Assembly: GCA_948467605.1 (NCBI GenBank) | Contig: CAOKET010000002.1 | Coordinates: 14,410-78,409, forward strand | Direction of reading: 5' to 3' | DNA from: an uncultured Mycoplasmatota bacterium | GTDB taxonomy: Bacteria > Bacillota_I > Bacilli_A > RF39 > UBA660 | DNA: 64,000 bases | Shown: positions 1 to 64,000 of the stretch, one piece after another | Position numbering within the stretch: the first letter of the stretch is position 1 | How the letters are laid out: each line of letters begins with the position of its first letter | Notes under the pieces: model-generated | What the model saw: only the letters and a program-made list of their open reading frames with translations | Told to the model about the DNA's origin: nothing | Databases searched by the model: none | Position numbers and translations under genes: made by a program

Positions 1-186
1 TTAATTTATCAAAATCAGTAGTTAAATTTTTACTAAAGTCATCTTTAAATGTATTGATTTCTTTTACTATGTTTACTTCAAATCTGCCAAGTCTCTCAGT
101 TGTATCATCGTTTCCATTTCTTCTAAATAATAATATTGTTACTAATATTATTAGTATTACTAGTAATATTATAATTATATACTCCA
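1..186 (-). CDS. Small hypothetical membrane protein (61 aa, one N-terminal TM helix); complete ORF abutting the window edge
   Basis: Reverse-strand ORF MEYIIIILLVILIILVTILLFRRNGNDD... with the stop at positions 1-3. Hydrophobic N-terminus. No homology recognised. Confidence 0.2.
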
Positions 187-241
187 TGTTACCACCAATA
201 TAATTTTATCATAAAAGAAATACCTATAAAAGTATTTCGTA

Positions 242-1096
242 TTATTTTATCTTAACTTTTCTATCATTAATTACTTGTTCTATCATAAGATAATTCATTT
301 TAAATCTAACCTTTATTCTATCTCTAACATTTGGCTGTATTTTAGTTTTTATTCTTTTTTCTACCTTTTTTAGTATTTCTTCTATGTTATCTTCATCGAT
401 AATTTTTAATTTTTCTACAATTATATCTCTATATATAGAATCGCTATAACATATAAATTTGCTAAGTAGGTTGTAACTATAACCATTTACGGTTGTATGA
501 TGATCTTCTCTATTTATTCCTACCGAATAAATACCCCTATTAATAGAATAATATGATAACATTTTTTCATTATCAAATACTTTTGCAAAATGTATTCCAT
601 ATTCATTTTCTACTATTCCAAAATTTTCTATGTGTCTATCTATATTACCAATTAAAATGTCAAATATGAATATATTAATTAATTCTTCCATTAATATTTT
701 TATTTGTTCATTGCCATAAAGTTGTGATAATGCTACCCATATGTCTTCTAAATTATTATATCTTTCTAATTGTCCTTCTTTAAATGCTCCTTTTAGAATT
801 TGTTCCATAGTTATATATTTATCACTTGGTGATAAAAAACTTTCACTTATTACTCCGATAAAATTATAGTTTGATGCCAAATCATAATGTGTACATGGTA
901 TACCAAATTGTTTTGCTATTTCTTCAGCGATTAACTCATTATATGCCCCATCAATAATTTTTGATTTTTTGAAAAAATACTTTTTATCTTTATAGTAAAA
1001 TGAAAAATGTCCAGTATATTTGTTAATGTATTGCATGGTTTCGCACTTTAATTTTTCTATTTCAATAAATCCTAGTTCATCTCTTGCCTTTTCCAT
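242..1096 (-). CDS. HipA-like / PI3-PI4-kinase-like protein kinase domain protein
   Basis: A catalytic-loop-like motif GNIDRHIENFG (DRHxxN), as in HipA_C and PI3/4-kinase catalytic loops. 284 aa. No adjacent HipB-like HTH gene. Confidence 0.4.
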   Translation of the reverse strand: MEKARDELGFIEIEKLKCETMQYINKYTGHFSFYYKDKKYFFKKSKIIDGAYNELIAEEIAKQFGIPCTHYDLASNYNFIGVISESFLSPSDKYITMEQILKGAFKEGQLERYNNLEDIWVALSQLYGNEQIKILMEELINIFIFDILIGNIDRHIENFGIVENEYGIHFAKVFDNEKMLSYYSINRGIYSVGINREDHHTTVNGYSYNLLSKFICYSDSIYRDIIVEKLKIIDEDNIEEILKKVEKRIKTKIQPNVRDRIKVRFKMNYLMIEQVINDRKVKIK

Positions 1097-1302
1097 AGTA
1101 ACCTTCCTTGGTTACTTATTATAACATATTTTATTGTGTACTTTTTTAATATATTAATATCTTTTAATGATTTTAGTATTATAAAATATCCTGTTATCAT
1201 TAGAAATAATGGTACACATATTCTAAATATTATTCTAGTAAATATATAGTCAATATCATCATTAATAAATGAAAGTGAATACACATGGATTGCTATTATC
1301 AT
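1072..1302 (-). pseudogene. N-terminal fragment resembling an acyltransferase-3 (OatA-like) membrane protein
   Basis: The 76-aa ORF ...ICVPLFLMITGYFIIL... resembles the first TM segments of acyltransferase family 3. It is far too short to be functional and overlaps the next gene's start. Confidence 0.25.
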
Positions 1303-1353
1303 AAATGATGCGATTAATCTTGCTATATCAATATTTAGTTTTTTTTAATATAT

Positions 1354-1557
1354 TCATTTTATCTTCCTTGTAATTATAAAGCCATCTATATCAGGCATCA
1401 TAACATCTAGTATTGCTAGATCTATATTTAAATTATCTATATCAGTTAATACATTTTTACTACTGTAATATTTATATACATTATAGTTTTCATTTTTTAA
1501 GTATATTTCTATTAAATCTGCGATTTCTTTTTCATCATCTACAACAAGAATATTCAT
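1354..1557 (-). pseudogene. Truncated response-regulator receiver domain (67 aa)
   Basis: MNILVVDDEKEIADLIEIYL...LDVMMPDIDGF is a canonical REC N-terminus (DD acidic pocket, phospho-accepting D in LDVMMP) but stops after about 67 aa. There is no output domain. Confidence 0.55.
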
Positions 1558-1687
1558 AAGTACCTACTTAAAAATAATATTATACCTTACTTTATATATT
1601 ATTAAAATTGCATTTTACATTTTGAGTAAAACTTATTTTATATATAATGTAAAAGAGAAGATAATATATCTTCCCATAATTTATACA

Positions 1688-2149
1688 TTAGTCTATATTT
1701 ATATTTACACTACCAAAATAATTACGTGCTTTTATTATTAAATAGTTACTACCATCTTTTATATTAAGAGCAAATTCATATTCACCACTTTTTGTTGCAA
1801 GTATTTTTTGTTTTCCCTTTAAATTCATAATTACTTCTATATCTCCTGAATAATTATCTATACGTAATTTAATGTGTATTGTTCCACCATTTTCTCTTTT
1901 TAGCGTTGTTCCACCAAATAATATTTCTTTTCCATTAAAGTTTTTATACTTTGCTTCATAAGTTCCTACATAATGGTCTTCCCCAAATTTGCGTTTTCCT
2001 TTTAAAGTTATATTATTAGTTAGAATTAAATCCCCAATATTTTTATTTATATTATCATAAGTATTAATAATCATGTTCTTACTACATCCTTGGCAAAGTA
2101 CTATACTAATTACTAATGTAAGAGCAAGAAACCATATTTTTTTTATCAT
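1688..2149 (-). CDS. Lipoprotein of unknown function, downstream of the Bce-type transporter
   Basis: Signal peptide with a lipobox-like LCQGCS. 153 aa. Same strand as the upstream ABC transporter, 19 bp downstream of it. Confidence 0.5.
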   Translation of the reverse strand: MIKKIWFLALTLVISIVLCQGCSKNMIINTYDNINKNIGDLILTNNITLKGKRKFGEDHYVGTYEAKYKNFNGKEILFGGTTLKRENGGTIHIKLRIDNYSGDIEVIMNLKGKQKILATKSGEYEFALNIKDGSNYLIIKARNYFGSVNINID

Positions 2150-2168
2150 TTAATCATCTTCCTCAAAG

Positions 2169-4235
2169 TTATCTATCCTTAATAATATTTTTACTGCAAA
2201 TATATGTAATTAGAAAATATCCACCATATATAATAACGATTACACTAGCAGTCATGATAATTGATGGTAATAATTGATTTGTACCAAAAGAGGATAATAT
2301 ATAATTGCAAAATTTAATTCCAAAAACGGAATGAATAATTGCAATTAATAATGGGAACATAAAGAATATAGCAATTTGATTAAATAACGCTTTATTCAAC
2401 GATTTTTCATCTGTTCCTATTTTTCTTAGTACTATAAATCTTTCTTTATTGTCTGTACTTTCTGACAATTCCTTTAACGCTAGTATTGCAGCACTACTAA
2501 TTAGGAAAATTATACCTAAATAAATACCAATAAATGTTACCATTGCACCAAGTCCTACACTTGATTCATATATGTGTAACTTTGTTGCTGTTTGTAAGTT
2601 AGTCATACTAGCATATGGATGACTTTCAATACTTCGAACTATGTTTTCTATATTTTCTTTTTCCTTCTCTATTTTTACATTATAATTTCCAATTATTACA
2701 CTTTGTATACGAATTGACTCATCAACAGCATTATCTGGTACTATGAATATTCCAGTATTCATATGATTACTAGACATATGATAAAATCCATTTATAACTT
2801 TATCGTACTTTGGGCTATAAGTTTTGCCTAGTAATGTAATAGGAGTATTTAATTTTAGAGATTCATTTCTCATTATATTTGTCTGTTCATAGTCAGCTAT
2901 TATGATATATTCATCGTCATTCAATGATAATTCATCTAAGTTAAATAATCTTGCTATCTTGTTATAATCACTTAATTTTATAAACTCTTCTTTCGCATTA
3001 AAGTCTGCAAGTGGATAGAGTCTATGTGCCTCATCATAATATGAACCTAGTGTGTCTTTAATTAAAATGTCATCAGTGGAATATGTATTAAATTCTATTA
3101 TATCTTTTAAATATTTATCTATATCATAATCTAATTTTTCTAGGGTTTCTCTTGCTGATATTTTGGAGTCTTCAATCATATTTATATTATATCTCCAATT
3201 AGAATTTGCAATTTCTTCGGTCAAATCTAATGTTTTATAAAATTCAACATCAGCAGGTGCAAGTGTTTTTAAATTATGTGTCATAGAATTTTTGATAGAT
3301 AATGCACTAGATAATACACATATTGTTACAAAAAGCATTAAACATATAATTGTCATTGATACAACTGTTGTATTTATCTTGCTACTTAATTGTCTTAAGG
3401 TAAAACTGTTTAGTCCCCTATAATAAAGTTTTTTCATACTCATTACTATTTTTAGTATTAAGCCTGATAAAGACCAAAATATAAGAAATGTCGATACTGC
3501 ACCCATTATTATTGGTTTAAATATCTCAACTGCATTTGCTAGAGAGTTAATTCCATTAGTAACTAGGTAATAGGCGTACCCTAAGATACATGATGATATT
3601 ATAAATATTATTATACAAATAATAGGATTTTTTAGTTTTATTTTTTCAGATTTTTTACTTCCATGAATCAAGTCTATAAGTTTACATCTACTAACATTAA
3701 TCGTATTAAATATCATTACGAATAAATACATAATACCAAAATAAATTAATGTTTTAATAAATGAACTATTAGAGAATATAAATGTGAATTTAGTTAAATC
3801 TGCTTCAAACATATTTGCAACAAGTATACTCATAAACTGTGATAGTATAATACCAATCGCAAGTCCAACTACAAGTGATATAATTCCTATAAAAAGTGTT
3901 TCAACAAATAAAATCATAGATATTTTTCTTTTACTCATACCTAAAGTTAAATATATTCCAAATTCTTTTTTCCTTCTTTTTATTAAAAATCTACTTGCAT
4001 ATATTATTAAGAAACCAAGTATAAATGCAATAAAAACACTTACACCTGATAATAAATTAGTCATTAATTTTATAATGTCTCTTGTATTTGAACTTACATT
4101 CATCATAACAGTTTGACTATCAAGAGCATTAAATATATAAAATATTGCAACTCCAAGAATAAGTGTAAAAAAGTAGATGGCGTAATCTTTAAAACTTTTT
4201 CTTATGTTTTTTAATGATAATTTAAATAACATCAC
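2169..4235 (-). CDS. BceB-type ABC transporter permease (FtsX-like, 10 TM with a large extracellular domain)
   Basis: 688 aa. The pattern of TM helices and a roughly 200-aa soluble loop between TM7 and TM8 is typical of BceB/VraG. Its start overlaps the end of the ATPase gene by 14 nt. Confidence 0.8.
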   Translation of the reverse strand: MMLFKLSLKNIRKSFKDYAIYFFTLILGVAIFYIFNALDSQTVMMNVSSNTRDIIKLMTNLLSGVSVFIAFILGFLIIYASRFLIKRRKKEFGIYLTLGMSKRKISMILFVETLFIGIISLVVGLAIGIILSQFMSILVANMFEADLTKFTFIFSNSSFIKTLIYFGIMYLFVMIFNTINVSRCKLIDLIHGSKKSEKIKLKNPIICIIIFIISSCILGYAYYLVTNGINSLANAVEIFKPIIMGAVSTFLIFWSLSGLILKIVMSMKKLYYRGLNSFTLRQLSSKINTTVVSMTIICLMLFVTICVLSSALSIKNSMTHNLKTLAPADVEFYKTLDLTEEIANSNWRYNINMIEDSKISARETLEKLDYDIDKYLKDIIEFNTYSTDDILIKDTLGSYYDEAHRLYPLADFNAKEEFIKLSDYNKIARLFNLDELSLNDDEYIIIADYEQTNIMRNESLKLNTPITLLGKTYSPKYDKVINGFYHMSSNHMNTGIFIVPDNAVDESIRIQSVIIGNYNVKIEKEKENIENIVRSIESHPYASMTNLQTATKLHIYESSVGLGAMVTFIGIYLGIIFLISSAAILALKELSESTDNKERFIVLRKIGTDEKSLNKALFNQIAIFFMFPLLIAIIHSVFGIKFCNYILSSFGTNQLLPSIIMTASVIVIIYGGYFLITYICSKNIIKDR

Positions 4236-4989
4236 TTAAGTCCCCACCTAATAATGTAACTACATCAATAATTTTATCAAAAAATTCTTTTCTTGATGAT
4301 TCACCTTTATTTATTTCGTTAAAAATTTTACCATCTTTAATAAATATTACACGTGATGCATAACTTGCTGTAAATGCATCATGGGTAACCATTAGAATAG
4401 TTGCCTCAAGTTCACTATTTAGTATTTCAAATCTTTCTAGTAGCATTTTTGCTGACTTAGAGTCTAGGGCTCCAGTTGGCTCATCTGCAAGAACAAGTTT
4501 AGGTTCTGTTATAATTGCTCTAGCAGATGCCACTCTTTGCTTTTGACCACCACTCATTTGATATGGATATTTGTCTAAACAATCACTAATATTTAGTTGT
4601 GCTGCTACTGATTTGATTTTTTTATCAATTTGGCTAAAATTAATATTTTGTATTGATAAAGCAAGAGCAATATTTTCATACGCTGTTAGAGTATCTAAAA
4701 GATTAAAATCTTGAAATATAAAGCCTAAGTATTCTCTTCTAAATTTATTTAAGTCATTTCCTTTTAATTTAGTTATATCAATACCTGATATGTATATATG
4801 TCCAGATGTTACTTTATCGATTGTAGATAAACAATTTAATAGAGTAGTTTTCCCTGAACCACTAGCACCCATGATTGCAACAAATTCACCCTTTTCTACT
4901 TCAAAACATATATTATCAATTGCTTTTGTAAGAGATGATTTATTACCATAATACTTTTCTATATTTTCAACTTTTAAAATATTTTCCAT
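4222..4989 (-). CDS. BceA-type ABC transporter ATP-binding protein
   Basis: Walker A GASGSGKTT, ABC signature LSGGQKQR, Walker B LVLADEPTGALD, H-loop VTHD. Confidence 0.9.
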   Translation of the reverse strand: MENILKVENIEKYYGNKSSLTKAIDNICFEVEKGEFVAIMGASGSGKTTLLNCLSTIDKVTSGHIYISGIDITKLKGNDLNKFRREYLGFIFQDFNLLDTLTAYENIALALSIQNINFSQIDKKIKSVAAQLNISDCLDKYPYQMSGGQKQRVASARAIITEPKLVLADEPTGALDSKSAKMLLERFEILNSELEATILMVTHDAFTASYASRVIFIKDGKIFNEINKGESSRKEFFDKIIDVVTLLGGDLSDVI

Positions 4990-5081
4990 ATATAATATTT
5001 CTCCTTTCCATATACATAATAGAAGAAAATATCATTTTTGTCGTTTTTCTAATATTTCAATAATATTACAATTTTGTAATA

Positions 5082-6101
5082 TTACTTTAAAACTTCATAA
5101 TATCTATTTTTAGAAATTATTATTGATACTTTTGTATATTTATTTTCAGTTGATTCTATTTCTATTTTATGGCCTAATTTTTGACATAAGTTTTTAGCAA
5201 TGAATAGGCCCATACCTGTTGATTTTGTCATTATTCTCCCATTTTTTCCAGTAAATGTTTTATCAAATACTTTTCTTATATCACTAGGTTGTATACCTAT
5301 ACCATTGTCTTCTATAGTTAATATTATTTTATCCTCATAATCATGAGTGTCTATTTTAACATAAGAATTTCTTATTTTTCTTTTATATTTTATACTATTA
5401 TTTATTATTTGGTTTATTATAAATTCTAACCATTTGGAGTCTGTATATATTTTATACTCTACATTTAATACTATTAAATCTATTTTATTTTCTAATAAGT
5501 CATCTTTATTTTTTAATGCCACATTACTAATTATTTTATTTAGTGAAACTTCATTTATAAGATAGTCTTTTTCTGCATTTTCACTTCTTGCATAATATAG
5601 AACCTGCTCTACATAGTTTTCGAGTTTTTTTATTTGTTCTTCATATTTTTTATCAAGAATACTACTATTATTATGGGTCATTAAAACAAGAGATGCGATT
5701 GGTATTTTTACCTCATGAATCCACATTTCTATATACTCCTTAAAATCATTCATTTGTGATTCAATAGAATTTATAAATTCCATCATAGATTTATTTACCT
5801 CATAAAGCGCTTGACATAAAATCTCTCCATCATAAAAGTTAGGTTTATTAATTGTTTCTAAGACCAAGTATGCTTTATCAAGTTTTTCAATATTAGATAA
5901 AAGATTTGTATAAAAGTCTTTTCTTCTAAAATACTCTATTGATAAAATAACTATAATAAAGACAAATAGTATTACTGATGTGACTAATATCAAAGATTTA
6001 TCTATTTTAAATGCTAAAAACATTAATAATAGTACTATATATATTACTAAAAATATAATTATTAAGTATAACTTGTCATTTAAGAATTTTTTTAAACTCA
6101 T
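5082..6101 (-). CDS. BceS-type intramembrane-sensing histidine kinase
   Basis: Two N-terminal TM helices with a minimal extracellular loop. H-box HEVKIPIASL. HATPase G-boxes (DNGIGI, GMGL). The ATGA start/stop overlap with the response-regulator gene indicates translational coupling. Confidence 0.85.
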   Translation of the reverse strand: MSLKKFLNDKLYLIIIFLVIYIVLLLMFLAFKIDKSLILVTSVILFVFIIVILSIEYFRRKDFYTNLLSNIEKLDKAYLVLETINKPNFYDGEILCQALYEVNKSMMEFINSIESQMNDFKEYIEMWIHEVKIPIASLVLMTHNNSSILDKKYEEQIKKLENYVEQVLYYARSENAEKDYLINEVSLNKIISNVALKNKDDLLENKIDLIVLNVEYKIYTDSKWLEFIINQIINNSIKYKRKIRNSYVKIDTHDYEDKIILTIEDNGIGIQPSDIRKVFDKTFTGKNGRIMTKSTGMGLFIAKNLCQKLGHKIEIESTENKYTKVSIIISKNRYYEVLK

Positions 6102-6760
6102 GATAGTATGTAACCTATACCTTTCCTCGTTTCAATGGCATTTTCATATCCAACGCTTTTTAATTTTGATCTTAGTCTACTTATATTAACAGTTAGTGCA
6201 TTATCATTAATATATTCATTATTATTCCAAAGATCAGTCATAAGTTCATCTCTAGTAACAATTTTATTTTGATGAGTTAAAAGATAGTTAAAAATAATCA
6301 TTTCATTTTTAGTTAGTATAACTTCTATATCTTCTCTTTTTATAATACCTTTTTGCATATTTATATCTAAGTCTTTATAAATTAATATATCATTATTATT
6401 TCCAGTTCTTTTTAAAACGGCTGCTATTCTAAGAAGTAGAATATTTGGATTGTATGGTTTTGTAATATAGTCATCTGCACCATAACTCATTGATAATACT
6501 TCATCACTTTCTTGGTTTCTACTAGTTACCATAATAACAGGAACATTTGATTTTTTCCTTAAATTTTGAAGAAGTAATTCTCCATTTATATATGGTATAT
6601 TAATATCTAATAATACTAAATCTGGTTTTATTTCCAATATTTCATTAATAGCATTTTCAAAATTATATATAATAAAGGAATTATATCCAGAGTTTTGTAG
6701 TAGGCTTGCTAATTCATCTCTAATTACTTCATCATCTTCTATTATTAGTATTTTTTTCAT
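6098..6760 (-). CDS. OmpR-family response regulator (BceR-like)
   Basis: REC domain (IIEDDEV, LDINIP) plus a C-terminal winged-helix trans_reg_C (TVNISRLRSKL...GYIL). Confidence 0.9.
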   Translation of the reverse strand: MKKILIIEDDEVIRDELASLLQNSGYNSFIIYNFENAINEILEIKPDLVLLDINIPYINGELLLQNLRKKSNVPVIMVTSRNQESDEVLSMSYGADDYITKPYNPNILLLRIAAVLKRTGNNNDILIYKDLDINMQKGIIKREDIEVILTKNEMIIFNYLLTHQNKIVTRDELMTDLWNNNEYINDNALTVNISRLRSKLKSVGYENAIETRKGIGYILS

Positions 6761-6853
6761 ATACTCACCTATATATATTATAACATGTATAATAATATAT
6801 TAAACGTTACAAAATTGTAAGAATAAAAAAATACAAACATAATTATTCGTATT

Positions 6854-8238
6854 TTATTTCATTATATTTTTTAAAGGCACAGCAATACTCTTTAGTTTTT
6901 CAAAACATTGTTTAGCCCTTTTTATTTCAAGTTTATTCATTGTAACATATCCTCTTGATGTACCATCACTAGGAAGGTCAACAAGTAGTGCATAATCATC
7001 TATACCAATCCATCCATTATTAATTATTTTAATAAGTTCTGGATGATTTTTTCTTAGTTCATCTATATCAACAAAACTCGTTATTATCTTGTTACTGGAT
7101 AGATATCTTTGAATATATTTGTTACTTTTATATATTTCAATATTAGATGAACTAAATATAAATATTCTATGCATTTTTACACCGCGATCTGCCGCATCAA
7201 AATTACTTTGAATAAATTTTCTTTCTGCAGGATCTTCATTCCATTCATTATCCATCATAGTAGATGTAATCCACATCTGTGAACCACTCTTAGTTTCATT
7301 AAAGAACTTGTCTAAGATTCGGTAAAATTTTCCTGAATCTAAATCTTCTGTTTTGGATTGTTCATCAAATGCCAAATATCCACCATCTGATATTAATGAA
7401 CTACCATTAGTATATTTATGTCTTGTGAGCATTAGATAAATATCATCTGCAATTTCATATGGGTCTCCAAGACGTTTCATAGGTATAGAGGATGATGTTT
7501 TATTAAATGAATCATCACTTTCCATTACACCGCCTATCCATCCTGCTACTACTGAATTAAATCGTACCCCATACATTTCTGTATAAACATTTGCAAATGT
7601 TTTAACAAGATTTTCCTTTGCTGCTTGTGCTGATGCATACGCAGATGCTCCAAACGATCCTCGATATGCTTCAATACTATTTACTATTACTATACTAGAT
7701 TCAAAGTTCATCTTTTTTACTATTTCTCTTACTAATAAATTTGCTGCAAATACATTTACTCTATAACTATCTTCAAATTTATCGTAATCAAAATCTAGTG
7801 AATCCTCCAATTCAAAGTATATTTCCATAAATACAAATCCATAAATGTCACCATGTATATCTCTTACTGTATTTAAAAGCGTATCTCTATTAAAGTAGTC
7901 TACTACCCTTAATTCTACATCACTAGTTATTAAAGTTTTATCTATATCACTATATTGTTGATATAATCCTATAATATAATATCCTTTTTCTAGTAAGATT
8001 TTTGTTAGTTCTTTACCTATTTCAGAATTAATACCTGCAATAACAATTACTTTTTTATCAAGTTGTTCTTTTGAGTAAGCAGTTCTTTTATCTATTGGTT
8101 TACTAGTATTTTTAGGAATATTCCACCTTCTACCTATTTTAAATGCTCCTGGTATTCTGTTGTTATTTAGTAAATTTACTATTCTTCTTTCACTTATTCC
8201 CCAAAGTTTAGATGCCTGTTTTACTGTTAAATATTCCA
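6854..8238 (-). CDS. HTH (excisionase/MerR-like HTH_17) fused to a degenerate SDR/NmrA-like Rossmann domain plus a C-terminal domain of unknown function
   Basis: The likely start is MEYLTVKQASKLWGISERRI (RBS GGTGAT upstream). The N-terminal HTH is followed by VIVIAGINSEIGKEL (glycine-rich NAD(P) loop). An SDR-like YASAQAAK replaces the catalytic YxxxK (K to Q). The C-terminal ~170 aa are unassigned. Confidence 0.55.
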
Positions 8239-8376
8239 TTTCTATCACCAATTTTATAATATACCTAGTTCGGAACAATGTCAATATGTATGTACTTTAT
8301 ATAGTGATAGAAATTATTGTTTAAAATGCAAAAAAGAAATGATTTGTTGTCATTTCTTAAATAAAGTTTACAATTT

Positions 8377-10995
8377 TTATTTTATTTCAAACCTTTTTAC
8401 TAATGTAATAGATGTTCCATTCTTATCTTTTGTGTTAATTGATAGTTCGTATGTTCCTTCTTGAAGTGTGTAATTCATAATTTCAATTGAAAGATGTTTT
8501 GGAGTATCATTATCAATTGAATAAAGTAGTTTTGCAGGAAGCGAACCATTTTCAACCACTGATAATTTAACATCATCTGATGTTACCCAATCAATAGACT
8601 CATTAAAATCTATTGAAATAGACTTGTTATTGGAAACATTAAAATTAGTTATTTGAACTGTACTCTCTGGTTCAGTTGGTTTATCAGGTGATACATAATC
8701 AGGAAGTTTATAATGATCAACAAAGCCAGTACGATAGTTTCCAACTTCATCTATAAATAATGCCCAAACTCTTGTATTTTTTGTCACCTTAATTCCTGTT
8801 AAATCAATGGTAATAGTATTAGAACCAGCATTTAATGTTTGTTGTTTACTTTCTATTGCTCCAGTTAATATATCATTTGCAAAAGGTGTAGTTGAGTTAT
8901 TAGCATATATTGCGCCATTCCATTCATAAACACCATAATATACAACTCCTGGTTCATCTGAATTAAATGTAAATTCTGCAGTATTTTCATCAACTCTAGT
9001 CACATTATCTACTGCACCTGTAATTACAGGTGGGTTAAAGTGAGATACAAAGGTACCTTCTATTTTCTCATTTTCAGATATTTTAATTTTAACGGTATAC
9101 TTATTATCTTTATGTCCATAATTATCAGGAACGATTAAAATATATGTTAATCGATCTGGACTTGTAATAAAAGTTGCACCATTTGTTGTTAAGTTTTTTT
9201 CTTGTGGACATTCTATTTCAAAATCACTTAATGTTAATTCTTTTTCAGGTGCTTTATTTAATACAAAGACAAAGCGATTAATAATTTCTTCTTTTGCATA
9301 GGTTATTTGGTAACTACTTCTATTTACTTCTTTTATTTGGCTAGGTATTTCAAAAGGTCCTTTTACTTTAGCAATATTATCAAAATATCCCTCTAAAACG
9401 TAATATAAATTATATGATTTTCCTGCTTCTAAATTATCTATTGAAATTATATTGTATCCTACCTTCACAGGCTCAGATTTTCCTTTTGCCTTTAATGATT
9501 CTGCACTAATGATTTCTTTCGTTGTATTATCTTCTAGTATGTAATATATATGTCCGCCTTCATCTACACCATATAATTCTAATGTGGCTTTTTCATCAGA
9601 TATTCTTTCAACTACTACATTGTTTACAGTTGGATTTGCATAATCTGTATCAAAATCCCTGCTTATAATATTTCCATTTGGAAGAGTAATGTAAAGAGCA
9701 TAAGAATCATTTTTGTAATAAGAAGTAGTTAATGTATATGTTTTATTATCAGTTGTAGTAAGATTAAACAAAGTTATACTTTTTCCAGCATTACAAATAA
9801 CAGAAATATCATTTATAGTTAAATTAACTGGTTCGCTTAAAGTAAATGTAACGCTTCCCTGTGTATTTGAGATGGCACTTACAATTTCAATTTTGTTTTC
9901 TTTTCTAATTAAAATATTATCTATGTTTTCACCAATTGTAGGTTGGTTTGTAACATTTGTATATATCATTGTATTATTTGATTCGATTGTAGTATCAATT
10001 ATTGTTCCATTTCCTGATACTGTTGTATTTTCTCCTTGATTTTTAAAAGTTTTAATTGTATTTCCTTTATTTACTCTAATAGTACTACTTTCTTTATTTG
10101 TGAAAGTATTAATTGGTGCATTGACAATAATTGTAGCATTACTACTTGAATTTGTAAGCGTATCTATACTCCCGTTAATAGCAATTGTTCCCTGTGTATT
10201 TAAAGTAGCATTTTTTATTGGGACATTTAAAACTACTTCAGATCCAGAATTAACTTCTACATTTGTAACACTAGTTGTTCCGTTTATTTCAATATTACTA
10301 TTTATAGAAATTGATTGTACTGTACTTCCATTTTTTAAATTAACAGTTGCCCCATCTAGTGCTTTGTTCATTCCAACAGTTGCTCTAGATCTTAAAACTA
10401 GTCTTTTTGTTTGATTAGTTACATCAATTGACGCTAGGGAGGAATTTATAATATCTAATTGATAATTTCCTGGTTTTTCTAATACTAGTTTATTATTAAC
10501 TTGTATGCTGTCTAATACAATTTTTACATTTTCTTCTATATTTGAACTAACAGTAAGTGTGTTATATTTCTTATTTGATACTAGTATTTCACCATCTTTT
10601 ATCATACTATTAGTAATTATTAAATCTTCAATTTTTTCTGGTTCATTAGGTTGACCTGGTTCAGATGGTTTGGCTGGCTTTGATGGTTTTGTTTGATTTG
10701 AACCTGATTGGGTATTAGAGTTTGTACCAGTTGATGGGTTGTTTTCAACTTCTGTAGATATGTGATTTTTATCCTCGCTAGAGTCTTCTTGTGTTACATC
10801 ATTATTATCTACAGTTTGATCTTTTGAATCCGTGTTTAATTTTTCATCATTATCAATTACTGGTTTTTGATCTTGAGGTTGTTTTTGATTTTTTATATGA
10901 TGGTTATTTTTAATAATAAAAGTACAAGTGATTATAACTAGTGCACAAACAACAACAGCACAAATAGCAGTAATTATTTTTGAGTTTTTACTCAT
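8377..10995 (-). CDS. Large cell-surface protein: N-terminal membrane anchor, Pro/Ser/Thr-rich linker, beta-helix-like repeat region
   Basis: N-terminal TM (IITAICAVVVCALVIITCTFII). A low-complexity PST-rich stretch (SKPAKPSEPGQPNEPE). Long N/T/S/V-rich repetitive segments typical of right-handed beta-helix adhesins. Confidence 0.6.
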   Translation of the reverse strand: MSKNSKIITAICAVVVCALVIITCTFIIKNNHHIKNQKQPQDQKPVIDNDEKLNTDSKDQTVDNNDVTQEDSSEDKNHISTEVENNPSTGTNSNTQSGSNQTKPSKPAKPSEPGQPNEPEKIEDLIITNSMIKDGEILVSNKKYNTLTVSSNIEENVKIVLDSIQVNNKLVLEKPGNYQLDIINSSLASIDVTNQTKRLVLRSRATVGMNKALDGATVNLKNGSTVQSISINSNIEINGTTSVTNVEVNSGSEVVLNVPIKNATLNTQGTIAINGSIDTLTNSSSNATIIVNAPINTFTNKESSTIRVNKGNTIKTFKNQGENTTVSGNGTIIDTTIESNNTMIYTNVTNQPTIGENIDNILIRKENKIEIVSAISNTQGSVTFTLSEPVNLTINDISVICNAGKSITLFNLTTTDNKTYTLTTSYYKNDSYALYITLPNGNIISRDFDTDYANPTVNNVVVERISDEKATLELYGVDEGGHIYYILEDNTTKEIISAESLKAKGKSEPVKVGYNIISIDNLEAGKSYNLYYVLEGYFDNIAKVKGPFEIPSQIKEVNRSSYQITYAKEEIINRFVFVLNKAPEKELTLSDFEIECPQEKNLTTNGATFITSPDRLTYILIVPDNYGHKDNKYTVKIKISENEKIEGTFVSHFNPPVITGAVDNVTRVDENTAEFTFNSDEPGVVYYGVYEWNGAIYANNSTTPFANDILTGAIESKQQTLNAGSNTITIDLTGIKVTKNTRVWALFIDEVGNYRTGFVDHYKLPDYVSPDKPTEPESTVQITNFNVSNNKSISIDFNESIDWVTSDDVKLSVVENGSLPAKLLYSIDNDTPKHLSIEIMNYTLQEGTYELSINTKDKNGTSITLVKRFEIK

Positions 10996-11205
10996 ATTAT
11001 CACTCCTTTTCCCTATATTTTTACATATTTTTTATAATATGTCAATTACACTTTACAATTTTTTATATAAGGATTCATTACTTTAATACATTAAATTTTA
11101 TGATAGTTTATGAATTTTAGTGACAGAATTTCTATATTCTCTAGCATGTATGTTTTTACTTCAAAATTTCTTTATTAATATATTATCAACCCCATAAATC
11201 CATAT

Positions 11206-11922
11206 TTAACGATTACTTTTAAAATCAATATTAGATAACTTTGCTTGTTTAATTAAGTCTTTTGTCGATAATTTATATTGTTTTCCATCTTTTATAAAAT
11301 AAGTTCCACATTGTCTAAATTCAAAACTAACGTTTTTTCTGATACATTGTTCTCTAATATCTAAAGCCCAAGAATAGTCAAATACTCTAGCATTACAATC
11401 TGATTCTCCACCAACCACTACAAGTTCGATTGTTTCAAGATATTTTTCTATATCAATTCTTTCTAATAATGGCTGTGCTGTAATACATTTATGTTTTATT
11501 GGTAAGTCTTTAAATATAGATAATTTGTAATCTGCATTCTTCCTATTTTCGATAGTACAACATACAACTACATTATCATATCCATCTTTCCAATCATTTG
11601 GAATACATTTCATAAATCTATCAATTCTTTTTGTTAAAAATAGAAAAATACAATCTTGTCTTTCTCTTATCATATTCCAACAATCATCACGCCACTCATC
11701 TGCTTCTTCAATTAAAAAGTCAGTTGAAAAACATAAATAAACAATACCTGATTTCATTTTATAGTTGCCATTTTTTAATTTTTCTATTGGTTTTTCGAAA
11801 TCCTTTGTTTTTATAATTTCATTAGTATTTATATTTCTTTTTAAATCACCTTTATGAATATAGCAATGTAAACACCCATCACTACATTTTTTACACCCTC
11901 GCCATGGATTCCACATTGCCAT
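11206..11922 (-). CDS. DUF5131 (phage Gp37/Gp68 family) protein with a radical-SAM-like CxxxCxxC motif
   Basis: The N-terminus WNPWRGCKKCSDGCLHCY matches the family signature (WNP..GC...S.GC..CY). A GGE-like motif (VVGGESD) follows downstream. The probable start is the ATG (MAMWNPW), with RBS AGGGG 8 nt upstream. Confidence 0.6.
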   Translation of the reverse strand: MAMWNPWRGCKKCSDGCLHCYIHKGDLKRNINTNEIIKTKDFEKPIEKLKNGNYKMKSGIVYLCFSTDFLIEEADEWRDDCWNMIRERQDCIFLFLTKRIDRFMKCIPNDWKDGYDNVVVCCTIENRKNADYKLSIFKDLPIKHKCITAQPLLERIDIEKYLETIELVVVGGESDCNARVFDYSWALDIREQCIRKNVSFEFRQCGTYFIKDGKQYKLSTKDLIKQAKLSNIDFKSNR

Positions 11923-11933
11923 ATCATTCACCC

Positions 11934-12386
11934 CTAAAATCTTGATTTTTCATAATTGTAAGGAATGCTTGTTCCTACAACAACATCTTCTATCTTTTCT
12001 ATAATTAACCAATCATCCATATTACCTTGATGGTCAAAGTCTAATGGATTAATGCTTTCTACGTTATTAAATTCCACTAAACATAGACACTTTTTATGCC
12101 ATCTTTCTTTTTGTTTGTCAGTTAATTGTAATTTACTATTATTGTCTTCAATAGTTTTTATTATTTCATCTTCTGATAATTTAACAAAATTTTGAACATC
12201 TTTTACAACTGCCTTTGCTGTTATTTTTTTTGTTCCTTTTTCCATAAAATAAAGTATTTCGTCTTTAAATACTCTACTATGTGGTATTTTTCTTCCTGCT
12301 GCTCCTCTTATAATCATTGTTTTACTACCATCTAAAATCTTATTTAATTCTTTTGATTTGTCATCACAATATACTAAATGTACCAT
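11934..12386 (-). CDS. ASCH/PUA-like small beta-barrel protein, co-operonic with the DUF5131 gene
   Basis: 150 aa. GSKTMIIRG resembles the ASCH GxKxxExR motif. 11-nt gap to the downstream gene, which carries an RBS. RBS AAAGGAGA upstream. Confidence 0.4.
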   Translation of the reverse strand: MVHLVYCDDKSKELNKILDGSKTMIIRGAAGRKIPHSRVFKDEILYFMEKGTKKITAKAVVKDVQNFVKLSEDEIIKTIEDNNSKLQLTDKQKERWHKKCLCLVEFNNVESINPLDFDHQGNMDDWLIIEKIEDVVVGTSIPYNYEKSRF

Positions 12387-12408
12387 AATTTTTTCTCCTT
12401 TTTCTAAT

Positions 12409-12438
12409 TTACAAATTACTATTTTACAAATTACTATT
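12409..12438. repeat. Two perfect tandem 15-bp direct repeats TTACAAATTACTATT in the 5' region of the ASCH-DUF5131 operon
   Basis: Read directly from the sequence at 12409-12423 and 12424-12438, about 25-55 nt upstream of the ATG at 12386 on the coding strand. They overlap a -10-like TAAAAT. Confidence 0.7.
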
Positions 12439-12936
12439 CATGCAAAACTTTGTATTAAAATTATACCATAAAAAAGCAAAATCTAAATTGATTATACTCT
12501 TATTCCTCGAAAAATTTATCTATTCTAGCATCTATTATTATAGAAATCTTGTATAAGGTCATAAGTGATATATTATTTCTATCATTAGATATCTAATACA
12601 TTTTAGATGATTGACTGATACACCTAATTTTTCATCAACCTTACGCCTTTTTCATTCCTATATTTTTTGACGTTTAAATCTAAAAACACTTAAAAATGTT
12701 AAATAGAGGCATATTTTAAAAATATAAATTACCACATAGAGTATTAAAAAAGTGATAGGTATTTCGGACTATCTTCAGGGGACTGCAATATTGTAATAAA
12801 TTGCTTAAAAAGTGTAATAATTTGGCTAATTTTTGATAAGAGATCTCAACTAAAGAGAACAAAATTAAATAAAAGTATCTAATTTGTATGTAAATTGTAT
12901 CTGCCCTCTTCAGGTATATTCGGTTAAATAAGCTTA

Positions 12937-12960
12937 AACAAAAAAACATATTTCTATGTT
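12937..12960 (-). terminator. Rho-independent terminator after the R-M operon
   Basis: Hairpin AACATA-tttc-TATGTT, followed on the minus strand by a 7-U run (A-run at 12938-12944 on the plus strand). It sits 5 nt past the stop at 12965. Confidence 0.6.
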
Positions 12961-12964
12961 CAAA

Positions 12965-14158
12965 TTATAAATTATTAAAATAATCGATTATTTCCTTCTT
13001 TGAGACATCAAGTGTTATATGAACAGATATAGTGGGATTTAACTGATTTACATCTTTTCTTTTAAAAATTACATAATCATTTTCTAATATTGCTTTTTCA
13101 TATTTAACATAAAAAAATTTGTTAAATTTTACTCTTCCAGGTTCTGATGATCCACTACTATTTTTGATTTCTATATTTGGATTCATTTTTACTTTAATCA
13201 TTTCGTCTGGTAAGTATTCTGCATCAAATTCTTTCATTATCTTATTAAATAACCCATCAAGAACTAATTGTTTTCCATTTCTACCTGTCGTTCTAATTTC
13301 GCTACCACGAGTCGATACTATTCTACTTCCATCGTTTAAGTGAGCATTTAAAATATCTGGCTCCAATGCAATCAATTCATTTTCTTTTGTTGCACTTACA
13401 TAAATATCAATGTTTTTTCTAGAAAAATAACATAAAGCAGCATCAATCAATTCTTGTTCATCAAATTTATCTCTATAATTATGACCTATTTCGGAAATCA
13501 AATTTGTTTCATTATTAAATTGTTCGACAAACTTAATTAATTCTGGAGTCTTTTCTTCAAAATTATCTGTTAAAATCAATTTACCATGTTCATCATAATA
13601 TAAATCAGATTCTCCCGCTTTTGCTTCCCTCTTTTTAAATTCTAATTTGATTTTATTGTTATTAATTATTATTTCAGCATCACCTTCGGCAGGATTACCA
13701 TACTGAAAAATAAAAATATTGGGATTTCGAGTACTATAAAACAAATATCTAGCAGCAGAATATGTTTGTTGCCCAGAGTTTAAAAAGTTTCTACATTCAA
13801 CAGGAAGAGAGTTTAAAGGCGATCTATCAAAATCGATACACTTATTTAGCTTAAATATTTTAGCTAATGTTTCAATATAATTACATTCAGATAATATTGA
13901 TCTTTGTAATGATTTTCCGCTATTATATTGTTTTTCTAATTCATAATTTCCGCTTCTTATCTTTTCTATGCAACCAATTATTTCATAATTTTTTTGTAAA
14001 TATTCTTCATATTCTTCATCTATTTTATGATTTTCTTTATAAAATTTTTCAATCCTTTTAATTTCTTCATCTGTTAATACCAAATTAGAATCATTTGAAT
14101 ATATTGTATCAAGAAAAAAAGATATTGCTTCTTCTCTATTCATCATTATCATCCTCAC
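12965..14158 (-). CDS. Putative type II restriction endonuclease (cognate of the upstream methyltransferase)
   Basis: 397 aa with no recognisable family motif. The call rests on context: a 23-nt overlap with the 3' end of the MTase gene, same strand, and a terminator directly after it. Confidence 0.4.
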   Translation of the reverse strand: MRMIMMNREEAISFFLDTIYSNDSNLVLTDEEIKRIEKFYKENHKIDEEYEEYLQKNYEIIGCIEKIRSGNYELEKQYNSGKSLQRSILSECNYIETLAKIFKLNKCIDFDRSPLNSLPVECRNFLNSGQQTYSAARYLFYSTRNPNIFIFQYGNPAEGDAEIIINNNKIKLEFKKREAKAGESDLYYDEHGKLILTDNFEEKTPELIKFVEQFNNETNLISEIGHNYRDKFDEQELIDAALCYFSRKNIDIYVSATKENELIALEPDILNAHLNDGSRIVSTRGSEIRTTGRNGKQLVLDGLFNKIMKEFDAEYLPDEMIKVKMNPNIEIKNSSGSSEPGRVKFNKFFYVKYEKAILENDYVIFKRKDVNQLNPTISVHITLDVSKKEIIDYFNNL

Positions 14159-15698
14159 TTTCTACAAATAAAGAACTACTATGGACTCTATTGAAAATAT
14201 TAACATCGCTTTTTATTCCAAGGGCTTCTAAAAAAATTTTATTTATATTATTTCTATATTCAATTGGAAATTTGATGTTTTCTTGTTTTTTTCCAGCATT
14301 CATTTTATATGTTAAATATTTAGTCTCATTATTTTGCATTTCTTCTGCTATTTTATTAATTTCTTTTTTTTGTTCATTTGTTAACTTGTTAAAAAATATT
14401 GGTATACTATTAATAATTGTTAAGGGGCAATTTATTCCACCATCATATAATCTCCAATACCAATATGCAAATGTAGAATTTAGCATACAATATACATAAT
14501 TGTATTTTTCTTTATCTTCTACATGAACTACTCGTTTACCATCTCTATTTAATTCTCTCTTAGAACCTACTGTGAAATATCTACATGTTGTAGGAACAAA
14601 TATTTCATATCCATCTTTTGTACCAATTATATTTCCCATTTTTTGATCTGAGACATTTTCCCATTGATCTAAAACATTAATTAATTCATTGTGGCATTTA
14701 TAGTATGCTTTCTTTTTTGAATCGATTAATTGATATCTATCATTAATAATACTTTCTAGATATTTCTTTTTTAACATTTTAGCTCTTTCATCAGTTTTAA
14801 ATCTTATTAGTGGACTAAATCTAAAACCATTAACTCCGTCTTTATTTTCAACAACTGTTATTGCTGATCTTACAGAATTTCCTTTATTACTATTAAAAAT
14901 TCCATGCTTTCTTCCATTGAATATGTTACCTGGTACATTATCAAATGACACTACAAAACCATTGTAATTATTCATTACTTGTCTTAAACTGTAAAACTTA
15001 CCACTACCTATAAAACTATATGGAGTAATTATAACTGATTTATTGCTTTGCTTAATTATCTTTTCTATAAAACTTGAGTATAACTCTTTAGAATCAATAA
15101 CTACTTTTGTTACATCCCAATCTTCACCAATATTTAATATTTTATAATAAGGTGGATTTGAAATTACTTTAGAGTTTTTAGGTAATTTAACTTTTTTACT
15201 TAAAAAATCACAATGTTTCGCATTTATCTTGTTTAATAATTCTTTACCATATTTAATTGCAATAGTATACTTACAAATTCCAAGTGCTATTTCATCCACA
15301 TCATATAAATATAAATTACCATTAGAAATTAAATTGTAAGCCTTTTCTTTACCTATTAATTCTAAATATGCCAAGATTAAATTTCCAGCACCACAACCAA
15401 CATCGCAAACATTTTCTGCATCTAAAGGTTCTAACCACTCAGACATCAATAATGCTACATCTTTTGGAGTATAGTATTTTCCCATTTCTTTTTTATTAAT
15501 TTTATTTTCATGTTCTAATCCTATTTCATATAATTCTCCATAATTATCTATTTCAAACAGATCAGACTCAAATTCTTTTTCTAATGTCTTAGATAGTATT
15601 GAATGCCATGTTTTTTTTAGTCCTTTTTTATCGATATCATTTATATAATCTTCAATTAAATACTTTGCCATATCAATACCATCCTTTCCTATAAACAT
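14136..15698 (-). CDS. N6-adenine DNA methyltransferase, gamma class (Eco57I/TaqI-like N6_Mtase)
   Basis: GKYYTPKDVA (motif X-like), DVGCGAGNL (motif I, SAM-binding), ISNPPYYK (motif IV, NPPY). 520 aa. Confidence 0.85.
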   Translation of the reverse strand: MFIGKDGIDMAKYLIEDYINDIDKKGLKKTWHSILSKTLEKEFESDLFEIDNYGELYEIGLEHENKINKKEMGKYYTPKDVALLMSEWLEPLDAENVCDVGCGAGNLILAYLELIGKEKAYNLISNGNLYLYDVDEIALGICKYTIAIKYGKELLNKINAKHCDFLSKKVKLPKNSKVISNPPYYKILNIGEDWDVTKVVIDSKELYSSFIEKIIKQSNKSVIITPYSFIGSGKFYSLRQVMNNYNGFVVSFDNVPGNIFNGRKHGIFNSNKGNSVRSAITVVENKDGVNGFRFSPLIRFKTDERAKMLKKKYLESIINDRYQLIDSKKKAYYKCHNELINVLDQWENVSDQKMGNIIGTKDGYEIFVPTTCRYFTVGSKRELNRDGKRVVHVEDKEKYNYVYCMLNSTFAYWYWRLYDGGINCPLTIINSIPIFFNKLTNEQKKEINKIAEEMQNNETKYLTYKMNAGKKQENIKFPIEYRNNINKIFLEALGIKSDVNIFNRVHSSSLFVESEDDNDE

Positions 15699-15746
15699 TA
15701 TACCATAAATATTGGTAATAACATTAAAAAGGCAGGAATTTTCCCG

Positions 15747-16577
15747 CTAAATTAATTTAATATGTATATTATTATCTTTATCTAAATTCCATGTACATTT
15801 AGTAGGATTATACAATCCCTCATTTGTTTTTAAATTGTACTTTTTATATAATCTGCTCATTTCTTTTGAAAAATATTTTCTATCTTTACTTATTGGAACA
15901 TTTTTTAATATTTCTCCATTGAAAGTTAAATCAAAAAAATCTTTATCGCAAGAAAATTTTTCAAGTACTATTCTTGGGATTCTCAAAATTGTTGCTCTTA
16001 TATCATTCACAGAAATTTCTTTATCAACGCTTAATATAATTTCATCATTATTTGTGCGCACTATATCAATACTACTGTTTTTTTCCTTATAAAATGACTT
16101 CAATTCATTTAAGCTAAATTTTGGTTCATATACAAATCCGATATTTTTTTCAATACATAAATCTATTAATTCTTCACCATCTATTAATATAAGCTTGTAT
16201 CCTAATTTACTCTTGGCGGCTAATTCTGCTTCTTTTGTAAATCTTCCAGTTGTAATAATAATTCCAACCTCATCAGAATTAATAATGCCTAAGTGCCTTT
16301 GAATAATTTCAATTCCAATTGGAGAACCAGGTTTATATCTTTTTGCTTGAATTTTATAAATAACACTGTCTACATCATCATTTATTAAACTAGGTCTTAT
16401 AGCTTCTAAATCTATTCCTCCATCGCCTGAGGCTTTAGTTACAACAACTTCACTTAATCCTAATTTTTCAAGAAATGGTTTTAAAAATTTTTCAAACTCA
16501 TAGCCATTTTCAAACGATTTGTAAAATTGATCTAACACATGCTTTTTTTCTTCGTTATTAAGAGATACAATTGCCAT
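15747..16577 (-). CDS. Mrr-catalytic-domain restriction endonuclease with an extra C-terminal domain
   Basis: ASGDGGIDLEAI ... YKIQAKRY ... GIIITTGRFTKEA matches the Mrr_cat PD-(D/E)xK fold (D...QxK). The C-terminal ~130 aa are unassigned. Confidence 0.7.
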   Translation of the reverse strand: MAIVSLNNEEKKHVLDQFYKSFENGYEFEKFLKPFLEKLGLSEVVVTKASGDGGIDLEAIRPSLINDDVDSVIYKIQAKRYKPGSPIGIEIIQRHLGIINSDEVGIIITTGRFTKEAELAAKSKLGYKLILIDGEELIDLCIEKNIGFVYEPKFSLNELKSFYKEKNSSIDIVRTNNDEIILSVDKEISVNDIRATILRIPRIVLEKFSCDKDFFDLTFNGEILKNVPISKDRKYFSKEMSRLYKKYNLKTNEGLYNPTKCTWNLDKDNNIHIKLI

Positions 16578-16946
16578 AAAATCACCTCATCAATCAATAA
16601 ATATTATAACACAAAATAACAGTTTTACCGTAATATCTTGCTAATTTATTGCAATTAGTTACATTCATAGCTTAATTTGTATGTATTATTAAGTTTATTG
16701 TAATTTCAAAAAGTGCCTTAAAGCCTTATTTTACGGGCTTTTAAGCAAAAAAATACCCCGATCTCTCAGGTCTTCAGTGGGCTTTTATTTAATTTTAAAA
16801 CTTTTATTTTTCTTTATATTTCGTTTAATTTTCACCAATTTTGATTAAAATAAATTAAAGTATAAATATAAAAGTTTAAAATTTTGCTACCTAAATGCTA
16901 CCTGAAAATTTAAAAAATATTCTTTCATAGAAATTGTAATTTGTAA

Positions 16947-17612
16947 TTAAAATTCATTTTCCAAAATATGATTTAGAAACTCCACAATATAAATTTCCCT
17001 ACCTTTAAATAAAACTCTGTTAACATTCTGATTATTTATAAGTAAAGTACCTTTTAGCATATCATATTCTACACAACAATAATTATCTATCTTAAGTAAT
17101 TTATCTTTTAGTTTTATTTCAGGTATATTATAAATCATTGCAAGTTCACTTCCTATGTTCCTTTCTTTTGCTCTAAATAAATGTCCACAATATAAACATA
17201 AGTGAGTTCTATGTGGTGTATAGGCAAATTGCCCATTATCAGAGTGGTAGCGACCACAATGACTGCATTTTACTATTTCTAATGGTATATTATTTAGTTT
17301 AGCTAGCATTATTCCTCCAAAATCTTTATAAGTTAATAAAGAATTATCATATTCTAAAACTCCACTAAATTCATTATTATTTATTATTATTTTAGGTATA
17401 ACACTTTCTAAAACGTTTTCATATCTAATATTTATATCTTTGATTTCATTTTGCTTAATATTTAATCTATTATCGTATATTTCTTTATTACTCCAAAGAC
17501 ATTCATCAAGTTTGTTTCCCAATTTATCATAAGCAAAAGATTTATGAACAGTACAATAATATTTAGTTGTTCCTTGTCTTGATTTTCCAATATATTCTAT
17601 ATTACATTTCAT
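16947..17612 (-). CDS. Hypothetical protein with a CxxC-x19-CxxC zinc-ribbon
   Basis: 221 aa. CSHCGRYH...HRTHLCLYCGH zinc-ribbon-like pattern. No family recognised. Lies inside the defense-island block. Confidence 0.45.
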   Translation of the reverse strand: MKCNIEYIGKSRQGTTKYYCTVHKSFAYDKLGNKLDECLWSNKEIYDNRLNIKQNEIKDINIRYENVLESVIPKIIINNNEFSGVLEYDNSLLTYKDFGGIMLAKLNNIPLEIVKCSHCGRYHSDNGQFAYTPHRTHLCLYCGHLFRAKERNIGSELAMIYNIPEIKLKDKLLKIDNYCCVEYDMLKGTLLINNQNVNRVLFKGREIYIVEFLNHILENEF

Positions 17613-17646
17613 AGTTTCATCCCCTCCAAATTAGATTGAAATTTTT

Positions 17647-18270
17647 TTATTTAATCGTTTCTATTTTATTACTTTTAAGTATATTTAATTTTTCTGGATC
17701 ATTTAGTAATGATAAACTATCGACTAACTTAACACCATTGATTTCTTTTGGAATAGGATACTCTTTTAAACTTAAAAATTCTTGTTGATATACCTTTTGA
17801 TTTAACAACTTGTCTATATTATTTACTTCATTTGCTATATAACTTTCTAAATAATAAAGAGTATAAACATTTTGTGACTTTGAATATTTAAGTTCATAAT
17901 GTGAAGCCAATCTTTTACTAATTGTTGTCTCATTAACCCCAAAGGTTTCATTAAATTCTTCTATAAGAACCTGTTTTCTTTTCTCCTCATTAAATCCTTT
18001 TTCTATTTCATATTTTGTAGTATAAATATCATTGTATAGATCAATAAGTTCTTTATATGTAATATCTTTATTTTCAATATTGAAATCATTCATTGTAAAT
18101 TTATTGTGCTGTTGAAAAAATGGATATAGCACATTCCAAGTAGTAGGCTTTATATTATATAACACTAATCCCTTATCAGTATATGTATATAAGTCTGTTG
18201 CACTATCTAACCTAGTTGGAAACATTTCTTTAGGTACTTTTTGATTAAGTATGTCTTTAGTTATAATCAT
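17647..18270 (-). CDS. Hypothetical protein (207 aa), immediately upstream of and co-directional with the zinc-ribbon protein
   Basis: The ORF is roughly 34 nt from the downstream gene. No motifs recognised. Confidence 0.4.
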   Translation of the reverse strand: MIITKDILNQKVPKEMFPTRLDSATDLYTYTDKGLVLYNIKPTTWNVLYPFFQQHNKFTMNDFNIENKDITYKELIDLYNDIYTTKYEIEKGFNEEKRKQVLIEEFNETFGVNETTISKRLASHYELKYSKSQNVYTLYYLESYIANEVNNIDKLLNQKVYQQEFLSLKEYPIPKEINGVKLVDSLSLLNDPEKLNILKSNKIETIK

Positions 18271-18391
18271 TACTTCACTCTCCTATATTATTCTTATTTC
18301 ATAATCTAATACTTTGCAACCTTCATTTAATTTAAATTTTCCTTCAAATATTTTGTCTTTAAATAAATATGATATAAACTTTTCATTTTGA

Positions 18392-18628
18392 TCAAATTGA
18401 TTTATTTTTGACAAATACTCCATCTAATGAAACTTCTAATAGCTCTCCTTCAAAATTTTCTGCTGTAAATATTGTTCCCTCGGCAGAATCTTTCCAATAA
18501 GACATTACTTGTAATCTAGGGTTAATTAAGTGTAAGCCTGTTTCTTCATAAAACTCTCTTGTTATACAATCCAACGGAGTTTCCACTTGTTCAAACTTAC
18601 CACCTGAAGGGGCATATACTTGCCGCAT
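18392..18628 (-). pseudogene. NUDIX hydrolase remnant (Nudix box retained, N-terminal beta strands missing)
   Basis: GGKFEQVETPLDCITREFYEETGL is the Nudix box GX5EX7REUXEEXGU. The ORF is only 78 aa, with an in-frame stop 4 codons upstream of the ATG. An extended -10 TGATATAAT lies about 15 nt upstream. Confidence 0.45.
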
Positions 18629-18770
18629 TTCTTTTATTAGTTATATTATATCATTTTATGAGCGTTATTTATACAATTTTAGGTAGCATTTTTATTAAAC
18701 TTTTTTAACCAAAATTAACACTTTTTAAAGTTTTCTATATAAATTTTTATCATTTTTAGTTCATAATAAC

Positions 18771-18866
18771 AAAAAATGGAGCCTTTCGGCTCCTTCAGGG
18801 GGTTTTGGTTGATGCACTCTCACATTTTATACCGTAAGAGCACAGGCGCAATATTGCTATCACGCT
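18771..18866 (-). ncRNA. Candidate ~95-nt structured small RNA or cis-leader, ending in a canonical intrinsic terminator
   Basis: Sits between a good sigma-A promoter and the GGAGCCGAAAGGCUCC+U6 terminator (18778-18793, A-run 18771-18776). The body is locally GC-rich. It contains the GCAAUAUUGC palindrome and a GCUCUUAC/GUGAGAGU pairing. No known RNA family recognised. Confidence 0.35.
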
Positions 18867-18872
18867 AACATA

Positions 18873-18901
18873 ATCATATTATTAAATCGATTAAAAGTCA
18901 A
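18873..18901 (-). promoter_or_regulatory. Sigma-A-type promoter (-35 TTGACT, 17-nt spacer, -10 TATGAT) driving the candidate sRNA
   Basis: Minus-strand reading TTGACTtttaatcgatttaataaTATGAT. Plus-strand coordinates: -35 at 18896-18901, -10 at 18873-18878. Confidence 0.45.
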
Positions 18902-18921
18902 TGAATTTTGGTGAATTATTT

Positions 18922-19776
18922 TTAATTTAATTTTTTTAGTTTGATTTTTCCAGTATATACGGCATCTGCGGTACCCGTTAGGTATACATTGTTTGTACAG
19001 TCAAAGTCCCAGTAAACTTTTAAAACTCCATTCTTCATATAAACGTCTACTCCCCTATTTGTCTTATTTGTTATAGCAGATGCTACTCCTGAGGCACATG
19101 CACCAGTTCCACATGCTAATGTTTCTCCACTGCCCCTTTCCCATACTCTCATTCTTATTCTATTTCTATCAATTATTTCTACAAATTCTACATTTGTTCT
19201 ATTTTTAAACATTTCATGATTTTCTATACTAGGTCCTAATTCGTTTATATTGACTTTATCGACATCTCCAACAAATATTACGGCATGAGGATTACCCATT
19301 GATAATATTGTTACATCTAGAGTTTTTCCATTAACTATTATTGGTTTATTAATGTAATCATTTATATTTTCATCAATTCCAACAGCACTTCCTCTAAAAT
19401 TTGGTTGACCCATGTTTACCCTCACTGTTTCTATTTCTCTTGTTGTATTATTTATATTTAAAAATATATCCTTTATTCCGCTTAATGTATCTATTTTTAA
19501 TTTTGGACCTTTTATTTTTCTTTCTTCATATAGGTAAAGTGCAACACATCTTATTGCATTACCACACATCTCTGCTTCTGAACCATCTGCATTATATATT
19601 CGCATAAAGCAGTCGGCTTTATCGCTTTTTTCCATGATTACTACACCATCAGATCCTACCCCTGTATTTCTGTTACACAACTTGCTTATATAGGGTATTA
19701 TATCTAATTTACCATCATCTAAGTTGTCTATAAATATATAGTCATTTCCTAGACCATGCATTTTTTGAAACTCCAT
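18922..19776 (-). CDS. dapF: Diaminopimelate epimerase
   Basis: HGLGNDYIF, the CGNAIRC active-site Cys, and a second catalytic Cys in GSGETLACGTGACA. 284 aa. Confidence 0.95.
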   Translation of the reverse strand: MEFQKMHGLGNDYIFIDNLDDGKLDIIPYISKLCNRNTGVGSDGVVIMEKSDKADCFMRIYNADGSEAEMCGNAIRCVALYLYEERKIKGPKLKIDTLSGIKDIFLNINNTTREIETVRVNMGQPNFRGSAVGIDENINDYINKPIIVNGKTLDVTILSMGNPHAVIFVGDVDKVNINELGPSIENHEMFKNRTNVEFVEIIDRNRIRMRVWERGSGETLACGTGACASGVASAITNKTNRGVDVYMKNGVLKVYWDFDCTNNVYLTGTADAVYTGKIKLKKLN

Positions 19777-19819
19777 ATTATCACCTATAATAAAGTATGC
19801 AAAAATACATTTATGGCAA

Positions 19820-21793
19820 CTAGTCTTGGTTATTTATCTTATTTATTTCTTCATTTATATTTTTATAATCATATATATTTTTTGTTTCAATAAATTTACT
19901 AGCATCTTCTTTAGTCTGCATAAGAATTTTGTAATCATTTTTAAGTGATGCGATTTTAAAAATCATATCTCCATGTTGTTTTACACCAAACAAATCACCA
20001 TGACCCCTTAGTTTAAAATCGTTTTCACTTATTTCAAATCCATCATTTGTTTTTGTCATTACTTTTAGTCTTTCATGTTCACTGTTACTTATTAAAATAC
20101 AAATTCCTTCCTTTTGTCCTCTTCCTACTCTACCTCTTAACTGATGAAGGGTTGATAGTCCAAATCTAGATGCATCAAATATAACCATAGTTGTAGCATT
20201 TGGTATATCTATTCCTACTTCTATAACTGTTGTGCTTATAAGAATATTTATTTCATTTTCTTTGAATAGGTTCATTATATTTTCTTTGTCTTTATTTTTC
20301 ATTTTTCCATGTATTATATCTATATTATAACTTTTAAATGCTTTTTGTAGTTTTTCTTTTAAATCCATTACACTTTCCATATTGCTAGAGTCACTTTCTT
20401 CTATTAGTGGTGCGACTACAAATATTTGATTATTCTGTTTCAGTTGTTCATACATTATAGATAGTACATCTTTAATCTCATCATATTTTTTTAAATATGT
20501 TATTACCTCTTTTCTACCTTTAGGAAGTGTTTTTATACTAGTTATATCCATATCTTTATATATCGTTAATGCATATGTTCTTGGGATTGGTGTTGCACTC
20601 ATATATAATACATCTGGTTTTTGACCTTTATTTCTTAATATATGTCTTTGATTAACTCCAAATCTATGTTGTTCATCTGTTATTACTAGTCCTAAATTAT
20701 TAAATTCTATTTGTTCATTTAATAGTGCATGCGTTCCAATTATTAAATCTATTTCATTATTTATAAGTTTATTATATATTTCTTCTTTTTTAGATTTTGT
20801 GATTGTCCCTGTTAGAAGTTCGACTCTTAGTGGTAATATTTTTTTTATATTATTGTAGTGTTGATTAGCAAGTATTTCTGTTGGAACCATTAGTGCACTC
20901 TGATAATTTGCTTTAGCCATTAGATAACATGCGGCAAATGCTACTATTGTCTTACCGCTTCCAACATCACCTTGTATAAGTCTATTCATTCTCTTAGGAC
21001 TATTTAGATCTAAAATTATATCGTCAATTGCCTTTATTTGGTCTTCTGTTAATTCAAATGGTATTAAACTTATAAAATCATCTTTCCATTTCTCATTTAT
21101 ATCTCGTATAAAATATTCATTTTCTTCCTTATTTTGTTCTCTTAATTTCTCCATTTTTAACATAAATATAAATAATTCTTCATATTTTAATCTTATTAAT
21201 GCCTTTTTTAGATTTGATTCGTCTTTTGGATTATGTATTTCTATTAGACTTTCATCTTTATCTATAAATGAGTAGTTATCTTTTAAATAACTTGGTATAT
21301 AGTCCTCTACTTCCACACTTTTTAGTGCTTGATTCACATAGTTATTTATCATCTTACTACTTATACCAGTTGTGCAATGATATATACTCTCTATTTGGTT
21401 ATCTAAATTTATATCCAACTTTATATCACTTGCAGTTATTGTATTTCTTTTTTGGTCATATTTTCCTAGTATTATTATTTGATTATTTATTGTCAAATGG
21501 GGTTTTAAAAATGCCCTATTAAATATTACAACATTTATGAGTTTTCCGTCTATTTCTACTTTAAATCTCAAACTATTCATTTTTCTTTTTATGTATGATA
21601 TAGTCGGTGTACTAATTACTACTCCCTTTACTACAATTTTATTAAAGTCGCTATGTTCCATTAAAGATTTAGTTTCAATTTTATTATATCTATACGGATA
21701 ATAGTTTATTAAATCATTAATATTAAATATACCTAGTTTATTTAGTAGTTTTATATTCTTTGGTCCTAAACCTTTTATTTCTTGTAATTCCAT
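19820..21793 (-). CDS. recG: ATP-dependent DNA helicase RecG
   Basis: N-terminal wedge/OB region. Helicase motifs: I GDVGSGKT, II DEQHRFG, VI QLRGRVGRG. About 657 aa from the MELQEIK start. Confidence 0.95.
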   Translation of the reverse strand: MELQEIKGLGPKNIKLLNKLGIFNINDLINYYPYRYNKIETKSLMEHSDFNKIVVKGVVISTPTISYIKRKMNSLRFKVEIDGKLINVVIFNRAFLKPHLTINNQIIILGKYDQKRNTITASDIKLDINLDNQIESIYHCTTGISSKMINNYVNQALKSVEVEDYIPSYLKDNYSFIDKDESLIEIHNPKDESNLKKALIRLKYEELFIFMLKMEKLREQNKEENEYFIRDINEKWKDDFISLIPFELTEDQIKAIDDIILDLNSPKRMNRLIQGDVGSGKTIVAFAACYLMAKANYQSALMVPTEILANQHYNNIKKILPLRVELLTGTITKSKKEEIYNKLINNEIDLIIGTHALLNEQIEFNNLGLVITDEQHRFGVNQRHILRNKGQKPDVLYMSATPIPRTYALTIYKDMDITSIKTLPKGRKEVITYLKKYDEIKDVLSIMYEQLKQNNQIFVVAPLIEESDSSNMESVMDLKEKLQKAFKSYNIDIIHGKMKNKDKENIMNLFKENEINILISTTVIEVGIDIPNATTMVIFDASRFGLSTLHQLRGRVGRGQKEGICILISNSEHERLKVMTKTNDGFEISENDFKLRGHGDLFGVKQHGDMIFKIASLKNDYKILMQTKEDASKFIETKNIYDYKNINEEINKINNQD

Positions 21794-21884
21794 AATTACC
21801 ACCTATATATATTCTAACATATATTTGGTGATAAAAATTTTTAAAATCTGTTATATTTTAATCAATATATACTATAAATAAAAT

Positions 21885-22373
21885 TTATTCTGTTAATGTT
21901 CTTACTGTTTGCTTGTAATATGTTTTTATTTTTACTTTTCTATTACCAATAGCATTTTTATATATTTGTCTTAAGCAATTTGATAGTTCTATTATATTTG
22001 GTAATGGTTTATTTTGATAAATTCCATCAATTAATATTTGTCTTTCAATAATTTGACATTCTATCTTTTCTAATTCGTATATTTTATCATTTACTTCAAT
22101 AATTGGCTTTTTAAACATTTCGATACATGCGTCTACTGCAATTTCACAGTTTATTTTCCTATCATTAGTAATGTTATTTTTTATCATAGACATTAATAGG
22201 CATGCTGCTTCATCAAAACTATCTATTTTTCTTGACATGTTTTCTTCTACAAAATTATATAGTTCTTTATAAATTTTTAAAATACTTAAACACTCATTTT
22301 TATTTGATGTTTTTACTCCACTTTTTTTAATTGATGATTGTATACATTTTATTACTTTTATTAGGCTTTTCAT
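21885..22373 (-). CDS. Hypothetical protein (162 aa)
   Basis: ORF only. No recognised motif. Confidence 0.35.
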   Translation of the reverse strand: MKSLIKVIKCIQSSIKKSGVKTSNKNECLSILKIYKELYNFVEENMSRKIDSFDEAACLLMSMIKNNITNDRKINCEIAVDACIEMFKKPIIEVNDKIYELEKIECQIIERQILIDGIYQNKPLPNIIELSNCLRQIYKNAIGNRKVKIKTYYKQTVRTLTE

Positions 22374-22480
22374 AGCAGATATTCATCTCCTTTGAGTTAT
22401 TATTATTTTAATTCTTTTTATATATAATGTAAATAGTTTAAACTTTATTAAAATTATTTTATTTTTTTATCGTTTTTGTG

Positions 22481-22509
22481 TTGACAAATTCATATTGTTG
22501 AGTTAGTAT
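22481..22509 (+). promoter_or_regulatory. Putative sigma-A promoter (-35 TTGACA, 17-nt spacer, -10 TAGTAT)
   Basis: TTGACA at 22481-22486 and TAGTAT at 22504-22509. Lies between two minus-strand genes with no plus-strand CDS downstream. Confidence 0.35.
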
Positions 22510-22516
22510 ATACATC

Positions 22517-22616
22517 ACCAATTCGGTTTAGGCGAATTGGTGCTAGTATCACACTAGCCAACCCCTTTTTATTCTTTTTTGAGGTTGTTTCAGGGGGAGC
22601 AACCTCTTTTTTATAT
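22517..22616 (+). ncRNA. Candidate ~100-nt small RNA with three hairpins and a terminal intrinsic terminator
   Basis: Hairpins: CACCAATTCG-gtttagg-CGAATTGGTG; GCTAGT-atcaca-ACTAGC followed by a U-run; GAGGTTG-tttcagggggagc-AACCTC followed by TTTTTT. A CCCC (22562) / GGGG (22593) alternative pairing is possible. Confidence 0.35.
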
Positions 22617-22618
22617 GC

Positions 22619-22645
22619 AAAAAGGAAGCAATTGAAAACGCTTCC
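22619..22645 (-). terminator. Intrinsic terminator of the pyruvate:ferredoxin oxidoreductase gene
   Basis: Hairpin GGAAGC-(10 nt)-GCTTCC immediately after the stop, followed by a U-run on the minus strand. Confidence 0.55.
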
Positions 22646-25600
22646 TTATTTTTGAGACATTTCTTTATATATATTATGTCTTTTCATAGCGATTTCCTTG
22701 TTTTTTTCTAATAACTCTTTAGCATTATCTTGATTTACTAGTTTTAACATGCTGTATCTTGTTTCTAGATTTAAAAATTCTTCATATTTTTCATAATCTG
22801 GTTCTTTGTTATAAAGTTTTAGTTTGTTTTCACTAGGATTGTACTTAAATATTGGCAAGTATCCACATTCTCCTGCTAGTTTTTGATGTTCTAATGCATT
22901 TTTCATACCGCCTTTTATTCCATGTGATATACATGGTGCATATGCGATTATAATTGAAGGACCATCATGTTTTGCTGCCTCTTCAAATATATTTACAACC
23001 GACTCTTTGTTATACCCTAAACTTACCTGCGCTACAAAGACATTTTCATGAGACATAGCGATTTTGGCTAGGTCTTTTTTTACTGTTTTTTTGCCAGTTT
23101 CTGTGAATGATGCGACGCTTCCTGTTCTACTAGATTTTGATGATTGGCCTCCTGTATTTGAATATACCTCTGTATCTAATACAAGTATATTTATATTTTC
23201 GTTACTTTCTAATATATGATCTATTCCAGCATAACCAATATCATAAGCCCAGCCATCTCCACCTATACACCAAACAGTTGGCTTTATAAGATATTCTTTA
23301 TATGATTCTAATTCTTTAAATGTTTTTAGATCTTTGGATAATTTATTTGTTATTTCCATATCTTCAAAATTATCTATATATTCTTTATAAATTGAACTAT
23401 CTTTTATACTATTATTTTTTAACTTTTCTTCAATTATCTTTTTTACCCTTTGTCTCATTATTTTATGTGCAGTGTATATTCCATATCCGACTTCTGCATT
23501 ATCTTCAAACAAAGAATTTATCCATGGTACACTATATGGAGTACTTGGAAGACTTGCACCATATATTGATGAACATCCAGTTGCATTTGCAATTATCAAA
23601 TTATTTCCAAATAATTGAGTAAGGATTTTTAAATAAGGGGTTTCTCCACATCCACTACATGAGCCTGGATATTTAAATTTAGGTGGTTGAAACTGACTAT
23701 ATTTTACATTATTTCTTTTTTCTATATCTTTTTGTTTTACTTTGTTAAATAAGTAATCATCTTGTTCTTTTTGTTTTAGTTCATGTATATTAACCATCTC
23801 TAGGGCCTTCTTACCCTTCATTCCTGGACAGGTTTGAACACAGTGAGTACATCCAGTACAATCGTTATAAGAGACTCCTATCATAAAGTTATAATCTTTA
23901 AGATCTGGTCCAATCGCTTTTAAACTGTCATCTTTTACATTTTTGTTTTCTTCTTCATCAAGTAAAAATGGTCTTATTACCGCATGAGGACACACAAATG
24001 AGCATTGATTACATTGAATACAATTTTCCTTTATCCATACTGGTACATATTCACTTATTTTTCTTTTTTCAAACACCGTATTTCCGCCCTGGTATGTGCC
24101 ATCTTCATGATCTATAAATGCTGATACTGGTAAGTCATTTCCCTTCATTTTATTAATACTATCTATTATTATATCGTCTGTGTATTGTTTATTATTATCT
24201 TTAGATGTTAGAACAATATCTTTGACTTCTCTAATACAATTTAGGGCTTGATCTATTACCCGATTATTTGCCTTTACTATCTCTTCACCCTTATTAAAAA
24301 ACTCTTCATATACTTTTTCTTTAATACTTGATATGTATTCTTTTTCATCTATTTGGTTTAAATATTTTAATATTATTGTCTCCATAATTGTACTTATTTT
24401 GTTACCTAATCCATTGCTTGATGATAATGAATAAGCATCTGCGATATAAAATCTTATATTTTTCTTTTTTATTATTTCTTTTACTTTAGATGGCATTAAA
24501 CTTAAGCATTCTTCATCACTAAGACTTGAATTTAATATAAAAATCCCATTATCTTCAATATAGTCTAACATATCAAACTGACTTAAATAACTTGCCTTTG
24601 TACATACAATTAATTTTGCCTTATTAACATAGTATGTTGAATGTATTTTATTATCACTAATTCTTAAATGGCATCTAGTAACACCTCCTGATTTTTTACT
24701 GTCATATTGGAAGTATCCTTGAACGAACTTAGGTGTTTTTTCTCCAATAATTTTCATGATGTTTTTAGATGCGCTTACCATACCATCACTACCATATCCA
24801 TATATTAACATTTCTATACTATTATGGGGTATATTAAAGTTTTTATCTACATTTATGCTTCTGTTAGTAACATCATCTACTATTCCAACTGTAAAATTAT
24901 TAAATCTTTCTTTTGAATCTAAAAAATCATAAACTGCTTTGATATCTCTAGGTGAAGTATCTTTGCTTGATATTCCGTATCTTCCACCTATAATCTCTAT
25001 CTTCTTATCTTTAAACGTATTTACTACATCTAGATATAGTGGTTCTCCACTGCTTCCGCTTTCTTTTGTCCTGTCTAATACCGCTATTTGTTTTACTGAT
25101 TCTGGTAATACTTTAATTAAATGTCTTGTACTAAATGGTCTATAAAGATGCACTTCGACTAGCCCAACTTTTTCCCCTGTTTTATTTAGATAGTCTATTG
25201 TTTCTTTTATAGTTTCGCAAACTGATCCCATCGCTATTATCACTTTAGTTGCGTATTTATCTCCATAATAATTAAATATATGATAATCTTCACCAGTTAT
25301 CTTGTTTATATTATCCATATATTCTTCAACTATATCTGGTAAGTTGTCATAGTATTTATTTCTTACCTCTAGATTTTGAAAATAAACATCATCATTTTGC
25401 GCGGTTCCACGTGTTATTTTTTTACCTGGAATAAGGGCTTTTTGTCTAAATAAATTTAGGGATTTTTCATCTATTAAATCCTTTATTTTGTCTAGGTCTA
25501 TCATTTTTATTTTTTGAAGTTCGTGACTAGTTCTAAATCCATCAAATGCATTTATAAATGGTAGGCTTCCCTTTAATGCTGATAGATAACTAACAGGTGT

Positions 25601-26053
25601 TAAATCCATTACTTGTTGTGGTGAAGATGAAAATAATATTGCTACCCCTGTTTGTCTTACTGCATATATGTCTTGGTGATCACAAAAAATTGATAGGGCA
25701 TGGGTTGCGATTGATCTTGCCGCTACATTTATTACTCCTGGTAACATTTCCCCTGCTATTTTATAAAGATTTGGAATCATTAATAGCAATCCTTGGCTTG
25801 CAGTATAAGTACTTGATAAAACACCTGATTGAAGTGATCCATGTACTAATGCAATTGCACCTGCTTCACTTTGCATTTCTATTACTTTTACTTTATCATT
25901 AAAAAAATTAACCTCATTATTACCAGCCCATTTATCAATATGTTCAGCCATAGTAGATGCGGGTGTTATAGGATATATTCCAGCAAGTTCTGTCATCTTA
26001 TATGATATATATGCACATGCATGATTTCCATCCATAATACGGTATTTATTCAT
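22646..26053 (-). CDS. nifJ: Pyruvate:ferredoxin (flavodoxin) oxidoreductase
   Basis: 1135 aa. N-terminal PFOR domain I (YPITPAS). Internal 2x[4Fe-4S] ferredoxin motifs (CIQCNQCSFVCPH, CTGCTHCVQTCP). C-terminal TPP-binding GGDGW. Confidence 0.95.
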   Translation of the reverse strand: MNKYRIMDGNHACAYISYKMTELAGIYPITPASTMAEHIDKWAGNNEVNFFNDKVKVIEMQSEAGAIALVHGSLQSGVLSSTYTASQGLLLMIPNLYKIAGEMLPGVINVAARSIATHALSIFCDHQDIYAVRQTGVAILFSSSPQQVMDLTPVSYLSALKGSLPFINAFDGFRTSHELQKIKMIDLDKIKDLIDEKSLNLFRQKALIPGKKITRGTAQNDDVYFQNLEVRNKYYDNLPDIVEEYMDNINKITGEDYHIFNYYGDKYATKVIIAMGSVCETIKETIDYLNKTGEKVGLVEVHLYRPFSTRHLIKVLPESVKQIAVLDRTKESGSSGEPLYLDVVNTFKDKKIEIIGGRYGISSKDTSPRDIKAVYDFLDSKERFNNFTVGIVDDVTNRSINVDKNFNIPHNSIEMLIYGYGSDGMVSASKNIMKIIGEKTPKFVQGYFQYDSKKSGGVTRCHLRISDNKIHSTYYVNKAKLIVCTKASYLSQFDMLDYIEDNGIFILNSSLSDEECLSLMPSKVKEIIKKKNIRFYIADAYSLSSSNGLGNKISTIMETIILKYLNQIDEKEYISSIKEKVYEEFFNKGEEIVKANNRVIDQALNCIREVKDIVLTSKDNNKQYTDDIIIDSINKMKGNDLPVSAFIDHEDGTYQGGNTVFEKRKISEYVPVWIKENCIQCNQCSFVCPHAVIRPFLLDEEENKNVKDDSLKAIGPDLKDYNFMIGVSYNDCTGCTHCVQTCPGMKGKKALEMVNIHELKQKEQDDYLFNKVKQKDIEKRNNVKYSQFQPPKFKYPGSCSGCGETPYLKILTQLFGNNLIIANATGCSSIYGASLPSTPYSVPWINSLFEDNAEVGYGIYTAHKIMRQRVKKIIEEKLKNNSIKDSSIYKEYIDNFEDMEITNKLSKDLKTFKELESYKEYLIKPTVWCIGGDGWAYDIGYAGIDHILESNENINILVLDTEVYSNTGGQSSKSSRTGSVASFTETGKKTVKKDLAKIAMSHENVFVAQVSLGYNKESVVNIFEEAAKHDGPSIIIAYAPCISHGIKGGMKNALEHQKLAGECGYLPIFKYNPSENKLKLYNKEPDYEKYEEFLNLETRYSMLKLVNQDNAKELLEKNKEIAMKRHNIYKEMSQK

Positions 26054-26174
26054 TTATCTTATTCCTCCTTATATACTAGTATAGTATATAAGATTATTTT
26101 TATCAAAGATTTTTAATAAAATAATTGATAATAATTTTACTATATGATATATTTTTATTATAGGAGGTGCTTAT

Positions 26175-26945
26175 ATGGTTAATAAAATGTCAAATAATTT
26201 TTCTGAGTTTTTACAACATACATCGTTTGATTACTTCTCTAAAGAAAAAGATGAAATACTATCACTTATAAAAGATGAATTAGATGGCATTCTTAAGCAA
26301 ATAAGTATGCTCATTAAATCTTATAATTCTACTGTTGAACTTAAAAAAATTGAGAAAAAGTTTAATAGTATTCTTGATGGAACAAATCCATATATTGATA
26401 ATTTAATTAGAAATAAATATAATTTGTGTTATCAGGAATTATTCTCAAAAATAATAAGAGATGGGGATTTTGCTTTAAAGAGTAATAGATATGAGGCTAG
26501 TTCTGAAAGGCTTAGTGTACTTGAATCAACCCTTGCTAACTATAAATGTAATATAGATAAATCTAAAGAGGCTATTACTAATAAAATAGAAGAAAAAAAC
26601 AGTAATTTTGTTAAAGATTTTATAATTAATAATATATTAGCATGCCTAGAAGATACATTTTATGATATACCATGTAAACAAAATGATGATGCTTATAATG
26701 AAATAGAAAAATACTTAAATAAAACTACTGATATAATTATAGGTGGATTACAGGATATATGTGTGTCTAGTATGGATGATATGAATAATGATGTTTTATC
26801 TTATTTGGAGAATAAAATTAAATTTGAAAAAGGTTATACTAATAACTTAACATTATCTCAACTTTTACAGGCTAAAGAGGCGTTTATTGGTAGTAATACG
26901 AAAAGGCCACAAAAAAAAGGAAATAGGAAAAATATTGCCGCTTAA
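26175..26945 (+). CDS. Hypothetical soluble protein (256 aa), acidic and helical
   Basis: Strong RBS AGGAGG upstream. No recognised motif. Confidence 0.5.
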   Translation: MVNKMSNNFSEFLQHTSFDYFSKEKDEILSLIKDELDGILKQISMLIKSYNSTVELKKIEKKFNSILDGTNPYIDNLIRNKYNLCYQELFSKIIRDGDFALKSNRYEASSERLSVLESTLANYKCNIDKSKEAITNKIEEKNSNFVKDFIINNILACLEDTFYDIPCKQNDDAYNEIEKYLNKTTDIIIGGLQDICVSSMDDMNNDVLSYLENKIKFEKGYTNNLTLSQLLQAKEAFIGSNTKRPQKKGNRKNIAA

Positions 26946-27025
26946 ATAACATTTTTTAATGTTATTTTTATTATTCTTTATTTTTATAGTTAAATGGAGT
27001 ATAATTTTATTAGGAGGAAAATTTT

Positions 27026-29200
27026 ATGAATAGAAATTTATTACGTACTATTGGTATAATAAATATTATATTTGGTATAATTTTTACGCTTACTATTATT
27101 GGTTCAATTATTGGGATTCCATTAATAGTTAGTGGAGCTTTATATTTAGAATATGCATCTTTAGATGATGGAGTTCTTATTGCTAAGAGAAATTCTATAA
27201 AGGCATGGTCTATTATATTTATTTTTATTAATTTTATATCTGCTATTCTTAGTTTTTTAGCACTTAATGATATAGATAAATATATTAAAAAAGATGATTA
27301 TGATCCTAGTAGTTTTAGATTAAATTTCTTACTTAATTTAGGTATGTCTTTAATATTACTATCTGGTATTATACTTGCTAGTACATCTTGGAATTCTATA
27401 TTGGATTATGTTAAAACTATATTATTATTTTTATTTGGTATTATATTTATATTTCTTTCATTTTTATTATCAAAAAGAAAGAGTTTAAAATATACTTCTA
27501 ATACTTATTGGTTTATTGGTTGTATTATTATTGCTATTAGTTTTTATTCTTGTGGATATTTTGAAATATTTGGTTCTTATTTTTCATTAAATGGATTAGG
27601 TAGAAATTTATTTATATCTATTATTTCTTTGATAAGTACTATAATATTTTTCTTATCACATAGAAAATTTAATTCTAAATTCTTATTAGTTACTTCATTT
27701 ATTAGTTTTTTTGTTACCTTATCATATTTAATATCTTATTTTACAAATAATATACAAGTATTCTCAATAATATTTATGTTAGTATTAACTATATTTAATA
27801 TAATCAATGTTAATACTAAGGATTCTAAAAAATATTTTATGAATTTATGTAATATAATTACATGTATATATTTTATATTTATTTTTATATTAAACATCGC
27901 TACATCTGATACAATACTTATGCTTATAAATAATATTTTATATGTTTCAAATTTATTTATATTGTCTTTTAAAACTAAGTTAAAAAGGTTTAATATATTT
28001 ATTATTATTGCACTTCCAATACTTATATTACTTTATTGTTATAAATTCTTATCATTTAATGTAGCAATAATAAGTAGTTCTATAGCAATATTATTATTTT
28101 ATGGTATATCTTATATATTTAAATCTAAGAATTATATACTTGTATCTGGTATTATAATATCAAATATACTATTATTTATTAATTATATAATTTCTTATTT
28201 TAGTGATTACTTCTATTTCCCTCTTATTATATCTATTATGTTAATTCTTATTTATATTCCACTTATTTTTATAAATAACTATATGAATAAGTATTTGGGC
28301 GAAATTATTGTTCAACCAATTAAAGCACTACTTTTATGTATTTCATCTAGTTTTCTTTTAATTAATTGTGGATGGTCTTTTGGATTTATGTCTTATATAG
28401 TAGTTTGTGCTAATATATTATTTATATTTAGTTTAATAAACAGGAATAGTATATTAAGAAATATTTATTTTATATTATCTTATTCACTATTATTCATGTG
28501 TTTAATACCAATAAATATTAATATAGTATTTCGTATAAATATAGTTGTTATGTGGATACTTGGTTACTTAATAATAACTATGTTCGATAAGAATAATTGG
28601 CTAGGTCCAGTTAACTATATATTTTATTTATTTAGCTTAATAACTTTGTTCTCGCTATTTAAATATTTAAGTTTTTCTATCCAACTTTCTTTATTAAATA
28701 TACTTATATATTTATTCCTTGCTTATTTATTTAGAAATAATAGATTTAAATGTTTTACTGCACTTGTATTTCTCTTATTACCATATTACTCTTTAATAAA
28801 TATATTAGATATAAGTTCTTCTGTACTTCATATTCTTAGATTTGCACCTTACATTTTATATATATATTTATTTACATATACTATTACTAGAAAATATAAT
28901 ACTTTAAATATTATATTAGAAATCGTTGTTAGTTTACTAGTATTTATTATTCTAGTTTTTGAAGGTTCAATTGAAGTATCCATATTTGTATTGATATGTA
29001 GTATAATTATGATTATATACGATGCATTGTTTAAACATATTTCTTTGTTTATTAATGGTCTAGTAGCATTAATCCTAAATATTTTGATAAATATATTTAA
29101 GTATTGGTCTGTTATTCCAGCATGGTTATATTTACTTGTAGGCGGGATTGCTTTGATAACAATTATTACTATACAGGAGTTAAGAAAAAATAAAAATTAG
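27026..29200 (+). CDS. Very large polytopic membrane protein (724 aa, about 20 predicted TM helices), unknown function
   Basis: RBS AGGAGG. Almost entirely hydrophobic helices with short loops. Confidence 0.5.
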   Translation: MNRNLLRTIGIINIIFGIIFTLTIIGSIIGIPLIVSGALYLEYASLDDGVLIAKRNSIKAWSIIFIFINFISAILSFLALNDIDKYIKKDDYDPSSFRLNFLLNLGMSLILLSGIILASTSWNSILDYVKTILLFLFGIIFIFLSFLLSKRKSLKYTSNTYWFIGCIIIAISFYSCGYFEIFGSYFSLNGLGRNLFISIISLISTIIFFLSHRKFNSKFLLVTSFISFFVTLSYLISYFTNNIQVFSIIFMLVLTIFNIINVNTKDSKKYFMNLCNIITCIYFIFIFILNIATSDTILMLINNILYVSNLFILSFKTKLKRFNIFIIIALPILILLYCYKFLSFNVAIISSSIAILLFYGISYIFKSKNYILVSGIIISNILLFINYIISYFSDYFYFPLIISIMLILIYIPLIFINNYMNKYLGEIIVQPIKALLLCISSSFLLINCGWSFGFMSYIVVCANILFIFSLINRNSILRNIYFILSYSLLFMCLIPININIVFRINIVVMWILGYLIITMFDKNNWLGPVNYIFYLFSLITLFSLFKYLSFSIQLSLLNILIYLFLAYLFRNNRFKCFTALVFLLLPYYSLINILDISSSVLHILRFAPYILYIYLFTYTITRKYNTLNIILEIVVSLLVFIILVFEGSIEVSIFVLICSIIMIIYDALFKHISLFINGLVALILNILINIFKYWSVIPAWLYLLVGGIALITIITIQELRKNKN

Positions 29201-30960
29201 TTATTTTTTCTTTTTTCTTCTTTTATGCCAAATGACAGGCAAAATATAAATGGATATATATTTATAAATGGTAAACAGTATCTACATATTGATTTTGGTA
29301 AACTAATAAATAGTAAAGCATACCAAAACAATATAAATAATATAGGTAATAAAAGGTTATATTTTCTTTTGTTTATGAGTATTAATACTGAAAAAAGTAG
29401 CATAAATAAAGGAAAGGCACCTCTTGTTCTTAAATCAAATAATACACTTTTTAATCCAAAATTCACAATATTGTCTACAATACTATTTAATTTAGTTTCT
29501 TTATACATAATAGTAGTTTGTTTTAAACAATAGTTATATGCATTGGGTTCCCATGAATATTTATATAGATAAGTAAAATACTCATTATTGTCATTTTCTA
29601 TTTTCCATAAAATATTACTCAAATCAAATAAAGATCTCATATAAAATATTGGTTTTTTTATAAACAAACTTAAGTTAATACCAATTAGACCACTATAATT
29701 AAATGTTTTACTTTTTCCTCCAGATAAATAAAATAATTTTTCATCATTTATTCTTGCTAATGCATCTCCATCATTCTTTTTAAAACTAGTTGCCATATAT
29801 TCTATAGGTAAATATTGTTCTAAATATTCTTTTTCAATGTCACTAAACTCATATCCAGAATTAGCAAAAGCACCTATTTGATAAATTGGAACAGTATATG
29901 GAACGCTCTTAAAATATGTATCAGAATGCAAAATATTAAATCCAATGTAGTTTATAATAGAATATGTACTTACAAAACCTATTACTACAATTCCAATATA
30001 TATCAATTCAAAGTATTGCTTTTTCTTTAAAATAATTATGAATAAACTTAGGAATATGAGTATTAATAAGTAAAGTGTTCCATGTCTAAATAAAATCATA
30101 ATTATTGAAAATATTACCATATTTATAACTATTTTTTTTGTAAATTTTTTTATTGTAAAGTACTCTACCATTGTTAAAATAAAAATACAAAAGCCTAGTG
30201 AAAATAATGTATCTTTTAAAATATACCTTAATTGATCAAATCCTACTATTGTAAATATATTTATACAAAGGAATAAAATCAAAATATTTTTATTTTTTGT
30301 TTGTCGTTCTAAAATTTCAAGAGAATAATTACAAAAGTAAAGATAGAGTATAAAATTTAATATAATTACTAAATATGTATTATTAAATACAATTTTACAA
30401 AAATGAATTAGCATTCCAAACCCAAACGTATGCCAATTGCTCCACCAGCCATCATTACCTAAGTGCCATATGTCTGGAAAATCAACATCATAAAAACCAG
30501 TTGATGTACTTGCAATAAAAAGCAAACTAATAATAGTAATTATTGACATTATTATTACTCTAATTTTTTTATTGTTAGTACTTTCTTTAAATTCATATGA
30601 AAAAATTGATACAAATATATAGAATAAAGATAAAAATAAAGATGATAAAAAAATAGTTTTAAACATTATATTAAATAAAGTTATGTTGTTTGAGAATTTA
30701 TTTAAGCATGAAGTGATAGGTAACATTATAAAAAATAATACACATAATGATATTGACATTACTACTATTTTTCTATTTAATTTTATATTCATAATAAAAG
30801 ACCTTTTTATAACTAAAAAAAGTTCAAATATAGCAATAATAAGTAATGGCAAAAATATTAATTCATTAGATATATTATGTAAATTAAATAAACAAAAAAC
30901 GATTGAAATAACATTAATTATTAATAATATATAATAAAAACTTTTTTTCACTACTATCAC
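29197..30960 (-). CDS. Polytopic membrane protein with a C-terminal extracytoplasmic domain (GT-C/YfhO-like topology; function unknown)
   Basis: 587 aa. Multiple N-terminal TM helices, a roughly 170-aa soluble segment, then further TM helices. It converges on the preceding gene with a 4-bp overlap. Confidence 0.4.
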   Translation of the reverse strand: MIVVKKSFYYILLIINVISIVFCLFNLHNISNELIFLPLLIIAIFELFLVIKRSFIMNIKLNRKIVVMSISLCVLFFIMLPITSCLNKFSNNITLFNIMFKTIFLSSLFLSLFYIFVSIFSYEFKESTNNKKIRVIIMSIITIISLLFIASTSTGFYDVDFPDIWHLGNDGWWSNWHTFGFGMLIHFCKIVFNNTYLVIILNFILYLYFCNYSLEILERQTKNKNILILFLCINIFTIVGFDQLRYILKDTLFSLGFCIFILTMVEYFTIKKFTKKIVINMVIFSIIMILFRHGTLYLLILIFLSLFIIILKKKQYFELIYIGIVVIGFVSTYSIINYIGFNILHSDTYFKSVPYTVPIYQIGAFANSGYEFSDIEKEYLEQYLPIEYMATSFKKNDGDALARINDEKLFYLSGGKSKTFNYSGLIGINLSLFIKKPIFYMRSLFDLSNILWKIENDNNEYFTYLYKYSWEPNAYNYCLKQTTIMYKETKLNSIVDNIVNFGLKSVLFDLRTRGAFPLFMLLFSVLILINKRKYNLLLPILFILFWYALLFISLPKSICRYCLPFINIYPFIFCLSFGIKEEKRKNN

Positions 30961-31026
30961 CTATTAGTATTATATAAAATTAATTATTAGTAGTAAATCA
31001 ATTTTTGTTTATTATATCAATTATTT

Positions 31027-31722
31027 ATGTTAATATTATTATATGGTGATTTTATGAATATTAATAAAAAAATAAAGGCAGTATTAGTTATATTACTATA
31101 TTTCTTATATACGTCTGGTTTATATATGATACCTATATATATATCTGGTGTATCTGTTGCTGTATTTGATAAATTTTGGTTGTGTGTGTATTTTTTTACT
31201 GCAGATATTCTTCTTATGTGTATTCTTGGTATTATATATAATAAGGAAGTTATAAATGGGTTTAAGTCTCTTACACTTCCAAAAATAGAATTTGGCGTTA
31301 AGGTATGGATTATTGGGATGATTATAATGGGTATTAGTAATATGCTTATATCTAATTTTAGTCCTGTTACTGTTGCTGGAAATGAAGAAAGTGTAAAAAA
31401 TGCTTTATCAATATTACCTATTTATATGGCATTTTCTACTGTACTTTATGCTCCTTTTGTCGAAGAAATTGTATTTAGACAAACTCTAAGAGATATATTT
31501 AAAAATAATACACTTTTTATAATTTGTGCTGGATTATTATTTGGTGGTATACATATAATGGACTTTTATACCTCATATTATGATTTATTATTTGTAATAC
31601 CATATGGCGCGCTTGGTGTTTGTTTTGCATACATATATTCTAAGACTAATAATTTAACTATATCAATGATATTACACGCTATTCATAATGGGCTTTTAGT
31701 TGTTTTATTCTTCTTATTTTAG
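31027..31722 (+). CDS. CPBP-family intramembrane metalloprotease (CAAX protease / Abi bacteriocin self-immunity family)
   Basis: Motif 1 EExxxR (PFVEEIVFRQ), motif 2 FxxxH (LLFGGIHIM), motif 3 HxxxN (HAIHNGL). The start may be the internal MNINKK. Confidence 0.75.
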   Translation: MLILLYGDFMNINKKIKAVLVILLYFLYTSGLYMIPIYISGVSVAVFDKFWLCVYFFTADILLMCILGIIYNKEVINGFKSLTLPKIEFGVKVWIIGMIIMGISNMLISNFSPVTVAGNEESVKNALSILPIYMAFSTVLYAPFVEEIVFRQTLRDIFKNNTLFIICAGLLFGGIHIMDFYTSYYDLLFVIPYGALGVCFAYIYSKTNNLTISMILHAIHNGLLVVLFFLF

Positions 31723-31731
31723 GAGGTATTA

Positions 31732-32577
31732 ATGAAAAAGATTATTATTACAATAGTTATTACAATTATATTAATAACTAGTATATTATTATGGAGCAGA
31801 TATATAAGTACTAGTGGTTTAATTGTAAAAGAATATAAAATAGAAAGTAATAAATTACCTCAAAGTTTTCATGGGTTAAAGTTAGTTCATTTTTCTGACT
31901 TACATTATGGTAGAACAGTTCATGAGAAAGAATTAAAGGATATTGTAAATAAGATTAACTATTTAAAACCTGATATTGTAGTTTTTACTGGTGATTTAAT
32001 TGATAATGACACGGTTACTACTCCTGAGGTTAGTAATATATTAAAAAAATACTTAAGTATGATTGATGTTAAAATAGATAAATACGCTGTTGTTGGAAAT
32101 CATGACTATAAGAATAATTACTATACTAGTATTATAGAAGAAAGTGGTTTTATATTACTTAATAATAATTATGATATTGTATATAACGGAAATTATAAGC
32201 CTATATTTATTGGTGGTATTGGAAATTATACTTATGGTAAAAGTGATATTTCTTCTACTATGAGTTATTTCAATAATGAGAATAATGATTTATATAAAAT
32301 AATTCTAGTACATGAACCTGATATATTAGATGAATTAACTAATTATAATATAGATTTAGTACTTGCAGGACATTCTCATAATGGACAAGTAAGATTACCT
32401 TTTATTGGTGTGGTAGTTAAACCAGTTTTTGCTGAAAAATATTATGATGAATATTATAAAGTTAAAAATACTAATTTATACATATCAAGTGGTATTGGTA
32501 CTTCTACTATAAACTTTAGATTTCTTAATAAACCATCTATTAATTTTTATAGATTTGTAAAAACAAAAGTGGAATAA
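31732..32577 (+). CDS. Calcineurin-like metallophosphoesterase (YkuE-like), membrane-anchored
   Basis: GDLID, GNHD, GHSHNGQ metal-binding motifs. N-terminal TM. RBS AGGAGG. Confidence 0.8.
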   Translation: MKKIIITIVITIILITSILLWSRYISTSGLIVKEYKIESNKLPQSFHGLKLVHFSDLHYGRTVHEKELKDIVNKINYLKPDIVVFTGDLIDNDTVTTPEVSNILKKYLSMIDVKIDKYAVVGNHDYKNNYYTSIIEESGFILLNNNYDIVYNGNYKPIFIGGIGNYTYGKSDISSTMSYFNNENNDLYKIILVHEPDILDELTNYNIDLVLAGHSHNGQVRLPFIGVVVKPVFAEKYYDEYYKVKNTNLYISSGIGTSTINFRFLNKPSINFYRFVKTKVE

Positions 32578-32596
32578 TTACTCCACTTTTATTTTT
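32568..32596. terminator. Bidirectional intrinsic terminator between convergent genes
   Basis: AGTGGA-ataattac-TCCACT hairpin with T-runs on both strands. Confidence 0.45.
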
Positions 32597-33633
32597 GCAC
32601 ATATTATTGAATTTATATTTTCTATTAATTCACTGTTTATTATTTTACTAGATATTTCATCATCATATAAAAATATACCTATTACTTTTACCCGTATACT
32701 TTCTATGTTATCTTTTAATTCTATTATTTCATTTAATTTTGGTTCTACTGTCATTACAAGTATATCTTTTAATCCTTCTTTTACATCTTTAATATCATTT
32801 ACTAAATATATTTTTCTGTCATATTCATCTAAAAATGAATATCTTTTTTTATCTTTATGGTATCCCACTATTGTATTAATATTTACATTTTCAGCAGATG
32901 TAAATATATTTCTATCTATATTTTTATTATTAAAACTTTTAATTAGTTGCTTCATTTCTTTTCTTTTTGAAATATTTTCTTTATTGGTTTCTATATTTTC
33001 AGTAAATTTACATGCACAGTTTAGAAAGGTTAATTCATTGTTGTTTTTCCAAGCAATTATTGATTGTTCTCTTACTAGATATAAAGGCCTTATAAGTTCC
33101 ATTCCCTCAAAATTATCACTATGTAGTTTGGGCATCATTGTTTTAAACTCTGCACCATAAAATATACTTAATAGTATTGTTTCTATTACATCATCATAGT
33201 GATGACCAAGTGCTATTTTATTGCATCCTAATTCTTTTGCCTTACTATATAAATATCCACGCCTCATTCTTGCACATAAATAACAGGGATTGCCAGTTGT
33301 TAGTGTAGTTACTACACCAAATATATTTGATTCAAATATTTTAATTGGTATATTTAGAACTCTTGCATTCTCTTCAATTAAATCTCTATTTCTTTTTGTA
33401 TATCCTGGATCCATTACTATAAATTCTAAATCAAAATTCACTCTACCATGCCTTTTTAATTCTTGCATGCATTTTGCAAGTAAAAATGAATCTTTTCCAC
33501 CAGACATACATACTGCTATTTTATCATTTTCTTCAATTAGTTTATAATTATCTATGGCTCTTACAAATTTACTCCATATTTCTTTTCTATATTTTTTTAT
33601 TATACTTTTTTCTATTTCTCTATATTTTTCCAT
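32578..33633 (-). CDS. PP-loop ATPase of the TtcA/tRNA-thiolation family with a C-terminal extension
   Basis: PP-loop CMSGGKDS, plus CYLCARMRRG (CxxC) and NCACKF cysteine motifs. 351 aa, about 60-80 aa longer than typical TtcA. Confidence 0.7.
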   Translation of the reverse strand: MEKYREIEKSIIKKYRKEIWSKFVRAIDNYKLIEENDKIAVCMSGGKDSFLLAKCMQELKRHGRVNFDLEFIVMDPGYTKRNRDLIEENARVLNIPIKIFESNIFGVVTTLTTGNPCYLCARMRRGYLYSKAKELGCNKIALGHHYDDVIETILLSIFYGAEFKTMMPKLHSDNFEGMELIRPLYLVREQSIIAWKNNNELTFLNCACKFTENIETNKENISKRKEMKQLIKSFNNKNIDRNIFTSAENVNINTIVGYHKDKKRYSFLDEYDRKIYLVNDIKDVKEGLKDILVMTVEPKLNEIIELKDNIESIRVKVIGIFLYDDEISSKIINSELIENINSIICAKIKVE

Positions 33634-33660
33634 AATATCACCATTAATTTATATATAGTT

Positions 33661-33685
33661 AAACAACACTTATAAAGTGTTGTTG
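33661..33685. repeat. Perfect 11-bp inverted repeat (AACAACACTTT-ata-AAAGTGTTGTT)
   Basis: Read directly from the sequence. Lies between two minus-strand genes (ttcA-like upstream, glucosaminidase downstream). Could be a terminator or an operator. Confidence 0.5.
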
Positions 33686-33687
33686 TA

Positions 33688-34335
33688 TTATTTTGCCTTT
33701 ATTTGTTCTATATACGCATTTACCTTCGTTGCCCATGTAGTACTTGCTGCATATTTCCTATTCATTGCCTCTGGTGTTGTTAGGCCATATGCATAGTAAT
33801 TCTTTGCAAGATTGTCTATAAATCCTTTTATTCCAAGTTCTAGTGAATCAAATCGTTTATATGAACCATTCCCACAACTTGGTGACCCCTTTTGCCCTCC
33901 TACATTATTACATGACTTTACTAACTTACTACACTCCCATTTACATCCTGTTTCGTGTAACATTATTGCAACGGCAAGATATGGATCAACACCTTTTTCT
34001 AAAGCATATGATGCGATTAAATATCCTTGGTTTGATATGGTAGAGTTTAATGATCTATTAAGTTTATCTGCTAGTTCATTCAAAGTTAAATCATTGTAAA
34101 CCTTTTCTTCTGCTATTACTGGTTTAAGTTCTTCTGCGCTTACTAATTCTTTAGCCTTGCCCTGTGTTTTACTTACACTTATTATATTTTCTTCCTTAGG
34201 AGTTTTATTTATTACTACATTTAATACATTACCTAATATATAACTTGTTAATACTGCAATTAAAAGAATTATTATTCTTGTTTTATCTTTCAAGTATTTC
34301 ACCTCGTCTTTTTTTGACAAATATAGTTGTACCAT
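33688..34335 (-). CDS. Membrane-anchored glucosaminidase-domain peptidoglycan hydrolase (LytD/FlgJ-like)
   Basis: IASYALEKGVDPYLAVAIMLHETG...NNVGGQKG fits the mannosyl-glycoprotein endo-beta-N-acetylglucosaminidase domain. N-terminal TM. Confidence 0.6.
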   Translation of the reverse strand: MVQLYLSKKDEVKYLKDKTRIIILLIAVLTSYILGNVLNVVINKTPKEENIISVSKTQGKAKELVSAEELKPVIAEEKVYNDLTLNELADKLNRSLNSTISNQGYLIASYALEKGVDPYLAVAIMLHETGCKWECSKLVKSCNNVGGQKGSPSCGNGSYKRFDSLELGIKGFIDNLAKNYYAYGLTTPEAMNRKYAASTTWATKVNAYIEQIKAK

Positions 34336-34461
34336 ATTTTACTATTTATGTCAAATTTCACTACTATTTATACATTAAAAACAATTATAATATGAGTACT
34401 AATCACTCCTAAATTATTACAAAATAAAAGAATTGATCTATAGAGTTTCAATTCTCACCTT

Positions 34462-34977
34462 TTATTTTCTAGTTAAAGTTTTAACTGGTCCAGTATATTC
34501 TATTTTTCCAGTTAATTCCCAACCATCATTTAAATACATTTTAATAACCTCATCACTTTTAAAAGTAACAATCTTATTAAGGATAGTTTCTACACTTCCA
34601 TCTTTATAATGTGCAATACAACATGGTTCTATTCTAACCAATTCATGTTGATGTTCTCCTTCTATATCACATTCAAATCTAGTATCATAGTTAAGAACTC
34701 CTCCAGTTATTACATAATCGTTATCCAAGTATTTTTGAATATTTTCATCACTTGCCCAAACCACACAATTTTCTTTTTCACTTCCATCTGCATTAAGTAC
34801 TGTCTTAACTAACTCATGTTTATGTGCCTTTTTTATATCACATTCAGGAGTAATGCTGCTACTATTATTAGCATTTTCTATTTGCGCTGCAATTGATCCA
34901 CCTTCTATACCTGCCAAAATTCCTATAGAACACATTGCTAAATATTTTTTTGCTTTTTCCCTTAATCTACTTTCCAT
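34462..34977 (-). CDS. Secreted/lipo-protein with two internally duplicated Cys-containing domains
   Basis: Signal peptide. The repeats ECDIKKAHKHELVKTVL... and ECDIEGEHQHELVRIEPCC... are visible by eye. Confidence 0.45.
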   Translation of the reverse strand: MESRLREKAKKYLAMCSIGILAGIEGGSIAAQIENANNSSSITPECDIKKAHKHELVKTVLNADGSEKENCVVWASDENIQKYLDNDYVITGGVLNYDTRFECDIEGEHQHELVRIEPCCIAHYKDGSVETILNKIVTFKSDEVIKMYLNDGWELTGKIEYTGPVKTLTRK

Positions 34978-35063
34978 TTTATAATCCCCCTTTCAAATTT
35001 TATGTGTATTATAATATAACTATTTATAATTTTTGTCAATAATACTAATTTATAAATATAAGT

Positions 35064-36335
35064 TTATAAACTAGTTCTTATTAATCTGTCTACTGCCTTC
35101 ATAACACCCAATTTACCATATTCATATGTTAACCCGCCTTGTTGATAAGCAATATAAGGAGGTCTTATTGGACCATCGCATGAAAGTTCTATTGATGAGC
35201 CTTGTGTAAATGTACCTGCAGCCATTATTACTTGGTCTTGATAACCAGGCATATCCCAAGGAATTGGTACTACAAATGAATCAATTGGAGATGCCATTTG
35301 GATTCCTTGGCAGTAACTAATAAGTTTATCCTTATCATTAAATTCTATATTTTGTACAATATCAACTCTTTGATCATTCCATTTTGGTTCTACTTTATAA
35401 CCTAGATCTTCTAGTACTTTACTTGTTAATATCGCAGTTTTTAGGCTACTTGCTACTGCATTTGGTGCCATAAATAATCCTTGTAGTAACGATTTATTCA
35501 CACCTAATGATGGTCCAACTTCTTTTCCTTCACCTGGAACGGTTAATCTTTCTGAACATAGTTCTATTAAATCTCTTCTACCTGAAATATAAGCGCCATT
35601 TGGTGCGATTCCCCCACCTAAATTTTTAATTAATGAGCCAACTATTATATCTGCGCCTACTTCAAGTGGAGACTCTTTTGATACAAATTCACAGTAACAA
35701 TTATCTATCATTATTATTACATCTTTATCTACACTTCTAATTACTTCTATAACATTTTTTATTTTTTCTATACTTATACTTTTTCTTGTTGAATATCCTT
35801 TTGAACGTTGTATTTCAATTAGTTTTATTTTTTTTGATTTTAACGTTTCCTTAATTTTTTCGTAATCAAATTCATCATTTATTAAATCTATTTGTTCATA
35901 GTTTATTTCATATGATTTTAATGAACTATTATTTTCTGTTATTCCTATTACCTCATCTAGTGTATCATATGGTTTACCAGTTATACTTAACATTGTATCA
36001 TTTGGACGAAGAAGTGCGAATAATGCTACTGTAAGAGCATGTGTTCCTGATATAAATTGGTTTCTAACTAAACTATCTTCTGCACCTAAAACGTAGGAAA
36101 ATATGTGTTCTATTGTTTCTCTTCCTATATCATTATATCCATATCCAGTTGTAGATGAAAAATGATTTTCTGACACTTCATATTTATTAAATGCGCTTAA
36201 TACCTTTAAACTATTGTATTCGCATAACTCATCTATTTCCTTAAATTTATTCTTTAATTCTTCCTCCGACTTTTTTATTAATTCTATAGTATTATTACTT
36301 ATTCCTAGTTGATTATACATATTAATATCCTCCAT
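35064..36335 (-). CDS. PLP-dependent enzyme of the methionine-gamma-lyase-like 'aluminium resistance' (YnbB) family
   Basis: 423 aa. The N-terminal STTGYGYND...ISGTHAL pattern and a PLP-lysine region are typical of this Firmicute family. Confidence 0.7.
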   Translation of the reverse strand: MEDINMYNQLGISNNTIELIKKSEEELKNKFKEIDELCEYNSLKVLSAFNKYEVSENHFSSTTGYGYNDIGRETIEHIFSYVLGAEDSLVRNQFISGTHALTVALFALLRPNDTMLSITGKPYDTLDEVIGITENNSSLKSYEINYEQIDLINDEFDYEKIKETLKSKKIKLIEIQRSKGYSTRKSISIEKIKNVIEVIRSVDKDVIIMIDNCYCEFVSKESPLEVGADIIVGSLIKNLGGGIAPNGAYISGRRDLIELCSERLTVPGEGKEVGPSLGVNKSLLQGLFMAPNAVASSLKTAILTSKVLEDLGYKVEPKWNDQRVDIVQNIEFNDKDKLISYCQGIQMASPIDSFVVPIPWDMPGYQDQVIMAAGTFTQGSSIELSCDGPIRPPYIAYQQGGLTYEYGKLGVMKAVDRLIRTSL

Positions 36336-37050
36336 CTACTCTAATAATTTCTCCATTTATATAACTTGCTTCATCACTTGCTAAAAAGAACACTACATTT
36401 GCAATTTCTTCTGGCTTTGCAAATCGTTTTAAGAATATTTTTTCCTGTTCTTCCATAATAAATTCTTCATCTAAATCCTTAGTCATTTCTGTTTCTACCC
36501 AACCAGATGCGATTGCATTTACATTTATATATGGCGCGTATTGTAATGCTAGATTATGAGTTAGCGATATCATTCCTGCCTTTGATGCATCATAATCTAT
36601 ACTCATTGGATAAAATGTATCAATTCCATTAGTTGATGATATATTTATTATTTTACCTGACCTTTCTTTTAACATATATTCTCCAACATATTTACTTACA
36701 AGAAATGCCCCAACTAAGTTAACATCTAGGATTTTTCTAAAGTTTTCTGCTGTCTTATCTTCAAATAAAGTATCTATTGCTATACCAGCGTTATTTACTA
36801 AGCAATCAATACTACCAAATTCTTTTATTGATTGCTCTACCATTTGTTTTACTTCTTCTTCTTTAGCCACATCACATTTTATTGTAATTGCTTTTACATT
36901 GTATTTAGTTTCTATATCATTTTTTATTCTAAGTGCATTTTTAAAATCTGTATTATAATTAATTATTACATTGTAGTTTTTACTTGCAAATTTATATGCG
37001 ATTTGTTCTCCTATACCTTTACTAGCACCTGTTACTAATACTGTTTTCAT
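36322..37050 (-). CDS. Short-chain dehydrogenase/reductase (FabG-like 3-oxoacyl reductase)
   Basis: TGASKGIG, NNAG, and the catalytic YDASKAG (YxxxK). Confidence 0.8.
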   Translation of the reverse strand: MKTVLVTGASKGIGEQIAYKFASKNYNVIINYNTDFKNALRIKNDIETKYNVKAITIKCDVAKEEEVKQMVEQSIKEFGSIDCLVNNAGIAIDTLFEDKTAENFRKILDVNLVGAFLVSKYVGEYMLKERSGKIINISSTNGIDTFYPMSIDYDASKAGMISLTHNLALQYAPYINVNAIASGWVETEMTKDLDEEFIMEEQEKIFLKRFAKPEEIANVVFFLASDEASYINGEIIRVDGGY

Positions 37051-37102
37051 GTTATTACTATCACGCTCTTTTCTGTTGTTATTATATCACAAAAGACATA
37101 TA

Positions 37103-38365
37103 TTAACTATATGTCTTCATTTTAATATTTCTTCCTGTTAATTTATTTATAAATCTTAATTTCATAGTTTGATATGTATAATTAGTAACTGGTATATCAT
37201 TATCTCTTAAGTAATCAATAAACCCTTGTTTTTCTTCCTTAGTTATTAACCTCTCTTCACCATTTACTAATACACGATTTTGAGCATTTAACTCTTTTTT
37301 TTCGTTAAACGGTGCTTTTTTTATAAAATGGTAACTCTTCGATAAAACAACTCTTAAATTAAGTATTTGCGATTCTTTTTCTAGTGATTTTGATGCAGAT
37401 GTAACAAAGTATTTTGGATCTGTTTTTGCAATCATATAATAATCTAATATATCAAATTCTCTTATATAATCTTGCTCATCTACTCCACTTTCAATCATTT
37501 TTTCCATTTGAAGTGCCAATGCTGCATATTTTTCACTTTCTAAAGTTTTATTTCTATTTAATAATTCTATATATTCATTGTGCATTTCTAAGCTATATTT
37601 TTTGATTCTTAATAAAATAATCTCAATTTCTTTTTCTTCTATATTATGAGTTTTACGATATGTATATATACTGTTACCGCTTTTGATTATATTCTCTATC
37701 AACTCTATTTCTTCTTGTGGTTTTTTTGGTTCTTGTGGTTTTTTTGGTTCTTGGGTTTTTATATTTGAAGGTCTATTTGTGTTAAGCATGCGTTCATGAA
37801 ATTCTATATATTTTTCTAATTTATTTAATAAAAATATTCTTTTTGATTCATCAAAGTCAGTTAATATATGTTCTTTTAATATTCGTATGCTTACTCTTTT
37901 TTCAAAATAATACTGAAAAACTTTTATTTCATCTTCCTCATACAGTCTATTTATTAGTTTATTATATATTTTATCAAATCCTAAAGTTTGTTTTCTTAAT
38001 CCTATATCCGATTCTTTTTCTTCTAATAAGTGCTTATGTTTTTTTCTTTCCTCATCTGATGCATATGATCTTAAATATTTTGTAATTATAGTACTATGCA
38101 TATGATTGATTGTTTCTAATTCATATTTCATTACAATTTGCATTACATCCTCATTATTTTTTACTGCTTCTAGGTATTCATCAAATATTTGCTTTAATCT
38201 CAGACCTTCAATATCCTTTTTTAAACTTCTAAGAATTTCCAATACACTTTTATAATTTTTATTTGAAATATCTTCTTCATACTTTGATTTTATTTCATCA
38301 GACGAGGTTGATTTTAGTAGTTCTTCATATTTTTTTAATAAATCTATTTTTGTATATCCTTTCAT
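37103..38365 (-). CDS. Hypothetical protein with an internal PKKPQE tandem repeat
   Basis: An 18-bp tandem repeat at 37724-37759 encodes EPKKPQEPKKPQ. Otherwise helical, with no family recognised. Confidence 0.45.
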   Translation of the reverse strand: MKGYTKIDLLKKYEELLKSTSSDEIKSKYEEDISNKNYKSVLEILRSLKKDIEGLRLKQIFDEYLEAVKNNEDVMQIVMKYELETINHMHSTIITKYLRSYASDEERKKHKHLLEEKESDIGLRKQTLGFDKIYNKLINRLYEEDEIKVFQYYFEKRVSIRILKEHILTDFDESKRIFLLNKLEKYIEFHERMLNTNRPSNIKTQEPKKPQEPKKPQEEIELIENIIKSGNSIYTYRKTHNIEEKEIEIILLRIKKYSLEMHNEYIELLNRNKTLESEKYAALALQMEKMIESGVDEQDYIREFDILDYYMIAKTDPKYFVTSASKSLEKESQILNLRVVLSKSYHFIKKAPFNEKKELNAQNRVLVNGEERLITKEEKQGFIDYLRDNDIPVTNYTYQTMKLRFINKLTGRNIKMKTYS

Positions 38366-38434
38366 AGTTTCTTCCCCCTTTTTAACTTGATATATAATAT
38401 CATAGTTTAAAAAAAAATAAAAGAGAATTTTCTT

Positions 38435-40318
38435 TTATTTTGAAATTAATTCACAAATAATATTACTTATTTCAGTTGGATTTTCTATTGTAAGCCCTTC
38501 TATTAATCTTGCTTGTGAATATAAAATTTTAGTATATTTATCAAATGTATCTTTATCTTCTTTATATAGTTTTATTAATTTTTCTGCAATTGGATGGTTT
38601 TCATTTATTTCTAATATTGTTTTTGCATGTATTTTTTCATCTGTTGGCATAGCATTTATAACTTTTTCCATCTCAATAGATATATCTCCTTCTGTAGTTA
38701 AACATAGTGGATGATTTTTTAATCTATTTGTAAATCTTACACTTTCTATTTTATCTTTTAATACTTCTTTCATACTAGATAACATATCTTTATTTTTGTT
38801 ATTTATTTTTTCTAGTTTTTCTTTTTCTTTAGCATCTCCTAAGTTTACATCTTTTGAGCAAATATTAACAAAGTTTTTATTTTCATAGTTCATTAAAGTT
38901 TTTATAACAAATTCATCTACATATTCAGTTAAGTATAAAATATCATAACCTTCATCTTTAACTTGTTCAACTTGTGGTAACATATCTATTTTATCAACAG
39001 TTTCACCACATGCGTAATATATTACTTCTTGTCCTTCATTTATTTGTTCAATATATTCTTTTAAAGTAATATAATCTTTTTTGTTTGATGAGTAGAACAT
39101 TAATAAATCTTGTAACTTTTCTTTATTCATTCCATAGTCATTATAAATTCCATATTTGATTTGTGTTCCAAAAGTTTTAAAGAATTTTTGATATTCTTCT
39201 CTATTATCATTTAACATATCAAGCAACTCTTTTTTAATTTTAGTTTCTATGTTTTTAGCGATTATTTGTAATTTTCTATCTTGTTGTAACATTTCTCTTG
39301 AAATATTTAATGAAAGATCTGGACTTTCTACTATACCCTTTACAAAATTAAAGTAATCTGGTAATAGTTCACTACATTTATCCATTATCAATATATCATT
39401 TGAATATAGTTGTAATCCTTTCTCATATTCTTTTGAGTATAAATCGTATGGAGCATGATTTGGTATAAATAAGATTGATGTATATGTACAATTTCCTTCT
39501 ACTGATGTGTGCATTACTTTCATTGGCTTTTCATAATCATAGAATTTATCTGTATAAAAATTCGAATATTCTTCTTCTGTTATTTCATTTTTATTTTTTT
39601 TCCATATTGGAGTCATACTATTTAAAGTATTATCTTCTATAACAGTTTCGTATTCATCTTTAGATCCTTCTTTTAATACTCTATTTTCTACTTTCATAAT
39701 TATTGGATATCTAATATAATCCGAATATTTTTTTACTATACTTCTAATTTTGTATTCTTCTAAATAATCACTATATTTTACATCTTCAGTATCATCTTTT
39801 ATGTTAAGTGTTATAGTAGTACCATTAGTATCCTTAGTTGCTTCTTCTATAGTATATCCATCTTCTCCACTAGATTTCCAAAGATATGCCTTATCACTAC
39901 CATAACTTTTAGATAATACCTCAATACTTTTACTTACCATAAATGCAGAGTAAAATCCGACACCAAATTGTCCAATTATATTTACATCTTCTTGTTCTTC
40001 ATTCTCTTGTTTAAATGCTAGGGATCCACTTTTAGCAATAGTACCTAGATTATTTTCTAGTTCACTATCTGTCATACCACAACCATTATCTGATATAACG
40101 ATTTTTCTATTTTCTTTATCAATATCTATCCTTATATTTAACTCATCTTTAGATATACTTATATTTTTTTCTGTAAGTGATTTGTAGTATAATTTATCAA
40201 TCGCATCACTTGCATTTGAAATAAGTTCTCTTAAAAATATATCTTTATTTGTATATATAGAATTTATCATTAAATCAAGTAATCTTTTTGATTCTGCTTT
40301 AAATTCTCTTTTTTTCAT
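38435..40318 (-). CDS. htpG: Chaperone HtpG (Hsp90)
   Basis: FLRELISNASDAIDKL (Hsp90 signature), IGQFGVGFYSAFMV. 627 aa. Confidence 0.95.
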   Translation of the reverse strand: MKKREFKAESKRLLDLMINSIYTNKDIFLRELISNASDAIDKLYYKSLTEKNISISKDELNIRIDIDKENRKIVISDNGCGMTDSELENNLGTIAKSGSLAFKQENEEQEDVNIIGQFGVGFYSAFMVSKSIEVLSKSYGSDKAYLWKSSGEDGYTIEEATKDTNGTTITLNIKDDTEDVKYSDYLEEYKIRSIVKKYSDYIRYPIIMKVENRVLKEGSKDEYETVIEDNTLNSMTPIWKKNKNEITEEEYSNFYTDKFYDYEKPMKVMHTSVEGNCTYTSILFIPNHAPYDLYSKEYEKGLQLYSNDILIMDKCSELLPDYFNFVKGIVESPDLSLNISREMLQQDRKLQIIAKNIETKIKKELLDMLNDNREEYQKFFKTFGTQIKYGIYNDYGMNKEKLQDLLMFYSSNKKDYITLKEYIEQINEGQEVIYYACGETVDKIDMLPQVEQVKDEGYDILYLTEYVDEFVIKTLMNYENKNFVNICSKDVNLGDAKEKEKLEKINNKNKDMLSSMKEVLKDKIESVRFTNRLKNHPLCLTTEGDISIEMEKVINAMPTDEKIHAKTILEINENHPIAEKLIKLYKEDKDTFDKYTKILYSQARLIEGLTIENPTEISNIICELISK

Positions 40319-40356
40319 TCATCTCATCCTTTCAGTTGATTTTACCAACTAATATT

Positions 40357-40398
40357 GTTATACTACAATAAATAGCACTTGTCAAGTGCGAGTGCCAG
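40357..40398 (-). promoter_or_regulatory. htpG promoter (-35 TTGACA, 17-nt spacer, -10 TATAAC) overlapped by a CIRCE-like inverted repeat
   Basis: aTAGCACTt-gtcaagtgc-GAGTGCcAg at 40372-40398, against the CIRCE consensus TTAGCACTC-N9-GAGTGCTAA (14/18 matches, exact 9-nt spacer). The -35 lies inside the element. RBS AAGGATGAG follows. Confidence 0.45.
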
Positions 40399-40400
40399 CC

Positions 40401-40430
40401 AAAAAAAACATAACTAATACTTATTAGTTA
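40401..40430 (-). terminator. Intrinsic terminator of the upstream hypothetical gene
   Basis: AACTAATA-ct-TATTAGTT hairpin, followed on the minus strand by a U8 run. Confidence 0.5.
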
Positions 40431-40470
40431 TATCTTGTTTTATCTAACATTTCTTTATATAATTTGCAAT

Positions 40471-41148
40471 TTAAAATTTACATATTACATACCTTTTTAT
40501 ACTATTTTGTTGTTTTCCTTTAACATAGTCTTTATCTATAATTACATTATCTAGGTGGTCCATATTTATTGACCCTCGAAATATTTTTCTCTCATTTTTA
40601 CACATTGCACGAAATTCTTTATATTCTTCACTTGTAAGTGTCAGTCCATTATTTGTCCTATTTTGTAATATATTAATAGACTTTACTAAACTTGAATTAA
40701 ATAAATCTATTATATTATGAAAATCTTTATAATTTGTTCTTAATGGTATATAGTTTACTTGTGTTTCAATTCTCATAGTTGATGCTTGTATTAATGTAGA
40801 TGCAGAGTGTTCTATTGCTCTTGCATTGTATAGTGAGTCATACATATCCATATTAGTTTCTTGCAAGTTTAATATTATTTTATCAAAACCTAGATTTATT
40901 ATTTTATTTATTTCACTTTTTGATATGTGTTCATATTCACCCTTACTATTTTTCCTTATTCCATTTGTAATAAAACTTAAGTTTATTAAATTACATCTGC
41001 AATATCTAATTATATATAAAAGAGTATCATTATCATAATTCTCTTCATCTATTACTGTTATTTCTTTTATACCTTTGATTCTTTTTATTATGTTTTTAAA
41101 CGTTTCTTGTTCAATTTCACTTGTTTTACAATATATTCTTTTTTGCAT
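40471..41148 (-). CDS. Hypothetical protein (225 aa)
   Basis: ORF only. Confidence 0.4.
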   Translation of the reverse strand: MQKRIYCKTSEIEQETFKNIIKRIKGIKEITVIDEENYDNDTLLYIIRYCRCNLINLSFITNGIRKNSKGEYEHISKSEINKIINLGFDKIILNLQETNMDMYDSLYNARAIEHSASTLIQASTMRIETQVNYIPLRTNYKDFHNIIDLFNSSLVKSINILQNRTNNGLTLTSEEYKEFRAMCKNERKIFRGSINMDHLDNVIIDKDYVKGKQQNSIKRYVICKF

Positions 41149-41209
41149 TTTGCCTCCTAACTGCGTGTATATAATTATAACACATTATATAGAAAAAAGA
41201 GTATGTTTA

Positions 41210-43585
41210 TTACTCTTTTTTACTTCCTTCAAAAGTCCAATTTATTATTTCATCCATATCTACACCATGCTCTTTAATGTATTCTTTGTGTTCAATTAAT
41301 TTTGCATTACACCATTCTTGTAGTGAAGATGCTTTATTGCCTAATATTGTAAGATGTTTTAGTGCTGATAATACTAAGTGATATCTATCTAGTTTATTTT
41401 GAACTCTCATGTCAAATGGAGTAGTGATTGTTCCTTCTTCTTGATAACCATGTACATGTAAATTATTATTGTGTCTATTATAAACTAATTGGTGTATTAA
41501 TGATGGGTATCCATGGAATGCAAATATTATTGGTTTATCTTTTGTAAATATTCCGTCATATTCATCATCTGTTAATCCGTGTGGATGTTTTGTATTAGAC
41601 TCTAATTTCATTAAATCAACTACATTTACCACTCTTACTTTTATATCTTTAAAATTATTTCTTAATATATTAGTTGCTGCTAGGATTTCTATTGTCGGTG
41701 TATCACCACAACATGCCATTACTAAGTCAGGTTCTACATTTGCATCATTGCTAGCCCAATTCCATATTCCTATTCCCTTTGTACAATGTATTACTGCTTC
41801 TTCCATAGATAACCATTGTTCTCTTGGATGTTTGCTTGCCACTATAACATTTATATAATTTTTTGTTTTTAAACAGTGATCAAAACAAGATAATAAACAG
41901 TTAGCATCAGGTGGCAAATACATTCTTACTATATCTGATTTTTTTGTAACTAAGTGATTTAAGAATCCTGGATCCTGGTGTGTGTATCCATTGTGATCTT
42001 GTTGCCAGATATGTGATGTTAATACATAATTTAGTGATGCGATAGGTCTTCTCCACGATAATTCTTTAGTTACTTTTAACCATTTAGCGTGTTGACTTGC
42101 CATTGAGTCTAATAATCTTACGAATGCTTCATAACTGTGTAAGAATCCATGTCTTCCTGTAAGTAAATACCCTTCTAACCAACCTTCACAAGCATGTTCT
42201 GATAAGAAACTATCCATAACTCTTCCATCATTTGATAAAAATTCATCATTGTCGTATTTTTGAGCTATAAATTGGCGACTTGTAGTTTCAAATACATGTG
42301 ATAATCTATTTGATAGAGCCTCATCTGGTCCAAATATTCTAAAGTTTCTAGCACTCTCATTTAGTTTTATAACATCTCTTATATAAGATCCTAAAACTTT
42401 CATATCTTGTGCGATTACATCACCTGGTTTTTGTACATCTAATCCATATTTTCTAAAATCAGGAAGTCTTAATTCTTTTAATATTATTCCACCATTAGCA
42501 TTTTGGTTAGCGCCCATTCTTTTATTTCCTTTAGGAATTAGTGTTTTTAATTCTTCTTTTAATGAACCATTCTCATCAAATAGTTCTTCTGGATGGTAAC
42601 TTTTCATCCAAGTTTCTAATATTTTTAAGTTTTCTTTATGTTCTTTATCAACTGCAATTGGTACTTGATGTGCTCTAAAAGTTCCTTCTACTTCTTTACC
42701 ATCTACTTCTTTTGGCCCTGTCCATCCTTTTTTTGTCTTTAATATTATCATAGGCCACATTGGTCTATCTTGTTCATTATTATTTCTAGCATCTTCTTGT
42801 ATTTTTTTTATTTTTTCTATTGTATAGTCTAATACTGTTGCCATTTTTTGATGAAGAGTCATTTCATCTTCATCACTTACAATAATTGCCTCCCATCCAT
42901 AGCCATACATTAATGATATAAGTTCTTTTTCATCTATTCTTGCTAGCACAGTTGGATTTGAGATTTTATAACCGTTTAAATGTAATATTGGTAAAACTGC
43001 ACCATCTGTCTTTGGATTTAAGAATTTATTTGAATGCCAAGAGGTTGCAAGTGGTCCAGTTTCTGCCTCACCATCACCTACTACACAAGTTGCAATTAAA
43101 TCAGGATTATCAAATACTGCACCAAATGCATGTGATAAACTATATCCTAATTCCCCACCTTCATTTATTGAACCTGGTGTTTCAGGTGCGACGTGTGATG
43201 ATATTCCTCCTGGAAAACTAAACTGCTTAAACAACTTTTTCATTCCTTCTTCATCTTGTGTTATATCTGGATATATTTCACTATAAGTTCCTTCTAAATA
43301 AACGTTAGAAACAATAGAGTTTCCTCCATGCCCTGGTCCAGATATGTAAATCATATTTAAATCATATTTATTTATAACTCTGTTAAGGTGTGTATATATA
43401 AAGTTTTGACCTGGTACAGTTCCCCAGTGACCTACTAACTTCTTTTTTATATCAGTCATCTTAAGTGGTCTTTTTAGAAGTGGATTATCTAGTAAGTATA
43501 GTTGTCCAACTGATAAATAATTACACGCTCTAAAATATTCATCTAATTTACGTAATTCATCTTTTTCTAATTTCATAATTATCAC
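41210..43585 (-). CDS. xfp: Xylulose-5-phosphate/fructose-6-phosphate phosphoketolase
   Basis: 791 aa. N-terminal ...[12 protein letters not shown]...[13 protein letters not shown] and the TPP-binding region are typical of XFP. Confidence 0.95.
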
Positions 43586-43674
43586 CCTTTATTATCAATA
43601 TCTATTATAAAATAAAAAAAACATAATATCAATTAAGATACTATATTTATATTTAATTTGACATTTTGTTTATA

Positions 43675-44112
43675 CTATAAATATTCCTTTAAATCCTTTA
43701 TTTGTTTATCTAAAGCAGATTTATATTCTTCGGCTAGTTTTAATATATCATTATCTACTTCATCTTTATAATTTTTAATCTTACTTTCAATCTCAACTAA
43801 TCCCATAGTAACTCCTTCAATTACAGTACGCGCTATACTAGAATCACTATTATCACATTTAACTTCCTTTTTAATACCCATATTAGAACCCATTTTAGCC
43901 ATTATACTAACTCCTTTTGGTTCTAATTTATGTTTTTTTATTATTTTTTCACTTTCTTTTCGGAATTTTTCATATTCCTTTAGTTGTTCCTCAATTAATT
44001 TTTTTATTTTATTATCTTTATCATTTAATTCTTTTAATAATGTGGTAAGTGTATGCACTCCCATTTCACTATTTTGATATAAGTACTCCATTAATTCTAA
44101 ATTTTCGTTCAT
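43675..44112 (-). CDS. Hypothetical helical protein (145 aa)
   Basis: ORF only. Lysine/glutamate-rich, coiled-coil-like. Confidence 0.4.
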   Translation of the reverse strand: MNENLELMEYLYQNSEMGVHTLTTLLKELNDKDNKIKKLIEEQLKEYEKFRKESEKIIKKHKLEPKGVSIMAKMGSNMGIKKEVKCDNSDSSIARTVIEGVTMGLVEIESKIKNYKDEVDNDILKLAEEYKSALDKQIKDLKEYL

Positions 44113-44155
44113 ATTTTTGCCTCCATTTTTATTATTGGCAAAAAATTATATATTA

Positions 44156-44737
44156 TTATAAATTTTTATATATTTCTGGAAATAAATCATATACACTATA
44201 ACCTAACAAATTATCAAAATATTCTTTTAATTTATATGTTTCTTTTATATGATATTGCGTATTTTCGTATGCACCTCTTCTAATCATTATGTCTATTAGC
44301 CTTTTATCTATTGTGTTTACTACATTTGTACACATTAAATCACATAGATTTATTATTTTTTCATATATTGTATATTCGTGGTTTTTAATAAATTCTCTTC
44401 TAAATGGGATATCACTTGGTATTCCTCCTGCGGTACAATTTACATCATTATTCAAGTATGAATGTGTTAAACATATATTATAGTATTTTTCATCATAGCC
44501 AAGATTTTTTAAATAATTATATCCATTCATAACATGTGATTGAAATTCACCAACTAGTTTTCCTATATCATGGATATATCCAAGAGTTCTTGCATATTCT
44601 ACATCAAGATTTAACTTTTCAGCAATTTTAGCAGCACTGTTCCCAACGCAAATTGAGTGATCAATCCAACCATCACTTGCAGTTTTTCCTCTAGCATTAT
44701 CTAACATTTTTAATGCTTCTTCACTTGTCAATTTCAT
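44156..44737 (-). CDS. HD-domain phosphohydrolase (YqeK-like)
   Basis: HSICVGNSAAKIAEKL...GYIHDIGK gives the H...HD metal-binding pattern. At about 190 aa it resembles the YqeK Ap4A-hydrolase class. Confidence 0.55.
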   Translation of the reverse strand: MKLTSEEALKMLDNARGKTASDGWIDHSICVGNSAAKIAEKLNLDVEYARTLGYIHDIGKLVGEFQSHVMNGYNYLKNLGYDEKYYNICLTHSYLNNDVNCTAGGIPSDIPFRREFIKNHEYTIYEKIINLCDLMCTNVVNTIDKRLIDIMIRRGAYENTQYHIKETYKLKEYFDNLLGYSVYDLFPEIYKNL

Positions 44738-44794
44738 TTTGTACCTCCTAGTAAATTATTTTGAAATAATATATCACTTAAATATTGTCCCCTC

Positions 44795-45334
44795 TTAATC
44801 ATTTAATTCATATTCTTTTATTCCACAGTTAGTTGTTCCAAAATTATGTAACATTCCATCTTTAGGAATTTCATTAAAATAAAAATATACACCTCTTGAG
44901 ACTCCACCATGTGTTACTAGTAATATGTTTTTACCTTTATATTTTTCTTTAATCTCATCTATAAAGTTCCTTACTCTTTTGAATAAATCTGGGATAGATT
45001 CTAAACCATCAACTGATGCGGTTGAATAATAATTCCAGTAATCTGTATAGTAAAATTCACCTAAATCTTCATTAGTTAGTTTTCCACAATTTCTTTCCTC
45101 TAATCTTTCATCATAAATTACAGGTATATTATTTTTATTTATAATTTCGCAAGTATGCCTAGTTCTTAATAATGGAGAACATATTATTAAATCAATATCT
45201 AATGATTTAACTTGTTCACTTACTTTTTTTGCTTGTTCTATACCAACTTCATTTATATCTTCGTCTAATGTACCATTATATTTATTTTCTTTATTACAAT
45301 TTGTCTGTCCATGTCTTACTACATATAATTTCAT
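44795..45334 (-). CDS. Histidine phosphatase superfamily (phosphoglycerate-mutase-like) protein
   Basis: VVRHGQTNCN (RHG catalytic motif), plus the second His in VTHGGV. Confidence 0.8.
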   Translation of the reverse strand: MKLYVVRHGQTNCNKENKYNGTLDEDINEVGIEQAKKVSEQVKSLDIDLIICSPLLRTRHTCEIINKNNIPVIYDERLEERNCGKLTNEDLGEFYYTDYWNYYSTASVDGLESIPDLFKRVRNFIDEIKEKYKGKNILLVTHGGVSRGVYFYFNEIPKDGMLHNFGTTNCGIKEYELND

Positions 45335-45353
45335 AGAATCACCCTTTCATATA

Positions 45354-46577
45354 TTATTTTAAGTTCCAATTTTTAAGGTTATACTTTTGACTTTTTTTCA
45401 ATATTTCTATTTGTTTTTTTATTTCTAATATATCATCTTCATTAAATGGTTCAAACTTGTCATAAAATCCTGTAGATTTATTTGGAAAAACTAATGCTTC
45501 TCCAAAGGTTTGTGTTACTGAATTTTTAACTCTTCCGTATAGATGGAGATGAAAAATAGGTTTTTTATTTTTTTGATATGCCCAATTACCATTTTCTTGA
45601 TAGTTTATTTTTTCAATATTTATGCCTCTAATTTTCATTGCTTCTTTCATAGATTCTCCTACTAGCATTGTTAATCTCATTAACTCTATTGCTAATTTTG
45701 GTGTAAAATCACATCTACTTTCAAATAAAGGCGCTTTTGCTCTTATCCAAAGATGACCACCATCTGTTCTTGGGATATGTGGTATTTTAGGCACTGCTAC
45801 TACAAAGTTTTCTGTCTCATAAATTATATTGTCATGAAACCTACTTATATTATTATCTGTGCTTCCATTTTTCAATAATTGATTAAGTTTATCTGGAAAG
45901 TTTACTGTCATACCATCGATGTCCAAATTGTATACCTTTTCCATTATCTCTTCATTATCTATTCCCCATAACCTGATACTTAATCCATTCCTTCTCACTA
46001 ATTCTATATCGCTTTTTGAAATATTATTTGAATTAGGACAAATCTGATTTCCATTTATACTTAATAATTCACTTATTTTATCATTATCTATCTTATCAAC
46101 TAACCATGATATTTTCACATTATTATCTATTTGCCTTATATTTCTTAATACTTCATACTTAAATGATGATATATAAATATTATCATGTTTTTTATATTTA
46201 TTAATTATGTCTAATACTTCTTTTTCTATTCCTAATACTTTTAGTTCTATTGCAAATGTTAGATTTTTGTTTAAAAATTCTTTAGCAAAGTCCTCAAATA
46301 AAACTATATGCTCACCTTCATATTTTTTGTCAAACCAACTTCCAAAATCTAGATTTTTTAATTCCTCATATGTATAATCTTTTAGTTTACCAGTACCATT
46401 TGATTTTTTATCTATTAACTTATCATGAAAAATTACTATTTTTTTGTCTTTCGTCATTTTTAAATCTAACTCTATACCATTTGCTCCTAATTCTATCGCT
46501 TTTTTAAAAGCGGAAAGTGTATTTTCTGGTGCATATGAAGAGGCTCCTCTATGTGCATAATTAATAAAATTAGTCAT
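45354..46577 (-). CDS. Glycerophosphodiester phosphodiesterase (GDPD) domain fused to a C-terminal HIT-like domain
   Basis: N-terminus: YAHRGASSYAPENT...ELDLKMTKD...FHD (GDPD). C-terminus: FVVAVPKIPHIPRTDGGHLWIRAK and HLHLYGR (HIT histidine triad H-phi-H-phi-H-phi-phi). Confidence 0.6.
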   Translation of the reverse strand: MTNFINYAHRGASSYAPENTLSAFKKAIELGANGIELDLKMTKDKKIVIFHDKLIDKKSNGTGKLKDYTYEELKNLDFGSWFDKKYEGEHIVLFEDFAKEFLNKNLTFAIELKVLGIEKEVLDIINKYKKHDNIYISSFKYEVLRNIRQIDNNVKISWLVDKIDNDKISELLSINGNQICPNSNNISKSDIELVRRNGLSIRLWGIDNEEIMEKVYNLDIDGMTVNFPDKLNQLLKNGSTDNNISRFHDNIIYETENFVVAVPKIPHIPRTDGGHLWIRAKAPLFESRCDFTPKLAIELMRLTMLVGESMKEAMKIRGINIEKINYQENGNWAYQKNKKPIFHLHLYGRVKNSVTQTFGEALVFPNKSTGFYDKFEPFNEDDILEIKKQIEILKKSQKYNLKNWNLK

Positions 46578-46779
46578 TACTTTCTCCTAACTTTTCAATA
46601 TTTGATTTGTAAAACTCTTGCTCTTCTTTATCTGTCCAATCAAACATACCATCTCTTACCCATTTTGTTTTATCTATGATTCCAGTATTTCTTAAAGTCT
46701 TATCATGTTTCAAGTATTCTTTTACTAAAAATTCTTCAAAATTTGATATTACATTATCTATGTCTACACCTATTCTCAT
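46570..46779 (-). pseudogene. N-terminal fragment of a 5'(3')-deoxyribonucleotidase (NT5C/HAD) family protein
   Basis: MRIGVDIDNVISNFEEF resembles the NT5C start MKIAIDMDEVLADF. Only 69 aa, overlapping the next gene. An intact paralog-like gene lies at 54653-55219. Confidence 0.35.
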
Positions 46780-46835
46780 TTATTACCACCTTATTTTAAG
46801 TATATCATAAACTAAAAAAAAGACCTAAGTCTTTA

Positions 46836-49183
46836 CTAATTATTTTGTAAAGCACGGTCTAATTTTGTTTTAAATTCATACCTTTTATTTATATTAAATA
46901 CTGATATTTGTTTAGATGAAAACTCTAATTGTTCTGGTATACTTTTTCTATCTAATTTATAAACTTTTACTTTTTCAAAAAACTCGTTTATAATATTATA
47001 TATTTTATTACTATTATCAATTAAATCTTCTGTTGAAATATTTCTTAACATACAGAATAAGTAATAGTAATTAGAAAGAGGAATATATGCATAGTTGCTC
47101 ATTGCAACTAAATCTCTAAGAGTTTTGTTTAATTTTGTTAAGAATAACTCTATTTTTTCATAAAAGTAAAGTGTTTCATCGATAGAATCTAAATAATTTT
47201 GTCTTTCTTTTTTAATTATATCTATATCTTTATACATGTATTTATCTTTTATTTCATTAAATTCTTTTAACCATTTACTTATTCTTTTACTGTCATAGTT
47301 TGAATAGTTTATACTTTCTAGATCTTTTGTATAAAATAAATATGATAATTTTAAAGTCGTTACTGCTGCAGTGTTATTTTTATTTTTCTTTGGTAAAATA
47401 ATTCCCATATACTTACTTATTTTTTCTTCTAAATATTTTATAATTTTAGCATCCATAGTAAGACTCCACATTCTATATGTATCTTCTTTTATAATAGACT
47501 TGTTTCTATTTATTCTTACATATTGATCTACTGCACTAAAACTACTATTTTCACTTTGACTAGTTGTTGATATTTTTAATTTAGTATTCATTATTTTATT
47601 AATGTAATCTTTAGAAATCTCATTTTCTTTTTTATTTGATTCATATTTTAGTCCATTAAGTTCAGTTAATATTCTTAATCCTTTTAAGGTATATCCATTT
47701 TTATTTGAATATTCTTCCTCACCTAATTCGTTCATAAATGGTTGTTGTAAAAATCCAAGCAAGCTTAAAATTCGCTGTTGGCCATCTACAATCTCGGTTA
47801 TCATGTTACCATTTTCAAACCTATCACACATTAATATATATGGTATTTTTATTCCCAGTAATATACTTTCTATTATTCTAGATGCTAGAACAGTATTCAT
47901 TACCTCTAATCTTTGATAATATGGTCTTACATTGTGACTACCTGTTTTTACTTCTACTAATAAATCAGATATTTTCATTTCCTTTGTAGTAAAACTAAAG
48001 TGTTTTCTGTGGAGTTCTTCTATACTGTTTATAATATCTATATTATTATTTATACTAACATCTTGTCTAAAATAATTACTCATATCTATGCCATACTCTT
48101 TTTCATAGTATTTTGCTACTACATAATATTTATTATATATATCCTTTTTATAGTGTGCTCTATTTGGATTAAAGTTCTTTTGCGTTTCTTCAATCTCACC
48201 AAAATATTCTAAGTATTTCATAAAATCAAACTTAAATGGATCACTAAGTTTATCTTTCCTTATAATAGATATCAACCAATATGTTGCATCTAAGAATGGT
48301 TTTGAATGAAGAATTTCATAATTATTCCATTTTTGGGTATTTACTAAATTAGTATATATTTGATTAACATTTATTATAAAATCTTGATAAATAGTATCCT
48401 TATTAACATTAATTATATTTGGAAGATAATTTTGTTCTATTCTAGTTTCAATATTATATGTCGAACAGAAATTATACATATTTGAGTAAGTAGATGCGAT
48501 TAACAATCTACAGTTTAATAAAATATTATCAATCTTATTACGTTTTTTCTTTCCATTAAAAAATCTTAATGCCTCTAATTCTTTCATAAATTCTTCATCA
48601 TTTTCAATTTTCTGTTTTATTTTACTAGTAATTTTATCCGATGCGAATTGTGCTTTTTGCATTTCTTCTATTAATAGTCTAAGTCCTGTATTATATATTA
48701 CATATAAATATTTTTCTACTTCTATTTCTTCGTCTTCATTTAAAATACTTTTACCCATTTTTACGTTATTATAACTATAGTCTAATACCTTAATAGGATC
48801 ACATTTAGAAAAGTATTGTTTTTCTATATCTGATAAAGTACTATATTTTTTACCAGATAGGAATTTAAGTTGCTTCAAACCTCTTTCATCTAATATAAGT
48901 TCATCATTATAAAAACTTTTCATTGCTAAAAATCTGTTATAGCCATCTACTATTATAGTATGATCGTTGTTTTTAAATCTTATTATTGGTTGCATAGAAC
49001 AATGTAAAAATATACTTTCTATATAACTAGTCTGTACTATTCTATTCCATTTTTTATCATTCTCAAATGGTCTTTCTATTAAATTTATTGTTTCATTTCC
49101 ACAGATTGAACACGGTGTTACATCGTGTTCATCACATATTAGATTATTTGCGATTAACGCTCTTAAATCAATTTCATCATTCA
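46836..49183 (-). CDS. Large protein with tandem DUF262 (ParB/Srx-like NTPase) domains and no recognisable nuclease domain
   Basis: Second domain canonical: RPYYQRLEVMNT...ITEIVDGQQRILSL (DGQQR). First domain degenerate: W...IESIFLHCSMQPIIRF...IIVDGYNRFLAM. N-terminal CxxC...CxxC. No HNH/DUF1524 motif seen. The start is MNDEID, with RBS GGGGGA. Confidence 0.65.
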
Positions 49184-49244
49184 TTAAAATCCCCCATTTC
49201 TTTAAAATGATTTTATATGTTATCATATTTGCTGGAGGTGATAA

Positions 49245-49258
49245 ACCGCATATATGCG
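49245..49258. promoter_or_regulatory. Perfect palindrome CCGCATATATGCGG in the divergent XRE / DUF262 promoter region
   Basis: Read directly from the sequence. It lies between RBS-like GGAGGTG and the XRE start codon, which makes it a candidate operator for the adjacent HTH regulator. Confidence 0.4.
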
Positions 49259-49264
49259 GTATTT

Positions 49265-49495
49265 ATGAATAAAGAGGAAGCATTTACTAAAGTTTTAAGG
49301 GTTTTAAGAAAAAAGAAAGGAATGACTCAGGAAAAACTTGCAGAAAAGTCATCAATTAATGAGAAATATTTTGGTCAAATTGAGCGAGGAAAAAGTATAC
49401 CTTCTTTAACAAAATTTTTCAATATATGTGATGCATTAAAATTAAAACCATCTGAAGTTATGAATCTTATCGAAGAATTGATAGTTAAGTATTAA
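49265..49495 (+). CDS. XRE-family (Cro/C1-type HTH) transcriptional regulator
   Basis: MTQEKLAEKSSINEKYFGQIERGKSIPSLTKFFNICDAL is a classic HTH_3. The start codon is uncertain (49217 or 49265). Confidence 0.7.
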   Translation: MNKEEAFTKVLRVLRKKKGMTQEKLAEKSSINEKYFGQIERGKSIPSLTKFFNICDALKLKPSEVMNLIEELIVKY

Positions 49496-49551
49496 TTTTT
49501 TTTATTTTTTTTCATATTATTTATTAAAGTTATATTTATATGGGAGGCTTA

Positions 49552-50436
49552 ATGTCAATATTTAAAGGGTCTGGTGTTGCCTTAATAACACCATTTACTT
49601 CTTCAGGTGAAGTTGATTACTGTAAGTTGAAAGAATTGGTTGAATTTCAAATTTCTAATTATACTGATGCGATTATTGTATGTGGTACCACTGGGGAAGC
49701 ATCTACTTTAAGTGAGAGAGAACATATAGAGTGTGTAAAGAAATGTGTAAGTTATGTCAATGGTAGAGTTCCTGTTATTGCTGGTAGTGGCTCTAATAAC
49801 ACAAATACTGCTATAAATTTATCTAAAGAAGCAGAGTATAGTGGTGCAGATGCTTTATTATGTGTAACGCCATATTATAATAAAACTACACAAGATGGAT
49901 TAAAAAAATACTATGAAACAATAGCAACTTCTGTTAATATTCCAATTATTATGTATAATGTTCCTAGTAGAACAGGATTAAATATATTACCAGATACTGC
50001 AATAGAACTTGCTAAGGAAGTTAGAAATATAGTTGCAATTAAAGAAGCATCTGGTGATATAAGCCAAGTTGCTAGATTATTAGAAAGTGGTACCTTAGAC
50101 GTATATTCTGGTAATGATGATCAAGTTGTTCCTACACTTTCATTAGGAGGAATTGGTGTTATATCAGTAGTTGCTAATATATTTCCTATACAGGTGCATG
50201 AAACTGTTACTAATTATTTAAAGGGCAATACTGATTTGAGTAGAGATATGCAGTTAAAAATGCTTAATCTTTGCAAGGCATTATTTTGTGAAGTAAATCC
50301 TATTCCAATAAAAAAGGCAACTCAAATATTAAATATGACTAATGGGGTATTAAGGGAACCACTAGTTGAAATGAGTACTAAAAATACTAAAATTTTATCT
50401 AAGGTTTTAAAAGATTACGTGAACAGTTCAAACTAA
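49552..50436 (+). CDS. dapA: 4-hydroxy-tetrahydrodipicolinate synthase
   Basis: GTTGEASTLS, the Schiff-base lysine in IKEASGD, and YNVPSRTG. RBS GGGAGG. Confidence 0.9.
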   Translation: MSIFKGSGVALITPFTSSGEVDYCKLKELVEFQISNYTDAIIVCGTTGEASTLSEREHIECVKKCVSYVNGRVPVIAGSGSNNTNTAINLSKEAEYSGADALLCVTPYYNKTTQDGLKKYYETIATSVNIPIIMYNVPSRTGLNILPDTAIELAKEVRNIVAIKEASGDISQVARLLESGTLDVYSGNDDQVVPTLSLGGIGVISVVANIFPIQVHETVTNYLKGNTDLSRDMQLKMLNLCKALFCEVNPIPIKKATQILNMTNGVLREPLVEMSTKNTKILSKVLKDYVNSSN

Positions 50437-50438
50437 AA

Positions 50439-50459
50439 ACCACTTAAAGTGGTCTTTTT
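50439..50459. terminator. Bidirectional intrinsic terminator between convergent dapA and ispF
   Basis: ACCACTT-a-AAGTGGT followed by CTTTTT. An A-run on the other side serves the minus strand. Confidence 0.5.
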
Positions 50460-50461
50460 CA

Positions 50462-50950
50462 TTACATATTTTTTAAACAACTTATTATAACTGTTACAAA
50501 TATTCCATTACCTTTTCCAAATTCAGTTAAACCCTCTCCTGTTGTTGCAGTTATACCTATATTTTTTTCTTCTATGTTTAATAAACTTGATATTTGTTTT
50601 TTCATTTCATTTATTTTAGGAGAAAACTTTGGTTTTAGTCCCTCTATTGATATTGCTATATGAAGTATTTTTGTGTTATTATCCATATATTTTAGTGCTT
50701 CTTTAACATATTTTCTACTATCAGTTATTCCACTTTTACACATTTCATCCGCTATTTTACCTAGAATATTTACACCTGTAATACTTGATATTGCATTTGT
50801 TAAGGCATGTAATAAAACATCTCCATCACTATTTGCTTCTAAGGAAAAATCACAGTCAAATTCTACTCCGCCTATTATTAATGGTTTATATTTTTCGTTT
50901 GTAATCCTATGACTATCTTGTCCTATTCCTGTTATACATATATTATTCAT
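50462..50950 (-). CDS. ispF: 2-C-methyl-D-erythritol 2,4-cyclodiphosphate synthase
   Basis: GIGQDSHR...LIIGGVEF...SDGDVLLHALTNAI matches IspF metal/substrate motifs. Start at MNNICITG, with RBS GAGAGGT. Confidence 0.85.
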   Translation of the reverse strand: MNNICITGIGQDSHRITNEKYKPLIIGGVEFDCDFSLEANSDGDVLLHALTNAISSITGVNILGKIADEMCKSGITDSRKYVKEALKYMDNNTKILHIAISIEGLKPKFSPKINEMKKQISSLLNIEEKNIGITATTGEGLTEFGKGNGIFVTVIISCLKNM

Positions 50951-50969
50951 AAACTTACCTCTCAAAAAC

Positions 50970-51707
50970 TTATTCTCTAAATAATTCATTTTGCATTTTA
51001 TCTGGATTTTCTAAGAACATTTTATATACTTGATATATTTCTGTATCTTTATAGTTTATTTCATTAAAATTATTATTTAAATCGTATATTATACTATTCC
51101 TGTATGCGATTAAAATTGGAGAATGTGTTGCAATTATGAACTGGCTTCCATTTTTAACTAAATTATCTATTAAACTAAGCAAAGTCATTTGTCTTATTGG
51201 TGATAATGCTGCTTCTGGTTCATCTAAGATATAAAGTCCGTTATCAGAAAATCTATTTTGAACTACTTTTATAAATGCTTCTCCATGTGAACACTTATGT
51301 AAATCCCCTCCATAATATCTATATATTGGTAATGATTCTTCACTAATTTTTTCTATTTCAGTTGCCACATTGTAAAAACTTTCTGCTCGTAAAAAATACT
51401 TAGTTTGTGGTACTCCTAGTTTACTTACTTTTAGATATTTATATAAATCGGAATGAGTATTATTTGTTTTAAAATTAAAGTTTTGTGTTCCCCCTTCTGG
51501 ATTTAATCCACAAGAAATTGCTAGTGCTTCTATAAATGTTGACTTACCTATACCATTTTCACCTATTAAGAATGTAACTGGTGAAGTTAATCTTAACTCA
51601 TCAAAATTTTTAATTATTTCTATATTAAATGGATATATATCAAAATCTTCTATCTTTTCTTTATCAAGTCTTATATTATTTACAAATAAACTATTATCAC
51701 GTTTCAT
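50970..51707 (-). CDS. Small stand-alone ABC-type (AAA_21-like) ATPase
   Basis: Walker A GENGIGKST, Walker B LYILDEPEAALSP, H-loop IIATHSP. 245 aa, no transmembrane partner. Confidence 0.6.
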   Translation of the reverse strand: MKRDNSLFVNNIRLDKEKIEDFDIYPFNIEIIKNFDELRLTSPVTFLIGENGIGKSTFIEALAISCGLNPEGGTQNFNFKTNNTHSDLYKYLKVSKLGVPQTKYFLRAESFYNVATEIEKISEESLPIYRYYGGDLHKCSHGEAFIKVVQNRFSDNGLYILDEPEAALSPIRQMTLLSLIDNLVKNGSQFIIATHSPILIAYRNSIIYDLNNNFNEINYKDTEIYQVYKMFLENPDKMQNELFRE

Positions 51708-51715
51708 TATTCCAC

Positions 51716-52339
51716 CTATAAATTAAATTTTTTATTATAATTATTTATATAATTAGGAAATTTATTAAACCAATTATCAAATTCATTCACATAATCAAAT
51801 TGATATAGTTTATACTCCCCAGTATTCGTACATCTTTTAAACTTTAGATTTAAAAAACTTTCTATGAACTTTTGTCCATCACTTGTTTGACCTTCTGCAC
51901 ACATATTTAAAAAGAAAATATTTCTACTTTGTAAATGTTTTATTTTTTCATAAAGTCCTTTTAATAATAAACTTAGTATTGTTCTATCGCTTCTATAGTT
52001 TTTATCTATTGCAATTGTTGAAAATAGTAGATAATAGTTGTTGTTATCTTCATAATTTATTAAAGTATTTTCATTAATATCAGTATCTTCTAGATTATTA
52101 TTCATAAAATCAGTAAACTGTTTTTCTGATAATGGTAATAGTGTTATTTCTCCTACTATTTTATCAATATCTAGGTTTCTTACAAATATATGTATGTCAT
52201 GATTTAGTTCTTCCCATTTTATTGTTTGTTCTATGCTAGCAATAGATTCATCATTTAAGTATTCTTTTTCAATGTAGTACACATCTTCGAAATCTTTATC
52301 TTTGTGTTTATATTCTAATCTATATTTCATAATTATCAC
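51716..52339 (-). CDS. Hypothetical protein, possibly GNAT-fold
   Basis: LLFSTIAIDKNYRSDRTILSLLLKGL weakly resembles GNAT motif A. Low confidence. Confidence 0.3.
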   Translation of the reverse strand: MIIMKYRLEYKHKDKDFEDVYYIEKEYLNDESIASIEQTIKWEELNHDIHIFVRNLDIDKIVGEITLLPLSEKQFTDFMNNNLEDTDINENTLINYEDNNNYYLLFSTIAIDKNYRSDRTILSLLLKGLYEKIKHLQSRNIFFLNMCAEGQTSDGQKFIESFLNLKFKRCTNTGEYKLYQFDYVNEFDNWFNKFPNYINNYNKKFNL

Positions 52340-52362
52340 ATCTCTACTTTTTGAGTATGGTA

Positions 52363-52977
52363 TTATCTTTCTATAATATCAGCAATTTGTTTCATTAGTT
52401 TATCTTTTTCATCTTCTTGGTAGTATCCTTCTATTTTTCCTACTTGTTTGCCATCTTTAAAGAAAAGTAATGCGGGTAATTCTTTGATATTATATTTTTT
52501 TAATAAATTATCATCCTTAACTTCAATTTTTCTATATCTGGTATTTTCACTAAAGGCATTTGCAATTTCTTTTACTCTTATAGATTTAAGTAAACACATT
52601 ATCGAATCATCATTGTATAATTCTATAATTAAAGGACGATTATTACTATCTTTTTTTAGGTCTATTTCTTGTTCACTACCAGCCATTGCTAAATCTATTA
52701 GTTTTCCACCATATCTTTCTACTAACAAATCATTTATTGTTCTTGGATCATCTTCAAATTCTTTTTTTATCTTCTCATATTCCTCATTATTCTTGGCTAC
52801 TCTAATCGCTGAAACCATACATGCTTTCTCACATAATCCACAACTAATACACTTGCTATTGTCAATTTCTACACATTGTTTTTCCTCATTCCAAGAAAAA
52901 ACTTTTTGTGGGCAAACAGCCATACCACTACATGCCTTATCATTGTCACATATTTTAAAATTAACTAATACTGCCAT
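52363..52977 (-). CDS. Fusion of a 4Fe-4S ferredoxin domain with a thioredoxin-fold domain
   Basis: N-terminus has CDNDKAC...C and CISCGLCEKAC (CxxCxxC). The C-terminus ends ...IKELPALLFFKDGKQVGKIEGY, a thioredoxin-like beta-alpha-beta tail, but no CxxC redox pair is seen there. Confidence 0.5.
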   Translation of the reverse strand: MAVLVNFKICDNDKACSGMAVCPQKVFSWNEEKQCVEIDNSKCISCGLCEKACMVSAIRVAKNNEEYEKIKKEFEDDPRTINDLLVERYGGKLIDLAMAGSEQEIDLKKDSNNRPLIIELYNDDSIMCLLKSIRVKEIANAFSENTRYRKIEVKDDNLLKKYNIKELPALLFFKDGKQVGKIEGYYQEDEKDKLMKQIADIIER

Positions 52978-53378
52978 TATAATCCTCTCCCTTTTTTAGT
53001 TTCTTTATCTAAATAATTAATTCCATTTTTATTTTTACCTTTTCTATTCTTTCCTTGAATCAATAAATGATCTTCCCCATATTCTTTTAAGTATATTAAA
53101 CTGTATCCCTTAATGCCTTTCTTTACTTTAATTTTTAATGGTGGAAGATTTTTATCCAATATTTCATCCCAAGAAAATATTATACTATCATTTTCTTCTA
53201 TTACTAAATCTGCGTGGTCCATCCAATATTTAATACTACTTTGTGAAATATCAGTATGTTTAGCATAATCTGAAATTGATGATTCTTTTAATTTTTTTCT
53301 AAAATCACACATTAAAGCATCTGCTGGACATGACTCTTCATTTGCTGGGGTTTTAATTTTTCTTATTTGGTTACTCAT
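52977..53378 (-). CDS. Hypothetical protein (133 aa), translationally coupled to the cysteine desulfurase
   Basis: 4-nt overlap with the upstream nifS-like gene, 1-nt overlap with the downstream gene. Lys/Gly-rich C-terminal tail. Confidence 0.4.
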   Translation of the reverse strand: MSNQIRKIKTPANEESCPADALMCDFRKKLKESSISDYAKHTDISQSSIKYWMDHADLVIEENDSIIFSWDEILDKNLPPLKIKVKKGIKGYSLIYLKEYGEDHLLIQGKNRKGKNKNGINYLDKETKKGRGL

Positions 53379-54517
53379 AAATTTTTTCTCCTTAGCATAT
53401 TTACAATACTAACTAGTCTTTTTATGAGAATATCTATCTCTTCTTTAGTATTATCTTTACTTAAACTTATTCTTATTGGACTATAATTATCCAAATCAGC
53501 ATTACAAGCAACTAAAACATGGGATGGTTCTGCTAGTTTAGAATTACATGCTGAACCAGTTGATATAAATATATTAAATGATTCAAGCATTAACAATAAT
53601 TCATTGGCGCTTACACCCTTAAATGCAATACTTGATGTGTTAGGTAATCTGTTTTCTAAATCCCCGTAAATAATAACATCATCAATATTATTTTTAATTT
53701 CATTTTCCATATAATCCCTAAGTTCTTTTAAGGTGTTATTTACTTTATAATTATCATTTATAATTAATTCTGCTGCCTTACCTAATCCAACTATATATGG
53801 AACATTTTCAGTACCACCACGTCTATTATTCTCCTGATGTCCAAATATTAATGGAGTAAAATTTGTTCCATTTTTGACATACAAAACGCCTATTCCTTTA
53901 GGAGCATGAATTTTATGACCTGATAATGAAAGTGTATCCATATTTAAATCTTTAACGTCTATTTTAACTTTACCAATTGCTTGAACTGCATCACAATGGA
54001 ATAAAATATTCTGTTCTTTTGCAATTTCATCTATTTCTTTTATAGGGTATATATTACCAATTTCATTATTTGCCATCATAACTGATATTAAGCATGTATC
54101 GTTAGTTATTTTAGATTTTAATTCTTCTAAATCTAATTTTCCATTTTTATCAACAGATAAATATGTAATATTATATCCATTATTCTCTAAGTTTTTCATC
54201 GTTTCTAAAATAGAAGCATGTTCTACTTTAGTAGTAATTATATGCTTTTTATTAGGATTATTTTTAACAGCGCTCATAATAGCAGTAACATTACTTTCAC
54301 TAGCGCAACTTGTAAATATAATTTCATCTTCTTGAGCATTTAGTAATTTAGCAATATTTTTTTTAGAATTTTTTATTTTCTCAGTTACATCTTTTCCAAA
54401 TGAATAAATGCTACTAGGATTACCATATTGACTTTTTAAATATGGTAACATTGCTTCTAGTACTTCATCATCAACTTTTGTAGTTGCATTATTATCTAAA
54501 TATATTTTTTGGTTCAT
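53375..54517 (-). CDS. nifS: Cysteine desulfurase (NifS/IscS class V aminotransferase)
   Basis: PLP-lysine SGHKIHAPKGIGVLY, the catalytic Cys loop GSACNS, and N-terminal YLDNNATT. Confidence 0.9.
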   Translation of the reverse strand: MNQKIYLDNNATTKVDDEVLEAMLPYLKSQYGNPSSIYSFGKDVTEKIKNSKKNIAKLLNAQEDEIIFTSCASESNVTAIMSAVKNNPNKKHIITTKVEHASILETMKNLENNGYNITYLSVDKNGKLDLEELKSKITNDTCLISVMMANNEIGNIYPIKEIDEIAKEQNILFHCDAVQAIGKVKIDVKDLNMDTLSLSGHKIHAPKGIGVLYVKNGTNFTPLIFGHQENNRRGGTENVPYIVGLGKAAELIINDNYKVNNTLKELRDYMENEIKNNIDDVIIYGDLENRLPNTSSIAFKGVSANELLLMLESFNIFISTGSACNSKLAEPSHVLVACNADLDNYSPIRISLSKDNTKEEIDILIKRLVSIVNMLRRKNL

Positions 54518-54652
54518 AGTTATATCACCTAATATAATAATATCATATTTTATATGTTTATTGATAATGTTGATTATGTTTTTATTGTTTTTTAATATTA
54601 TTTTTAATTAGTAAAAAATAAATACATGATTTATTATTTCCATGTATTTACG

Positions 54653-55219
54653 TTAGTTATTTAGTATTATAAATTTATATATTTCTCCCCAATTATTTAC
54701 ATTAATTAAGTATTTATTTTCTTCTACTTTGTTTGAAGCATTATTTTTAAAATATAGTGCATAAATATTATTTTTTGATGCATTTATACAAATATTTTCA
54801 TCATCATCAATAACATAGTCTACATTTTCTTCAATAAATCTATCGATTTTGTTATGTTCATTATTATATATCTTTATATCTGATAGACCAATTGAATCTA
54901 GTTTTTTCTTTGCATATTCAGTTTCAATATCGTTTCTTGCAGTTACTATTATAAGTTCAAATCTTTCATTTAATTTTGGTAATACAATTTCACAACCTGT
55001 CATCATATTCGCAGTAGTTAGTATTTCTCTTGAATTTTTATTATAAAAGTTATCTAATTCTTCTTTACTCCAATTATATCTTTGTTGAAATAAACGTATA
55101 GAGTTATCAATTACAGAATTTTGTTTTTTTACATCTGTATCATATATTTCAGTGTATACTCTATATAAATTTTCTGAATCAAATACTACCCCGTCTAAAT
55201 CAATTGCTATTTTTTTCAC
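54653..55219 (-). CDS. HAD-superfamily 5'(3')-deoxyribonucleotidase-like protein
   Basis: MKKIAIDLDGVVFD (DxDxV motif I), IIVTARN (motif II-like), and a C-terminal DDD metal motif. Confidence 0.55.
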   Translation of the reverse strand: MKKIAIDLDGVVFDSENLYRVYTEIYDTDVKKQNSVIDNSIRLFQQRYNWSKEELDNFYNKNSREILTTANMMTGCEIVLPKLNERFELIIVTARNDIETEYAKKKLDSIGLSDIKIYNNEHNKIDRFIEENVDYVIDDDENICINASKNNIYALYFKNNASNKVEENKYLINVNNWGEIYKFIILNN

Positions 55220-55236
55220 AATAATACCTCACATTT

Positions 55237-56166
55237 TTAATTTTGCATACTCATACTTATTTTTTCTAATAAATCTTTATATTCTTCAGAAATTTCTGGT
55301 AAATATTTTAATTTATAAAAAAATTCATCAGTAGTGTGAGATGCTCTTAGTAATTTTTCTCTTCTTGAAACATAACTATTTGTAATTAAATAATTACATG
55401 TTATAAACTTAGCATTATGTGTCAATATAAATTCTAACACTCTTAATATTTTTTCAAAGTTTCTAGTTGTCATTTTAAAACAATCTGTGACAAATACACT
55501 ACTTTCCTTATTTTTAATTCCTTCTAAATAGTTGCATAAAGAAGAATTAAACTTTTCACTTATTCCGCTTTCGTAATTTTTAATTTCCATAGCTTTGCTT
55601 TTATTTTGTTCAAGTTCTTCTATTTCATATGGTTTATCTATTTTTACTGGTTCGTATTTATGTTCTCTTTTGCCATTATTGCACTTTGATAATTCTACTA
55701 AGGATTTCATTGCCACTTTATATTTTGAAGATATTTCTCTGTAAAAATCATAATCTGGTTTTATTTGTGTTGCAAGTTGCTCTAAATTTATTTTTGAAAA
55801 ATATTCAATTGCCTCACTAGTAATTATTTTTATTGAAGAATCATCTAAATATACTGACGATCCATACTCAAGGTAACTTTTGCTACTAACTCCCTCTAAC
55901 AAACTATTTCTTATTGTAACTACAACCATATTAGCGATTTGTCCATTCTTAGGTTCGTAAAAATTACCCTCTTCACTTCCTAAAATTAATATAGAATCTC
56001 TAAATTCAATATCGTTCCAATTTGATATAAGTGAATTTAATTGTTCTTTAACATTATCTACTATATTATATAATGCTGTATTTGAAATTTTGAATTTTTG
56101 TAATTGCTTTCTTAAAATATTCCATACGTAATAATCTATTGGATTATTTTTCATTTTACTTTTCAC
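55237..56166 (-). CDS. Hypothetical protein (309 aa)
   Basis: ORF only. Confidence 0.4.
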   Translation of the reverse strand: MKSKMKNNPIDYYVWNILRKQLQKFKISNTALYNIVDNVKEQLNSLISNWNDIEFRDSILILGSEEGNFYEPKNGQIANMVVVTIRNSLLEGVSSKSYLEYGSSVYLDDSSIKIITSEAIEYFSKINLEQLATQIKPDYDFYREISSKYKVAMKSLVELSKCNNGKREHKYEPVKIDKPYEIEELEQNKSKAMEIKNYESGISEKFNSSLCNYLEGIKNKESSVFVTDCFKMTTRNFEKILRVLEFILTHNAKFITCNYLITNSYVSRREKLLRASHTTDEFFYKLKYLPEISEEYKDLLEKISMSMQN

Positions 56167-56188
56167 CTTCTTATTTTTTTGTTACAAT

Positions 56189-57202
56189 TTATAATTTCTT
56201 TATACCTAATTCAGCTATAATAATTGTTTCAAAATTATTTACATATTGATTAAATTCTTTAAAGGTTAATCCACTAGGTATACTTGGTATTTCAGTTAAT
56301 TCTCTAATATCTGTTTTTTCGTGTCTTTCTATCTCTTTTTTAATCGCATCTTCAATTGAATTATATTTATGTATACCCTTATTATCACTATTAGAATGTT
56401 CAAAATGATACCAGTTATCTTGATAGCGAAATAGTACAAAACAATGCATTTTTACTTCTTTATCAAAGTTTTCTGTTGTTTCATATCTTCTAAAACAATA
56501 CATTTTATTTTCTAATCCAATTTTATCAAAGAAACTTTTTATTATTGCTGCTTGTTCAATACATGTGCCTACTTTATATTCTAGTGATTCATCAATTGAA
56601 CTAGTTCTATAGCTTTCTCTAAAGCCATCTAAAGTATTTACGTGTTTTTCTCCTGATTTATCAATCCATCCATAACTAATATTCATATCCATATAATTCA
56701 TAAGTTCATTCTGATTTTTAATATCACTAAAGTTTGTTTTTATATATGGATTTGCTTTTGCATAAAAATCATCACCAATCCATTTGAAACCACAATAAGA
56801 TGAGGCATTCAAACTTGCTTTATTATCGTCTGCAATCTTTAACCTAACACTTTCTACTTGGGGATATTTTCTAAAAATATATTCACTTACTTCATTAAGC
56901 AACATCTTACCATATGATTTTCCTCTTTTATCTTTATCAACAGCATATCTTAAATAAACACACCTTTCAGTTTCATTAAACCCGCCAACTCCTACATATC
57001 CTATAAGATTATTATCATGTGTAACTAAAAAACTATGCCTAAAAAACTCATTATTTGGATTTCTTAACAAACCATCTGTTAATCCCTGAAATCTAGATGT
57101 TATTGTTTCATCTTTTATTAGTTTTTTTAAGAACTCTAACATTTCTTTATTATTTTTATCAAATGTATTTAATGATAAACTTCCTAGTTTTGCATATTCC
57201 AT
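56189..57202 (-). CDS. GNAT N-acetyltransferase domain fused to a C-terminal transglutaminase-like domain
   Basis: N-terminus: LIGYVGVG...RYAVDKDKRGKSYGKMLL (GNAT motif A). C-terminus: GTCIEQAAII...H...D resembles the transglutaminase-like cysteine protease core. Confidence 0.45.
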   Translation of the reverse strand: MEYAKLGSLSLNTFDKNNKEMLEFLKKLIKDETITSRFQGLTDGLLRNPNNEFFRHSFLVTHDNNLIGYVGVGGFNETERCVYLRYAVDKDKRGKSYGKMLLNEVSEYIFRKYPQVESVRLKIADDNKASLNASSYCGFKWIGDDFYAKANPYIKTNFSDIKNQNELMNYMDMNISYGWIDKSGEKHVNTLDGFRESYRTSSIDESLEYKVGTCIEQAAIIKSFFDKIGLENKMYCFRRYETTENFDKEVKMHCFVLFRYQDNWYHFEHSNSDNKGIHKYNSIEDAIKKEIERHEKTDIRELTEIPSIPSGLTFKEFNQYVNNFETIIIAELGIKKL

Positions 57203-57336
57203 AATATACCACCAAATTTATAATATCATATTTATATGAAAATAATCTACTAATAACTTTACATTATAAACTTTTATATTTATAGAAAATTAATATTATT
57301 TATAGTATACTTATTATACATGATTAGGAGTAAGTA

Positions 57337-58524
57337 ATGAAAAAGGTAAGACAAGAGAATAAAATTTTAATAATGTTATCATTTTTTAGTATCTCAATTG
57401 GATTGTGGGAAAACTTTAGACAACTTTGGTTGCAAAATAATAACTTTTCTGCAACTGATATTAGTAATATATTTAGTATAGGAACTTTAGTTAGTGTAAT
57501 AGGTATAGTTTTTGTTAGTAAGTTTGTTAAGTTAAATAAACTTAAAACATTTATAGGCATTTCTTTAGTTATAAAACTTATAAATTTATTAGGATTATTT
57601 AATTTAAACAATACTGGTAATAGCAATTTAATAAATATTTTAGTAATAATAGATATACTTACTAGTTATTTAGTTACAACTAGTATATATCCTTTAATAA
57701 CAACAATTATTAAAAATAATAAAATATATAGCAAAAGAAAATTAACAGAGTATCTTTTTAAAGACATAGGAATTTTAATTGGTGGTTTATTAATTGGTAA
57801 AAATATTATAGGCATTTTAGTGGATTATAATATTTGTCTATTTATTTCCGCTATATTTTTAATGTTTGCAGTTGCATTTATATTTAATATAACAACTTGT
57901 GTTTTAGAAGAGAAAAAAGTTGAGGAAAAAGTGTCTATAGTTAAATATGTATTTAAAAGTAAATTACAAAAACTATATATGGGATATACTTTTATCGGCA
58001 GTATGGCTATGAAAACAGCGCTTGGTTTAAAAATGCTTACTCTTACAAATTATTTTAAATTTACTGATAGTACTGCAACTCATTATTTACTTATAGTTGG
58101 TTTATTTGCGGATATTATTGGTATACTTGCATTAAAATATTTTACTCCAAAGAATGATTATGTAACTATTACTATTAAATTTGGTATAAGATTTACCTTA
58201 TATTTAATTGCATTTCTATCAAATAATATGATTATAACAATAACTGCTATTACGTGGTCTTTATTAATTTCAACATCTTATGAAAATATTTGTGATGGTT
58301 ATTATATAAATTCTGTTCCTACTAATTATCAATTATCATTTACTAATTTTAGATACGTTGTTAAATATTTAGGAGAGGCATTAGGAGTATTTCTTTGTGG
58401 AATAATGTATGAAATGGGTATTAGGTATATGCTTGGATTATCAGCATTTTTTATGATATTTCAAATATTTATATCATACTACTTAATATATATAAGAAAT
58501 AAGGAGAAAATTAAAAATGAGTAG
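57337..58524 (+). CDS. MFS-like polytopic membrane transporter
   Basis: 395 aa, about 12 TM helices. No diagnostic motif. Confidence 0.5.
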   Translation: MKKVRQENKILIMLSFFSISIGLWENFRQLWLQNNNFSATDISNIFSIGTLVSVIGIVFVSKFVKLNKLKTFIGISLVIKLINLLGLFNLNNTGNSNLINILVIIDILTSYLVTTSIYPLITTIIKNNKIYSKRKLTEYLFKDIGILIGGLLIGKNIIGILVDYNICLFISAIFLMFAVAFIFNITTCVLEEKKVEEKVSIVKYVFKSKLQKLYMGYTFIGSMAMKTALGLKMLTLTNYFKFTDSTATHYLLIVGLFADIIGILALKYFTPKNDYVTITIKFGIRFTLYLIAFLSNNMIITITAITWSLLISTSYENICDGYYINSVPTNYQLSFTNFRYVVKYLGEALGVFLCGIMYEMGIRYMLGLSAFFMIFQIFISYYLIYIRNKEKIKNE

Positions 58525-59050
58525 AATAACATTAATAACGTATTTTGATGATAAAAATTTAAGTATAGTTAATAATTATATAAAAGATATATCTATTAAT
58601 ATGTGCAAAGTACCATATGGTATAGACGATAATAACAGATATTCAATCGATAATTTACCATATCACTTTACAATATTCGCAACTGATAAAGAAAACCAAG
58701 ATAAGCTTTTAAATATTTGTAAAAGTATAAATATCAGTAAAATAAAACTAAAAATTAATGATGTAAAAATAATGAATGCAAAAAATAATAGTTTTGTTTT
58801 ATATTTTTCAATTGAGGAAAATAGTGATTTAAAGTACTTGCAAAGATGTTTTTATGAAAAAATATCTGGTGGGAAATATAATCCAGATACTTTTACATTT
58901 CATATGACATTACATATTGATAAGGATGAAAAATTAATCTATGAATTATTAAAAATAATAAAACAAGATTTTAAACCGTTTTATCTTGAATTTGATAAAC
59001 TAGTATTATATAACTATCCAGGCAATATGATAAAAGTAATTGATTTATAA
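58517..59050 (+). CDS. 2H phosphoesterase superfamily protein (LigT / 2'-5' RNA ligase-like)
   Basis: Two H-x-T/S-x motifs: YHFTIFA and FHMTLHI. Its start overlaps the end of the transporter gene by 8 nt. Confidence 0.6.
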   Translation: MSRITLITYFDDKNLSIVNNYIKDISINMCKVPYGIDDNNRYSIDNLPYHFTIFATDKENQDKLLNICKSINISKIKLKINDVKIMNAKNNSFVLYFSIEENSDLKYLQRCFYEKISGGKYNPDTFTFHMTLHIDKDEKLIYELLKIIKQDFKPFYLEFDKLVLYNYPGNMIKVIDL

Positions 59051-59053
59051 TAA

Positions 59054-59428
59054 TTATGTGTTATAAGTCTTTTCCTTTGCCCTTTTTTCAATTAAACTGT
59101 CTAATGAACTACTATATTTTCGATAAACTTCATCTTCACTTTCTGTTTGATATTCAATTGTTAAATTATAACGATCATTTAATGCATAGCAGAAATTTCT
59201 TAATGTTTTTAATTCTTTTAATGTTAAATAATCTGTATGTTCATATACTTTATAAAATAATTCTACATGATTAATATTATCTAACATTTCTTCATCTATT
59301 CTTGCAAAATTGTTTGCGATTGAAATCATTTTCTTTGATAGTTTTCTTAACTTCTTTTTTCTTTCTTTATCTTCTATACAAGTAAGATAACTTGCAAGAT
59401 ATAGTGGATTACTTATGAATAAGACCAT
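59054..59428 (-). CDS. Hypothetical protein (124 aa)
   Basis: ORF only. Confidence 0.35.
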   Translation of the reverse strand: MVLFISNPLYLASYLTCIEDKERKKKLRKLSKKMISIANNFARIDEEMLDNINHVELFYKVYEHTDYLTLKELKTLRNFCYALNDRYNLTIEYQTESEDEVYRKYSSSLDSLIEKRAKEKTYNT

Positions 59429-59560
59429 TATACTACTAAATATAAAAGAGATTTTTTCTTTGATTTTATCAGTTTTTATATACCTTCACCTATTAAAAGT
59501 TTATGAGAATATTTTAACATTATAACTATAGGTTTTGTATATATACTTTCCTGCTTATAT

Positions 59561-59582
59561 AAAAAAGCACATTTAGTGCACT
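59561..59582 (-). terminator. Intrinsic terminator downstream of the YbaK-like gene
   Basis: GCAC-attta-GTGC hairpin, followed on the minus strand by UUUUUU. Confidence 0.4.
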
Positions 59583-59689
59583 AATTATTTATTTTCATTA
59601 TAACTACAATCGCATCCTCTAGTGTCTGTTCTATTTTATTATCTATGATATTTAATCTATTTATTGAATATAGTTCATCTTTAACTTCG

Positions 59690-60238
59690 CTAAACTTCAT
59701 CCTTTGCTAAATTTTCTAAAATTTCAACATTATCTAATTTTAATAAATAGTTACTTGGTAATGAAATCTTTGATTTTTGTAGTCCGCTACCACAAATAAT
59801 TCTTTCTACTTCTAGAACTTTAGGATCAATAAATAATTTCCATTCTTTAGGTAGACCAATAGGATTTATGCTGCCATATTCCATTTTTGTTTCTTTTAAT
59901 ACATAATCTAATGGTGCAACTGATACCATTCGTGAATTTGTATATTTCCTTACGGTTGAAGACATATTATATCTATATCCAGTAGGTACTAGTAGTGCAA
60001 CATAACTTATATTTTCTCCTCTTCTACATTCACATATTAGACAATTCGCACCTGTTTTAGGGTCAATATTATAGTGTTCACATAGTTTAATACCATCCAT
60101 ATATTCTGGATTAATTTCAGCAACTAAAATATTATCTTTTTCTTCTTCATTAAATAAACTATCAATACAATTATACGTATGTTCTGATATCAAACCTTTG
60201 TTATCCATTATTTTTTCAAATTTTAAATTATTTTCCAT
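59690..60238 (-). CDS. YbaK/ProX-like aminoacyl-tRNA deacylase domain protein
   Basis: ...YVALLVPTGYRYNMSSTVRKYTNSRMVSVAPLDYVLKETKMEYGSINPIGLP...ICGSG fits the YbaK domain pattern (conserved K, GxxxP, sGG). Confidence 0.5.
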   Translation of the reverse strand: MENNLKFEKIMDNKGLISEHTYNCIDSLFNEEEKDNILVAEINPEYMDGIKLCEHYNIDPKTGANCLICECRRGENISYVALLVPTGYRYNMSSTVRKYTNSRMVSVAPLDYVLKETKMEYGSINPIGLPKEWKLFIDPKVLEVERIICGSGLQKSKISLPSNYLLKLDNVEILENLAKDEV

Positions 60239-60246
60239 ATTCTCTC

Positions 60247-61359
60247 CTATATTTTTCTTACTTTAACTTGATATAAAACTTTTGGTTTTGAATACTCTTC
60301 TTCATTTCTAGTCATGGATGTTTCATGTGATTCAATATTTCCTATAATTCCAAAATATTTGTTTATATCCTCTTCATCAAAAAATCTTTTAGTATAATCT
60401 CCTTCAAAATAGAAATTCTTTTCTAATTGTTCTCCAATACCTGCCCCAAAATTAAAATCATTTACTGATGCAACTCTAGCTAATAAAACACCATTATTTT
60501 TTAAAATTCTTTTTAGCTCTTCCATAATATGTATAGTAGTTTTATTATCAAAATAATGTAGAGATAAGTCTGCTACTACTAGTGAAAAACTTTCATCCTT
60601 AAAGGGAAACTTATCAAGCATGTCTAAATACTTAGTTTTACTATTTGAGATATTTTTATTAATGCTTTCTAAAGCATCTTTTGAAAAATCACAAGATAAT
60701 ACATTAAATCCTCGTTCAATAAGATATAGTGTATCAGCACCAATTCCACATCCCAAATCTAAAATTTCTTCATTTTTATTTTCATTTAATATATCTTTGT
60801 AATCATCTAACCAATTATCATATACTGGTACTCCTGCTCTTCTTTTTGACCAACTATCCCACATATTTACATAACCACAATTGCTCTTTATAACTTCTTT
60901 TTTTATAACTTTATGATTACTGTTTGATGTAATTTTTATTTTAAAATTACCATGTTTAAAATATTTTTGATATTCTGGTTTTAAAATTTCAGTACATGGA
61001 AATCTTTTATCCTGTTTTATCAAATTACTAATTTCTATCCACATTGATTCATTTTCATTAAAACAATTAGGATTACCATTAAACTTATCACACATAAAAA
61101 CATCAAAATCAAAAATCATTTCAGGGTATTCTATAATTAAATTACCAATATATTTTTGATTGATTATTTCAATTCCTGTTTCTTCTATACATTCTCTAAT
61201 AGAAGCATCAATATTGGTCTCTCCATCTTCGATTTTTCCACCAGGTATATCATAAAATCCATTATTTTTTTCAGTTAAATACTTGATAACAAGTACTTTA
61301 TTATCTTGCATGATAAAAGTTCTAACAGCTTTTCTTATTGGTTTATCCACCCATGTCAC
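60247..61359 (-). CDS. NUDIX hydrolase fused to a class I SAM-dependent methyltransferase
   Basis: Nudix box GGKIEDGETNIDASIRECIEETG at the N-terminus. MTase motif I ILDLGCGIGADTLYL and motif post-I/II in the C-terminal half. 370 aa. Confidence 0.65.
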   Translation of the reverse strand: MTWVDKPIRKAVRTFIMQDNKVLVIKYLTEKNNGFYDIPGGKIEDGETNIDASIRECIEETGIEIINQKYIGNLIIEYPEMIFDFDVFMCDKFNGNPNCFNENESMWIEISNLIKQDKRFPCTEILKPEYQKYFKHGNFKIKITSNSNHKVIKKEVIKSNCGYVNMWDSWSKRRAGVPVYDNWLDDYKDILNENKNEEILDLGCGIGADTLYLIERGFNVLSCDFSKDALESINKNISNSKTKYLDMLDKFPFKDESFSLVVADLSLHYFDNKTTIHIMEELKRILKNNGVLLARVASVNDFNFGAGIGEQLEKNFYFEGDYTKRFFDEEDINKYFGIIGNIESHETSMTRNEEEYSKPKVLYQVKVRKI

Positions 61360-61568
61360 CTCAATATAAGTTTATCATATTTTAATGATACTTATATGGT
61401 TATTTTGTAAAATTTATGTATAGAATATGATATTTATTAATTCATATTTATATAATTGATGAATATATAAAACAGATATACAATAATTTTTAAGTTTATA
61501 GTATAATTATTTTATAGAATCAAGTTTTTTTATAACAAAATATATTAAAGAAGAGGATTAGTGATATT

Positions 61569-62492
61569 ATGTGTGATACAGTAGGTAAAATAGGAAATGG
61601 AAAACGATATTCAATGTTTGCTAAAAATAGTGATAGACAGTATGATGAACCACAAGTAATGGTATTTATAAATGCTAAAGAAAATAAGGATAAAAAATTA
61701 AAAGTGACTTATATAGAGATAGAACAAGTAAAACATACACATGCTTTACTAATTTCTAAACCTGTTTGGATGTGGGGTGCAGAAATGGGTGTTAATGATT
61801 GTGGTGTATGTATAGGTAATGAAGCAATAGGCACTAAAACTTCTAAAGATAATAAAGAGGCTTTAATTGGTATGGATTTAGTAAGATTAGGGCTCGAAAG
61901 AGCATCCTCTGCTAAAGAAGCATTAAATGTAATAATTAAACTATTACAAAAATATGGACAAGGTGGAAATTGTGGTTATAATAAAGAATCTTATTACGAT
62001 AATTCATTTCTGATTATGGATAAAAATGAATTATTTATTTTAGAGACAGTAGGAAAAAATTATGCAGTTAAAAAGAAAAAATATGCATCTATATCTAATT
62101 GTTTATCAATTACAAATGCTGATATTTATAATGATGTTAAAAACTTCAAGAGGAAGTATAGTGATATGCCTAAAAAGAATGCAAATATTAGAAGGAAAAT
62201 AACCTATAGGAAACTTATCTTTGCTAAAAATGAGAATGATTTATTTAGAATTATGAGAAGCCATTCCAAAAAGAGTGAATGCAGTATTTGTATGCACGGT
62301 GAATATGAGAGTACAAGTTCAATGATAGTAATATTAAAGGACAAACCCGAAATTCATTTTACAGGATGCCCAAATCCTTGTACTTCCAAGTATATTAAAT
62401 ACATATTTAATGAGGATTTAGTATTTCCTATAGTATCTGAAGATAATCAAGATAATTGTGATTTTTGGAAAAGTAAAAGATATATAAATTAG
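61569..62492 (+). CDS. Ntn-hydrolase of the C69 dipeptidase/secernin-like family
   Basis: The N-terminus MCDTVG puts the nucleophilic Cys directly after Met, as in C69/choloylglycine-hydrolase Ntn folds. RBS AGGA. Confidence 0.45.
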   Translation: MCDTVGKIGNGKRYSMFAKNSDRQYDEPQVMVFINAKENKDKKLKVTYIEIEQVKHTHALLISKPVWMWGAEMGVNDCGVCIGNEAIGTKTSKDNKEALIGMDLVRLGLERASSAKEALNVIIKLLQKYGQGGNCGYNKESYYDNSFLIMDKNELFILETVGKNYAVKKKKYASISNCLSITNADIYNDVKNFKRKYSDMPKKNANIRRKITYRKLIFAKNENDLFRIMRSHSKKSECSICMHGEYESTSSMIVILKDKPEIHFTGCPNPCTSKYIKYIFNEDLVFPIVSEDNQDNCDFWKSKRYIN

Positions 62493-62932
62493 AAATTAAA
62501 TAATATAAAAGATTTAATACTTATATTATTTTACATCACTAGTTAATATATTTTGTCTATCTATAATTTTATATTCTTTATAATCTATATTATAATTAAA
62601 TTGATTTGCAGTTAAATCTATAATCTCATTTTATGTTAGTTTGAAATAATAACTAATTTTATCAACATGAATCTTATGAATATCTCTATCAAAATAATCA
62701 TTAATGATTAGAAATGTTATTACATACATCTCAAAACATTTATTAAATTTACTCTAATTATCTCGGGCTTTAGGATAACCCAAATCTTTTGAGTAGTATT
62801 CTAATAATAAAATTTGTAAATTATATATACTATAAATACAAAAACAATTTTCTGCAATTAACATATTATAATACAAGTGTTTATTTATAATTATATGTTA
62901 TAATTAACTCATAAGTATTGGAGCGGATAGAT

Positions 62933-63817
62933 GTGATAGGGTATATATTAGCAATTTTATCATCAATATTTTTTGGAATATATATAATACCAAAAAAACT
63001 TTCCAAGATAGATACAAAATATTATTTATTTTATATGTCTTTGGGTTTTGTATTTATTTCCTTAATAACTTATTTATTCACTTTGTTAACTGGAAATAAT
63101 AATGAATCAATATTTCATCCAGTTTTAATATTAGTAATTTTAAGGGGAATATCGTGGTTTCTTGCATCAAATTTATTTTTAATATCTATTGATAAAATAG
63201 GGATGTCAAGATCAACACAATATAAAAATTTAAAAGGACCTTTTGGTGTATTACTTACTCTAATATTTTTAGAAGAGTTTAAAGTTACTAATGTGTTCTT
63301 AGTACTTTTTGCTGCATTATTGACGTTCGTATCTGCATTGCTGTTTACAATAAAAAAGGACAATAGTAAAGTGGATAAATTTGGAATAATCTACGCATGT
63401 ATTGCGTCTTTATTTTTGGGGGTAAATGCTTTAATACAAAAGTACGTGACAAATTCTGGTTTTATATATACACAGCAACTATATCAATCAATAACTATAA
63501 TGATTGTTTCATATATATGTGTTAAAATTAAAGATAGAAATGTAAAAGTTATGAAGAATATTACATATATGGATAAAATATTAGCATTCTTTGGTGGCTT
63601 ATTATACTACTTTGCAACCTATTTTAATACTCTAGCATATAAACAATTACCTGCATCTATTGCATTTACAATTGTTAATATGAGTGGTGTTTGGTCTGTA
63701 TTAATTGGTATTTTAACTTTTAAAGAGATTAACTTTAAAAGAAATTATAAAAGGATTGTTATAGGGATATTACTATCTATAATAGCAGTTATTGTTCTAT
63801 TATTTGGAAAAAGTTAA
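62933..63817 (+). CDS. EamA/DMT-superfamily membrane transporter (10 TM)
   Basis: Two-halves 5+5 TM architecture. The probable GTG start has RBS GGAGCGG 6 nt upstream. Confidence 0.55.
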   Translation: MIGYILAILSSIFFGIYIIPKKLSKIDTKYYLFYMSLGFVFISLITYLFTLLTGNNNESIFHPVLILVILRGISWFLASNLFLISIDKIGMSRSTQYKNLKGPFGVLLTLIFLEEFKVTNVFLVLFAALLTFVSALLFTIKKDNSKVDKFGIIYACIASLFLGVNALIQKYVTNSGFIYTQQLYQSITIMIVSYICVKIKDRNVKVMKNITYMDKILAFFGGLLYYFATYFNTLAYKQLPASIAFTIVNMSGVWSVLIGILTFKEINFKRNYKRIVIGILLSIIAVIVLLFGKS

Positions 63818-63818
63818 A

Positions 63819-63847
63819 ACTCACACTATTTGTGTGAGTATTTTTAT
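63819..63847 (+). terminator. Intrinsic terminator of the EamA-like gene
   Basis: ACTCACAC-tattt-GTGTGAGT followed by ATTTTT. Confidence 0.5.
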
Positions 63848-64000
63848 TATTTACAATAGAATTACACATTTTCAATCTAAATATTTAATTAATCAAATAT
63901 AACGTAATCTATAATTTTTAAAAGTATTAACCCTTTTTATTTTTTACCTTTTGTTTTTGAGTTCCATCTTTGGAATTAGATTTTTCAATATAATATTCTA

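Follow-up and report, generated by a model that had tools for sequence, protein, structure and literature searches.

The cofactor motif of classical SDRs is TGxxx[AG]xG (PMC2792337, Table 3). The classical active-site residues are missing from NmrA-type proteins (PMC2792337). The active enoyl reductase FabL of B. subtilis is marked by a different arrangement, Asn-Ser-Tyr-x6-Lys, and Yx6K is also the spacing of the 'divergent' SDRs. Tyr-x6-Lys is catalytically competent in both FabI and FabL. In these two enzymes the Lys stays in place and the Tyr shifts.

The gene described here lies in a window of 64 kb, which is the whole stretch of DNA that was analysed. Its product is a conserved three-part protein of uncultured gut bacteria, without earlier study. 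The preferred reading, with a rough probability of 0.5, is that the product is a self-contained one-component DNA-binding protein that controls its own gene and has a small-molecule-sensing module. With its HTH and a conserved dyad-symmetric site in its promoter, it very likely acts as a DNA-binding regulator, and a role in sensing a small molecule is plausible. The features of the locus are collected in Table 1.

Table 1. Features of the gene, its promoter and its product (positions in the window).
Feature	Position	Strand	Remarks
-35 hexamer TTGACA	8279..8284	minus	11/12 match to sigma-70-like promoter, 17-nt spacer; conserved at 33/35 orthologous loci
Candidate operator ATTGTTCCGAACTAGGTATATT	8258..8279	minus	dyad-symmetric; fills the -35/-10 spacer and overlaps the -10 hexamer
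-10 hexamer TATTAT	8256..8261	minus	promoter match
Shine-Dalgarno GGTGAT	8244..8249	minus	5 nt before the ATG
Coding sequence	6854..8239	minus	461 aa and stop codon; homologues of 460-466 aa begin at the same Met
HTH_17 winged helix-turn-helix, aa 3-43	8111..8233	minus	Pfam, PHROG, AF2 topology
Basic linker motif K-P-x-D-K-R, aa 47-52	8084..8101	minus	conserved
SDR-derived Rossmann domain, aa 63-290	7370..8053	minus	Pfam and NCBIfam
Gly-rich loop AGINSEIGK	8012..8038	minus	second Gly of TGxxxGxG replaced by Glu (by Asp in most homologues)
YASAQAAK: Tyr201, Gln205 (classical Lys position), Lys208 (Tyr+7)	7616..7639	minus	alignments
C-terminal PLD/Nuc-fold domain without HKD motif	6857..7366	minus	distant relative, DUF6879-like

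Domain architecture and descent

The gene reads from its ATG (8239-8237) to its stop codon (6856-6854). The first-pass annotation had recognized a real reading frame, although its upper coordinate, 8238, was off by one. A longer version starting from a TTG at 8284, taken from a mechanical list of open reading frames, was rejected, as this TTG really lies within the -35 hexamer of the promoter.

From the N-terminus, the protein consists of an HTH_17 head, a classical-type SDR domain and a C-terminal domain of 170 aa. Compared across sequences, the co-occurrence of the three is far beyond chance, because at least 203 homologues of 460-466 aa have all of them. AF2 models the full-length protein with no more than moderate confidence (pLDDT 69.6) and the latter half of the SDR domain poorly (pLDDT 34-60), which counts against the preferred reading. 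A scan of PHROGs returned only generic FabG-like, HTH and excisionase matches, and PADLOC gave none for the whole protein or for the C-terminal domain. No Rfam family or tRNA was detected in the window, and the literature was searched for HTH-SDR pseudoenzyme regulators with no pertinent result.

The head matches HTH_17 (PF12728) with 34.6 bits in the whole protein and with 39.8 bits (E 5.3e-10) when aa 1-61 are searched, above the Pfam cut-off of 27. Its PHROG matches are 'HTH DNA binding protein' (E 2.4e-10) and 'excisionase' (E 1e-6). AF2 gives the N-terminus a winged-helix topology, beta-alpha-alpha-beta-beta, with a strand at 3-4, helices at 6-13 and 17-25, and a hairpin at 33-35/38-42 (pLDDT 75-85). 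With this profile score and a confidently modelled topology, the excisionase/MerR-like HTH proposed in the first-pass annotation is confirmed, and the N-terminus is a DNA-binding fold. A PDB sequence search with the HTH alone found no meaningful relative.

MerR family activators combine an over-long -35/-10 spacer of 19-20 bp with a long coiled-coil dimerization helix after the HTH. Membership in this family was considered and rejected: the spacer here is 17 nt, and a basic linker and the SDR domain stand where the coiled coil would be expected. The MerR profile had no match in the Pfam scan of the whole protein. Within the linker, K47, P48, D50 and R52 are invariant in the family alignment, and the motif persists in distant HTH-fused relatives.

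The C-terminal domain of ~170 aa had been called uncharacterised. It indeed matches nothing in Pfam, PHROG or PADLOC, yet it can be placed in the Phospholipase D / Nuc superfamily by its PLD fold and turns out to be the most informative part of the protein. The catalytic motif HxK(x)4D is found in 0 of 50 family members and in 0 of 150 representatives, and the family alignment has no invariant His in aa 292-461. Among the residues that are conserved in this domain are Ser326, Glu332, Trp333, Glu339, Arg358, Asp421 and Arg429. The profile of DUF6879 (PF21806; gathering score 23.9 bits) does not match the protein itself even at E<=10. Relatives do match in the same region, with 20-23.1 bits (E 5.6e-5 to 5e-4), and 6 of 117 reach E<=1e-3. 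By these scores the domain is a distant relative of DUF6879 and not a member. To our knowledge DUF6879 has no known function, and a literature search for it found no paper. DUF6879-like domains form at least 231 representative clusters. The domain sits C-terminally on two-transmembrane segments, HTH, metallophosphoesterase or GNAT modules. Because its N-terminal partners vary in this way, it behaves like a regulatory or sensor domain.

The origin of the fusion can be seen in other bacteria, where the PLD-like domain is carried by a two-transmembrane-helix protein within a three-gene cassette. The other members of the cassette are a stand-alone SDR with an intact YxxxK and either a 2OG-oxygenase, as at locus L047, or a radical SAM enzyme. 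These stand-alone SDRs are the closest relatives of the SDR domain described here (34-35% identity, E 4e-40). The protein thus descends from two cassette partners that were fused to an HTH. One protein (L037) lacks the HTH and is otherwise intact, with both the SDR and the C-terminal domain.

A broader proposal can be built on the cassette. The HKD-less PLD-fold (DUF6879-like) domain may be a widespread, so far unrecognized small-molecule receptor for the product of a pathway of the SDR and the 2OG-oxygenase or radical SAM enzyme, with interchangeable outputs: a membrane effector with two transmembrane helices, a metallophosphoesterase or an HTH. In that case the cassette would represent a novel system for signalling or defence, and the protein described here a transcription-factor offshoot in which a biosynthetic SDR was retooled into part of the receptor. 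This proposal is speculative and unlikely.

In public databases, one member of the family is called 'SDR family oxidoreductase' (NCBI) and one '3-oxoacyl-[acyl-carrier protein] reductase' (JGI). If these names were taken at face value, and SDR models do match, the protein would be an ordinary oxidoreductase with terminal extensions of no regulatory meaning. This is very improbable. The only NCBIfam matches are to SDR equivalogs, and all score far below their cut-offs (best 73.9 vs 238). The HTH and the PLD-like domain have been kept across the family, the canonical Lys has been lost, and a conserved candidate operator is present.

The SDR-derived domain

The best Pfam match of the domain is adh_short_C2 (76.8 bits, E 2.5e-21, cut-off 27). 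The profile adh_short (PF00106) also matches above its gathering score (49.3 bits, E 5.5e-13, cut-off 26.6), both over aa ~63-290. This is the most conserved of the three domains, with 108 of 228 columns invariant and a mean column identity of 0.85.

In alignments to solved FabG-type SDRs, AGINSEIG aligns with TGxxxGIG and places Glu73 at the second Gly. The classical cofactor motif is therefore absent, with Glu or Asp at its [AG] position. In L040 and L041, two more distantly related fusions, the loop is a canonical AGxxxGIG. The family alignment also shows an invariant Asp114 where the adenine pocket would lie. The NNAG and PG motifs are missing as well. Their loss was considered as a sign of decay and is not read as such, because stand-alone YxxxK relatives, which are presumably active, also lack both.

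Five independent alignments to solved FabG-type SDRs identify Tyr201 as the catalytic Tyr and Gln205 as the position of the catalytic Lys. The first-pass annotation was right about the Gly-rich loop and about the Gln in YASAQAAK, and the YxxxK pair is not intact. The pattern YA[SA][AST]Q occurs in 118 of the 120 closest homologues, and all distant fused homologues examined have Gln at Tyr+4 as well; the classical active site is incomplete in these proteins. The change from Lys to Gln is specific to the HTH-fused lineage and conserved there, whereas the cassette SDRs keep YxxxK. Whether this makes the domain non-catalytic, as the annotation had it, is another matter. Wherever an HTH-fused homologue carries Gln at Tyr+4, an invariant Lys stands at Tyr+7. 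Since this yields the FabL signature, a loss of catalysis is not proven.

Such a signature may point to a bifunctional enzyme-repressor that would work in the manner of BirA, PutA or NadR. The SDR would be active through Asn162-Ser188-Tyr201-x6-Lys208, the move of the Lys from +4 to +7 would reflect a changed chemistry (for example, enoyl reduction as in FabL) and not decay, and the HTH would repress its own gene according to occupancy by substrate or cofactor. Several observations are in line with this. The two changes are coupled, as Gln+4 and Lys+7 occur together in 7/7 fused sequences, while five stand-alone relatives have Lys at +4 and a hydrophobic residue or Thr at +7. The best-matching model, adh_short_C2, is of enoyl-reductase type, and the HTH-less L037 shows that the SDR and C-terminal domains can occur by themselves. 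The four residues are invariant in the family and, together with the strong conservation of the domain, suit an active site no less than a binding site. These same residues and this conservation, with the competence of Tyr-x6-Lys in FabI and FabL, also speak against the preferred reading.

Other features fit an enzyme less well. Compared with the YxxxK relatives there is no insertion; the Lys is displaced one helix turn down, whereas FabI and FabL keep the Lys and move the Tyr. Of the 'divergent' active site YxxMxxxK, the spacing Y201...K208 is present and the Met at +3 is absent. The divergent-type cofactor motif GxxxxxSxA is absent too, since its Ser and Ala are replaced by Gly and Glu in G69-INSEI-G75-K-E77. 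Glu or Asp also occupies a conserved Gly of the Gly-rich loop. Finally, among the eight HTH-fused 50%-identity representatives that match HTH_17, six no longer match any SDR model, and in the four cases looked at directly (P0123, P0126, P0130 and L044) the Ser/Tyr segment is deleted. These deeper lineages have lost the catalytic segment and retain the HTH, the C-terminal domain and the operator. An enzyme-repressor is possible on this evidence, if on the doubtful side.

The first-pass annotation had instead taken the Lys-to-Gln change as the hallmark of NmrA-type sensors. The protein would then resemble Rex or NmrA: its SDR domain would bind, but not turn over, NAD(P)H or NAD(P)+ and so set the DNA-binding affinity of the HTH. 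Its Rossmann fold is retained, with Asp114 in place and the canonical Lys gone, and the loops of L040 and L041 would suit a dinucleotide. SDR scaffolds have also been documented as redox sensors (PMC2792337). The claimed hallmark does not hold, however. A Pfam scan of the whole protein gave no match at E<=1 to NmrA (PF05368), or to either the Rex-type winged helix or the CoA-binding-type Rossmann profile of Rex, and Asn162, Ser188 and Tyr201 are all invariant. The Glu or Asp of the loop would face the pyrophosphate, which is usually contacted by a Gly at this place. The absence of NNAG and PG counts against a redox sensor as well, with the reservation given above. Relatives whose SDR has eroded beyond recognition cannot sense a dinucleotide, yet they keep the rest of the architecture, and the highly conserved PLD-like domain would be left unexplained. 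A redox sensor of this type is unlikely.

Promoter, candidate operator and neighbouring genes

The leader of the gene appears to be very short, with transcription probably starting near 8249. Upstream regions were compared at 35 loci, one per species, whose proteins are 61-83% identical. The core TTC..AA.T..G.ATA of the candidate operator is 100% conserved in 33 of the 35, and the 25 nt upstream of it have zero conserved columns. The consensus is ATT(G/A)TTC(Y)(K)AATTCGG(T/A)ATAAT. GGTGA is conserved in the orthologues, and the distance from the motif to the ATG is fixed at 16-20 nt. Self-complementarity averages 14.3 of 22 positions and so lies far above the background, which is 6.3 +/- 3.0.

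In scans of the gene flanks, the exact motif occurs once per locus and always just upstream of the gene. Allowing <=3 mismatches, the 64-kb window holds a single site, in the gene's own promoter. The same motif precedes deeply diverged HTH-fused relatives, namely L044 (35% identity) and the families P0123 and P0130, the first of these with two sites. In the single species where the HTH is deleted (L037), the promoter is kept, but in the symmetric core AATT has become TTTT and CGG has become CAG. The neighbours of the gene differ between species, yet promoter and operator travel with it. A site in the spacer that is conserved between unrelated flanks probably serves as an autoregulatory operator. 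That the protein itself binds there is suggested by their co-inheritance; another factor could recognize the site. By inspection, the wing residues of the HTH (GRRW vs GM[CY]W) show no simple correlation with the operator half-site (CCGAA vs CTTAA).

Some observations here also weigh against the preferred reading. In the gene flanks that were scanned, the only visible target is the gene itself, so that no output is evident. The copy of the operator in the window is also a rather weak palindrome, with 12 of 22 positions.

On the same strand, the gene is followed by a response regulator, a histidine kinase, an ABC ATPase and an FtsX permease. This Bce module begins 93 nt downstream, with no recognizable terminator in between. 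The gene might therefore be a dedicated regulator of the module, as the first-pass annotation implied when it placed the gene directly upstream, and one other species (L005/L013) shows this gene order too. The position is correct for this window. The proposed link is not borne out: among 38 species-level loci, the full module adjoins the gene in one and the transporter pair alone in one more. No neighbour family is shared by more than five of the 38, so these loci provide no conserved neighbours from which a regulon could be inferred. In the P0047 group, its neighbours are unrelated genes in divergent and convergent orientation. Within the window, the Bce promoter region lacks the operator motif and carries a different 14-bp palindrome of its own. 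The adjacency is incidental; regulation of the module is largely refuted and extremely unlikely.

Proposed mechanism and comparison with known systems

In the preferred reading, that of an autoregulated one-component regulator, the HTH_17 winged helix would bind the dyad operator in its own -35/-10 spacer, probably as a dimer or higher oligomer. Binding would most likely repress transcription of the gene by occluding RNA polymerase, since the spacer has the optimal length of 17 nt. The SDR and HKD-less PLD-fold domains, which belong together by descent, may form a module for sensing and oligomerization. This module would more likely bind a small molecule than turn it over, because the Lys has become Gln and the catalytic segment is deleted in deeper branches. 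Candidates for the ligand are a dinucleotide or a metabolite related to a substrate or product of the cassette. Binding of the ligand would modulate binding to DNA, and the protein may have targets beyond its own promoter.

If this reading is right, a compact regulator arose when two operon partners were joined to a DNA-binding head and both enzyme-derived domains took on new roles, and it would provide a first functional handle on DUF6879-like domains. The analysis also flags a three-gene cassette without earlier characterization, corrects the public annotation of a family found widely among uncultured gut Bacilli of low GC content, and provides a precise, testable candidate operator sequence. 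The analysis offers a caution as well: loss of YxxxK is not proof of a pseudoenzyme where a Lys stands at Tyr+7.

Fusions of an HTH or RHH with an enzyme-type domain are known from BirA, PutA and NadR, and autoregulation through a promoter operator is plausible here too. Those enzyme families are unrelated to the SDR; any activity of the present protein is putative, and no pathway genes are linked to it.

Rex and NmrA/HSCARG likewise use a dinucleotide-fold domain for regulation rather than, or besides, catalysis. Rex shares the N-terminal winged helix and represses by binding to operators. NmrA-type proteins have an atypical or extended SDR fold and no DNA-binding domain of their own, whereas the SDR here is of classical type, with Asn, Ser and Tyr kept and the Lys displaced.

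FabL and FabI share with it the arrangement Asn-Ser-Tyr-x6-Lys with its Yx6K spacing, and the best Pfam model of the domain, adh_short_C2, points the same way. Unlike them, it has no GxxxxxSxA, its Lys and not its Tyr is displaced, it is fused to HTH and PLD-like domains, and it has no context of fatty-acid synthesis genes.

The C-terminal domain can be compared with DUF6879 and with non-catalytic PLD-fold domains such as DUF1669 of FAM83, bearing in mind that the protein itself does not match DUF6879. With the TrmB family, sugar-responsive regulators of archaea, and with TrmBL2, it has only the PLD-like subdomain in common structurally. Here the HTH differs (PF01978 in TrmB vs HTH_17), and the coiled-coil arm and the second, beta-barrel sugar-binding subdomain of TrmB are absent. 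The TrmB profile gave no match in Pfam scans, and no sequence similarity was found. In the present protein, whose host is bacterial, an inserted SDR separates the HTH from the PLD-like domain.

The gene and its domains

The gene is best read, at a probability of about 0.5, as encoding an autoregulated one-component DNA-binding protein. Its sensing and oligomerisation module would be a fused pair of domains derived from a cassette found elsewhere: a short-chain dehydrogenase/reductase (SDR) domain with a relocated Lys, and a PLD-fold domain without HKD.

The protein is 461 aa long. A mechanical ORF list gives a minus-strand ORF at 6854-8284 with a TTG start. This start was rejected because the TTG belongs to the TTGACA -35 hexamer of a sigma-70-like promoter (TTGACA, 17 nt, TATTAT; 11/12 match). 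Homologues of 460-466 aa begin at the Met of the ATG listed in the table; the first-pass annotation had the right ORF, and its end coordinate (6854-8238) is off by one. The upstream gene closes with an AT-rich hairpin and a T-run behind it, recognised by eye at about 8334-8358; the hairpin is absent from the terminator scan because the scanner demands G-C pairs. With the upstream gene ended there and a promoter present, the target gene thus has its own 5' transcription signals. The gene ending at the hairpin (8377-10995, minus strand) encodes an 872-aa protein without Pfam match, with an N-terminal signal anchor and a low-complexity Pro/Ser/Thr/Asn-rich stretch. Locus L038 has a 60%-identical relative upstream of its homologue of the target gene.

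Features and their coordinates (window numbering unless a locus is named)
Feature	Location	Strand	Details
HTH_17	aa 3-43		Pfam 34.6 bits whole protein, 39.8 bits aa 1-61 alone; cut-off 27
SDR domain	aa ~63-290		Pfam adh_short_C2 E 2.5e-21, adh_short E 5.5e-13
Start codon ATG	8239-8237	minus	GGTGAT ribosome-binding site 5 nt ahead
Perfect 14-bp palindrome TTACAATTTTGTAA	6807-6820	minus	between target and response-regulator gene, Bce promoter region
P0123-family operator-like sites, two	L067 1100-1185		one in -35/-10 spacer; one (ATTATTCTTAAATCGGAATAAT) between -10 and RBS
P0130-family operator-promoter and operon	L070 4000-4065; 4063-6113		precedes two-gene operon
L037 HTH-less gene	L037 5983-7206		407 aa, starts just ahead of Gly-loop
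L047 cassette	L047 563-1333; 1339-1998; 2186-3148		SDR; 2OG oxygenase; two-TM PLD-like protein
L051 cassette genes	L051 231-1151; 1148-1912; 1953-3035		

The excisionase/MerR-like HTH proposed earlier is borne out: HTH_17 exceeds its Pfam cut-off, and PHROGs matches to the N-terminus are named 'HTH DNA binding protein' and 'excisionase'. The AF2 model (mean pLDDT 69.6 for the whole protein) has a beta-alpha-alpha-beta-beta winged helix, Rossmann-type alternation and, modelled with confidence, an alpha/beta domain at the C-terminus; the model is poor over the second half of the SDR domain. Of the families suggested for an HMM search, adh_short was matched like HTH_17, and NmrA was not found in the Pfam scan. 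A PADLOC scan of the protein returned nothing, and NCBIfam SDR equivalogs matched far below threshold (best 73.9 bits, cut-off 238).

The Pfam scan of aa ~292-461 is empty even at E<=10. A profile of this domain, searched against 1.84 billion representatives, matched 231 proteins at E<=1e-3. Pfam DUF6879 is matched by 6 of 117 relatives scanned one by one, and sub-threshold (20-23.1 bits, cut-off 23.9) by three relatives inspected. Because the matches cover the same region, the domain is taken to be a distant DUF6879 relative. Its earlier description as a ~170-aa uncharacterised domain holds as to Pfam, but not as to kinship. No paper on DUF6879 was found in the literature searched.

Among the best 150 of the 231 representatives, 84 carry at least one hydrophobic N-terminal segment, usually two, and then a helical linker (~300 aa in total). 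An HTH_17-like N-terminus occurs in 10, a metallophosphoesterase in three and a radical SAM domain in two; others have a GNAT domain or are fragments. Such a range of partners (metallophosphoesterase, GNAT, radical SAM) is what regulatory or sensor domains typically show.

Individual fusions were also seen. P0149, P0176 and P0197 (~560 aa) are calcineurin-like metallophosphoesterases with the PLD-like domain at the C-terminus; the metallophosphoesterase part of this type matches PADLOC 'Effector Endonuclease' and candidate PDC-S60 (E 1e-24). In P0133 the partner is a GNAT acetyltransferase. In P0217 and P0268 it is a radical SAM/SPASM-like enzyme, a homologue of the one encoded in the cassette.

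The SDR active-site motifs and the cassette

Five independent alignments to solved FabG-type SDRs place AGINSEIG on TGxxxGIG, its Glu falling on the second Gly; they also put Ser188 and Tyr201 on the catalytic Ser and Tyr, and Gln205 on the catalytic Lys. The YASAQAAK reported earlier, with Gln for the catalytic Lys, was therefore read correctly. It is not a one-off, since YA[SA][AST]Q is found in 118 of 120 close homologues. A 50-sequence alignment shows no variation at Asn162, Ser188, Tyr201, Gln205 and Lys208. In HTH-fused sequences Gln at Tyr+4 always comes with Lys at Tyr+7 (YASAQAAK, YAATQAAK, YAAAQAAK). In the nearest stand-alone relatives Lys is at +4, and position +7 is Met, Val, Ile or Thr: the switch is a coupled one.

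The active enoyl reductase FabL has Asn-Ser-Tyr-x6-Lys as its signature (PMC9260719), and Yx6K is a 'divergent' SDR active-site motif (PMC2792337, Table 3). The protein shows these residues at this spacing, so loss of YxxxK is no proof of inactivity. An enzyme-repressor like BirA or PutA, with an active site of the FabL kind, is conceivable on this ground but unlikely: unlike FabL, the protein has no insertion relative to its YxxxK relatives, and Lys rather than Tyr is displaced; it lacks the cofactor motif GxxxxxSxA of the 'divergent' SDRs, and its Gly-loop has an acidic residue. The NNAG and PG motifs are missing across the entire subfamily, YxxxK members included, and their absence is thus uninformative on decay.

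NmrA-type proteins are without the classical active-site residues (PMC2792337). The target keeps them, and together with the missing NmrA match this removes the proposed NmrA-type hallmark; 'NmrA-like' is an analogy, not membership. The NAD(P)H sensor proposed earlier is a special case of the autoregulated DNA-binding protein with a named ligand, and as such improbable.

Within the target's own family, conservation is highest in the SDR domain (mean column identity 0.85, 108 of 228 columns invariant; 0.79 each for the HTH and C-terminal domains), which is clearly functional there. Among HTH-fused 50%-identity representatives matching HTH_17, only two of eight still match an SDR model. The Ser/Tyr segment is deleted in P0123, P0126, P0130 and locus L044 (35% identity to the target); in all four the HTH, the KP-DKR linker and the PLD-like domain are still present. 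L040 and L041, which are more distant, retain YxxxQ...K, and their Gly-loop is the canonical AGxxxGIG. The HTH-fused lineage as a whole tolerates SDR loss, which argues that the shared function is not SDR catalysis. That the protein is an ordinary oxidoreductase is very improbable.

A three-gene cassette, uncharacterised so far, recurs in unrelated metagenomes (L047-L054, L058, L060-L066). It comprises a YxxxK-intact stand-alone SDR, a 2OG-Fe(II) oxygenase (in some loci a TauD dioxygenase or radical SAM enzyme instead) and a two-TM protein with the HKD-less PLD-fold domain at its C-terminal end. Neither the SDR nor the PLD-like protein is covered by a PADLOC model. The window itself holds another SDR ORF (36325-37050, minus strand, 242 aa), ~30% identical to the stand-alone SDRs of cassette type (tblastn E 1e-19 to 2e-20).

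Among membrane-anchored forms of the domain protein, the gene for P0139 comes after those for a stand-alone SDR and a 2OG-Fe(II) oxygenase. The gene for P0136 runs into the start of a stand-alone SDR gene, with a radical SAM gene next in line, and P0145 is preceded by a TauD-type dioxygenase. A metagenome scan gave 14 further loci; in every one with upstream sequence, namely L053, L054, L058, L060-L064, L065 and L066, the same SDR and/or 2OG-oxygenase adjoins the domain protein. Gene order varies, and nothing beyond the cassette genes is conserved.

Cassette SDRs are 34-35% identical to the target's SDR domain over 245 aa (E 4e-40 and 2e-36), against only ~1e-11 for any PDB SDR, and are by far its closest relatives. 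They share its unusual motifs GSFGASAYA and AGWIGGVM and keep YxxxK. On this kinship, the target is two cassette partners fused, with an HTH replacing the membrane anchor.

A candidate operator in the promoter spacer

Spacer sequence between promoter elements is not normally conserved. Upstream regions were aligned for 35 orthologous loci of a genome collection, whose proteins share 35-83% identity with the target; the loci come from MAGs of uncultured 'Bacilli' or 'Tenericutes' type and from three of higher GC. A 29-nt stretch, TTGACATTGTTC[CT][TG]AA[CT]TCGGTATA[AT]TAT, agrees at 20 or more of 29 consensus positions in 33 of them. TTC, AA, G and ATA in the spacer show 100% conservation, no column is conserved over the 25 nt upstream, and the ATG follows at a fixed distance of 16-22 nt. 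Each of 29 loci has a single copy of the motif TTCYKAAYTCGGWATA, in every case directly ahead of the gene, and the ±6 kb flanks contain no other.

In the AATT-centred 22-mer, 14.3 of 22 positions are self-complementary on average (background 6.3 +/- 3.0; 0.3% of random 22-mers reach 16 or more). Two examples are AATATTCCGAATTCGGTATATT (20/22, L009) and ATTATTCTTAATTCGGAATAAT (18/22, L044). Since the conserved dyad travels with the gene through changing neighbourhoods, the best explanation is that it serves the gene's own HTH as operator. At a spacer length of 17 nt, its occupancy should repress the promoter.

The motif also stands ahead of further members of the lineage. In the P0123 family the SDR domain is eroded and the motif doubled. 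The first gene of the P0130-family operon encodes a 312-aa protein without Pfam match. In one species (L037) the HTH is cleanly absent; upstream (5930-5982) the promoter is kept and the symmetric core altered (TTCCGTTTTCAGTATA).

Neighbourhood and known systems

Downstream lie genes for a response regulator, a two-TM histidine kinase without sensory loop, an ABC ATPase and a 688-aa FtsX permease, so placing the target directly upstream of a Bce two-component module was fair. That it regulates this module is scarcely credible. The full module adjoins the gene in one of 38 species-level loci (L013, same contig as L005) and the transporter alone in one more (L012); no flanking family is common to more than five, and in the P0047 group the gene sits between divergent and convergent unrelated genes. 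The operator motif, at up to three mismatches, has one copy in the 64-kb window, at the target's own promoter. The Bce promoter has a different palindrome, TTACAATTTTGTAA, which is unrelated to that operator and may be bound by the response regulator itself. The adjacency is incidental.

Elsewhere in the window, a HipA_C-like kinase ORF (242-1096) at the left end and genes for a DUF5131 protein (11206-11931) and, directly after it, a 150-aa protein without Pfam match (11934-12386) may be toxin or phage-related. Long ORFs are mostly on the minus strand, GC is ~23-30% over the first 20 kb profiled, and GC skew is negative almost throughout. No tRNA gene is present anywhere in the window (1-64000), and no Rfam family reaches its gathering threshold there.

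For the autoregulated DNA-binding protein favoured here, one of the closest working analogues is TrmB, which joins an HTH to a PLD-like effector domain; the target is not a TrmB member. Rex and NmrA are also among the closest working analogues, and it belongs to neither.

Follow-up and report, generated by a model that had tools for sequence, protein, structure and literature searches.

What do two small neighbouring genes, one for a DUF5131 (Gp37/Gp68) protein and one for a putative ASCH-like protein, have to do with each other and with the restriction genes beside them? The question is raised by positions 11206–12440 of a 64,000-nt stretch of DNA from an uncultured Mycoplasmatota bacterium, hereafter referred to as the window. 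A sequence-only reading of this locus had described a two-gene operon that encodes a radical-SAM-like enzyme and a PUA/ASCH-like partner, seems to be under a dedicated repressor and could serve as a modification-sensing defence module. Two adjacent, co-directional ORFs separated by an 11-nt gap were indeed found on the minus strand, with the ASCH-fold gene first and the DUF5131 gene second. For DUF5131 the ATG at 11922, with GGGGTGA ahead of it, is the likeliest start, while the longest ORF begins at a GTG at 11931. Since the gap is so short and no terminator was predicted between the two genes, their co-transcription here is plausible. The pair had been placed at the head of a restriction-rich island. 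By coordinate this is correct, but all genes of the island (18270..11206) are on the minus strand and the pair is therefore its last transcription unit. The GC profile showed no contrast in the window and was discarded as an island marker.

Table 1. Features of the ASCH/DUF5131 locus and its surroundings (window coordinates).
Feature	Position	Strand	Remarks
Decayed cassette junction and first codons of a DUF3781 cassette	11140..11205	-	alignment A7 with L024, L009 and L046
DUF5131 (Gp37/Gp68) gene, second of the pair	11206..11922	-	238 aa (MAMWNPW...) from ATG 11922
ASCH/DUF5131 junction	11923..11936	-	TAG (11936-11934) overlaps DUF5131 RBS GGGGTGA (11934-11928), 5 nt before ATG; read directly
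ASCH-fold protein gene, first of the pair	11934..12386	-	ORF listing; 150 aa; stop TAG 11936-11934
ASCH-gene RBS (AGGAG)	12394..12399	-	8 nt before ATG; read directly
Perfect 15-bp tandem duplication	12409..12438	-	plus strand TTACAAATTACTATT x2; coding strand AATAGTAATTTGTAA x2; 5' leader
Best sigma-70-like promoter match	12460..12487	-	TTTAGA-16-TGgTATAAT, extended TG, 10/12 positions; consensus match only
Neighbouring restriction genes	12965..16577	-	397-aa ORF, N6 DNA methyltransferase (520 aa), Mrr-type endonuclease (276 aa)
Sole exact AAATTACAATTT copy in the window	16931..16942	-	just past stop of 221-aa ORF

The partner protein was assigned by structure prediction, no sequence search having given the assignment. 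Its AlphaFold2 model (pLDDT 90.6, pTM 0.83) was compared with the PDB using Foldseek. The Zymomonas ASCH protein was the top match (E = 2e-6, TM 0.64–0.68), followed by TTHA0113, AF2351 and YqfB and, lower down, by EOLA1 and then YTH and McrB-N domains. The beta-barrel fold is thus shared with ZmASCH (5gus/5y6b), the E. coli ac4C amidohydrolase YqfB (9kyf) and human EOLA1 (5y7d), with a Foldseek probability of 1.00 and TM up to 0.68, which bears out the PUA/ASCH-like small beta barrel proposed earlier. However, the window protein is just 11–17% identical to these structural matches, and the HMM search suggested for it gave no Pfam ASCH or PUA match even at E <= 1. Neither the single sequence nor a 35-member profile yielded anything significant in Pfam, NCBIfam, PADLOC, PHROGs or PDB sequences, and none of the 35 family members matched the Pfam ASCH (PF04266), EVE or PUA models at E <= 0.1.

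A search of representative sequences returned 405 relatives at E <= 1e-3, and, with each species represented by a single genome, close relatives were found in 443 genome stretches. H3, P35 and W126 are invariant in an alignment of the subfamily (A1), a set of its own compared with ZmASCH, YqfB and EOLA1; R27 is nearly invariant (>= 90% conserved) and K22 is kept among close members. The protein also carries a GSKTMIIR motif, whose N-terminal G-x-K-T-x-x-x-R pattern may correspond to the ASCH signature, G-x-K-x-x-E/x-x-R. The gene is real and under purifying selection (dN/dS = 0.084 against 68 relatives), only two of 80 copies carrying a stop, and its product belongs to a previously unannotated subfamily. 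In phage records tblastn with this protein gave no match, and among plasmids only two Enterococcus raffinosus megaplasmids were matched, where the gene stands alone. By analogy with YqfB and EOLA1 on N4-acetylcytidine, the protein may bind or hydrolyse a modified nucleoside or base.

The second gene product matches PF07505 over its full length (residues 5–220) and far above the gathering cut-off (E = 1.6e-39, 136.3 bits versus 28.9), as the sequence-only reading had expected. The gene is real and under purifying selection (dN/dS = 0.092). The invariant elements of the family (RadicalSAM.org Megacluster-5-2), NPW-GC, C-x6-C-x2-C, TKR, GGES and F-x-F-x-Q, are all kept by the window protein, the GGES being the GGE-like motif noticed earlier. 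Phage and proteobacterial members have a C-terminal extension, which is missing from the short (~237 aa) Firmicute subfamily to which the window protein belongs.

The cysteines told a different story from the one proposed. The string CSDGCLHC, which had been read as a radical-SAM CxxxCxxC triad, is present inside CKKCSDGCLHC. Alignments of Firmicutes, proteobacteria, actinophages and one archaeal virus (A3, A4, A6), however, revealed that the family-invariant cysteines are C10, C17 and C20 of 238 aa, arranged as G-C-x6-C-x2-C. Distant members have V or I in place of C13, the first cysteine of the string, and 19 of the 117 close-subfamily members have Y or I there. Because C13 is not conserved while C10, C17 and C20 are, the canonical spacing is a clade-specific coincidence, created by an extra, non-conserved cysteine that mimics CxxxCxxC. 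In canonical radical SAM enzymes (PF04055), such as spore photoproduct lyase (4fhc) and viperin (5vsl), the spacing is C-x3-C-x2-C instead of the C-x6-C-x2-C of DUF5131, and GGES appears to follow the fifth strand of the predicted structure, not the second as in those enzymes. A search of the DUF5131 protein against the Radical_SAM model PF04055, which had been suggested as a check, gave no match at E <= 1, and its ASCH-fold partner gave none either. The match to NCBIfam rSAM_mob_pairA was weak, with 37.9 bits against the cut-off of 355 for this radical SAM mobile pair (TIGR04471). The structural model is an alpha/beta barrel in which the Cys loop is of low confidence, and Foldseek returned generic TIM barrels only, none at E <= 1e-3. 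The N-terminal three-Cys loop may hold an Fe-S cluster, in an enzyme whose substrates would be nucleic acids or nucleotides.

The relevant literature found was limited to the classification at RadicalSAM.org and to background of a general kind on ASCH/EVE proteins. Searches on DUF5131, Gp37/Gp68, TcmP, PDC-M30/M41 and ASCH with radical SAM revealed no function for the pair, in agreement with the earlier statement that none is established.

If the two proteins formed an obligate system, their genes would be expected to occur together. Genome contexts were collected from 80 related loci, obtained by a scan for close ASCH relatives, and distant ASCH contexts were sampled one by one. Among the 80 loci, DUF5131 beside the ASCH gene was intact in 37, disrupted in 16 (a count that MAG assembly errors could inflate), absent in 20 and non-adjacent in 2. 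Shared truncations are found among the lesions, as are in-frame stops and internal deletions. No DUF5131 gene was found beside distant ASCH-family members (0/6), Terrisporobacter and Lachnospiraceae contain standalone DUF5131 orthologues of 79–82% identity, and of the 123 phage records that contain DUF5131 none contains the ASCH partner. The co-occurrence expected across genomes thus shrinks to a facultative pairing within a narrow clade. In relatives DUF5131 starts 9–14 nt past the ASCH stop, and all 58 loci with a readable post-ASCH region occupied by DUF5131 sequence keep this spacing; since the spacing is constant and both genes are well conserved, there may be a functional link between them in that clade. 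We conclude that ASCH and DUF5131 form a loose, separable pair and not an obligate two-component system or a proven two-part defence.

Inspection of the borders of the pair revealed how sharply it is delimited. Homology between genomes stops abruptly at 11204 and at ~12403–12425, or at 11934/5 in loci with the ASCH gene only, and different loci have unrelated flanking genes. A strand-specific 12-mer, AAATTACAATTT, is found at the borders, in the interval that separates one stop codon from the RBS that follows. In 840,663 nt, 75 exact copies lie on the gene strand and 3 on the other strand. About 3 nt separate the preceding stop from the 12-mer and 13–17 nt separate the 12-mer from the start codon, the median stop-to-start distance being 31.5 nt. 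Of 1092 homology breakpoints, 217 fall within 25 nt of the 12-mer, compared to 14.5 +/- 6.3 at random placement. Every ORF start preceded by the motif is located at a breakpoint (28/28), versus 96/171 of those without it (p = 7.6e-7); the 56% of motif-less ORF starts that also lie at breakpoints count against reading the units as cassettes.

In the window, the ORF ending at the sole exact 12-mer adjoins the ASCH gene in one related locus (L050) and is near it in another (L072). The decayed junction on the other side of the pair reads AAATATGGATTT instead of AAATTACAATTT and has ATT in place of ATG, its DUF3781 label being taken from an intact homologue. The idea that the 12-mer is a general feature of this genome was rejected, as the window contains 7 matches with <= 1 mismatch versus 8.9 expected. 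An extended dyad, GTAAT...ATTAC, upstream of the 12-mer occurs in some cassettes and was also rejected, being unsupported by a profile of 72 junctions.

In gut-Firmicute relatives the units form head-to-tail arrays of co-oriented, promoterless cassettes in variable order. Recurrent cargo consists of small detoxification, repair and redox genes, including MGMT-like, GyrI-like and Tag-like ones. Some arrays adjoin integrases, serine recombinases or relaxases. Among the 80 loci a tyrosine (phage-type) integrase was found in 4 and a large serine recombinase in 5, with no recombinase consistently adjacent; a 602-aa serine recombinase (L006:5373-7181) and a 405-aa integrase (L008:563-1780) are examples; the island of the window contains neither an integrase nor a serine recombinase. 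The arrays resemble integron cassette arrays in being built of co-oriented, mostly promoterless single-ORF units of variable order, in that the same cassette has different neighbours in each genome, and in that homology breaks at a short shared core. They differ from integrons in three respects. First, no attC-sized element (attC is an imperfect palindrome of >= ~55 bp) follows the ORFs, where in gaps of the length given above only the 12-mer is conserved. Second, the core is AAATTACAATTT, directly upstream of the RBS, instead of GTTRRRY. Third, no IntI-type integrase is consistently adjacent. A literature search on the 12-mer and on integron-like cassettes in Firmicutes found nothing relevant.

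A tentative extension of these results, to which we give well under an even chance, is that the 12-bp near-palindrome AAATT-AC-AATTT is the recombination core of an undescribed, attC-less cassette shuffling in low-GC gut Firmicutes. ASCH and DUF5131 would then be two of its cassettes, and the 15-bp duplication ahead of the pair a scar of half-site recombination. Either a tyrosine or a serine recombinase might drive the shuffling, and with the latter polarity would come from the asymmetric central dinucleotide. The 12-mer could instead be an RNA or translation signal and not a recombination site, which also counts against the cassette reading.

The 15-bp duplication had been taken for an operator: two perfect copies overlapping the -10 region, suggestive of dedicated repressor control. 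Both copies are real, in a perfect run at 12408–12438 with a Tandem Repeats Finder score of 63. The chance expectation of such a duplication in the window is ~0.002, and only two perfect tandem duplications >= 12 bp exist in the 64 kb. The overlap did not hold: the repeats lie between the -10 and the RBS, ~16–45 nt downstream of the inferred transcription start. Over the whole region, promoter-like sites are no more frequent than in shuffled sequence. Two copies occur in no relative. The tandem copy is confined to the window and L001, which has the same sequence, and the leaders of relatives either contain the element once or are different; a single ATAGTAATTTG copy is present at about -37 in three of them (L004, L005, L046). 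Relatives often have TGnTATAAT 10–14 nt upstream of a single ATAGTAA element. A tandem copy that is lineage-specific, not conserved in the leaders of relatives and downstream of the -10 speaks against dedicated repressor control through the repeats. The 15-bp unit resembles the cassette junction motif, inverted, and matches the junction at 16932–16946 on the opposite strand with 1 mismatch. It would appear to be a recent duplication of a junction-derived leader element rather than a conserved operator. A riboswitch or structured leader was rejected, as an Rfam scan gave no family match and RNA folding gave z = -0.98.

The reading that we favour, and consider somewhat better than an even bet, is that the two genes, real and co-transcribed here, are carried as promoterless cassettes and do not constitute an obligate two-component system. 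Each cassette unit would extend from RBS to stop codon and be bounded by the strand-specific AAATTACAATTT. The ASCH cassette would move alone or together with DUF5131, the latter often being lost or decaying. In the window a local promoter would probably drive the pair, which comes last in a co-directional accessory island, beside an RM system that accompanies it nowhere else.

The strongest competitor, which we nevertheless hold to be unlikely, is a coupled but dispensable two-step pathway for nucleic-acid bases that are modified or damaged. In it, a base lesion or modification would be made, removed or repaired by DUF5131 through Fe-S/radical chemistry, and recognition or hydrolysis of the modified base or nucleoside would fall to the ASCH protein; their complementary activities would be why the pair travels together. 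In favour of this, gene order and spacing are fixed wherever both genes are adjacent, and both are under purifying selection. The ASCH fold is found in the ac4C amidohydrolase YqfB and in modified-base readers (PMC7641849). Phage DUF5131 genes are located among recombination, SSB and DNA methylase genes, and the MGMT-like, GyrI-like and Tag-like cassettes nearby have repair or detoxification roles. Against it, ASCH remains intact where DUF5131 is deleted or pseudogenised, at 36 of the 80 loci. DUF5131 orthologues of ~80% identity have no ASCH neighbour, distant ASCH relatives are never paired with DUF5131, and phages carry DUF5131 without ASCH.

It seems quite improbable to us that phages and integrative or mobilisable elements carry the pair for anti-restriction or establishment, as a means of altering or masking DNA or modified nucleotides so that incoming DNA survives in a new host. 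In phage genomes DUF5131 is located in early, replication or recombination regions, often near DNA methyltransferases. At two loci (L023, L047) the pair comes directly after a serine recombinase and a MobA/VirD2 relaxase, and at three others (L008, L011, L024) it is part of an array with a divergent integrase module upstream. Many copies, however, occur in plain chromosomal contexts, e.g. next to fatty-acid synthesis genes (L032, L048), and the standalone Terrisporobacter orthologues are found between ispH and a peptidase gene. No ASCH gene accompanies DUF5131 in the phages, and no known anti-restriction family was matched.

The restriction genes beside the pair bear on a role in defence. In this type II RM system and Mrr-type enzyme, Pfam identified N6_Mtase (4e-16) and Mrr_cat (1.4e-19), and PADLOC identified MTase_II (3.9e-44). 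The 397-aa ORF, which overlaps the methylase gene by 23 nt and has no family match, is probably an endonuclease. These genes are present in 0/80 related loci and, among fetched loci, only in L001. The sole direct hint at defence is a match of DUF5131 to component B of each of the PADLOC candidates PDC-M30 and PDC-M41 (E = 3e-31 and 3e-29). Their A components were matched by neither the ASCH protein nor nine neighbouring proteins, and the NCBIfam TcmP partner (TIGR04474) was not found in the ASCH protein or the island neighbours. PDC-M30/PDC-M41, DUF5131-TcmP (TIGR04474) and the radical SAM mobile pair (TIGR04471) each combine two genes, one of them DUF5131-like and similar to gene 2; the ASCH partner found here fits no partner model of any of these sets. 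An anti-phage or modification-sensing module with a repressor bound to the tandem repeats is very improbable: archaeal standalone ASCH proteins are known next to RM systems (PMC7641849) and a possible XRE-type HTH remnant lies upstream, but the PDC systems are untested candidates, the neighbours that recur at other loci are cassettes for detoxification, redox functions and repair, the pairing is facultative, and the repeat is neither conserved nor overlapping the -10.

The results caution against the picture of a radical-SAM enzyme and a reader domain beside restriction enzymes: the neighbourhood is facultative and the canonical-looking Cys motif is not the conserved one. The true conserved DUF5131 motif, C-x6-C-x2-C, tells biochemists which cysteines to mutate. 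A previously unannotated ASCH subfamily is now defined, with the 405 representatives and 443 genome stretches described above. Also of value is the short junction signal by which, in gut Firmicutes, arrays of small accessory genes in shuffled order can be recognised. Should the 12-mer be a recombination site, it would mean that gut bacteria have a new way of exchanging gene cassettes, and mobile cargo genes could be located through a simple sequence.

The second gene of the pair had been read from the sequence alone as a member of DUF5131, and this assignment was borne out. The profile search proposed in that sequence-only reading matched its product to Pfam PF07505 (E = 1.6e-39), gave no Pfam Radical_SAM match at E <= 1 and found the partner protein in none of the sequence libraries searched. 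The DUF5131 protein also matched PHROGs family phrog_2045 (2.7e-42) and PDC-M30B and PDC-M41B, B components of PADLOC candidate systems (both about 1e-30), while the match to the NCBIfam model 'radical SAM mobile pair protein A' was far below threshold. Alignments with phage members at 23-53% identity (from Erythrobacter, Tetraselmis-virus, Mycobacterium, Burkholderia and Natrialba phages) and with 18 beta-proteobacterial and 11 Firmicute members revealed three invariant cysteines, C10, C17 and C20 (G-C-x6-C-x2-C). The CxxxCxxC triad described earlier is thus not conserved: its first cysteine, C13, is replaced by V or I in distant members and, among 117 close ones, by Y or I in 19. The accompanying GGE-like motif is present, as invariant GGES. 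The AlphaFold2 model (pLDDT 74.7, below 50 in the cysteine loop) had no Foldseek match at E <= 1e-3; in this medium-quality model GGES would follow the fifth strand, the canonical GGE being that of the second. RadicalSAM.org places DUF5131 in Megacluster-5-2, beside spore photoproduct lyase (PMC9477430). 'Radical-SAM-like' is therefore a pre-existing classification, neither confirmed nor overturned by our tests. From its three invariant cysteines, its superfamily placement and its genomic contexts in phages, we infer that DUF5131 is an Fe-S enzyme with nucleic acids or nucleotides as substrate.

A search of the 90% cluster database gave 4765 relatives for the partner, and at 50% clustering there were 405 representatives. 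In a 35-member alignment H3, P35 and W126 are invariant and R27 nearly so, and a GxKTxxxR stretch is visible. The PUA/ASCH-like fold suggested for it was recovered by a confident AlphaFold2 model (pLDDT 90.6, pTM 0.83), for which the first Foldseek match in the PDB was Zymomonas ASCH (E = 2e-6, TM 0.64-0.68), followed among the top matches by TTHA0113, AF2351, the ac4C amidohydrolase YqfB and EOLA1, with YTH and McrB-N domains ranked lower. The fold suggested for the partner is thus correct, and by analogy with YqfB and EOLA1 it may bind or hydrolyse a modified nucleoside or base. Both proteins of the pair are of known kinds, the ASCH side being an unannotated subfamily.

Positions of the pair, its leader and its neighbours in the window, with examples of cassette arrays in related loci (L numbers)
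Feature	Position	Strand	Remark
Top-scoring promoter match upstream of pair	12487-12460	minus	TTTAGA-16-TGgTATAAT
15-bp unit TTACAAATTACTATT, two perfect tandem copies	12409-12438		between that -10 and AGGAG ribosome-binding site
ASCH-fold gene	12386..11934	minus	150 aa, upstream member of pair
ASCH stop TAG	11936-11934	minus	overlaps GGGGTGA ribosome-binding site of DUF5131 gene
DUF5131 gene	11922..11206	minus	238 aa, MAMWNPW...; second member of pair
872-aa protein	8377-10995	minus	N-terminal membrane anchor, low-complexity Ser/Thr/Asn-rich region; downstream island border
397-aa ORF and N6 DNA methyltransferase gene	12965-15698	minus	ORF overlaps methyltransferase start by 23 nt
Mrr-type enzyme	15747-16577	minus	just upstream of methyltransferase
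221-aa ORF	16947..17612	minus	also beside or near ASCH in L050 and L072
Array example	L014:9181-12600
Array example	L005:6937-14030
Array example	L008:5767-8912

For the DUF5131 gene the most plausible start is the ATG at 11922, as in relatives. Since no terminator is predicted between the two genes, they are likely co-transcribed.

A genome scan with one genome per species yielded 443 stretches with close ASCH relatives, 80 of which were fetched. DUF5131 was intact 9-14 nt downstream of ASCH in 37 of the 80 loci, disrupted beside it in 16 (L012, L013, L015, L022, L027, L033, L036-L038, L040, L043, L045, L050, L052, L072 and L074), absent from 20, elsewhere in the locus in 2 and cut by the contig end in 5. 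Among the lesions are truncations at points that recur in several genomes (codons 177, 144 and about 60), as well as in-frame stops and internal deletions, the ASCH gene alongside being intact. A stop codon was found in ASCH in only 2 of the 80 loci. Where intact, both genes are under purifying selection (dN/dS 0.084 for ASCH and 0.092 for DUF5131; dS 0.55-0.77).

Further away the two genes part. None of six ASCH-family members at 35-48% identity, among them those of an archaeal contig and an Enterococcus raffinosus megaplasmid, has a DUF5131 neighbour. The archaeal homologue (L093-L095:3001-4456; 48% identical to that of the window) converges on a canonical Radical_SAM (PF04055) gene, the two overlapping by a few bases; RNase P p30 and ribosomal protein L15e are among the neighbours on this contig. 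Orthologues of DUF5131 with 79-82% identity to that of the window stand alone, in Terrisporobacter between ispH and a peptidase gene and on a Lachnospiraceae contig after a flavodiiron-type gene. In phage records DUF5131 was found 123 times, as a rule close to DNA methylases within regions of recombination or replication, and the ASCH gene never. Co-occurrence across genomes, which the sequence-only reading had itself named as a criterion, therefore largely failed. The two genes are functional, but their pairing is weak: the linkage is facultative and vanishes beyond this clade. That they form a coupled, dispensable pathway of base modification or repair is a possibility we rate as rather low.

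The nucleotide homology that the window shares with the related loci has abrupt limits. The downstream border lies at 11204, two bases beyond the DUF5131 stop, the upstream border at 12403-12425, 17-39 nt before the ASCH ATG, and in loci with ASCH alone the border is at 11934/5; the genes flanking the pair are unrelated between loci. Located at these borders is a 12-mer, AAATTACAATTT, a near-palindrome on direct reading (AAATT-AC-AATTT, with an asymmetric centre). In 60 loci (840,663 nt) the gene strand carries 75 copies and the other strand 3, where base composition would by our own estimate give about one copy per strand. The motif lies in the gap from one stop codon to the ribosome-binding site of the following gene, starting about 3 nt after the stop and ending 13-17 nt before the next start codon (median stop-to-start distance 31.5 nt). 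The ORFs that it precedes (median 160 aa) form, in the related loci (L003-L082), co-directional head-to-tail arrays of the same families in differing orders, among them PNPOx-like, flavodoxin, DUF3781, DUF4180, MGMT-DNA-binding-like, GrpB and GyrI-like, together with GNAT-like, VanZ-like and Tag-like glycosylase members assigned by reading of the sequences only.

Homology breakpoints fell within 25 nt of the motif in 217 of 1092 cases, vs 14.5 +/- 6.3 under random placement, and the 50 nt upstream of shared ORFs contained a breakpoint in 28/28 cases with the motif vs 96/171 without it (p = 7.6e-7); the analysis holds with the ASCH/DUF5131 cassette left out. Where one cassette has different next neighbours, the sequences part directly after AAATTACAA. 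These units thus have cassette-like borders and a junction motif, and we infer that recombination at the 12-mer moves them. Some arrays lie next to a phage-type integrase module (4 loci) or to a large serine recombinase, in part accompanied by a MobA/VirD2 relaxase (5 loci); no recombinase was consistently beside the arrays in the loci examined. On a modest balance of probability, ASCH and DUF5131 would be independent cassettes whose co-transcription results from array architecture.

Between dapF (18922..19776) and the 872-aa gene, whose product had no Pfam match and is probably a surface protein, all island genes are on the minus strand. The only exact junction 12-mer of the window (16931-16942) follows the 221-aa ORF, which, as it also recurs beside or near ASCH, is probably another cassette; this ORF and a 207-aa ORF (16947-18270, minus) had no family match. 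The stretch of about 65 nt that immediately follows the DUF5131 stop (11140-11205, minus) aligns with a junction and the start of a DUF3781 cassette, with the junction motif degraded and the ATG mutated to ATT; it is a remnant of a longer array. With the 221-aa ORF and its exact junction, it marks the pair as the last unit that survives from a decayed array, a restriction-modification system and an Mrr gene now lying beside it. In the spacer from dapF to the 207-aa ORF (about 18400-18640, minus) there is a short NUDIX-like reading frame, apparently a gene fragment; in L001:1759-1995, the same sequence, the gene call is of 78 aa and its NUDIX match is weak. A short out-of-frame stretch at about 12604-12684 (minus), KRRKVDEKLGVSVNHLKCI, weakly resembles an XRE-type HTH N-terminus (41% identity over 27 aa, E = 0.005 in a tiny database) and may be a remnant of a regulator gene; XRE-type HTH proteins are the commonest neighbours in related loci.

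The 397-aa ORF had no family match and probably encodes the endonuclease of a type II restriction system. Neither it nor the methylase or Mrr gene of the window occurs in any of the 80 related loci. That the pair is anti-restriction cargo is improbable. Least probable is the defence module of the sequence-only reading, which had pointed to the restriction-enzyme-rich surroundings.

In the leader, the two perfect 15-bp copies noted earlier are there, lying downstream of the best -10 and not overlapping it. Only two perfect tandem duplications of at least 12 bp exist in the whole window, this being one (Tandem Repeats Finder score 63; chance expectation about 0.002). The other, at 37712-37760, has 2.8 copies of the 18-bp unit TTCTTGTGGTTTTTTTGG (score 91). 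The 15-bp unit resembles, with one mismatch and on the opposite strand, the junction sequence at 16932-16946. In relatives ATAGTAATTTG is present once, at about -37 and in many cases 10-14 nt beyond a TGnTATAAT, or is replaced by a forward junction motif or some different leader variant, and a tandem copy was found in no relative. The repeat is therefore a duplication specific to this lineage, of an element that derives from a junction or leader. The dedicated repressor control proposed for the repeats thus lacks comparative support, as does an operator role, which their position (about +16 to +45) would allow. The leader had no Rfam match, and its predicted RNA folding was not unusual.

A literature search found no description of the 12-mer or of such arrays, a result that does not by itself establish novelty. 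What could be new here are the junction-bounded arrays, which merit a dedicated study of their own.

Follow-up and report, generated by a model that had tools for sequence, protein, structure and literature searches.

C-rich small RNAs (sRNAs) and G-rich sRNA partners have been documented in Firmicutes (PMC8216469). In RoxS/RsaE, FsrA and CsfG, a run of C residues pairs with G-rich ribosome-binding sites (PMC8216469). Genes for tRNA and tmRNA are used as integration targets by genomic islands, and the Islander description (PMC4383910) states that the island sequence restores the target gene and that the displaced fragment marks the island end.

Herein, we describe a locus that shares features with both systems. 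The window, a 64,000-nucleotide stretch of a contig from an uncultured Mycoplasmatota bacterium, holds on its minus strand a segment that is almost certainly a real and conserved sRNA gene of about 96 nt, designated sRNA-1. The best explanation of the locus as a whole, to which we assign a probability of roughly 0.6, is an sRNA gene whose 3' end serves as an integration site (attB) and whose product would most likely be a C-rich regulator acting in trans. Like RoxS/RsaE, FsrA and CsfG, sRNA-1 is a stand-alone unit of ~100 nt that combines a sigma-A-type promoter and stem-loops with a highly conserved C-run, predicted to be exposed, and an intrinsic terminator, and its host, like theirs (Bacillus, Staphylococcus), belongs to the Bacilli. 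It differs from them in its position downstream of recG and resembles them in neither sequence nor covariance model. Unlike RsaE/RoxS (RF01820; gathering score, 79 bits), which carry repeated CCCCUUUGUUU motifs, sRNA-1 has one C5 run, in CAACCAAAACCCCCUGA, and it did not match that model at E <= 10 in the window or at E <= 1 in 19 other loci. No Rfam 15 family was matched at gathering thresholds in the whole window, and at E <= 10 the locus gave only ES205, a terminator-driven hit of 14.8 bits against the 86 needed. At E <= 1, the 19 other loci gave no match for either sRNA-1 or the neighboring sRNA-2 described below. A full-text literature search for core sequence strings returned unrelated primers only. 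sRNA-1 represents a new sRNA family, of a kind already known, that is absent from Rfam.

The gene order in the window's clade is recG-dapF-sRNA-1. On the minus strand, the dapF stop codon (18924..18922) is followed, after 20 nt, by the −35 hexamer TTGACT (18896..18901) of the sRNA-1 promoter and, after a 17-nt spacer, by the −10 hexamer TATGAT (18873..18878). This promoter has 10/12 matches and is the best promoter-like site within 17500..20000. Promoter-like hexamer pairs occurred here 15 times against 17.7 expected, which is within chance, and the sRNA-1 feature exceeds chance because it is conserved, not because of the hexamer pair alone; of 150 distinct homologues, 134 had TTGACA or TTGACT at the corresponding position. 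The predicted transcript (18771..18866, minus strand, about 96 nt) would begin at A18866, 7 nt past the −10 hexamer, and is predicted to end within the U-tract. The terminator search placed the intrinsic terminator GGAGCCGAAAGGCUCC, native or element-borne, with the A and U6 that follow it, at 18771..18793; its hairpin GGAGCCGAAAGGCTCC runs from 18793 to 18778 on the minus strand, and the T6 occupies 18776..18771. Its stem of six pairs (five G-C), capped by a GAAA loop and followed by U6, agrees with the definition of an intrinsic (Rho-independent) terminator, and this was the sole terminator-like site in the 2.5-kb stretch 17500..20000. The G+C content was 0.42 at 18750..18849 versus about 0.17-0.30 in adjacent non-coding sequence. 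No minus-strand ORF of at least 30 aa was found inside the segment, the sole ORF there being one of 30 aa on the plus strand. The preliminary description of this DNA had reported the TTGACT-17-TATGAT promoter, the terminator with U6, a GC-rich and hairpin-rich segment and the lack of a fitting ORF, and all of these were recovered; its author had been unable to name an RNA family, as was also the outcome with Rfam. The gap from the dapF stop codon to the promoter, given there as 25 nt, had to be corrected.

The sRNA-1 unit was found in more than 190 public genome or metagenome contigs and is conserved in well over 100 uncultured gut Bacilli. Comparison of a 19-nt core with a genome collection gave at least 120 matches, and 118 true copies among the matches listed, while a scan of metagenome contigs contributed 74 further copies. 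The source genomes are metagenome-assembled and labelled 'Bacilli/Tenericutes/Erysipelotrichaceae', and sRNA-1 usually lies just 3' of recG in them. Loci of the genome collection come as 8-kb blocks, and their ends are not those of contigs. No record matched the window's DapF protein exactly, and relatives were reached through homologous proteins. Of the 150 distinct homologues, 144 had a promoter of the form TTGAYN-(16-18)-TANNNT, 139 of them with a spacer of 17 nt, and a hairpin with a T-run terminator was likewise present in 144/150. The upstream gene varied; among the matches listed (115 loci), it was RecG-like in 59, a membrane protein gene in 14, dapF in 9 and others in the remainder. 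The family adds a covariation-supported, widely distributed sRNA to a large and poorly annotated branch of uncultured gut Bacilli, for which no matching Rfam family or published sequence was found; sRNA-2, beside it, is also uncatalogued.

The 98-nt RNA was predicted to fold at −36.1 kcal/mol into two hairpins, an unpaired stretch of ~19 nt and the terminator hairpin (z = −5.8; 0/200 shuffles folded equally well). The structure was assessed in 102 distinct RNA bodies that had been aligned without reference to structure. In hairpin 1, GCGUGAUA-GCAA-UAUUGCGC (18846..18865, minus strand), 7/7 modelled pairs showed compensatory changes and 94.5% of the cells were paired; the corresponding values for hairpin 2, with the core CUCUUACG...GUGAGAG (18813..18844, minus strand), were 6/6 and 90%. 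Hairpin 2 also has one conserved U.G pair and, at its top, a nearly invariant UUACG. Compensatory changes were thus found at all 13 predicted pairs. Cells were paired in 92.4% of cases versus at most 55% when the partners were slid, and the covariation score was 0.529 versus 0.26 in shuffles (0/500 reached 0.529) and at most 0.16 when slid. G-U/U-G pairs outnumbered A-C/C-A pairs by 153 to 22, an excess that identifies the transcribed strand of sRNA-1. The covariance model R1, built from the 102 homologues, matched the window at 18793..18883 with 78.4 bits (E = 3.6e-19), a match expected by construction, since the window copy is among the 102.

The unpaired C-rich segment UCAACCAAAACCCCCUGA (18795..18812, minus strand), found in both the MFE and the centroid fold, is proposed as a seed or binding platform. 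Its C-run lies outside both covarying helices and is single-stranded by prediction. CAACCAAAACCCCCUGA is invariant among homologues, and the part after CAACC, AAAACCCCCUGA, was invariant in 74/74 homologues from a scan that did not require it; the invariant single strand measures 17 nt and has one C5 run. Two further interactions were dropped on inspection of the sequence: a pairing between CAACCAAAA and the tail UUUUGUUG that would flank the terminator, the tail lying beyond the likely 3' end, and a pseudoknot between the hairpin 2 loop and the single strand, which had no conserved complementarity. Collectively, comparative sequence evidence demonstrates that sRNA-1 behaves as a conserved structured RNA gene not dependent on its neighbors. 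It would comprise a strong sigma-70-type promoter, two covarying hairpins, the invariant single strand and an intrinsic terminator, and the family is widespread in small-genome uncultured gut Bacilli.

The 3' end of sRNA-1 is very probably an attB hot spot at which the terminator is replaced. Homology between genomes ends at ...CCCCCUGAAG, and the terminator and cargo that follow differ from genome to genome. The junction and inferred att core, CCCCCTGAAG, lies at 18793..18802 (minus strand); the sequence beyond it differs between loci, and the final two bases of the core change according to the terminator joined to it. Each attL/attR direct repeat has its left edge at this core, always as (C)CCCCTGAAG. 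Among the matches listed, 60 different post-core sequences were counted across 113 loci, and the window's terminator was the commonest of them (14 loci, with 14 different RNA bodies). Identical terminator-plus-flank modules were attached to 4-14 different RNA bodies, and one RNA body with an identical DapF was followed by three different terminators and cargos (L001, L002-5 and L006). In every insert, a new hairpin and U-run came directly after CCCCCUGAAG. Integrase-like ORFs numbered 26 among the matches listed, all on the 3' side and none upstream, and 25 of them were convergent. Their domains are Phage_integrase (PF00589) and Arm-DNA-bind_4 (PF14657), and arm-type repeats are located after the terminators. 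Among viral contigs, two scans found a single informative prophage junction, L009, in which the prophage integrase abuts sRNA-1. In phage genomes, BLAST with the 60 nt at the 3' end as query found only the generic GGAGCCGAAAGGCTCC-T6 terminator in Klebsiella/enterobacterial phages, which is uninformative on attP.

The arrangement was compared with that of Islander targets. As at tRNA/tmRNA genes in that description (PMC4383910), the integrase lies at the 3' part of a small-RNA gene, the 3' end is regenerated and many unrelated cargos are found. A tyrosine integrase adjoined the 3' part of the target in 16 loci among the matches listed, starting 104-592 nt from the core, and none does so in the window itself. 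Restoration of the 3' end is seen in the 60 variants and in the terminator kept in 144/150 homologues. A displaced 3' fragment, consisting of a second CCCCTGAAG and terminator on the same strand 0.9-6 kb downstream, was found in 9 loci including the window. The target itself is of another type, as ARAGORN and Rfam found no tRNA or tmRNA gene in the window. Unlike at tRNA/tmRNA targets, only the last few bases and the Rho-independent terminator are regenerated at sRNA-1, and since the terminator sequence is free to differ, each element family shows a different 3' end. In the proposed mechanism, tyrosine-integrase elements would recombine within ...CCCCCTGAAG, and the incoming element would carry its own terminator hairpin, so that sRNA-1 stays complete; the old CCCCTGAAG and terminator fragment would be displaced to the far end of the insert. 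The sRNA-1 gene would then be used as attB in the way that genomic islands use tRNA/tmRNA genes. The swapping of the terminator with retention of the RNA body is independent evolutionary evidence of a need for sRNA-1. Such a site would be a major integration hot spot outside tRNA/tmRNA genes, relevant to delimiting prophages and islands in metagenome-assembled genomes of this kind; it accounts for the variable gene content 3' of recG and dapF, and tools keyed to tDNA would be expected to miss it.

Two readings would deny sRNA-1 a gene of its own. The preliminary description had offered an sRNA or an orphaned leader whose downstream gene has decayed. The sRNA alternative is strongly supported by the conserved promoter and terminator, the covarying structure and the varied upstream genes, and the leader alternative fails on the downstream side, which is variable mobile DNA. 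A riboswitch or attenuator leader of a decayed NUDIX gene would fit the promoter-structure-terminator layout and the NUDIX fragment about 140 nt downstream. That fragment, however, lies inside the att-repeat-bounded 6-kb island of the window and is therefore not a decayed regulated gene, and it has no counterpart in any other locus. No conserved same-strand gene that could be regulated was found downstream; what follows differs in nearly every genome and often includes a convergent integrase. The expression platform of such a leader would be the terminator, a part that is freely exchanged around a constant body, and neither the window nor 19 other loci matched an Rfam riboswitch or leader. We consider the leader reading extremely improbable. 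Hardly more credible is a 3'-UTR element of dapF/recG, or a recombination site or mobile-element end that works purely as DNA. The segment does begin 20 nt past dapF on the same strand, and its use as a recombination site is demonstrable. Against this stand the promoter at fixed spacing in 144/150 copies with varying upstream genes, the G-U excess (153 vs 22) and compensatory changes, which indicate selection on an RNA of the sRNA-1 strand, and the constancy of the body next to an identical DapF while terminators and flanks are common to different RNA bodies. In addition, what the mobile elements have in common with sRNA-1, judged by attR copies, is only about 8-11 nt, so the invariance of UCAACCAAAA does not derive from those elements.

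Regarding the function of the RNA, the odds are about even that sRNA-1 is a C-rich base-pairing regulator acting in trans. The exposed C-rich segment would pair with G-rich sequences such as GGGGG-type ribosome-binding sites, and the hairpins and terminator would give stability; possible pairing sites may include a G-run, UCAGGGGG, in sRNA-2. Like the C-rich sRNA class, sRNA-1 has a gene that stands alone, with a promoter and an intrinsic terminator of its own (144/150 each), and, by the predicted fold, a conserved C-run in a single strand. The base-pairing reading predicts an enrichment of ACCCCCUGA complements at ribosome-binding sites in orthologs. Over the 1.5 Mb of flanking sequence available, a k-mer search for complements of the seed turned up no mRNA site that recurs. 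The window has three GGGGGA ribosome-binding sites, whose pairing with sRNA-1 is weak beyond the G-run, and Pfam revealed no functional theme among their genes.

A predicted second conserved sRNA, sRNA-2 (22515..22612, plus strand), lies upstream of recG and divergent from it, with promoter hexamers at 22481..22486 and 22504..22509. It was found in 36 loci and is predicted to form two hairpins, a C-rich single strand CCAACCCCUUUUU and a terminator hairpin (fold z = −4.6). It scored 17.5 bits (E = 1.9) with the RsaE model, below the 79-bit threshold, and has one CCAACCCCUUUUU in place of repeated motifs. The top of its terminator hairpin, UCAGGGGG (22590..22597), is the exact 8-nt complement of CCCCCUGA in sRNA-1 and is kept in 24 of 30 distinct copies of sRNA-2, across 21 different stem flanks. 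sRNA-2 is a candidate pairing partner of sRNA-1. As in RosA (B. subtilis) and RsaI (S. aureus), its G-run complements the C-run of another sRNA, the interaction here being a predicted one, and like RsaI it has both G-rich and C-rich regions (PMC8216469). Unlike in RosA/RsaI, the G-run sits atop the terminator hairpin, not in a long single strand, and the two sRNA genes are linked, flanking recG; no homology to RosA/RsaI was detected. The 17-nt invariant seed and its complement in sRNA-2 offer testable riboregulation hypotheses for organisms not yet grown.

Considering this complementarity, sRNA-1 could serve mainly to antagonize or partner sRNA-2, the two forming a regulator and a decoy on either side of recG; pairing of CCCCCUGA with UCAGGGGG would alter the stability, termination or activity of one RNA. 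We regard this as rather unlikely. In addition to the retention of the exact complement in 24 of the 30 copies across 21 stem flanks, it draws on the UCA part of the motif, which fits sRNA-1 and not the CCCCUUU of sRNA-2 itself, on a cofolded heterodimer 6.7 kcal/mol better than two monomers, and on the precedents RosA/RoxS and RsaI/RsaG (PMC8216469). However, the full-length duplex energy was no better than with shuffled sRNA-2, although whole-molecule duplex energy ignores intramolecular structure and hence was not used as support. In predicted folds, the sRNA-2 G-run is partly paired in its own hairpin. Moreover, 6/30 distinct sRNA-2 copies lack the full UCAGGGGG with the sRNA-1 core unchanged there (those of L019 and L084 are without any G-run), and the 8-nt site explains only 8 of the 17 invariant nucleotides. 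Since both motifs are invariant, covariation is uninformative on the pairing. Only tentatively can one go further and suppose that a linked, uncatalogued sRNA pair flanks recG across an order-level group of gut Bacilli as C-rich regulator and G-run decoy, with the sRNA-1 seed also a pan-lineage attB. If true, dedicated arm-binding tyrosine integrases would have adopted the sRNA-1 seed, elements would have to carry a functional terminator to keep sRNA-1 alive, and sRNA-1 would be a non-tRNA, non-tmRNA 'universal docking gene' shaping horizontal transfer in these genomes. An unlikely alternative use of the 17-nt strand is that it, perhaps with the semi-conserved hairpin 2 loop, binds a KH-domain or S1-type protein and acts as a protein-binding or sponge RNA and not through a seed. 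A stretch of 17 invariant nucleotides is long for a seed, the flanks hold no recurrent complementary mRNA site and the UUACG atop hairpin 2 is nearly invariant, all of which would suit a bound protein. Yet the gene neighborhood (RecG-like, DapF and others) links no candidate protein to the RNA, sRNA-2 contains an exact and conserved complement of the C-run, and multi-target sRNAs are generally known to retain long invariant seed regions.

The window's own insert, a restriction-modification island of about 6 kb between attL and an attR remnant, spans 12782..18792 on the minus strand, as delimited by the bounding repeats. By Pfam, it carries the NUDIX fragment, two genes of unknown product, an Mrr-type restriction endonuclease, an N6 DNA methylase and a further 397-aa gene of unknown product. 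An integrase profile found no match in six-frame translations of the whole window, and a comparison of island and post-island proteins with all loci gave no empty-site relative. The island is bounded by only a 9-nt repeat, and by analogy with the other loci it may be a site-specific insert that has lost its integrase. CIMEs of streptococci are integrase-less, att-flanked islands that arise by accretion or decay of integrative elements. Like these, the 6-kb island and several 1-5-kb inserts elsewhere are flanked by att-type repeats and without integrase, and the window holds stacked remnants at 12746..12979.

By repeat comparison, the attR remnant (12746..12781, minus strand) consists of CCCCTGAAG and a decayed terminator, ATAGTCCGAAATACCTATCAC-T6. 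In L021, sRNA-1 is followed by the same terminator in its intact form, ATAGGCCGAAAGGCCTATCAC-T5. The covariance model gave a weak match here (12773..12803; 14.9 bits, E = 0.26). A second weak match (15.3 bits, E = 0.19) marked a decayed, partial sRNA-1-like copy at 12908..12979 on the minus strand, comprising a hairpin, ACAUAGAAAUAUGU, and downstream of it ...UAACCGAAUAUACCUGAAG; arm-like repeats (CAGATAC/TTAGATAC) come next. The best local alignment of this copy scored 57 versus a null of 39 +/- 4 (null maximum, 50), and we tentatively regard it as a relic of an earlier element.

The gene for sRNA-1, the ~96-nt minus-strand RNA (18771..18866) between dapF and a NUDIX fragment, carries every element of the preliminary description: a minus-strand TTGACT-17-TATGAT promoter, a structured segment and a terminator followed by U6. 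The promoter position was right, but its distance from the dapF stop codon (18924..18922) to the -35 hexamer is 20 nt, not 25 nt. The -35 hexamer TTGACT (18901..18896) and the -10 hexamer TATGAT (18878..18873) are separated by 17 nt, and the 5' end is predicted at A18866, 7 nt past the -10 hexamer. Hairpin 1 (GCGUGAUA-GCAA-UAUUGCGC, 18865..18846), the 12-bp hairpin 2 (18844..18813), a stretch UCAACCAAAACCCCCUGAAG unpaired in the predicted fold (18812..18793) and the terminator GGAGCCGAAAGGCUCC (18793..18778), continued by A and U6 (18776..18771), follow on the same strand. The 98-nt fold has an energy of -36.1 kcal/mol (z = -5.8), which none of 200 shuffles equalled. The locus is indeed GC-rich for this genome (G+C 0.42 vs 0.17-0.30 elsewhere outside genes), and, as described, no minus-strand ORF of ≥30 aa fits the segment. 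Since the DNA is A+T-rich and promoter-like hexamer pairs are not unusual in it (15 found vs 17.7 expected), the case for sRNA-1 rests on conservation.

Relatives of the window's DapF form a small clade from human gut metagenomes (73-88% identity; next best ≤52%), and in all eight contigs fetched from it the promoter and RNA body, almost identical to those of the window, lie directly 3' of dapF. An exact scan with the 19-nt core, the C-rich 3' part of the RNA, in one genome per species returned at least 120 stretches; among the 120 listed, 118 are true copies, each with promoter, two hairpins, core and terminator, and two (L111 and L129) were rejected as chance core matches inside coding sequence. 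Nearly all of the core-bearing records listed are metagenome-assembled genomes from the guts of humans, rabbits, ruminants and mice. Their labels are uncultured Bacilli, Tenericutes, Mycoplasma or Erysipelotrichaceae, and closed genomes of 1.2 and 1.5 Mb are among them. A few of those listed bear labels such as Muribaculaceae or Gammaproteobacteria, which we read as mislabelled or mis-binned, their flanks being of the same Bacilli type. A second scan, for which the hairpin-2 consensus and CAACC were the sole anchor, yielded 74 true homologues, all continuing with AAAACCCCCTGA; as the core was not required here, the invariance of CAACCAAAACCCCCUGA is no search artefact. Variation starts exactly at the junction, where the two bases after AAAACCCCCTGA (AG in 59, AA in 11, AT in 2 and GA in 2) change in step with the attached terminator.

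The nearest upstream gene of sRNA-1 was classed in 115 loci. It encodes a helicase of ~660 aa in 59, which we call RecG-like from its length and N-terminal similarity to the window ORF 19820..21802, whose counterpart in the DapF-clade contig L001 has RecG_wedge and RecG_dom3_C domains. A membrane protein of ~200 aa is found in 14 loci, DapF in 9 (the window's clade), a protein that by eye we take to be YebC-like in 4, and assorted other genes in the rest. Because the upstream genes are mostly RecG-like and DapF is confined to the window's clade, the ancestral order was recG followed by sRNA-1, and dapF was inserted between the two in the window's clade. The preliminary description had allowed that the segment might be merely the dapF 3' UTR, unconserved; this is ruled out by its own promoter and the varying upstream genes.

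For the secondary structure, 102 distinct RNA bodies were aligned with MAFFT without use of structure. RNAalifold returned two helices with 13 pairs, and compensatory change, with both sides altered and pairing kept, was seen in all 13, so that the covariation-supported structure proposed as a check is present in the homologues. Paired cells amounted to 92.4%, compared with 30-55% when partners were slid; the covariation score was 0.529, against 0.260 +/- 0.010 in shuffles (0 of 500 reaching the observed value) and ≤0.16 for slid partners; and cells with double change numbered 192, against 47 in shuffles. The excess of G-U/U-G pairs (153) over A-C/C-A (22), with one position U.G in 69 sequences, marks the modelled strand as the one that is transcribed. 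With the covariance model R1, built from these homologues, the window copy reaches 78.4 bits (E = 3.6e-19), as expected by construction, since that copy is part of the alignment. A TTGAYN-N17-TANNNT promoter was found in 144 of 150 distinct copies, and a hairpin with T-run terminator likewise in 144 of 150.

Rfam 15 at gathering thresholds gave no match in the whole 64-kb window, and at E ≤ 10 the sole match at the sRNA-1 locus was terminator-driven (14.8 bits); nor did sRNA-1 match in 19 other loci with the homologous RNA. The failure to place it by eye agrees with this. ARAGORN found no tRNA or tmRNA in the window, and the searchable literature yielded neither the core sequence nor a description that fits. 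sRNA-1 is a new sRNA family, with another sRNA as its neighbour.

Homology between the DapF-clade contigs breaks off abruptly after ...CCCCCTGAAG. Past the break stand four different terminator hairpins in the fetched contigs and a fifth in the window, with different genes behind each: an integrase and a Mob_Pre relaxase in L006 (L008 shares this terminator and has, where its contig ends, the beginning of a homologous integrase), PcfJ, PcfK and an integrase in L007, Fic in L002-5, and an HTH protein in L001. L001, L002-5 and L006 share an identical DapF protein and an identical RNA body and have three different 3' ends. With a profile built from three integrases, integrase-like ORFs were detected in 25 of 128 loci, 26 in total, every one downstream of sRNA-1 and none upstream; 25 of the 26 are convergent, and 16 begin 104-592 nt from the core. 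Among four integrases scanned with Pfam, Phage_integrase was present in all, Arm-DNA-bind_4 in three and an N-terminal SAM-like domain in two. Arm-type repeats lie past the terminators (TTTAGTCGA twice, CAGATACCAA and TTAGATACT three times each), and in the viral contig L009 a prophage integrase abuts a divergent sRNA-1 copy. Sixty distinct 16-mers follow the core among 113 loci examined, and identical terminator-plus-flank modules occur behind 4-14 different RNA bodies (e.g. GAGCGCAATAGCGCTCC...GAAACCCTTTATTTATAAGGGTTTG behind six), indicating that the RNA body stays with the host and the 3' module moves horizontally. Nine loci, the window among them, have a displaced second (C)CCCCTGAAG with terminator on the same strand, 0.9-6 kb further downstream, and the identity always has its left edge at (C)CCCCTGAAG; the elements and sRNA-1 have ~8-11 nt in common.

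Collectively, the locus comparison identifies the 3' end of sRNA-1 as an integration hot spot, and the gene serves as tDNA integration targets do, though it is neither tRNA nor tmRNA. In tRNA and tmRNA genes, the island restores the gene and a displaced fragment marks the far end (PMC4383910). sRNA-1 behaves likewise; however, all that has to be restored here is a few bases and a terminator hairpin whose sequence is free. That mobile elements swap the terminator of sRNA-1 is a useful and rather elegant finding, and the comparisons show sRNA-1 to be a conserved, structured RNA, independently promoted and terminated by its predicted signals, whose integrity is kept by every insertion.

Element ends are shared between species (L060, L107, L059, L068 past the terminator, L006, L008 and L121), e.g. 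TTGGAATAATAAGGCATAGGGGCTATTTATATATGTATTAGGTACCCA, or TTCCCTCGAAAGAGGGAAC...AAGGGTTTCTGAGG with three CAGATACCAA repeats. The integrases beside them are ~371-372 aa long and apparently closely similar, which suggests a family specialised for the sRNA-1 att site. Short integrase-less inserts were seen in L041, L092 and L104 (+1.2, +2.2 and +4.6 kb from the core); their flanking repeats take in the entire terminator, and those of L041 and L092 also run into the flank beyond it. They could be small cassettes or products of tandem accretion at the att site.

In the window, the second CCCCTGAAG lies at 12781..12773 (minus strand) and is followed by ATAGTCCGAAATACCTATCAC-T6, a decayed form of the intact ATAGGCCGAAAGGCCTATCAC-T5 terminator behind the sRNA in L021. 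By our own estimate from base composition, this 9-mer is expected ~0.03 times in the window by chance; the covariance model also matches the site weakly. The 6-kb island thus bounded (18792 to 12782) holds the NUDIX fragment, two proteins of unknown function, an Mrr-type restriction endonuclease (Mrr_cat, 15747..16577), an N6 DNA methylase (N6_Mtase, 14136..15698) and an uncharacterised 397-aa protein, the last two domains being Pfam assignments on the minus strand; the proteins of 207, 221 and 397 aa had no Pfam match. The cargo (12965..18270, minus strand) is likely a restriction-modification or defence cassette brought to the sRNA site. The profile search found no integrase in the island or anywhere in the window. 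The preliminary description had also considered an orphaned leader whose downstream gene has decayed. The NUDIX fragment as such a regulated gene was rejected, as it sits inside the att-bounded, integrase-less island and is therefore cargo or debris; the alternative of an sRNA is the one favoured by the conserved promoter and terminator, the covarying hairpins and the varied upstream genes. The present terminator may be either native or element-borne: GGAGCCGAAAGGCUCC is the commonest type, and other loci have it in either position, immediately behind the RNA or as the displaced copy. Beside the attR remnant, a decayed partial sRNA-1-like gene of another lineage type (12979..12908, minus strand; E = 0.19 with the model; alignment score 57 vs null 39 +/- 4) is followed by arm-like CAGATAC/TTAGATAC repeats resembling integrase arm sites, and is tentatively seen as the relic of an earlier, stacked element.

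The search for second core copies also brought to light sRNA-2, an uncatalogued plus-strand gene just upstream of and divergent from recG (22481..22612 with promoter; predicted transcript ~22515..22612). It is present in 36 loci: besides the window, in L001-L008 and 27 others, ~2.2-5.4 kb upstream of sRNA-1. It comprises a TTGACA-17-TAGTAT promoter, two hairpins, a single strand CCAACCCCUUUUUAUUCUUUU and a terminator hairpin (fold z = -4.6), with a nearly invariant ~60-nt core ACCAAUUC...GCGAAUUGGUGCUAGUAUCACACUAGCCAACCCCUUUUUAUUCUUU. Its match to RsaE in Rfam was weak and non-significant (17.5 bits, E = 1.9). The top of the terminator hairpin is UCAGGGGG in 24 of 30 distinct copies, within 21 different flanks whose stems covary. 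Between sRNA-2 and recG lies a 162-aa ORF (21885..22373, minus strand) with no Pfam match. It is conserved within the DapF clade, being represented in L001-L006 by a 151-aa gene in the same position.

Considering that the elements share just ~8-11 nt with sRNA-1, the invariance of the upstream UCAACCAAAA reflects a function of the RNA itself, which would act via the C-rich strand, invariant and exposed in the predicted fold. In Firmicutes, the C-rich-region sRNAs RoxS/RsaE, FsrA and CsfG base-pair with ribosome-binding sites that are G-rich, and the G-rich sRNAs RosA and RsaI in turn bind these sRNAs (PMC8216469). They are the nearest functional model for sRNA-1, which would work as they do, although it is not a member of RsaE/RoxS by the Rfam model. 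A candidate partner is sRNA-2, whose UCAGGGGG is the exact complement of the invariant CCCCCUGA of sRNA-1; the UCA part of the complement fits sRNA-1, not sRNA-2's own C-run, and on cofolding the heterodimer comes out 6.7 kcal/mol more favourable. The caveats on pairing are substantial: the G-run of sRNA-2 is partly paired inside its own hairpin in predicted folds, the whole-molecule duplex energy is no better than that of shuffles, and both motifs are invariant, so that covariation is uninformative on the pairing. Pairing with sRNA-2 accounts for just 8 of the 17 invariant nucleotides, and 1.5 Mb of flanks held no recurrent mRNA site complementary to the seed. The window's three GGGGGA ribosome-binding sites, too, pair weakly with sRNA-1 past the G-run. 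Binding of a protein by the single strand therefore stays a serious rival.

An ordinary T-box leader, unrelated to sRNA-1, was seen in L016 (3344..3480, minus strand; 58 bits, truncated where the contig stops), adjoining a 939-aa ORF upstream of the sRNA that looks like an aminoacyl-tRNA synthetase. The GGGGGA motifs of the window (34990, 38378 and 49195, minus strand) lie 5-8 nt before the ATG of three genes, one with a GmrSD_N domain; a G5-type Shine-Dalgarno could be the kind of site that a C-rich sRNA masks.

Follow-up and report, generated by a model that had tools for sequence, protein, structure and literature searches.

Between two minus-strand genes in an AT-rich stretch of bacterial DNA lie a plus-strand promoter motif, a series of hairpins and a terminator-like sequence, which raises the question of whether this intergenic region is an independent small RNA (sRNA) gene, as a preliminary description had proposed, and, if so, what its transcript might do. 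The window (the whole 64-kb stretch of DNA that was analysed) has a GC content of ∼25%, compared with a local GC of 0.42 in the element (the 22515-22612 match described below), and its minus strand holds almost all of the genes. The element is flanked on its upstream side by an open reading frame (ORF) of 162 amino acids, beyond which lies recG, and on its other side by the gene for pyruvate:ferredoxin oxidoreductase (PFOR); the genes around it encode RecG, DapF, PFOR and ORFs with no family assignment. Exact copies of the 162-residue protein were found only in metagenome contigs, the intergenic regions of which are 99.5–100% identical to that of the window. The closest one-per-species representatives are metagenome-assembled genomes (MAGs) labelled 'uncultured Bacilli bacterium', 'Tenericutes' or 'Acholeplasmatales', from sources that include human (Hadza), deer and rabbit guts, and the identity of their PFOR to the window protein is 76% in one and 47–55% in the others. 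We take the source to be a low-GC gut lineage of uncultured Bacilli, probably of RF39 type. The shorter intergenic region of one locus, L002, reflects an assembly gap of N's and not a deletion. The features of the locus are as follows:

19820-21802, minus strand: RecG, beyond the 162-amino-acid ORF
21885-22373, minus strand: ORF of 162 amino acids, no Pfam family, flanking the element on its upstream side
22481-22486, plus strand: −35 hexamer TTGACA (sequence, pattern scan and fixed distance in homologues)
22504-22509, plus strand: −10 hexamer TAGTAT, after a 17-nt spacer (sequence and pattern scan)
22516-22612, plus strand: predicted mature sRNA of ∼96 nt (covariance model R1)
22516-22542, plus strand: P1, 5′ hairpin of 10 bp, CACCAAUUCG-GUUUAGG-CGAAUUGGUG, with arms that read CACCAATTCG/CGAATTGGTG as DNA; structure kept, loop variable
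22542-22558, plus strand: P2, 6-bp hairpin GCUAGU-AUCAC-ACUAGC (DNA GCTAGT-ATCAC-ACTAGC); sequence invariant
22559-22578, plus strand: single-stranded C/U-rich 20-mer CAACCCCUUUUUAUUCUUUU, invariant, putative seed or binding site
after 22558, plus strand: tract CCAACCCCTTTTTATTCTTTTTT directly 3′ of P2
22562-22565, plus strand: CCCC tract in the 20-mer, the single C-run of the ∼96-nt RNA
22581-22606, plus strand: P3, hairpin GAGGUUG...CAACCUC with CAGGGGG in its apical loop (G-run at 22593-22597)
22607-22612, plus strand: U6 tract finishing the intrinsic terminator (terminator scan); a U-run follows P3 in most homologues
22619-22645, minus strand: PFOR's own terminator, GGAAGC-N10-GCUUCC then U5 (sequence and minus-strand fold), not part of the sRNA
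22646-26053, minus strand: PFOR, 1135 amino acids, the other flanking gene

The promoter of the preliminary description, TTGACA-17-TAGTAT, was recovered on the plus strand at 22481-22509 both in the sequence and by a pattern scan. In DNA of 25% GC such promoter-like sites are not above chance (13 compared with 10.4 expected), and the significance of this one derives from its conservation and not from the match by itself. Of 90 distinct upstream regions from homologues, 88 have TTGAC at −37 (±1), counted from the first C of P1; a box with the consensus TAnTAT (T 0.89, A 0.90, T 0.74, A 0.84 and T 0.87 at −14 to −9) lies 17 nt past TTGAC, and an A/T-rich tract precedes the promoter. From the position of the promoter in the homologues we infer a transcription start site at ∼A22517, 7–8 nt past the −10 hexamer. 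The 10-bp hairpin, the second hairpin and the GAGGTTG...CAACCTC stem with its T6 terminator were all found as described, and no plus-strand ORF of at least 20 amino acids was detected in the element. One detail of that account needs revision: the U-run behind the second hairpin is present but, rather than being a terminator tail, it lies within the invariant single-stranded 20-mer. A five-codon ORF in P2 (GUG-CUA-GUA-UCA-CAC-UAG) was also considered and rejected because its start codon is not conserved, the junction reading GGUCG, GGAG or GGCG in many homologues.

A terminator scan of 21700-23000 returned three overlapping calls against 0.2 expected, all of which correspond to the P3 site and are on the plus strand only. 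Transcription would be started at ∼22517 by a near-consensus σ70 promoter, and P3 with U6 would end the RNA at ∼22612. Covariance model R1 (see below) matches 22515-22612 with 107.2 bits (E 5.6e-19), which is the sole copy in the window; two tandem copies are present on some contigs (L156 and L212). Comparative evidence supports the proposal of a plus-strand sRNA transcription unit between two minus-strand genes, and the view that 22481-22612 is an independent gene for a predicted sRNA of ∼96 nt, the transcription of which we infer from sequence.

The preliminary description had itself raised the possibility that the hairpins are merely the bidirectional terminator of PFOR. In such a reading there would be no separate gene: the hairpins would belong to the terminator region or 3′ UTR of PFOR, or give rise to antisense RNA into PFOR. 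A convergent PFOR does lie directly downstream of the element in the window, as it does at 27 of the 94 homologous loci. PFOR, however, has its own hairpin and U5 right behind its stop codon and so needs none of the sRNA hairpins to terminate, while P3, read on the minus strand, runs into A's and not U's, and no minus-strand terminator was called there. The element lacks PFOR as its downstream gene in 67 of the 94 loci and, in L011, is 2.5 kb from PFOR with genes in between. Its promoter is conserved on the plus strand, its wobble pairs are compatible solely with that strand, and P3 with U6, a canonical terminator, would keep transcription from running on into PFOR. The hypothesis is largely refuted by these observations, and we find it scarcely credible. 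The commonest arrangement combines this convergent PFOR with a divergent recG upstream (37 of 80 loci), a layout indicating that the sRNA is neither a leader nor a PFOR terminator. The other downstream genes belong to 48 unrelated clusters, and at 73 of the 94 loci the first gene downstream lies on the other strand. The test for a cis-regulatory leader or riboswitch failed, as the 94 loci contain no co-oriented downstream gene of consistent function.

Conservation and fold of the predicted RNA

Comparison with homologous loci shows the architecture, strand, structure, conservation, distribution and synteny of the predicted sRNA gene. The homologue set, drawn from metagenomes of gut and rumen and from MAGs labelled 'Bacilli', comprises at least 96 distinct sequences, across which a comparative alignment of the intergenic region, one of the checks proposed in the preliminary description, revealed that promoter, hairpins and terminator are conserved as a unit. 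Scanning metagenome contigs for the exact 20-mer gave at least 120 stretches, nearly all with the same architecture; as this sample was chosen by the exact 20-mer, the invariance of that sequence rests on 12 independently found homologues and the window. Searches with blastn and nhmmer at PFOR-anchored loci recovered 22478-22625 in eight species-level genomes (L011, L016, L017, L021, L042, L058, L059 and L066), with blastn identities of 79–98% (83–89% over alignments of 80–165 nt) and E values down to 1.9e-50; the PFOR of these genomes is ∼54–76% identical to that of the window. The eight-genome alignment keeps the −35 and −10 boxes, the P1 stem, all of P2 and the 20-mer (CAACCCCTTTTTATTCTTTT), and varies in the promoter spacer, the P1 loop and the P3 stem. 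In a sample unbiased with respect to the RNA sequence, consisting of seven loci on contigs of RecG homologues 56–73% identical to the window RecG, the sRNA was found upstream of recG in four complete and two contig-truncated cases, and the 37-nt core formed by P2 and the 20-mer is identical in all four of the complete ones. The 20-mer is the same in the eight PFOR-anchored and the four RecG-anchored homologues, which were found without using it, and in some of the lineages with an identical core the neighbouring proteins (RecG and PFOR) are just 54–59% identical. The predicted sRNA element is conserved far above its neighbouring genes. One weak covariance-model match, L015 (21 bits), was rejected as not homologous.

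The plus-strand RNA is predicted to fold into P1-P2-P3 with the C/U-rich tract unpaired, at −34.2 kcal/mol (z = −4.9; 0 of 200 shuffles were as good). RNAalifold likewise predicted P1, P2 and P3 from a MAFFT alignment of 89 homologues, from which covariance model R1 was built and used to re-align the 96 distinct sequences. In the R1 alignment 99.6% of cells are standard pairs and double changes occur in 14 of 21 pairs, values that 0 of 500 shuffles reach; because it was fitted to the model, this alignment leans towards the structure, and the MAFFT-based RNAalifold result agrees with it. When the partners were slid by 1–3 columns as a control, pairing fell to 15–49%.

In P1 double (compensatory) changes, each of them rare, are seen in six of the seven modelled pairs, and 99.5% of cells are paired. 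The compensatory variants include ACCUAUUC/GAAUAGGU, AUCAAUUC/GAAUUGAU and ACCAAUCC/GGAUUGG, and the P1 of L233 has G-C where other homologues have G-U; wobbles in the family comprise ten A-U to G-U and three U-A to U-G changes. Five of the six P2 pairs never vary, while the closing G-C becomes G-U in 10 of 96 sequences, and P2 is identical in all of the sequence-unbiased homologues and also in phage contigs L091-L095. All six modelled stem pairs of P3 covary, with 19–44 double changes per pair. The G-U wobbles, present in 10+10+3+36 sequences, would turn into A-C mismatches if the RNA were read from the minus strand, which identifies the plus strand as the functional one. In one subclade P3 lacks a U-run and termination is assigned to a fourth hairpin with a U-run, and P3 with its CAGGGGG loop is still kept, which indicates that P3 is more than a terminator. 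In nested ensembles of the 96 homologues the mean unpaired probability of the 20-mer is 0.86–0.99 at each position.

Copies of the 20-mer in phage contigs

IMG/VR viral contigs also contain the core. P2 and the 20-mer start 1 nt past a tRNA-like ...ACCA end in L091-L095 and in metagenome contig L192, and in L092 and L094 there is an Rfam tRNA match with a large insertion. Around the L091-L095 module extends ∼1 kb of non-coding sequence, crowded with degenerate tRNA-like structures and bounded by a late transcription regulator and an HNH/terminase module. With default settings ARAGORN detected no tRNA or tmRNA in the phage loci, and with relaxed settings it made only doubtful tRNA-like calls in the non-coding region. 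The low-GC contigs L097-L100 keep just the 20-mer, L098 additionally having a variant P2, with another small hairpin on its 5′ side and another hairpin or terminator on its 3′ side. The versions in L097, L099 and L100 combine unrelated small hairpins with promoters and terminators of their own; in L099 and L100 the promoters are of the extended −10 type and the units adjoin a sigma-factor gene or a ParB-like nuclease gene. The R1 scores of the phage versions are 23–46 bits, and the G-rich loop is absent from all of them. BLAST searches of 50,697 GenBank phages returned no match to the sRNA or to the phage non-coding region.

A core of 20–37 bp shared by hosts and viruses could be explained as a phage att site, integration occurring in the 3′ half of the sRNA gene as it does in tRNA and tmRNA genes. 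This would fit the identical core of 37 bp (L091-L095) or 20 bp (L097-L100) common to host loci and IMG/VR contigs, its position directly behind the tRNA-like ...CCA end in L091-L095, and the closeness of several viral matches to contig ends. The genes nearest to the core, however, were assigned with PHROGs to a late transcription regulator or sigma factor, HNH endonuclease, terminase and ParB-like nuclease, and not to an integrase, while more than 120 host loci, all with the host-type P3, include no hybrid junction resembling attL or attR. The idea was rejected on account of these two absences. In addition, the core of L099 and L100 is inside its own promoter-hairpin-terminator unit, and the host element is under constraint at the RNA level, as seen in its G-U wobbles and compensatory pairs; integration at the core is, in our judgement, very improbable.

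Phages carry the 20-mer on other scaffolds, presumably as a means of reproducing what the host RNA does. A fuller version of this idea, which is tentative and less likely than not, holds that the element is a near-universal host sRNA, that the 20-nt strand is its functional unit, captured independently by unrelated phages and perhaps released from some transcripts by tRNA processing, that the copies impersonate the riboregulator or titrate its partner, and that the G-rich P3 loop of the host RNA acts as a lid which the phage versions do without. In this scheme the phage copies would stand where the late or packaging region begins. The reuse of the 20 nt on at least three phage scaffolds amounts to a natural 'seed-swap' experiment that pinpoints the functional nucleotides, and points to possible phage mimicry of a host regulatory RNA, which has rarely been documented outside enterobacteria. 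On the 100-kb phage contig L096 a perfect reverse complement of the 20-mer constitutes the 5′ UTR and Shine-Dalgarno (SD) sequence of a 137-amino-acid ORF; the chance expectation for perfect complements of this type is, by a rough estimate, up to ∼0.5, and the putative target at the ribosome-binding site (RBS) of this gene is only a lead.

Candidate roles of the invariant strand

A replaceable scaffold around an exposed, invariant 20-mer is the signature of a trans-acting single-stranded effector. By analogy with RsaE/RoxS, the most likely reading, to which we give an even chance, is that the 20-mer is a trans-acting anti-SD-like seed. This reading is consistent with the prediction that the 20-mer is unpaired in all 96 homologues and with its exact retention on the swapped phage scaffolds. 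The 20-mer, which contains CCCCUUUUU, would base-pair with ribosome-binding regions rich in G (AAAAAGGGG-type) in several mRNAs, P1, constrained in structure only, would serve as a 5′ protective or scaffold element, and a transient pseudoknot may cover the CCCC tract with the G-run of the P3 loop. An RNAduplex scan of 64 start regions revealed a few GGGG-type SDs complementary to the seed. Several window genes possess such a sequence, for example UAAAAAGGGG upstream of 37103-38365, at a frequency not above chance, and seed complements in the window are at the level expected by chance for purine-rich SDs; the genes behind these SDs encode, according to Pfam, proteins with no family, a DUF5131 protein or a thioredoxin/ferredoxin-like protein. 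Among sites with at least 11 nt of complementarity in ∼1.2 Mb of related loci no gene family recurs.

Several observations sit less comfortably with a seed. The 37 invariant nucleotides, which include both strands of P2, exceed the needs of a pairing seed of 7–12 nt, and such invariance at ∼55% protein identity fits recognition by a protein or through a tertiary fold at least as well. The RNA has a single C-run where RsaE/RoxS have at least two; a promoter so close to consensus, in a gene that nearly the whole clade carries, has a housekeeping rather than a stress-specific look; and a simple seed model does not account for the conserved CAGGGGG loop.

The main rival, possible but on the doubtful side, is that the RNA binds a protein or the ribosome. 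P2 and the pyrimidine-rich 20-mer, perhaps with the CAGGGGG loop, would then be a sequence-specific platform in a protein-binding or ribonucleoprotein (RNP)-forming RNA with a housekeeping or sponge function, the partner being a conserved protein, for instance a KH/S1/CSD-type single-strand binder, or the ribosome, and the phage copies would titrate or recruit the same factor. Binding of this kind better explains three properties of the element: the frozen 37 nt, contiguous through the P2 strands and loop and unchanged where RecG and PFOR have diverged, beside which P1 and P3 vary freely; the strong near-consensus promoter with its upstream A/T tract, together with the near-universal location beside recG; and the absence of a perfect 20-nt complement, other than the phage RBS, among ∼140 occurrences of the 20-mer in genome, metagenome and viral sequences. 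The retention of P3 and its loop where P3 is not the terminator is also in keeping with a platform. Synteny, however, offers no candidate protein, as the neighbours are recG, PFOR and variable genes, and L097, L099 and L100 lack both P2 and the G-rich loop and keep the 20-mer alone, which reduces the minimal functional unit to a short single strand, as is typical of a pairing seed.

A further possibility concerns the relationship between the CCCC tract and the G-run. GGGG is present 3′ of the 20-mer, in the apical region of P3, in 82 of 96 homologues, and the preliminary description had suggested that pairing of CCCC with GGGG could form a mutually exclusive structure. Such an alternative is disfavoured, as replacing P3 costs on average +7.6 kcal/mol (range 1.6–14.6) relative to P1-P2-P3; the pairing, if formed, would instead be a pseudoknot with the P3 loop. 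In a sensor RNA, CCCC(U) and (A)GGGG of the P3 loop would form an H-type pseudoknot around the U-rich linker, with a ligand or temperature controlling either termination at P3 or exposure of the single strand. The invariance of CCCC beside a frequent GGGG and a P3 stem that is free to vary would be expected of such a device, as would the retention of P3 with its G-rich loop in the subclade that has a separate terminator. Against this, the two partners are both invariant and so provide no covariation to score, the G-run is missing with CCCC kept in 14 of 96 sequences, for example in the CUAGU subclade (L042, L058, L066 and L142), and it is likewise missing in every phage version. In view also of the cost of the nested alternative and of the 73 loci of 94 that have no co-oriented downstream gene to regulate, a sensor function appears improbable.

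Whether seed or platform, the predicted sRNA is likely a central regulator or RNP component of the organisms that carry it, because it is present in nearly every member examined, has a near-consensus promoter and displays a 37-nt invariance. The carrier lineage has reduced genomes, is common in human and animal guts, and is represented in the searched collections solely by MAGs and metagenome contigs.

Comparison with known RNA families and systems

The Rfam cmscan proposed as a check in the preliminary description (Rfam 15, 4227 models) gave no matches at the gathering score in the window, no match overlapping the element in 20 homologous loci and none over the module in the phage loci. At a permissive E value the weak matches to RsaE (17.5 bits) and sbrA (24.8 bits) were far below threshold. 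The best match of the 451-nt region was RsaE (RF01820; E = 1.9), the gathering score of which is 79 bits, and RsaE was not matched at E≤1 in any of the 20 homologous loci. ARAGORN detected no tRNA or tmRNA genes in the window, and its 64 kb contain no CRISPR repeat array, next to which a tracrRNA or solitary repeat would be expected. A full-text literature search returned no relevant mention of the core sequences, of sRNAs from RF39 or of phage seed mimics; a 50-genome survey of non-coding RNAs (PMC11109978) does not mention the sRNA context, and no paper was found that describes an sRNA from RF39-type bacteria. The element belongs to a previously uncatalogued family of predicted stand-alone C-rich sRNAs, with three traits that are unusual: the rRNA-like invariance of the 37-nt core, the conserved G-rich terminator loop and the recurrent capture of the 20-mer by phages. 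With the alignment and covariance model R1, members of the family could be annotated in metagenomes and the family itself entered in Rfam.

Small RNAs that are linked to tRNAs, such as 3′ external transcribed spacers, are released by tRNA processing. The module of phage contigs L091-L095 resembles these in starting 1 nt past ...ACCA, a position from which RNase P/Z-type processing could free it. The window gene, in contrast, has its own promoter and a plain hairpin, P1, with no tRNA in the window.

The AgvB and AsxR RNAs of EHEC prophages provide examples of phage-encoded regulatory sRNAs and anti-sRNAs (PMC4104026; reviewed in PMC12197685). The phage versions described here are similar in appearing to be RNA genes that extend from promoter to terminator and in carrying a key single strand tied to a host riboregulatory network. 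AgvB, however, mimics the target and acts as a sponge, whereas the phage RNAs here contain the host 20-mer in the same sense and would mimic the regulator. They also differ from AgvB and AsxR in their occurrence on at least three unrelated scaffolds, which include a fusion to tRNA-like structures.

The closest parallel is with RsaE/RoxS of Staphylococcus and Bacillus. Like these RNAs, the element is a predicted independent gene of ∼100 nt in Bacilli with its own promoter and Rho-independent terminator, and its C-rich region is highly conserved. It also shares with RsaE the succession of a hairpin, a single-stranded CCCCUUU-type tract and a terminator, and in the Rfam alignment CAACCCCUUUUUA is placed opposite CAUCCCCUUUGUU of the model. 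The C-rich motifs of RsaE, which are single-stranded, act as anti-SD-like seeds and bind to SD or G-rich sites in mRNAs (PMC6158497). The differences are, however, substantial. RsaE/RoxS contain duplicated C-rich (UCCC/CCCC) motifs, whereas there is one C-run here and the loops of P1 and P2 lack any; the 5′ domain consists of P1 and the invariant P2, without a C-rich loop; and the terminator loop carries a conserved G-run. RsaE/RoxS are under the control of Rex (and of ResD/SrrA), but no Rex-box-like site is present at the promoter here: the Rex operator TTGTGAA-N6-TTCACAA, with up to three mismatches, has no match within 2.8 kb of the sRNA gene, the nearest Rex-like sites being at 11039-11058 and 29449-29468, and the matches across the window are at the level of chance. 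The element also differs in belonging to MAGs of uncultured low-GC gut 'Bacilli' and in having phage-borne copies. Membership of the RsaE/RoxS family fails on the model score (17.5 compared with 79 bits), the number of C-rich motifs and the absence of a Rex-like operator. The sRNA may thus work like RsaE, yet should be filed as a family apart from it.

Variant and tandem forms of the sRNA gene

In a subclade of homologues (L109, L128, L129, L144, L146, L155, L162, L171, L186, L196, L202, L206 and L210) the sequence 3' of the invariant 20-mer, the putative seed, includes a fourth hairpin of the predicted sRNA. Here P3, the 3' hairpin, retains its CAGGGGG loop and is followed by CUUAGAU(A/U)AAAA instead of a U-run, the terminator being supplied by the additional hairpin and its own U-run, located ∼15 nt further downstream. 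Some metagenome contigs harbour tandem copies of the gene, spaced 300-800 nt apart, in which the core (P2 and the 20-mer) is identical while the P1 loop and P3 stem differ:

L156:104-207 and 894-996, two tandem copies
L212:1-78 and 415-512, two tandem copies

The promoter region and family-less ORFs

The region upstream of the sRNA gene displays the following features:

Window 21885-22373, minus strand, 162-aa ORF between recG and the sRNA gene
L152, ∼50 nt upstream of its sRNA, seed complement AAAAAGGGGTT(G) overlapping the -35 box (AAAAAGGGGTTGACA)
L119, promoter spacer, seed complement AAAAAGGGGTT(G)
L002:2545-2585, metagenome scaffold, run of N's in place of the promoter and P1

The 162-aa ORF was assigned to no Pfam family, and L011/L229, the closest relative, is alone in having a homologue (151-153 aa) at the same position. 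The sRNA promoter immediately follows recG, with no intervening ORF, in most other genomes. Pfam likewise returned no family for sizeable window ORFs at 26175-26945 (plus strand), 37103-38365, 34462-34977 and 16947-17612 (all minus strand), the latter three of which are preceded by Shine-Dalgarno sequences of an unusual GGGG(G) type. The presence of the seed complement within the gene's own promoter region in two homologues, L152 and L119, is probably incidental. A natural deletion of the promoter and P1 in L002 was rejected, as the N's represent an assembly gap at a hairpin-rich region.

Related sequences in viral contigs

The viral and phage loci contain a complement of the 20-mer and a non-coding region:

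L096:10238-10262, minus strand, perfect 20-nt reverse complement of the 20-mer in a 100-kb viral contig
L094:7380-8590 and L091:5630-6716, ∼1-kb phage non-coding region, also in L092, L093, L095 and L192

The L096 site constitutes the 5' UTR and Shine-Dalgarno sequence (AAAAGAAUAAAAAGGGGUUGAAAUUAUG) of a 137-aa ORF assigned to phrog_11543, a family that carries no functional annotation. The match may be fortuitous, or the host RNA may truly target this site.

The non-coding region, flanked by late transcription regulator and HNH/terminase genes, is crowded with degenerate tRNA-like structures, which ARAGORN called only at relaxed thresholds; a single Rfam tRNA match (149 nt) contains a large insertion. 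At its 3' end the P2 and 20-mer module is followed by a conserved segment, ACUGAUGAUAU...GUUAUCAU, and then a terminator. The region may correspond to a long phage transcript that undergoes processing.
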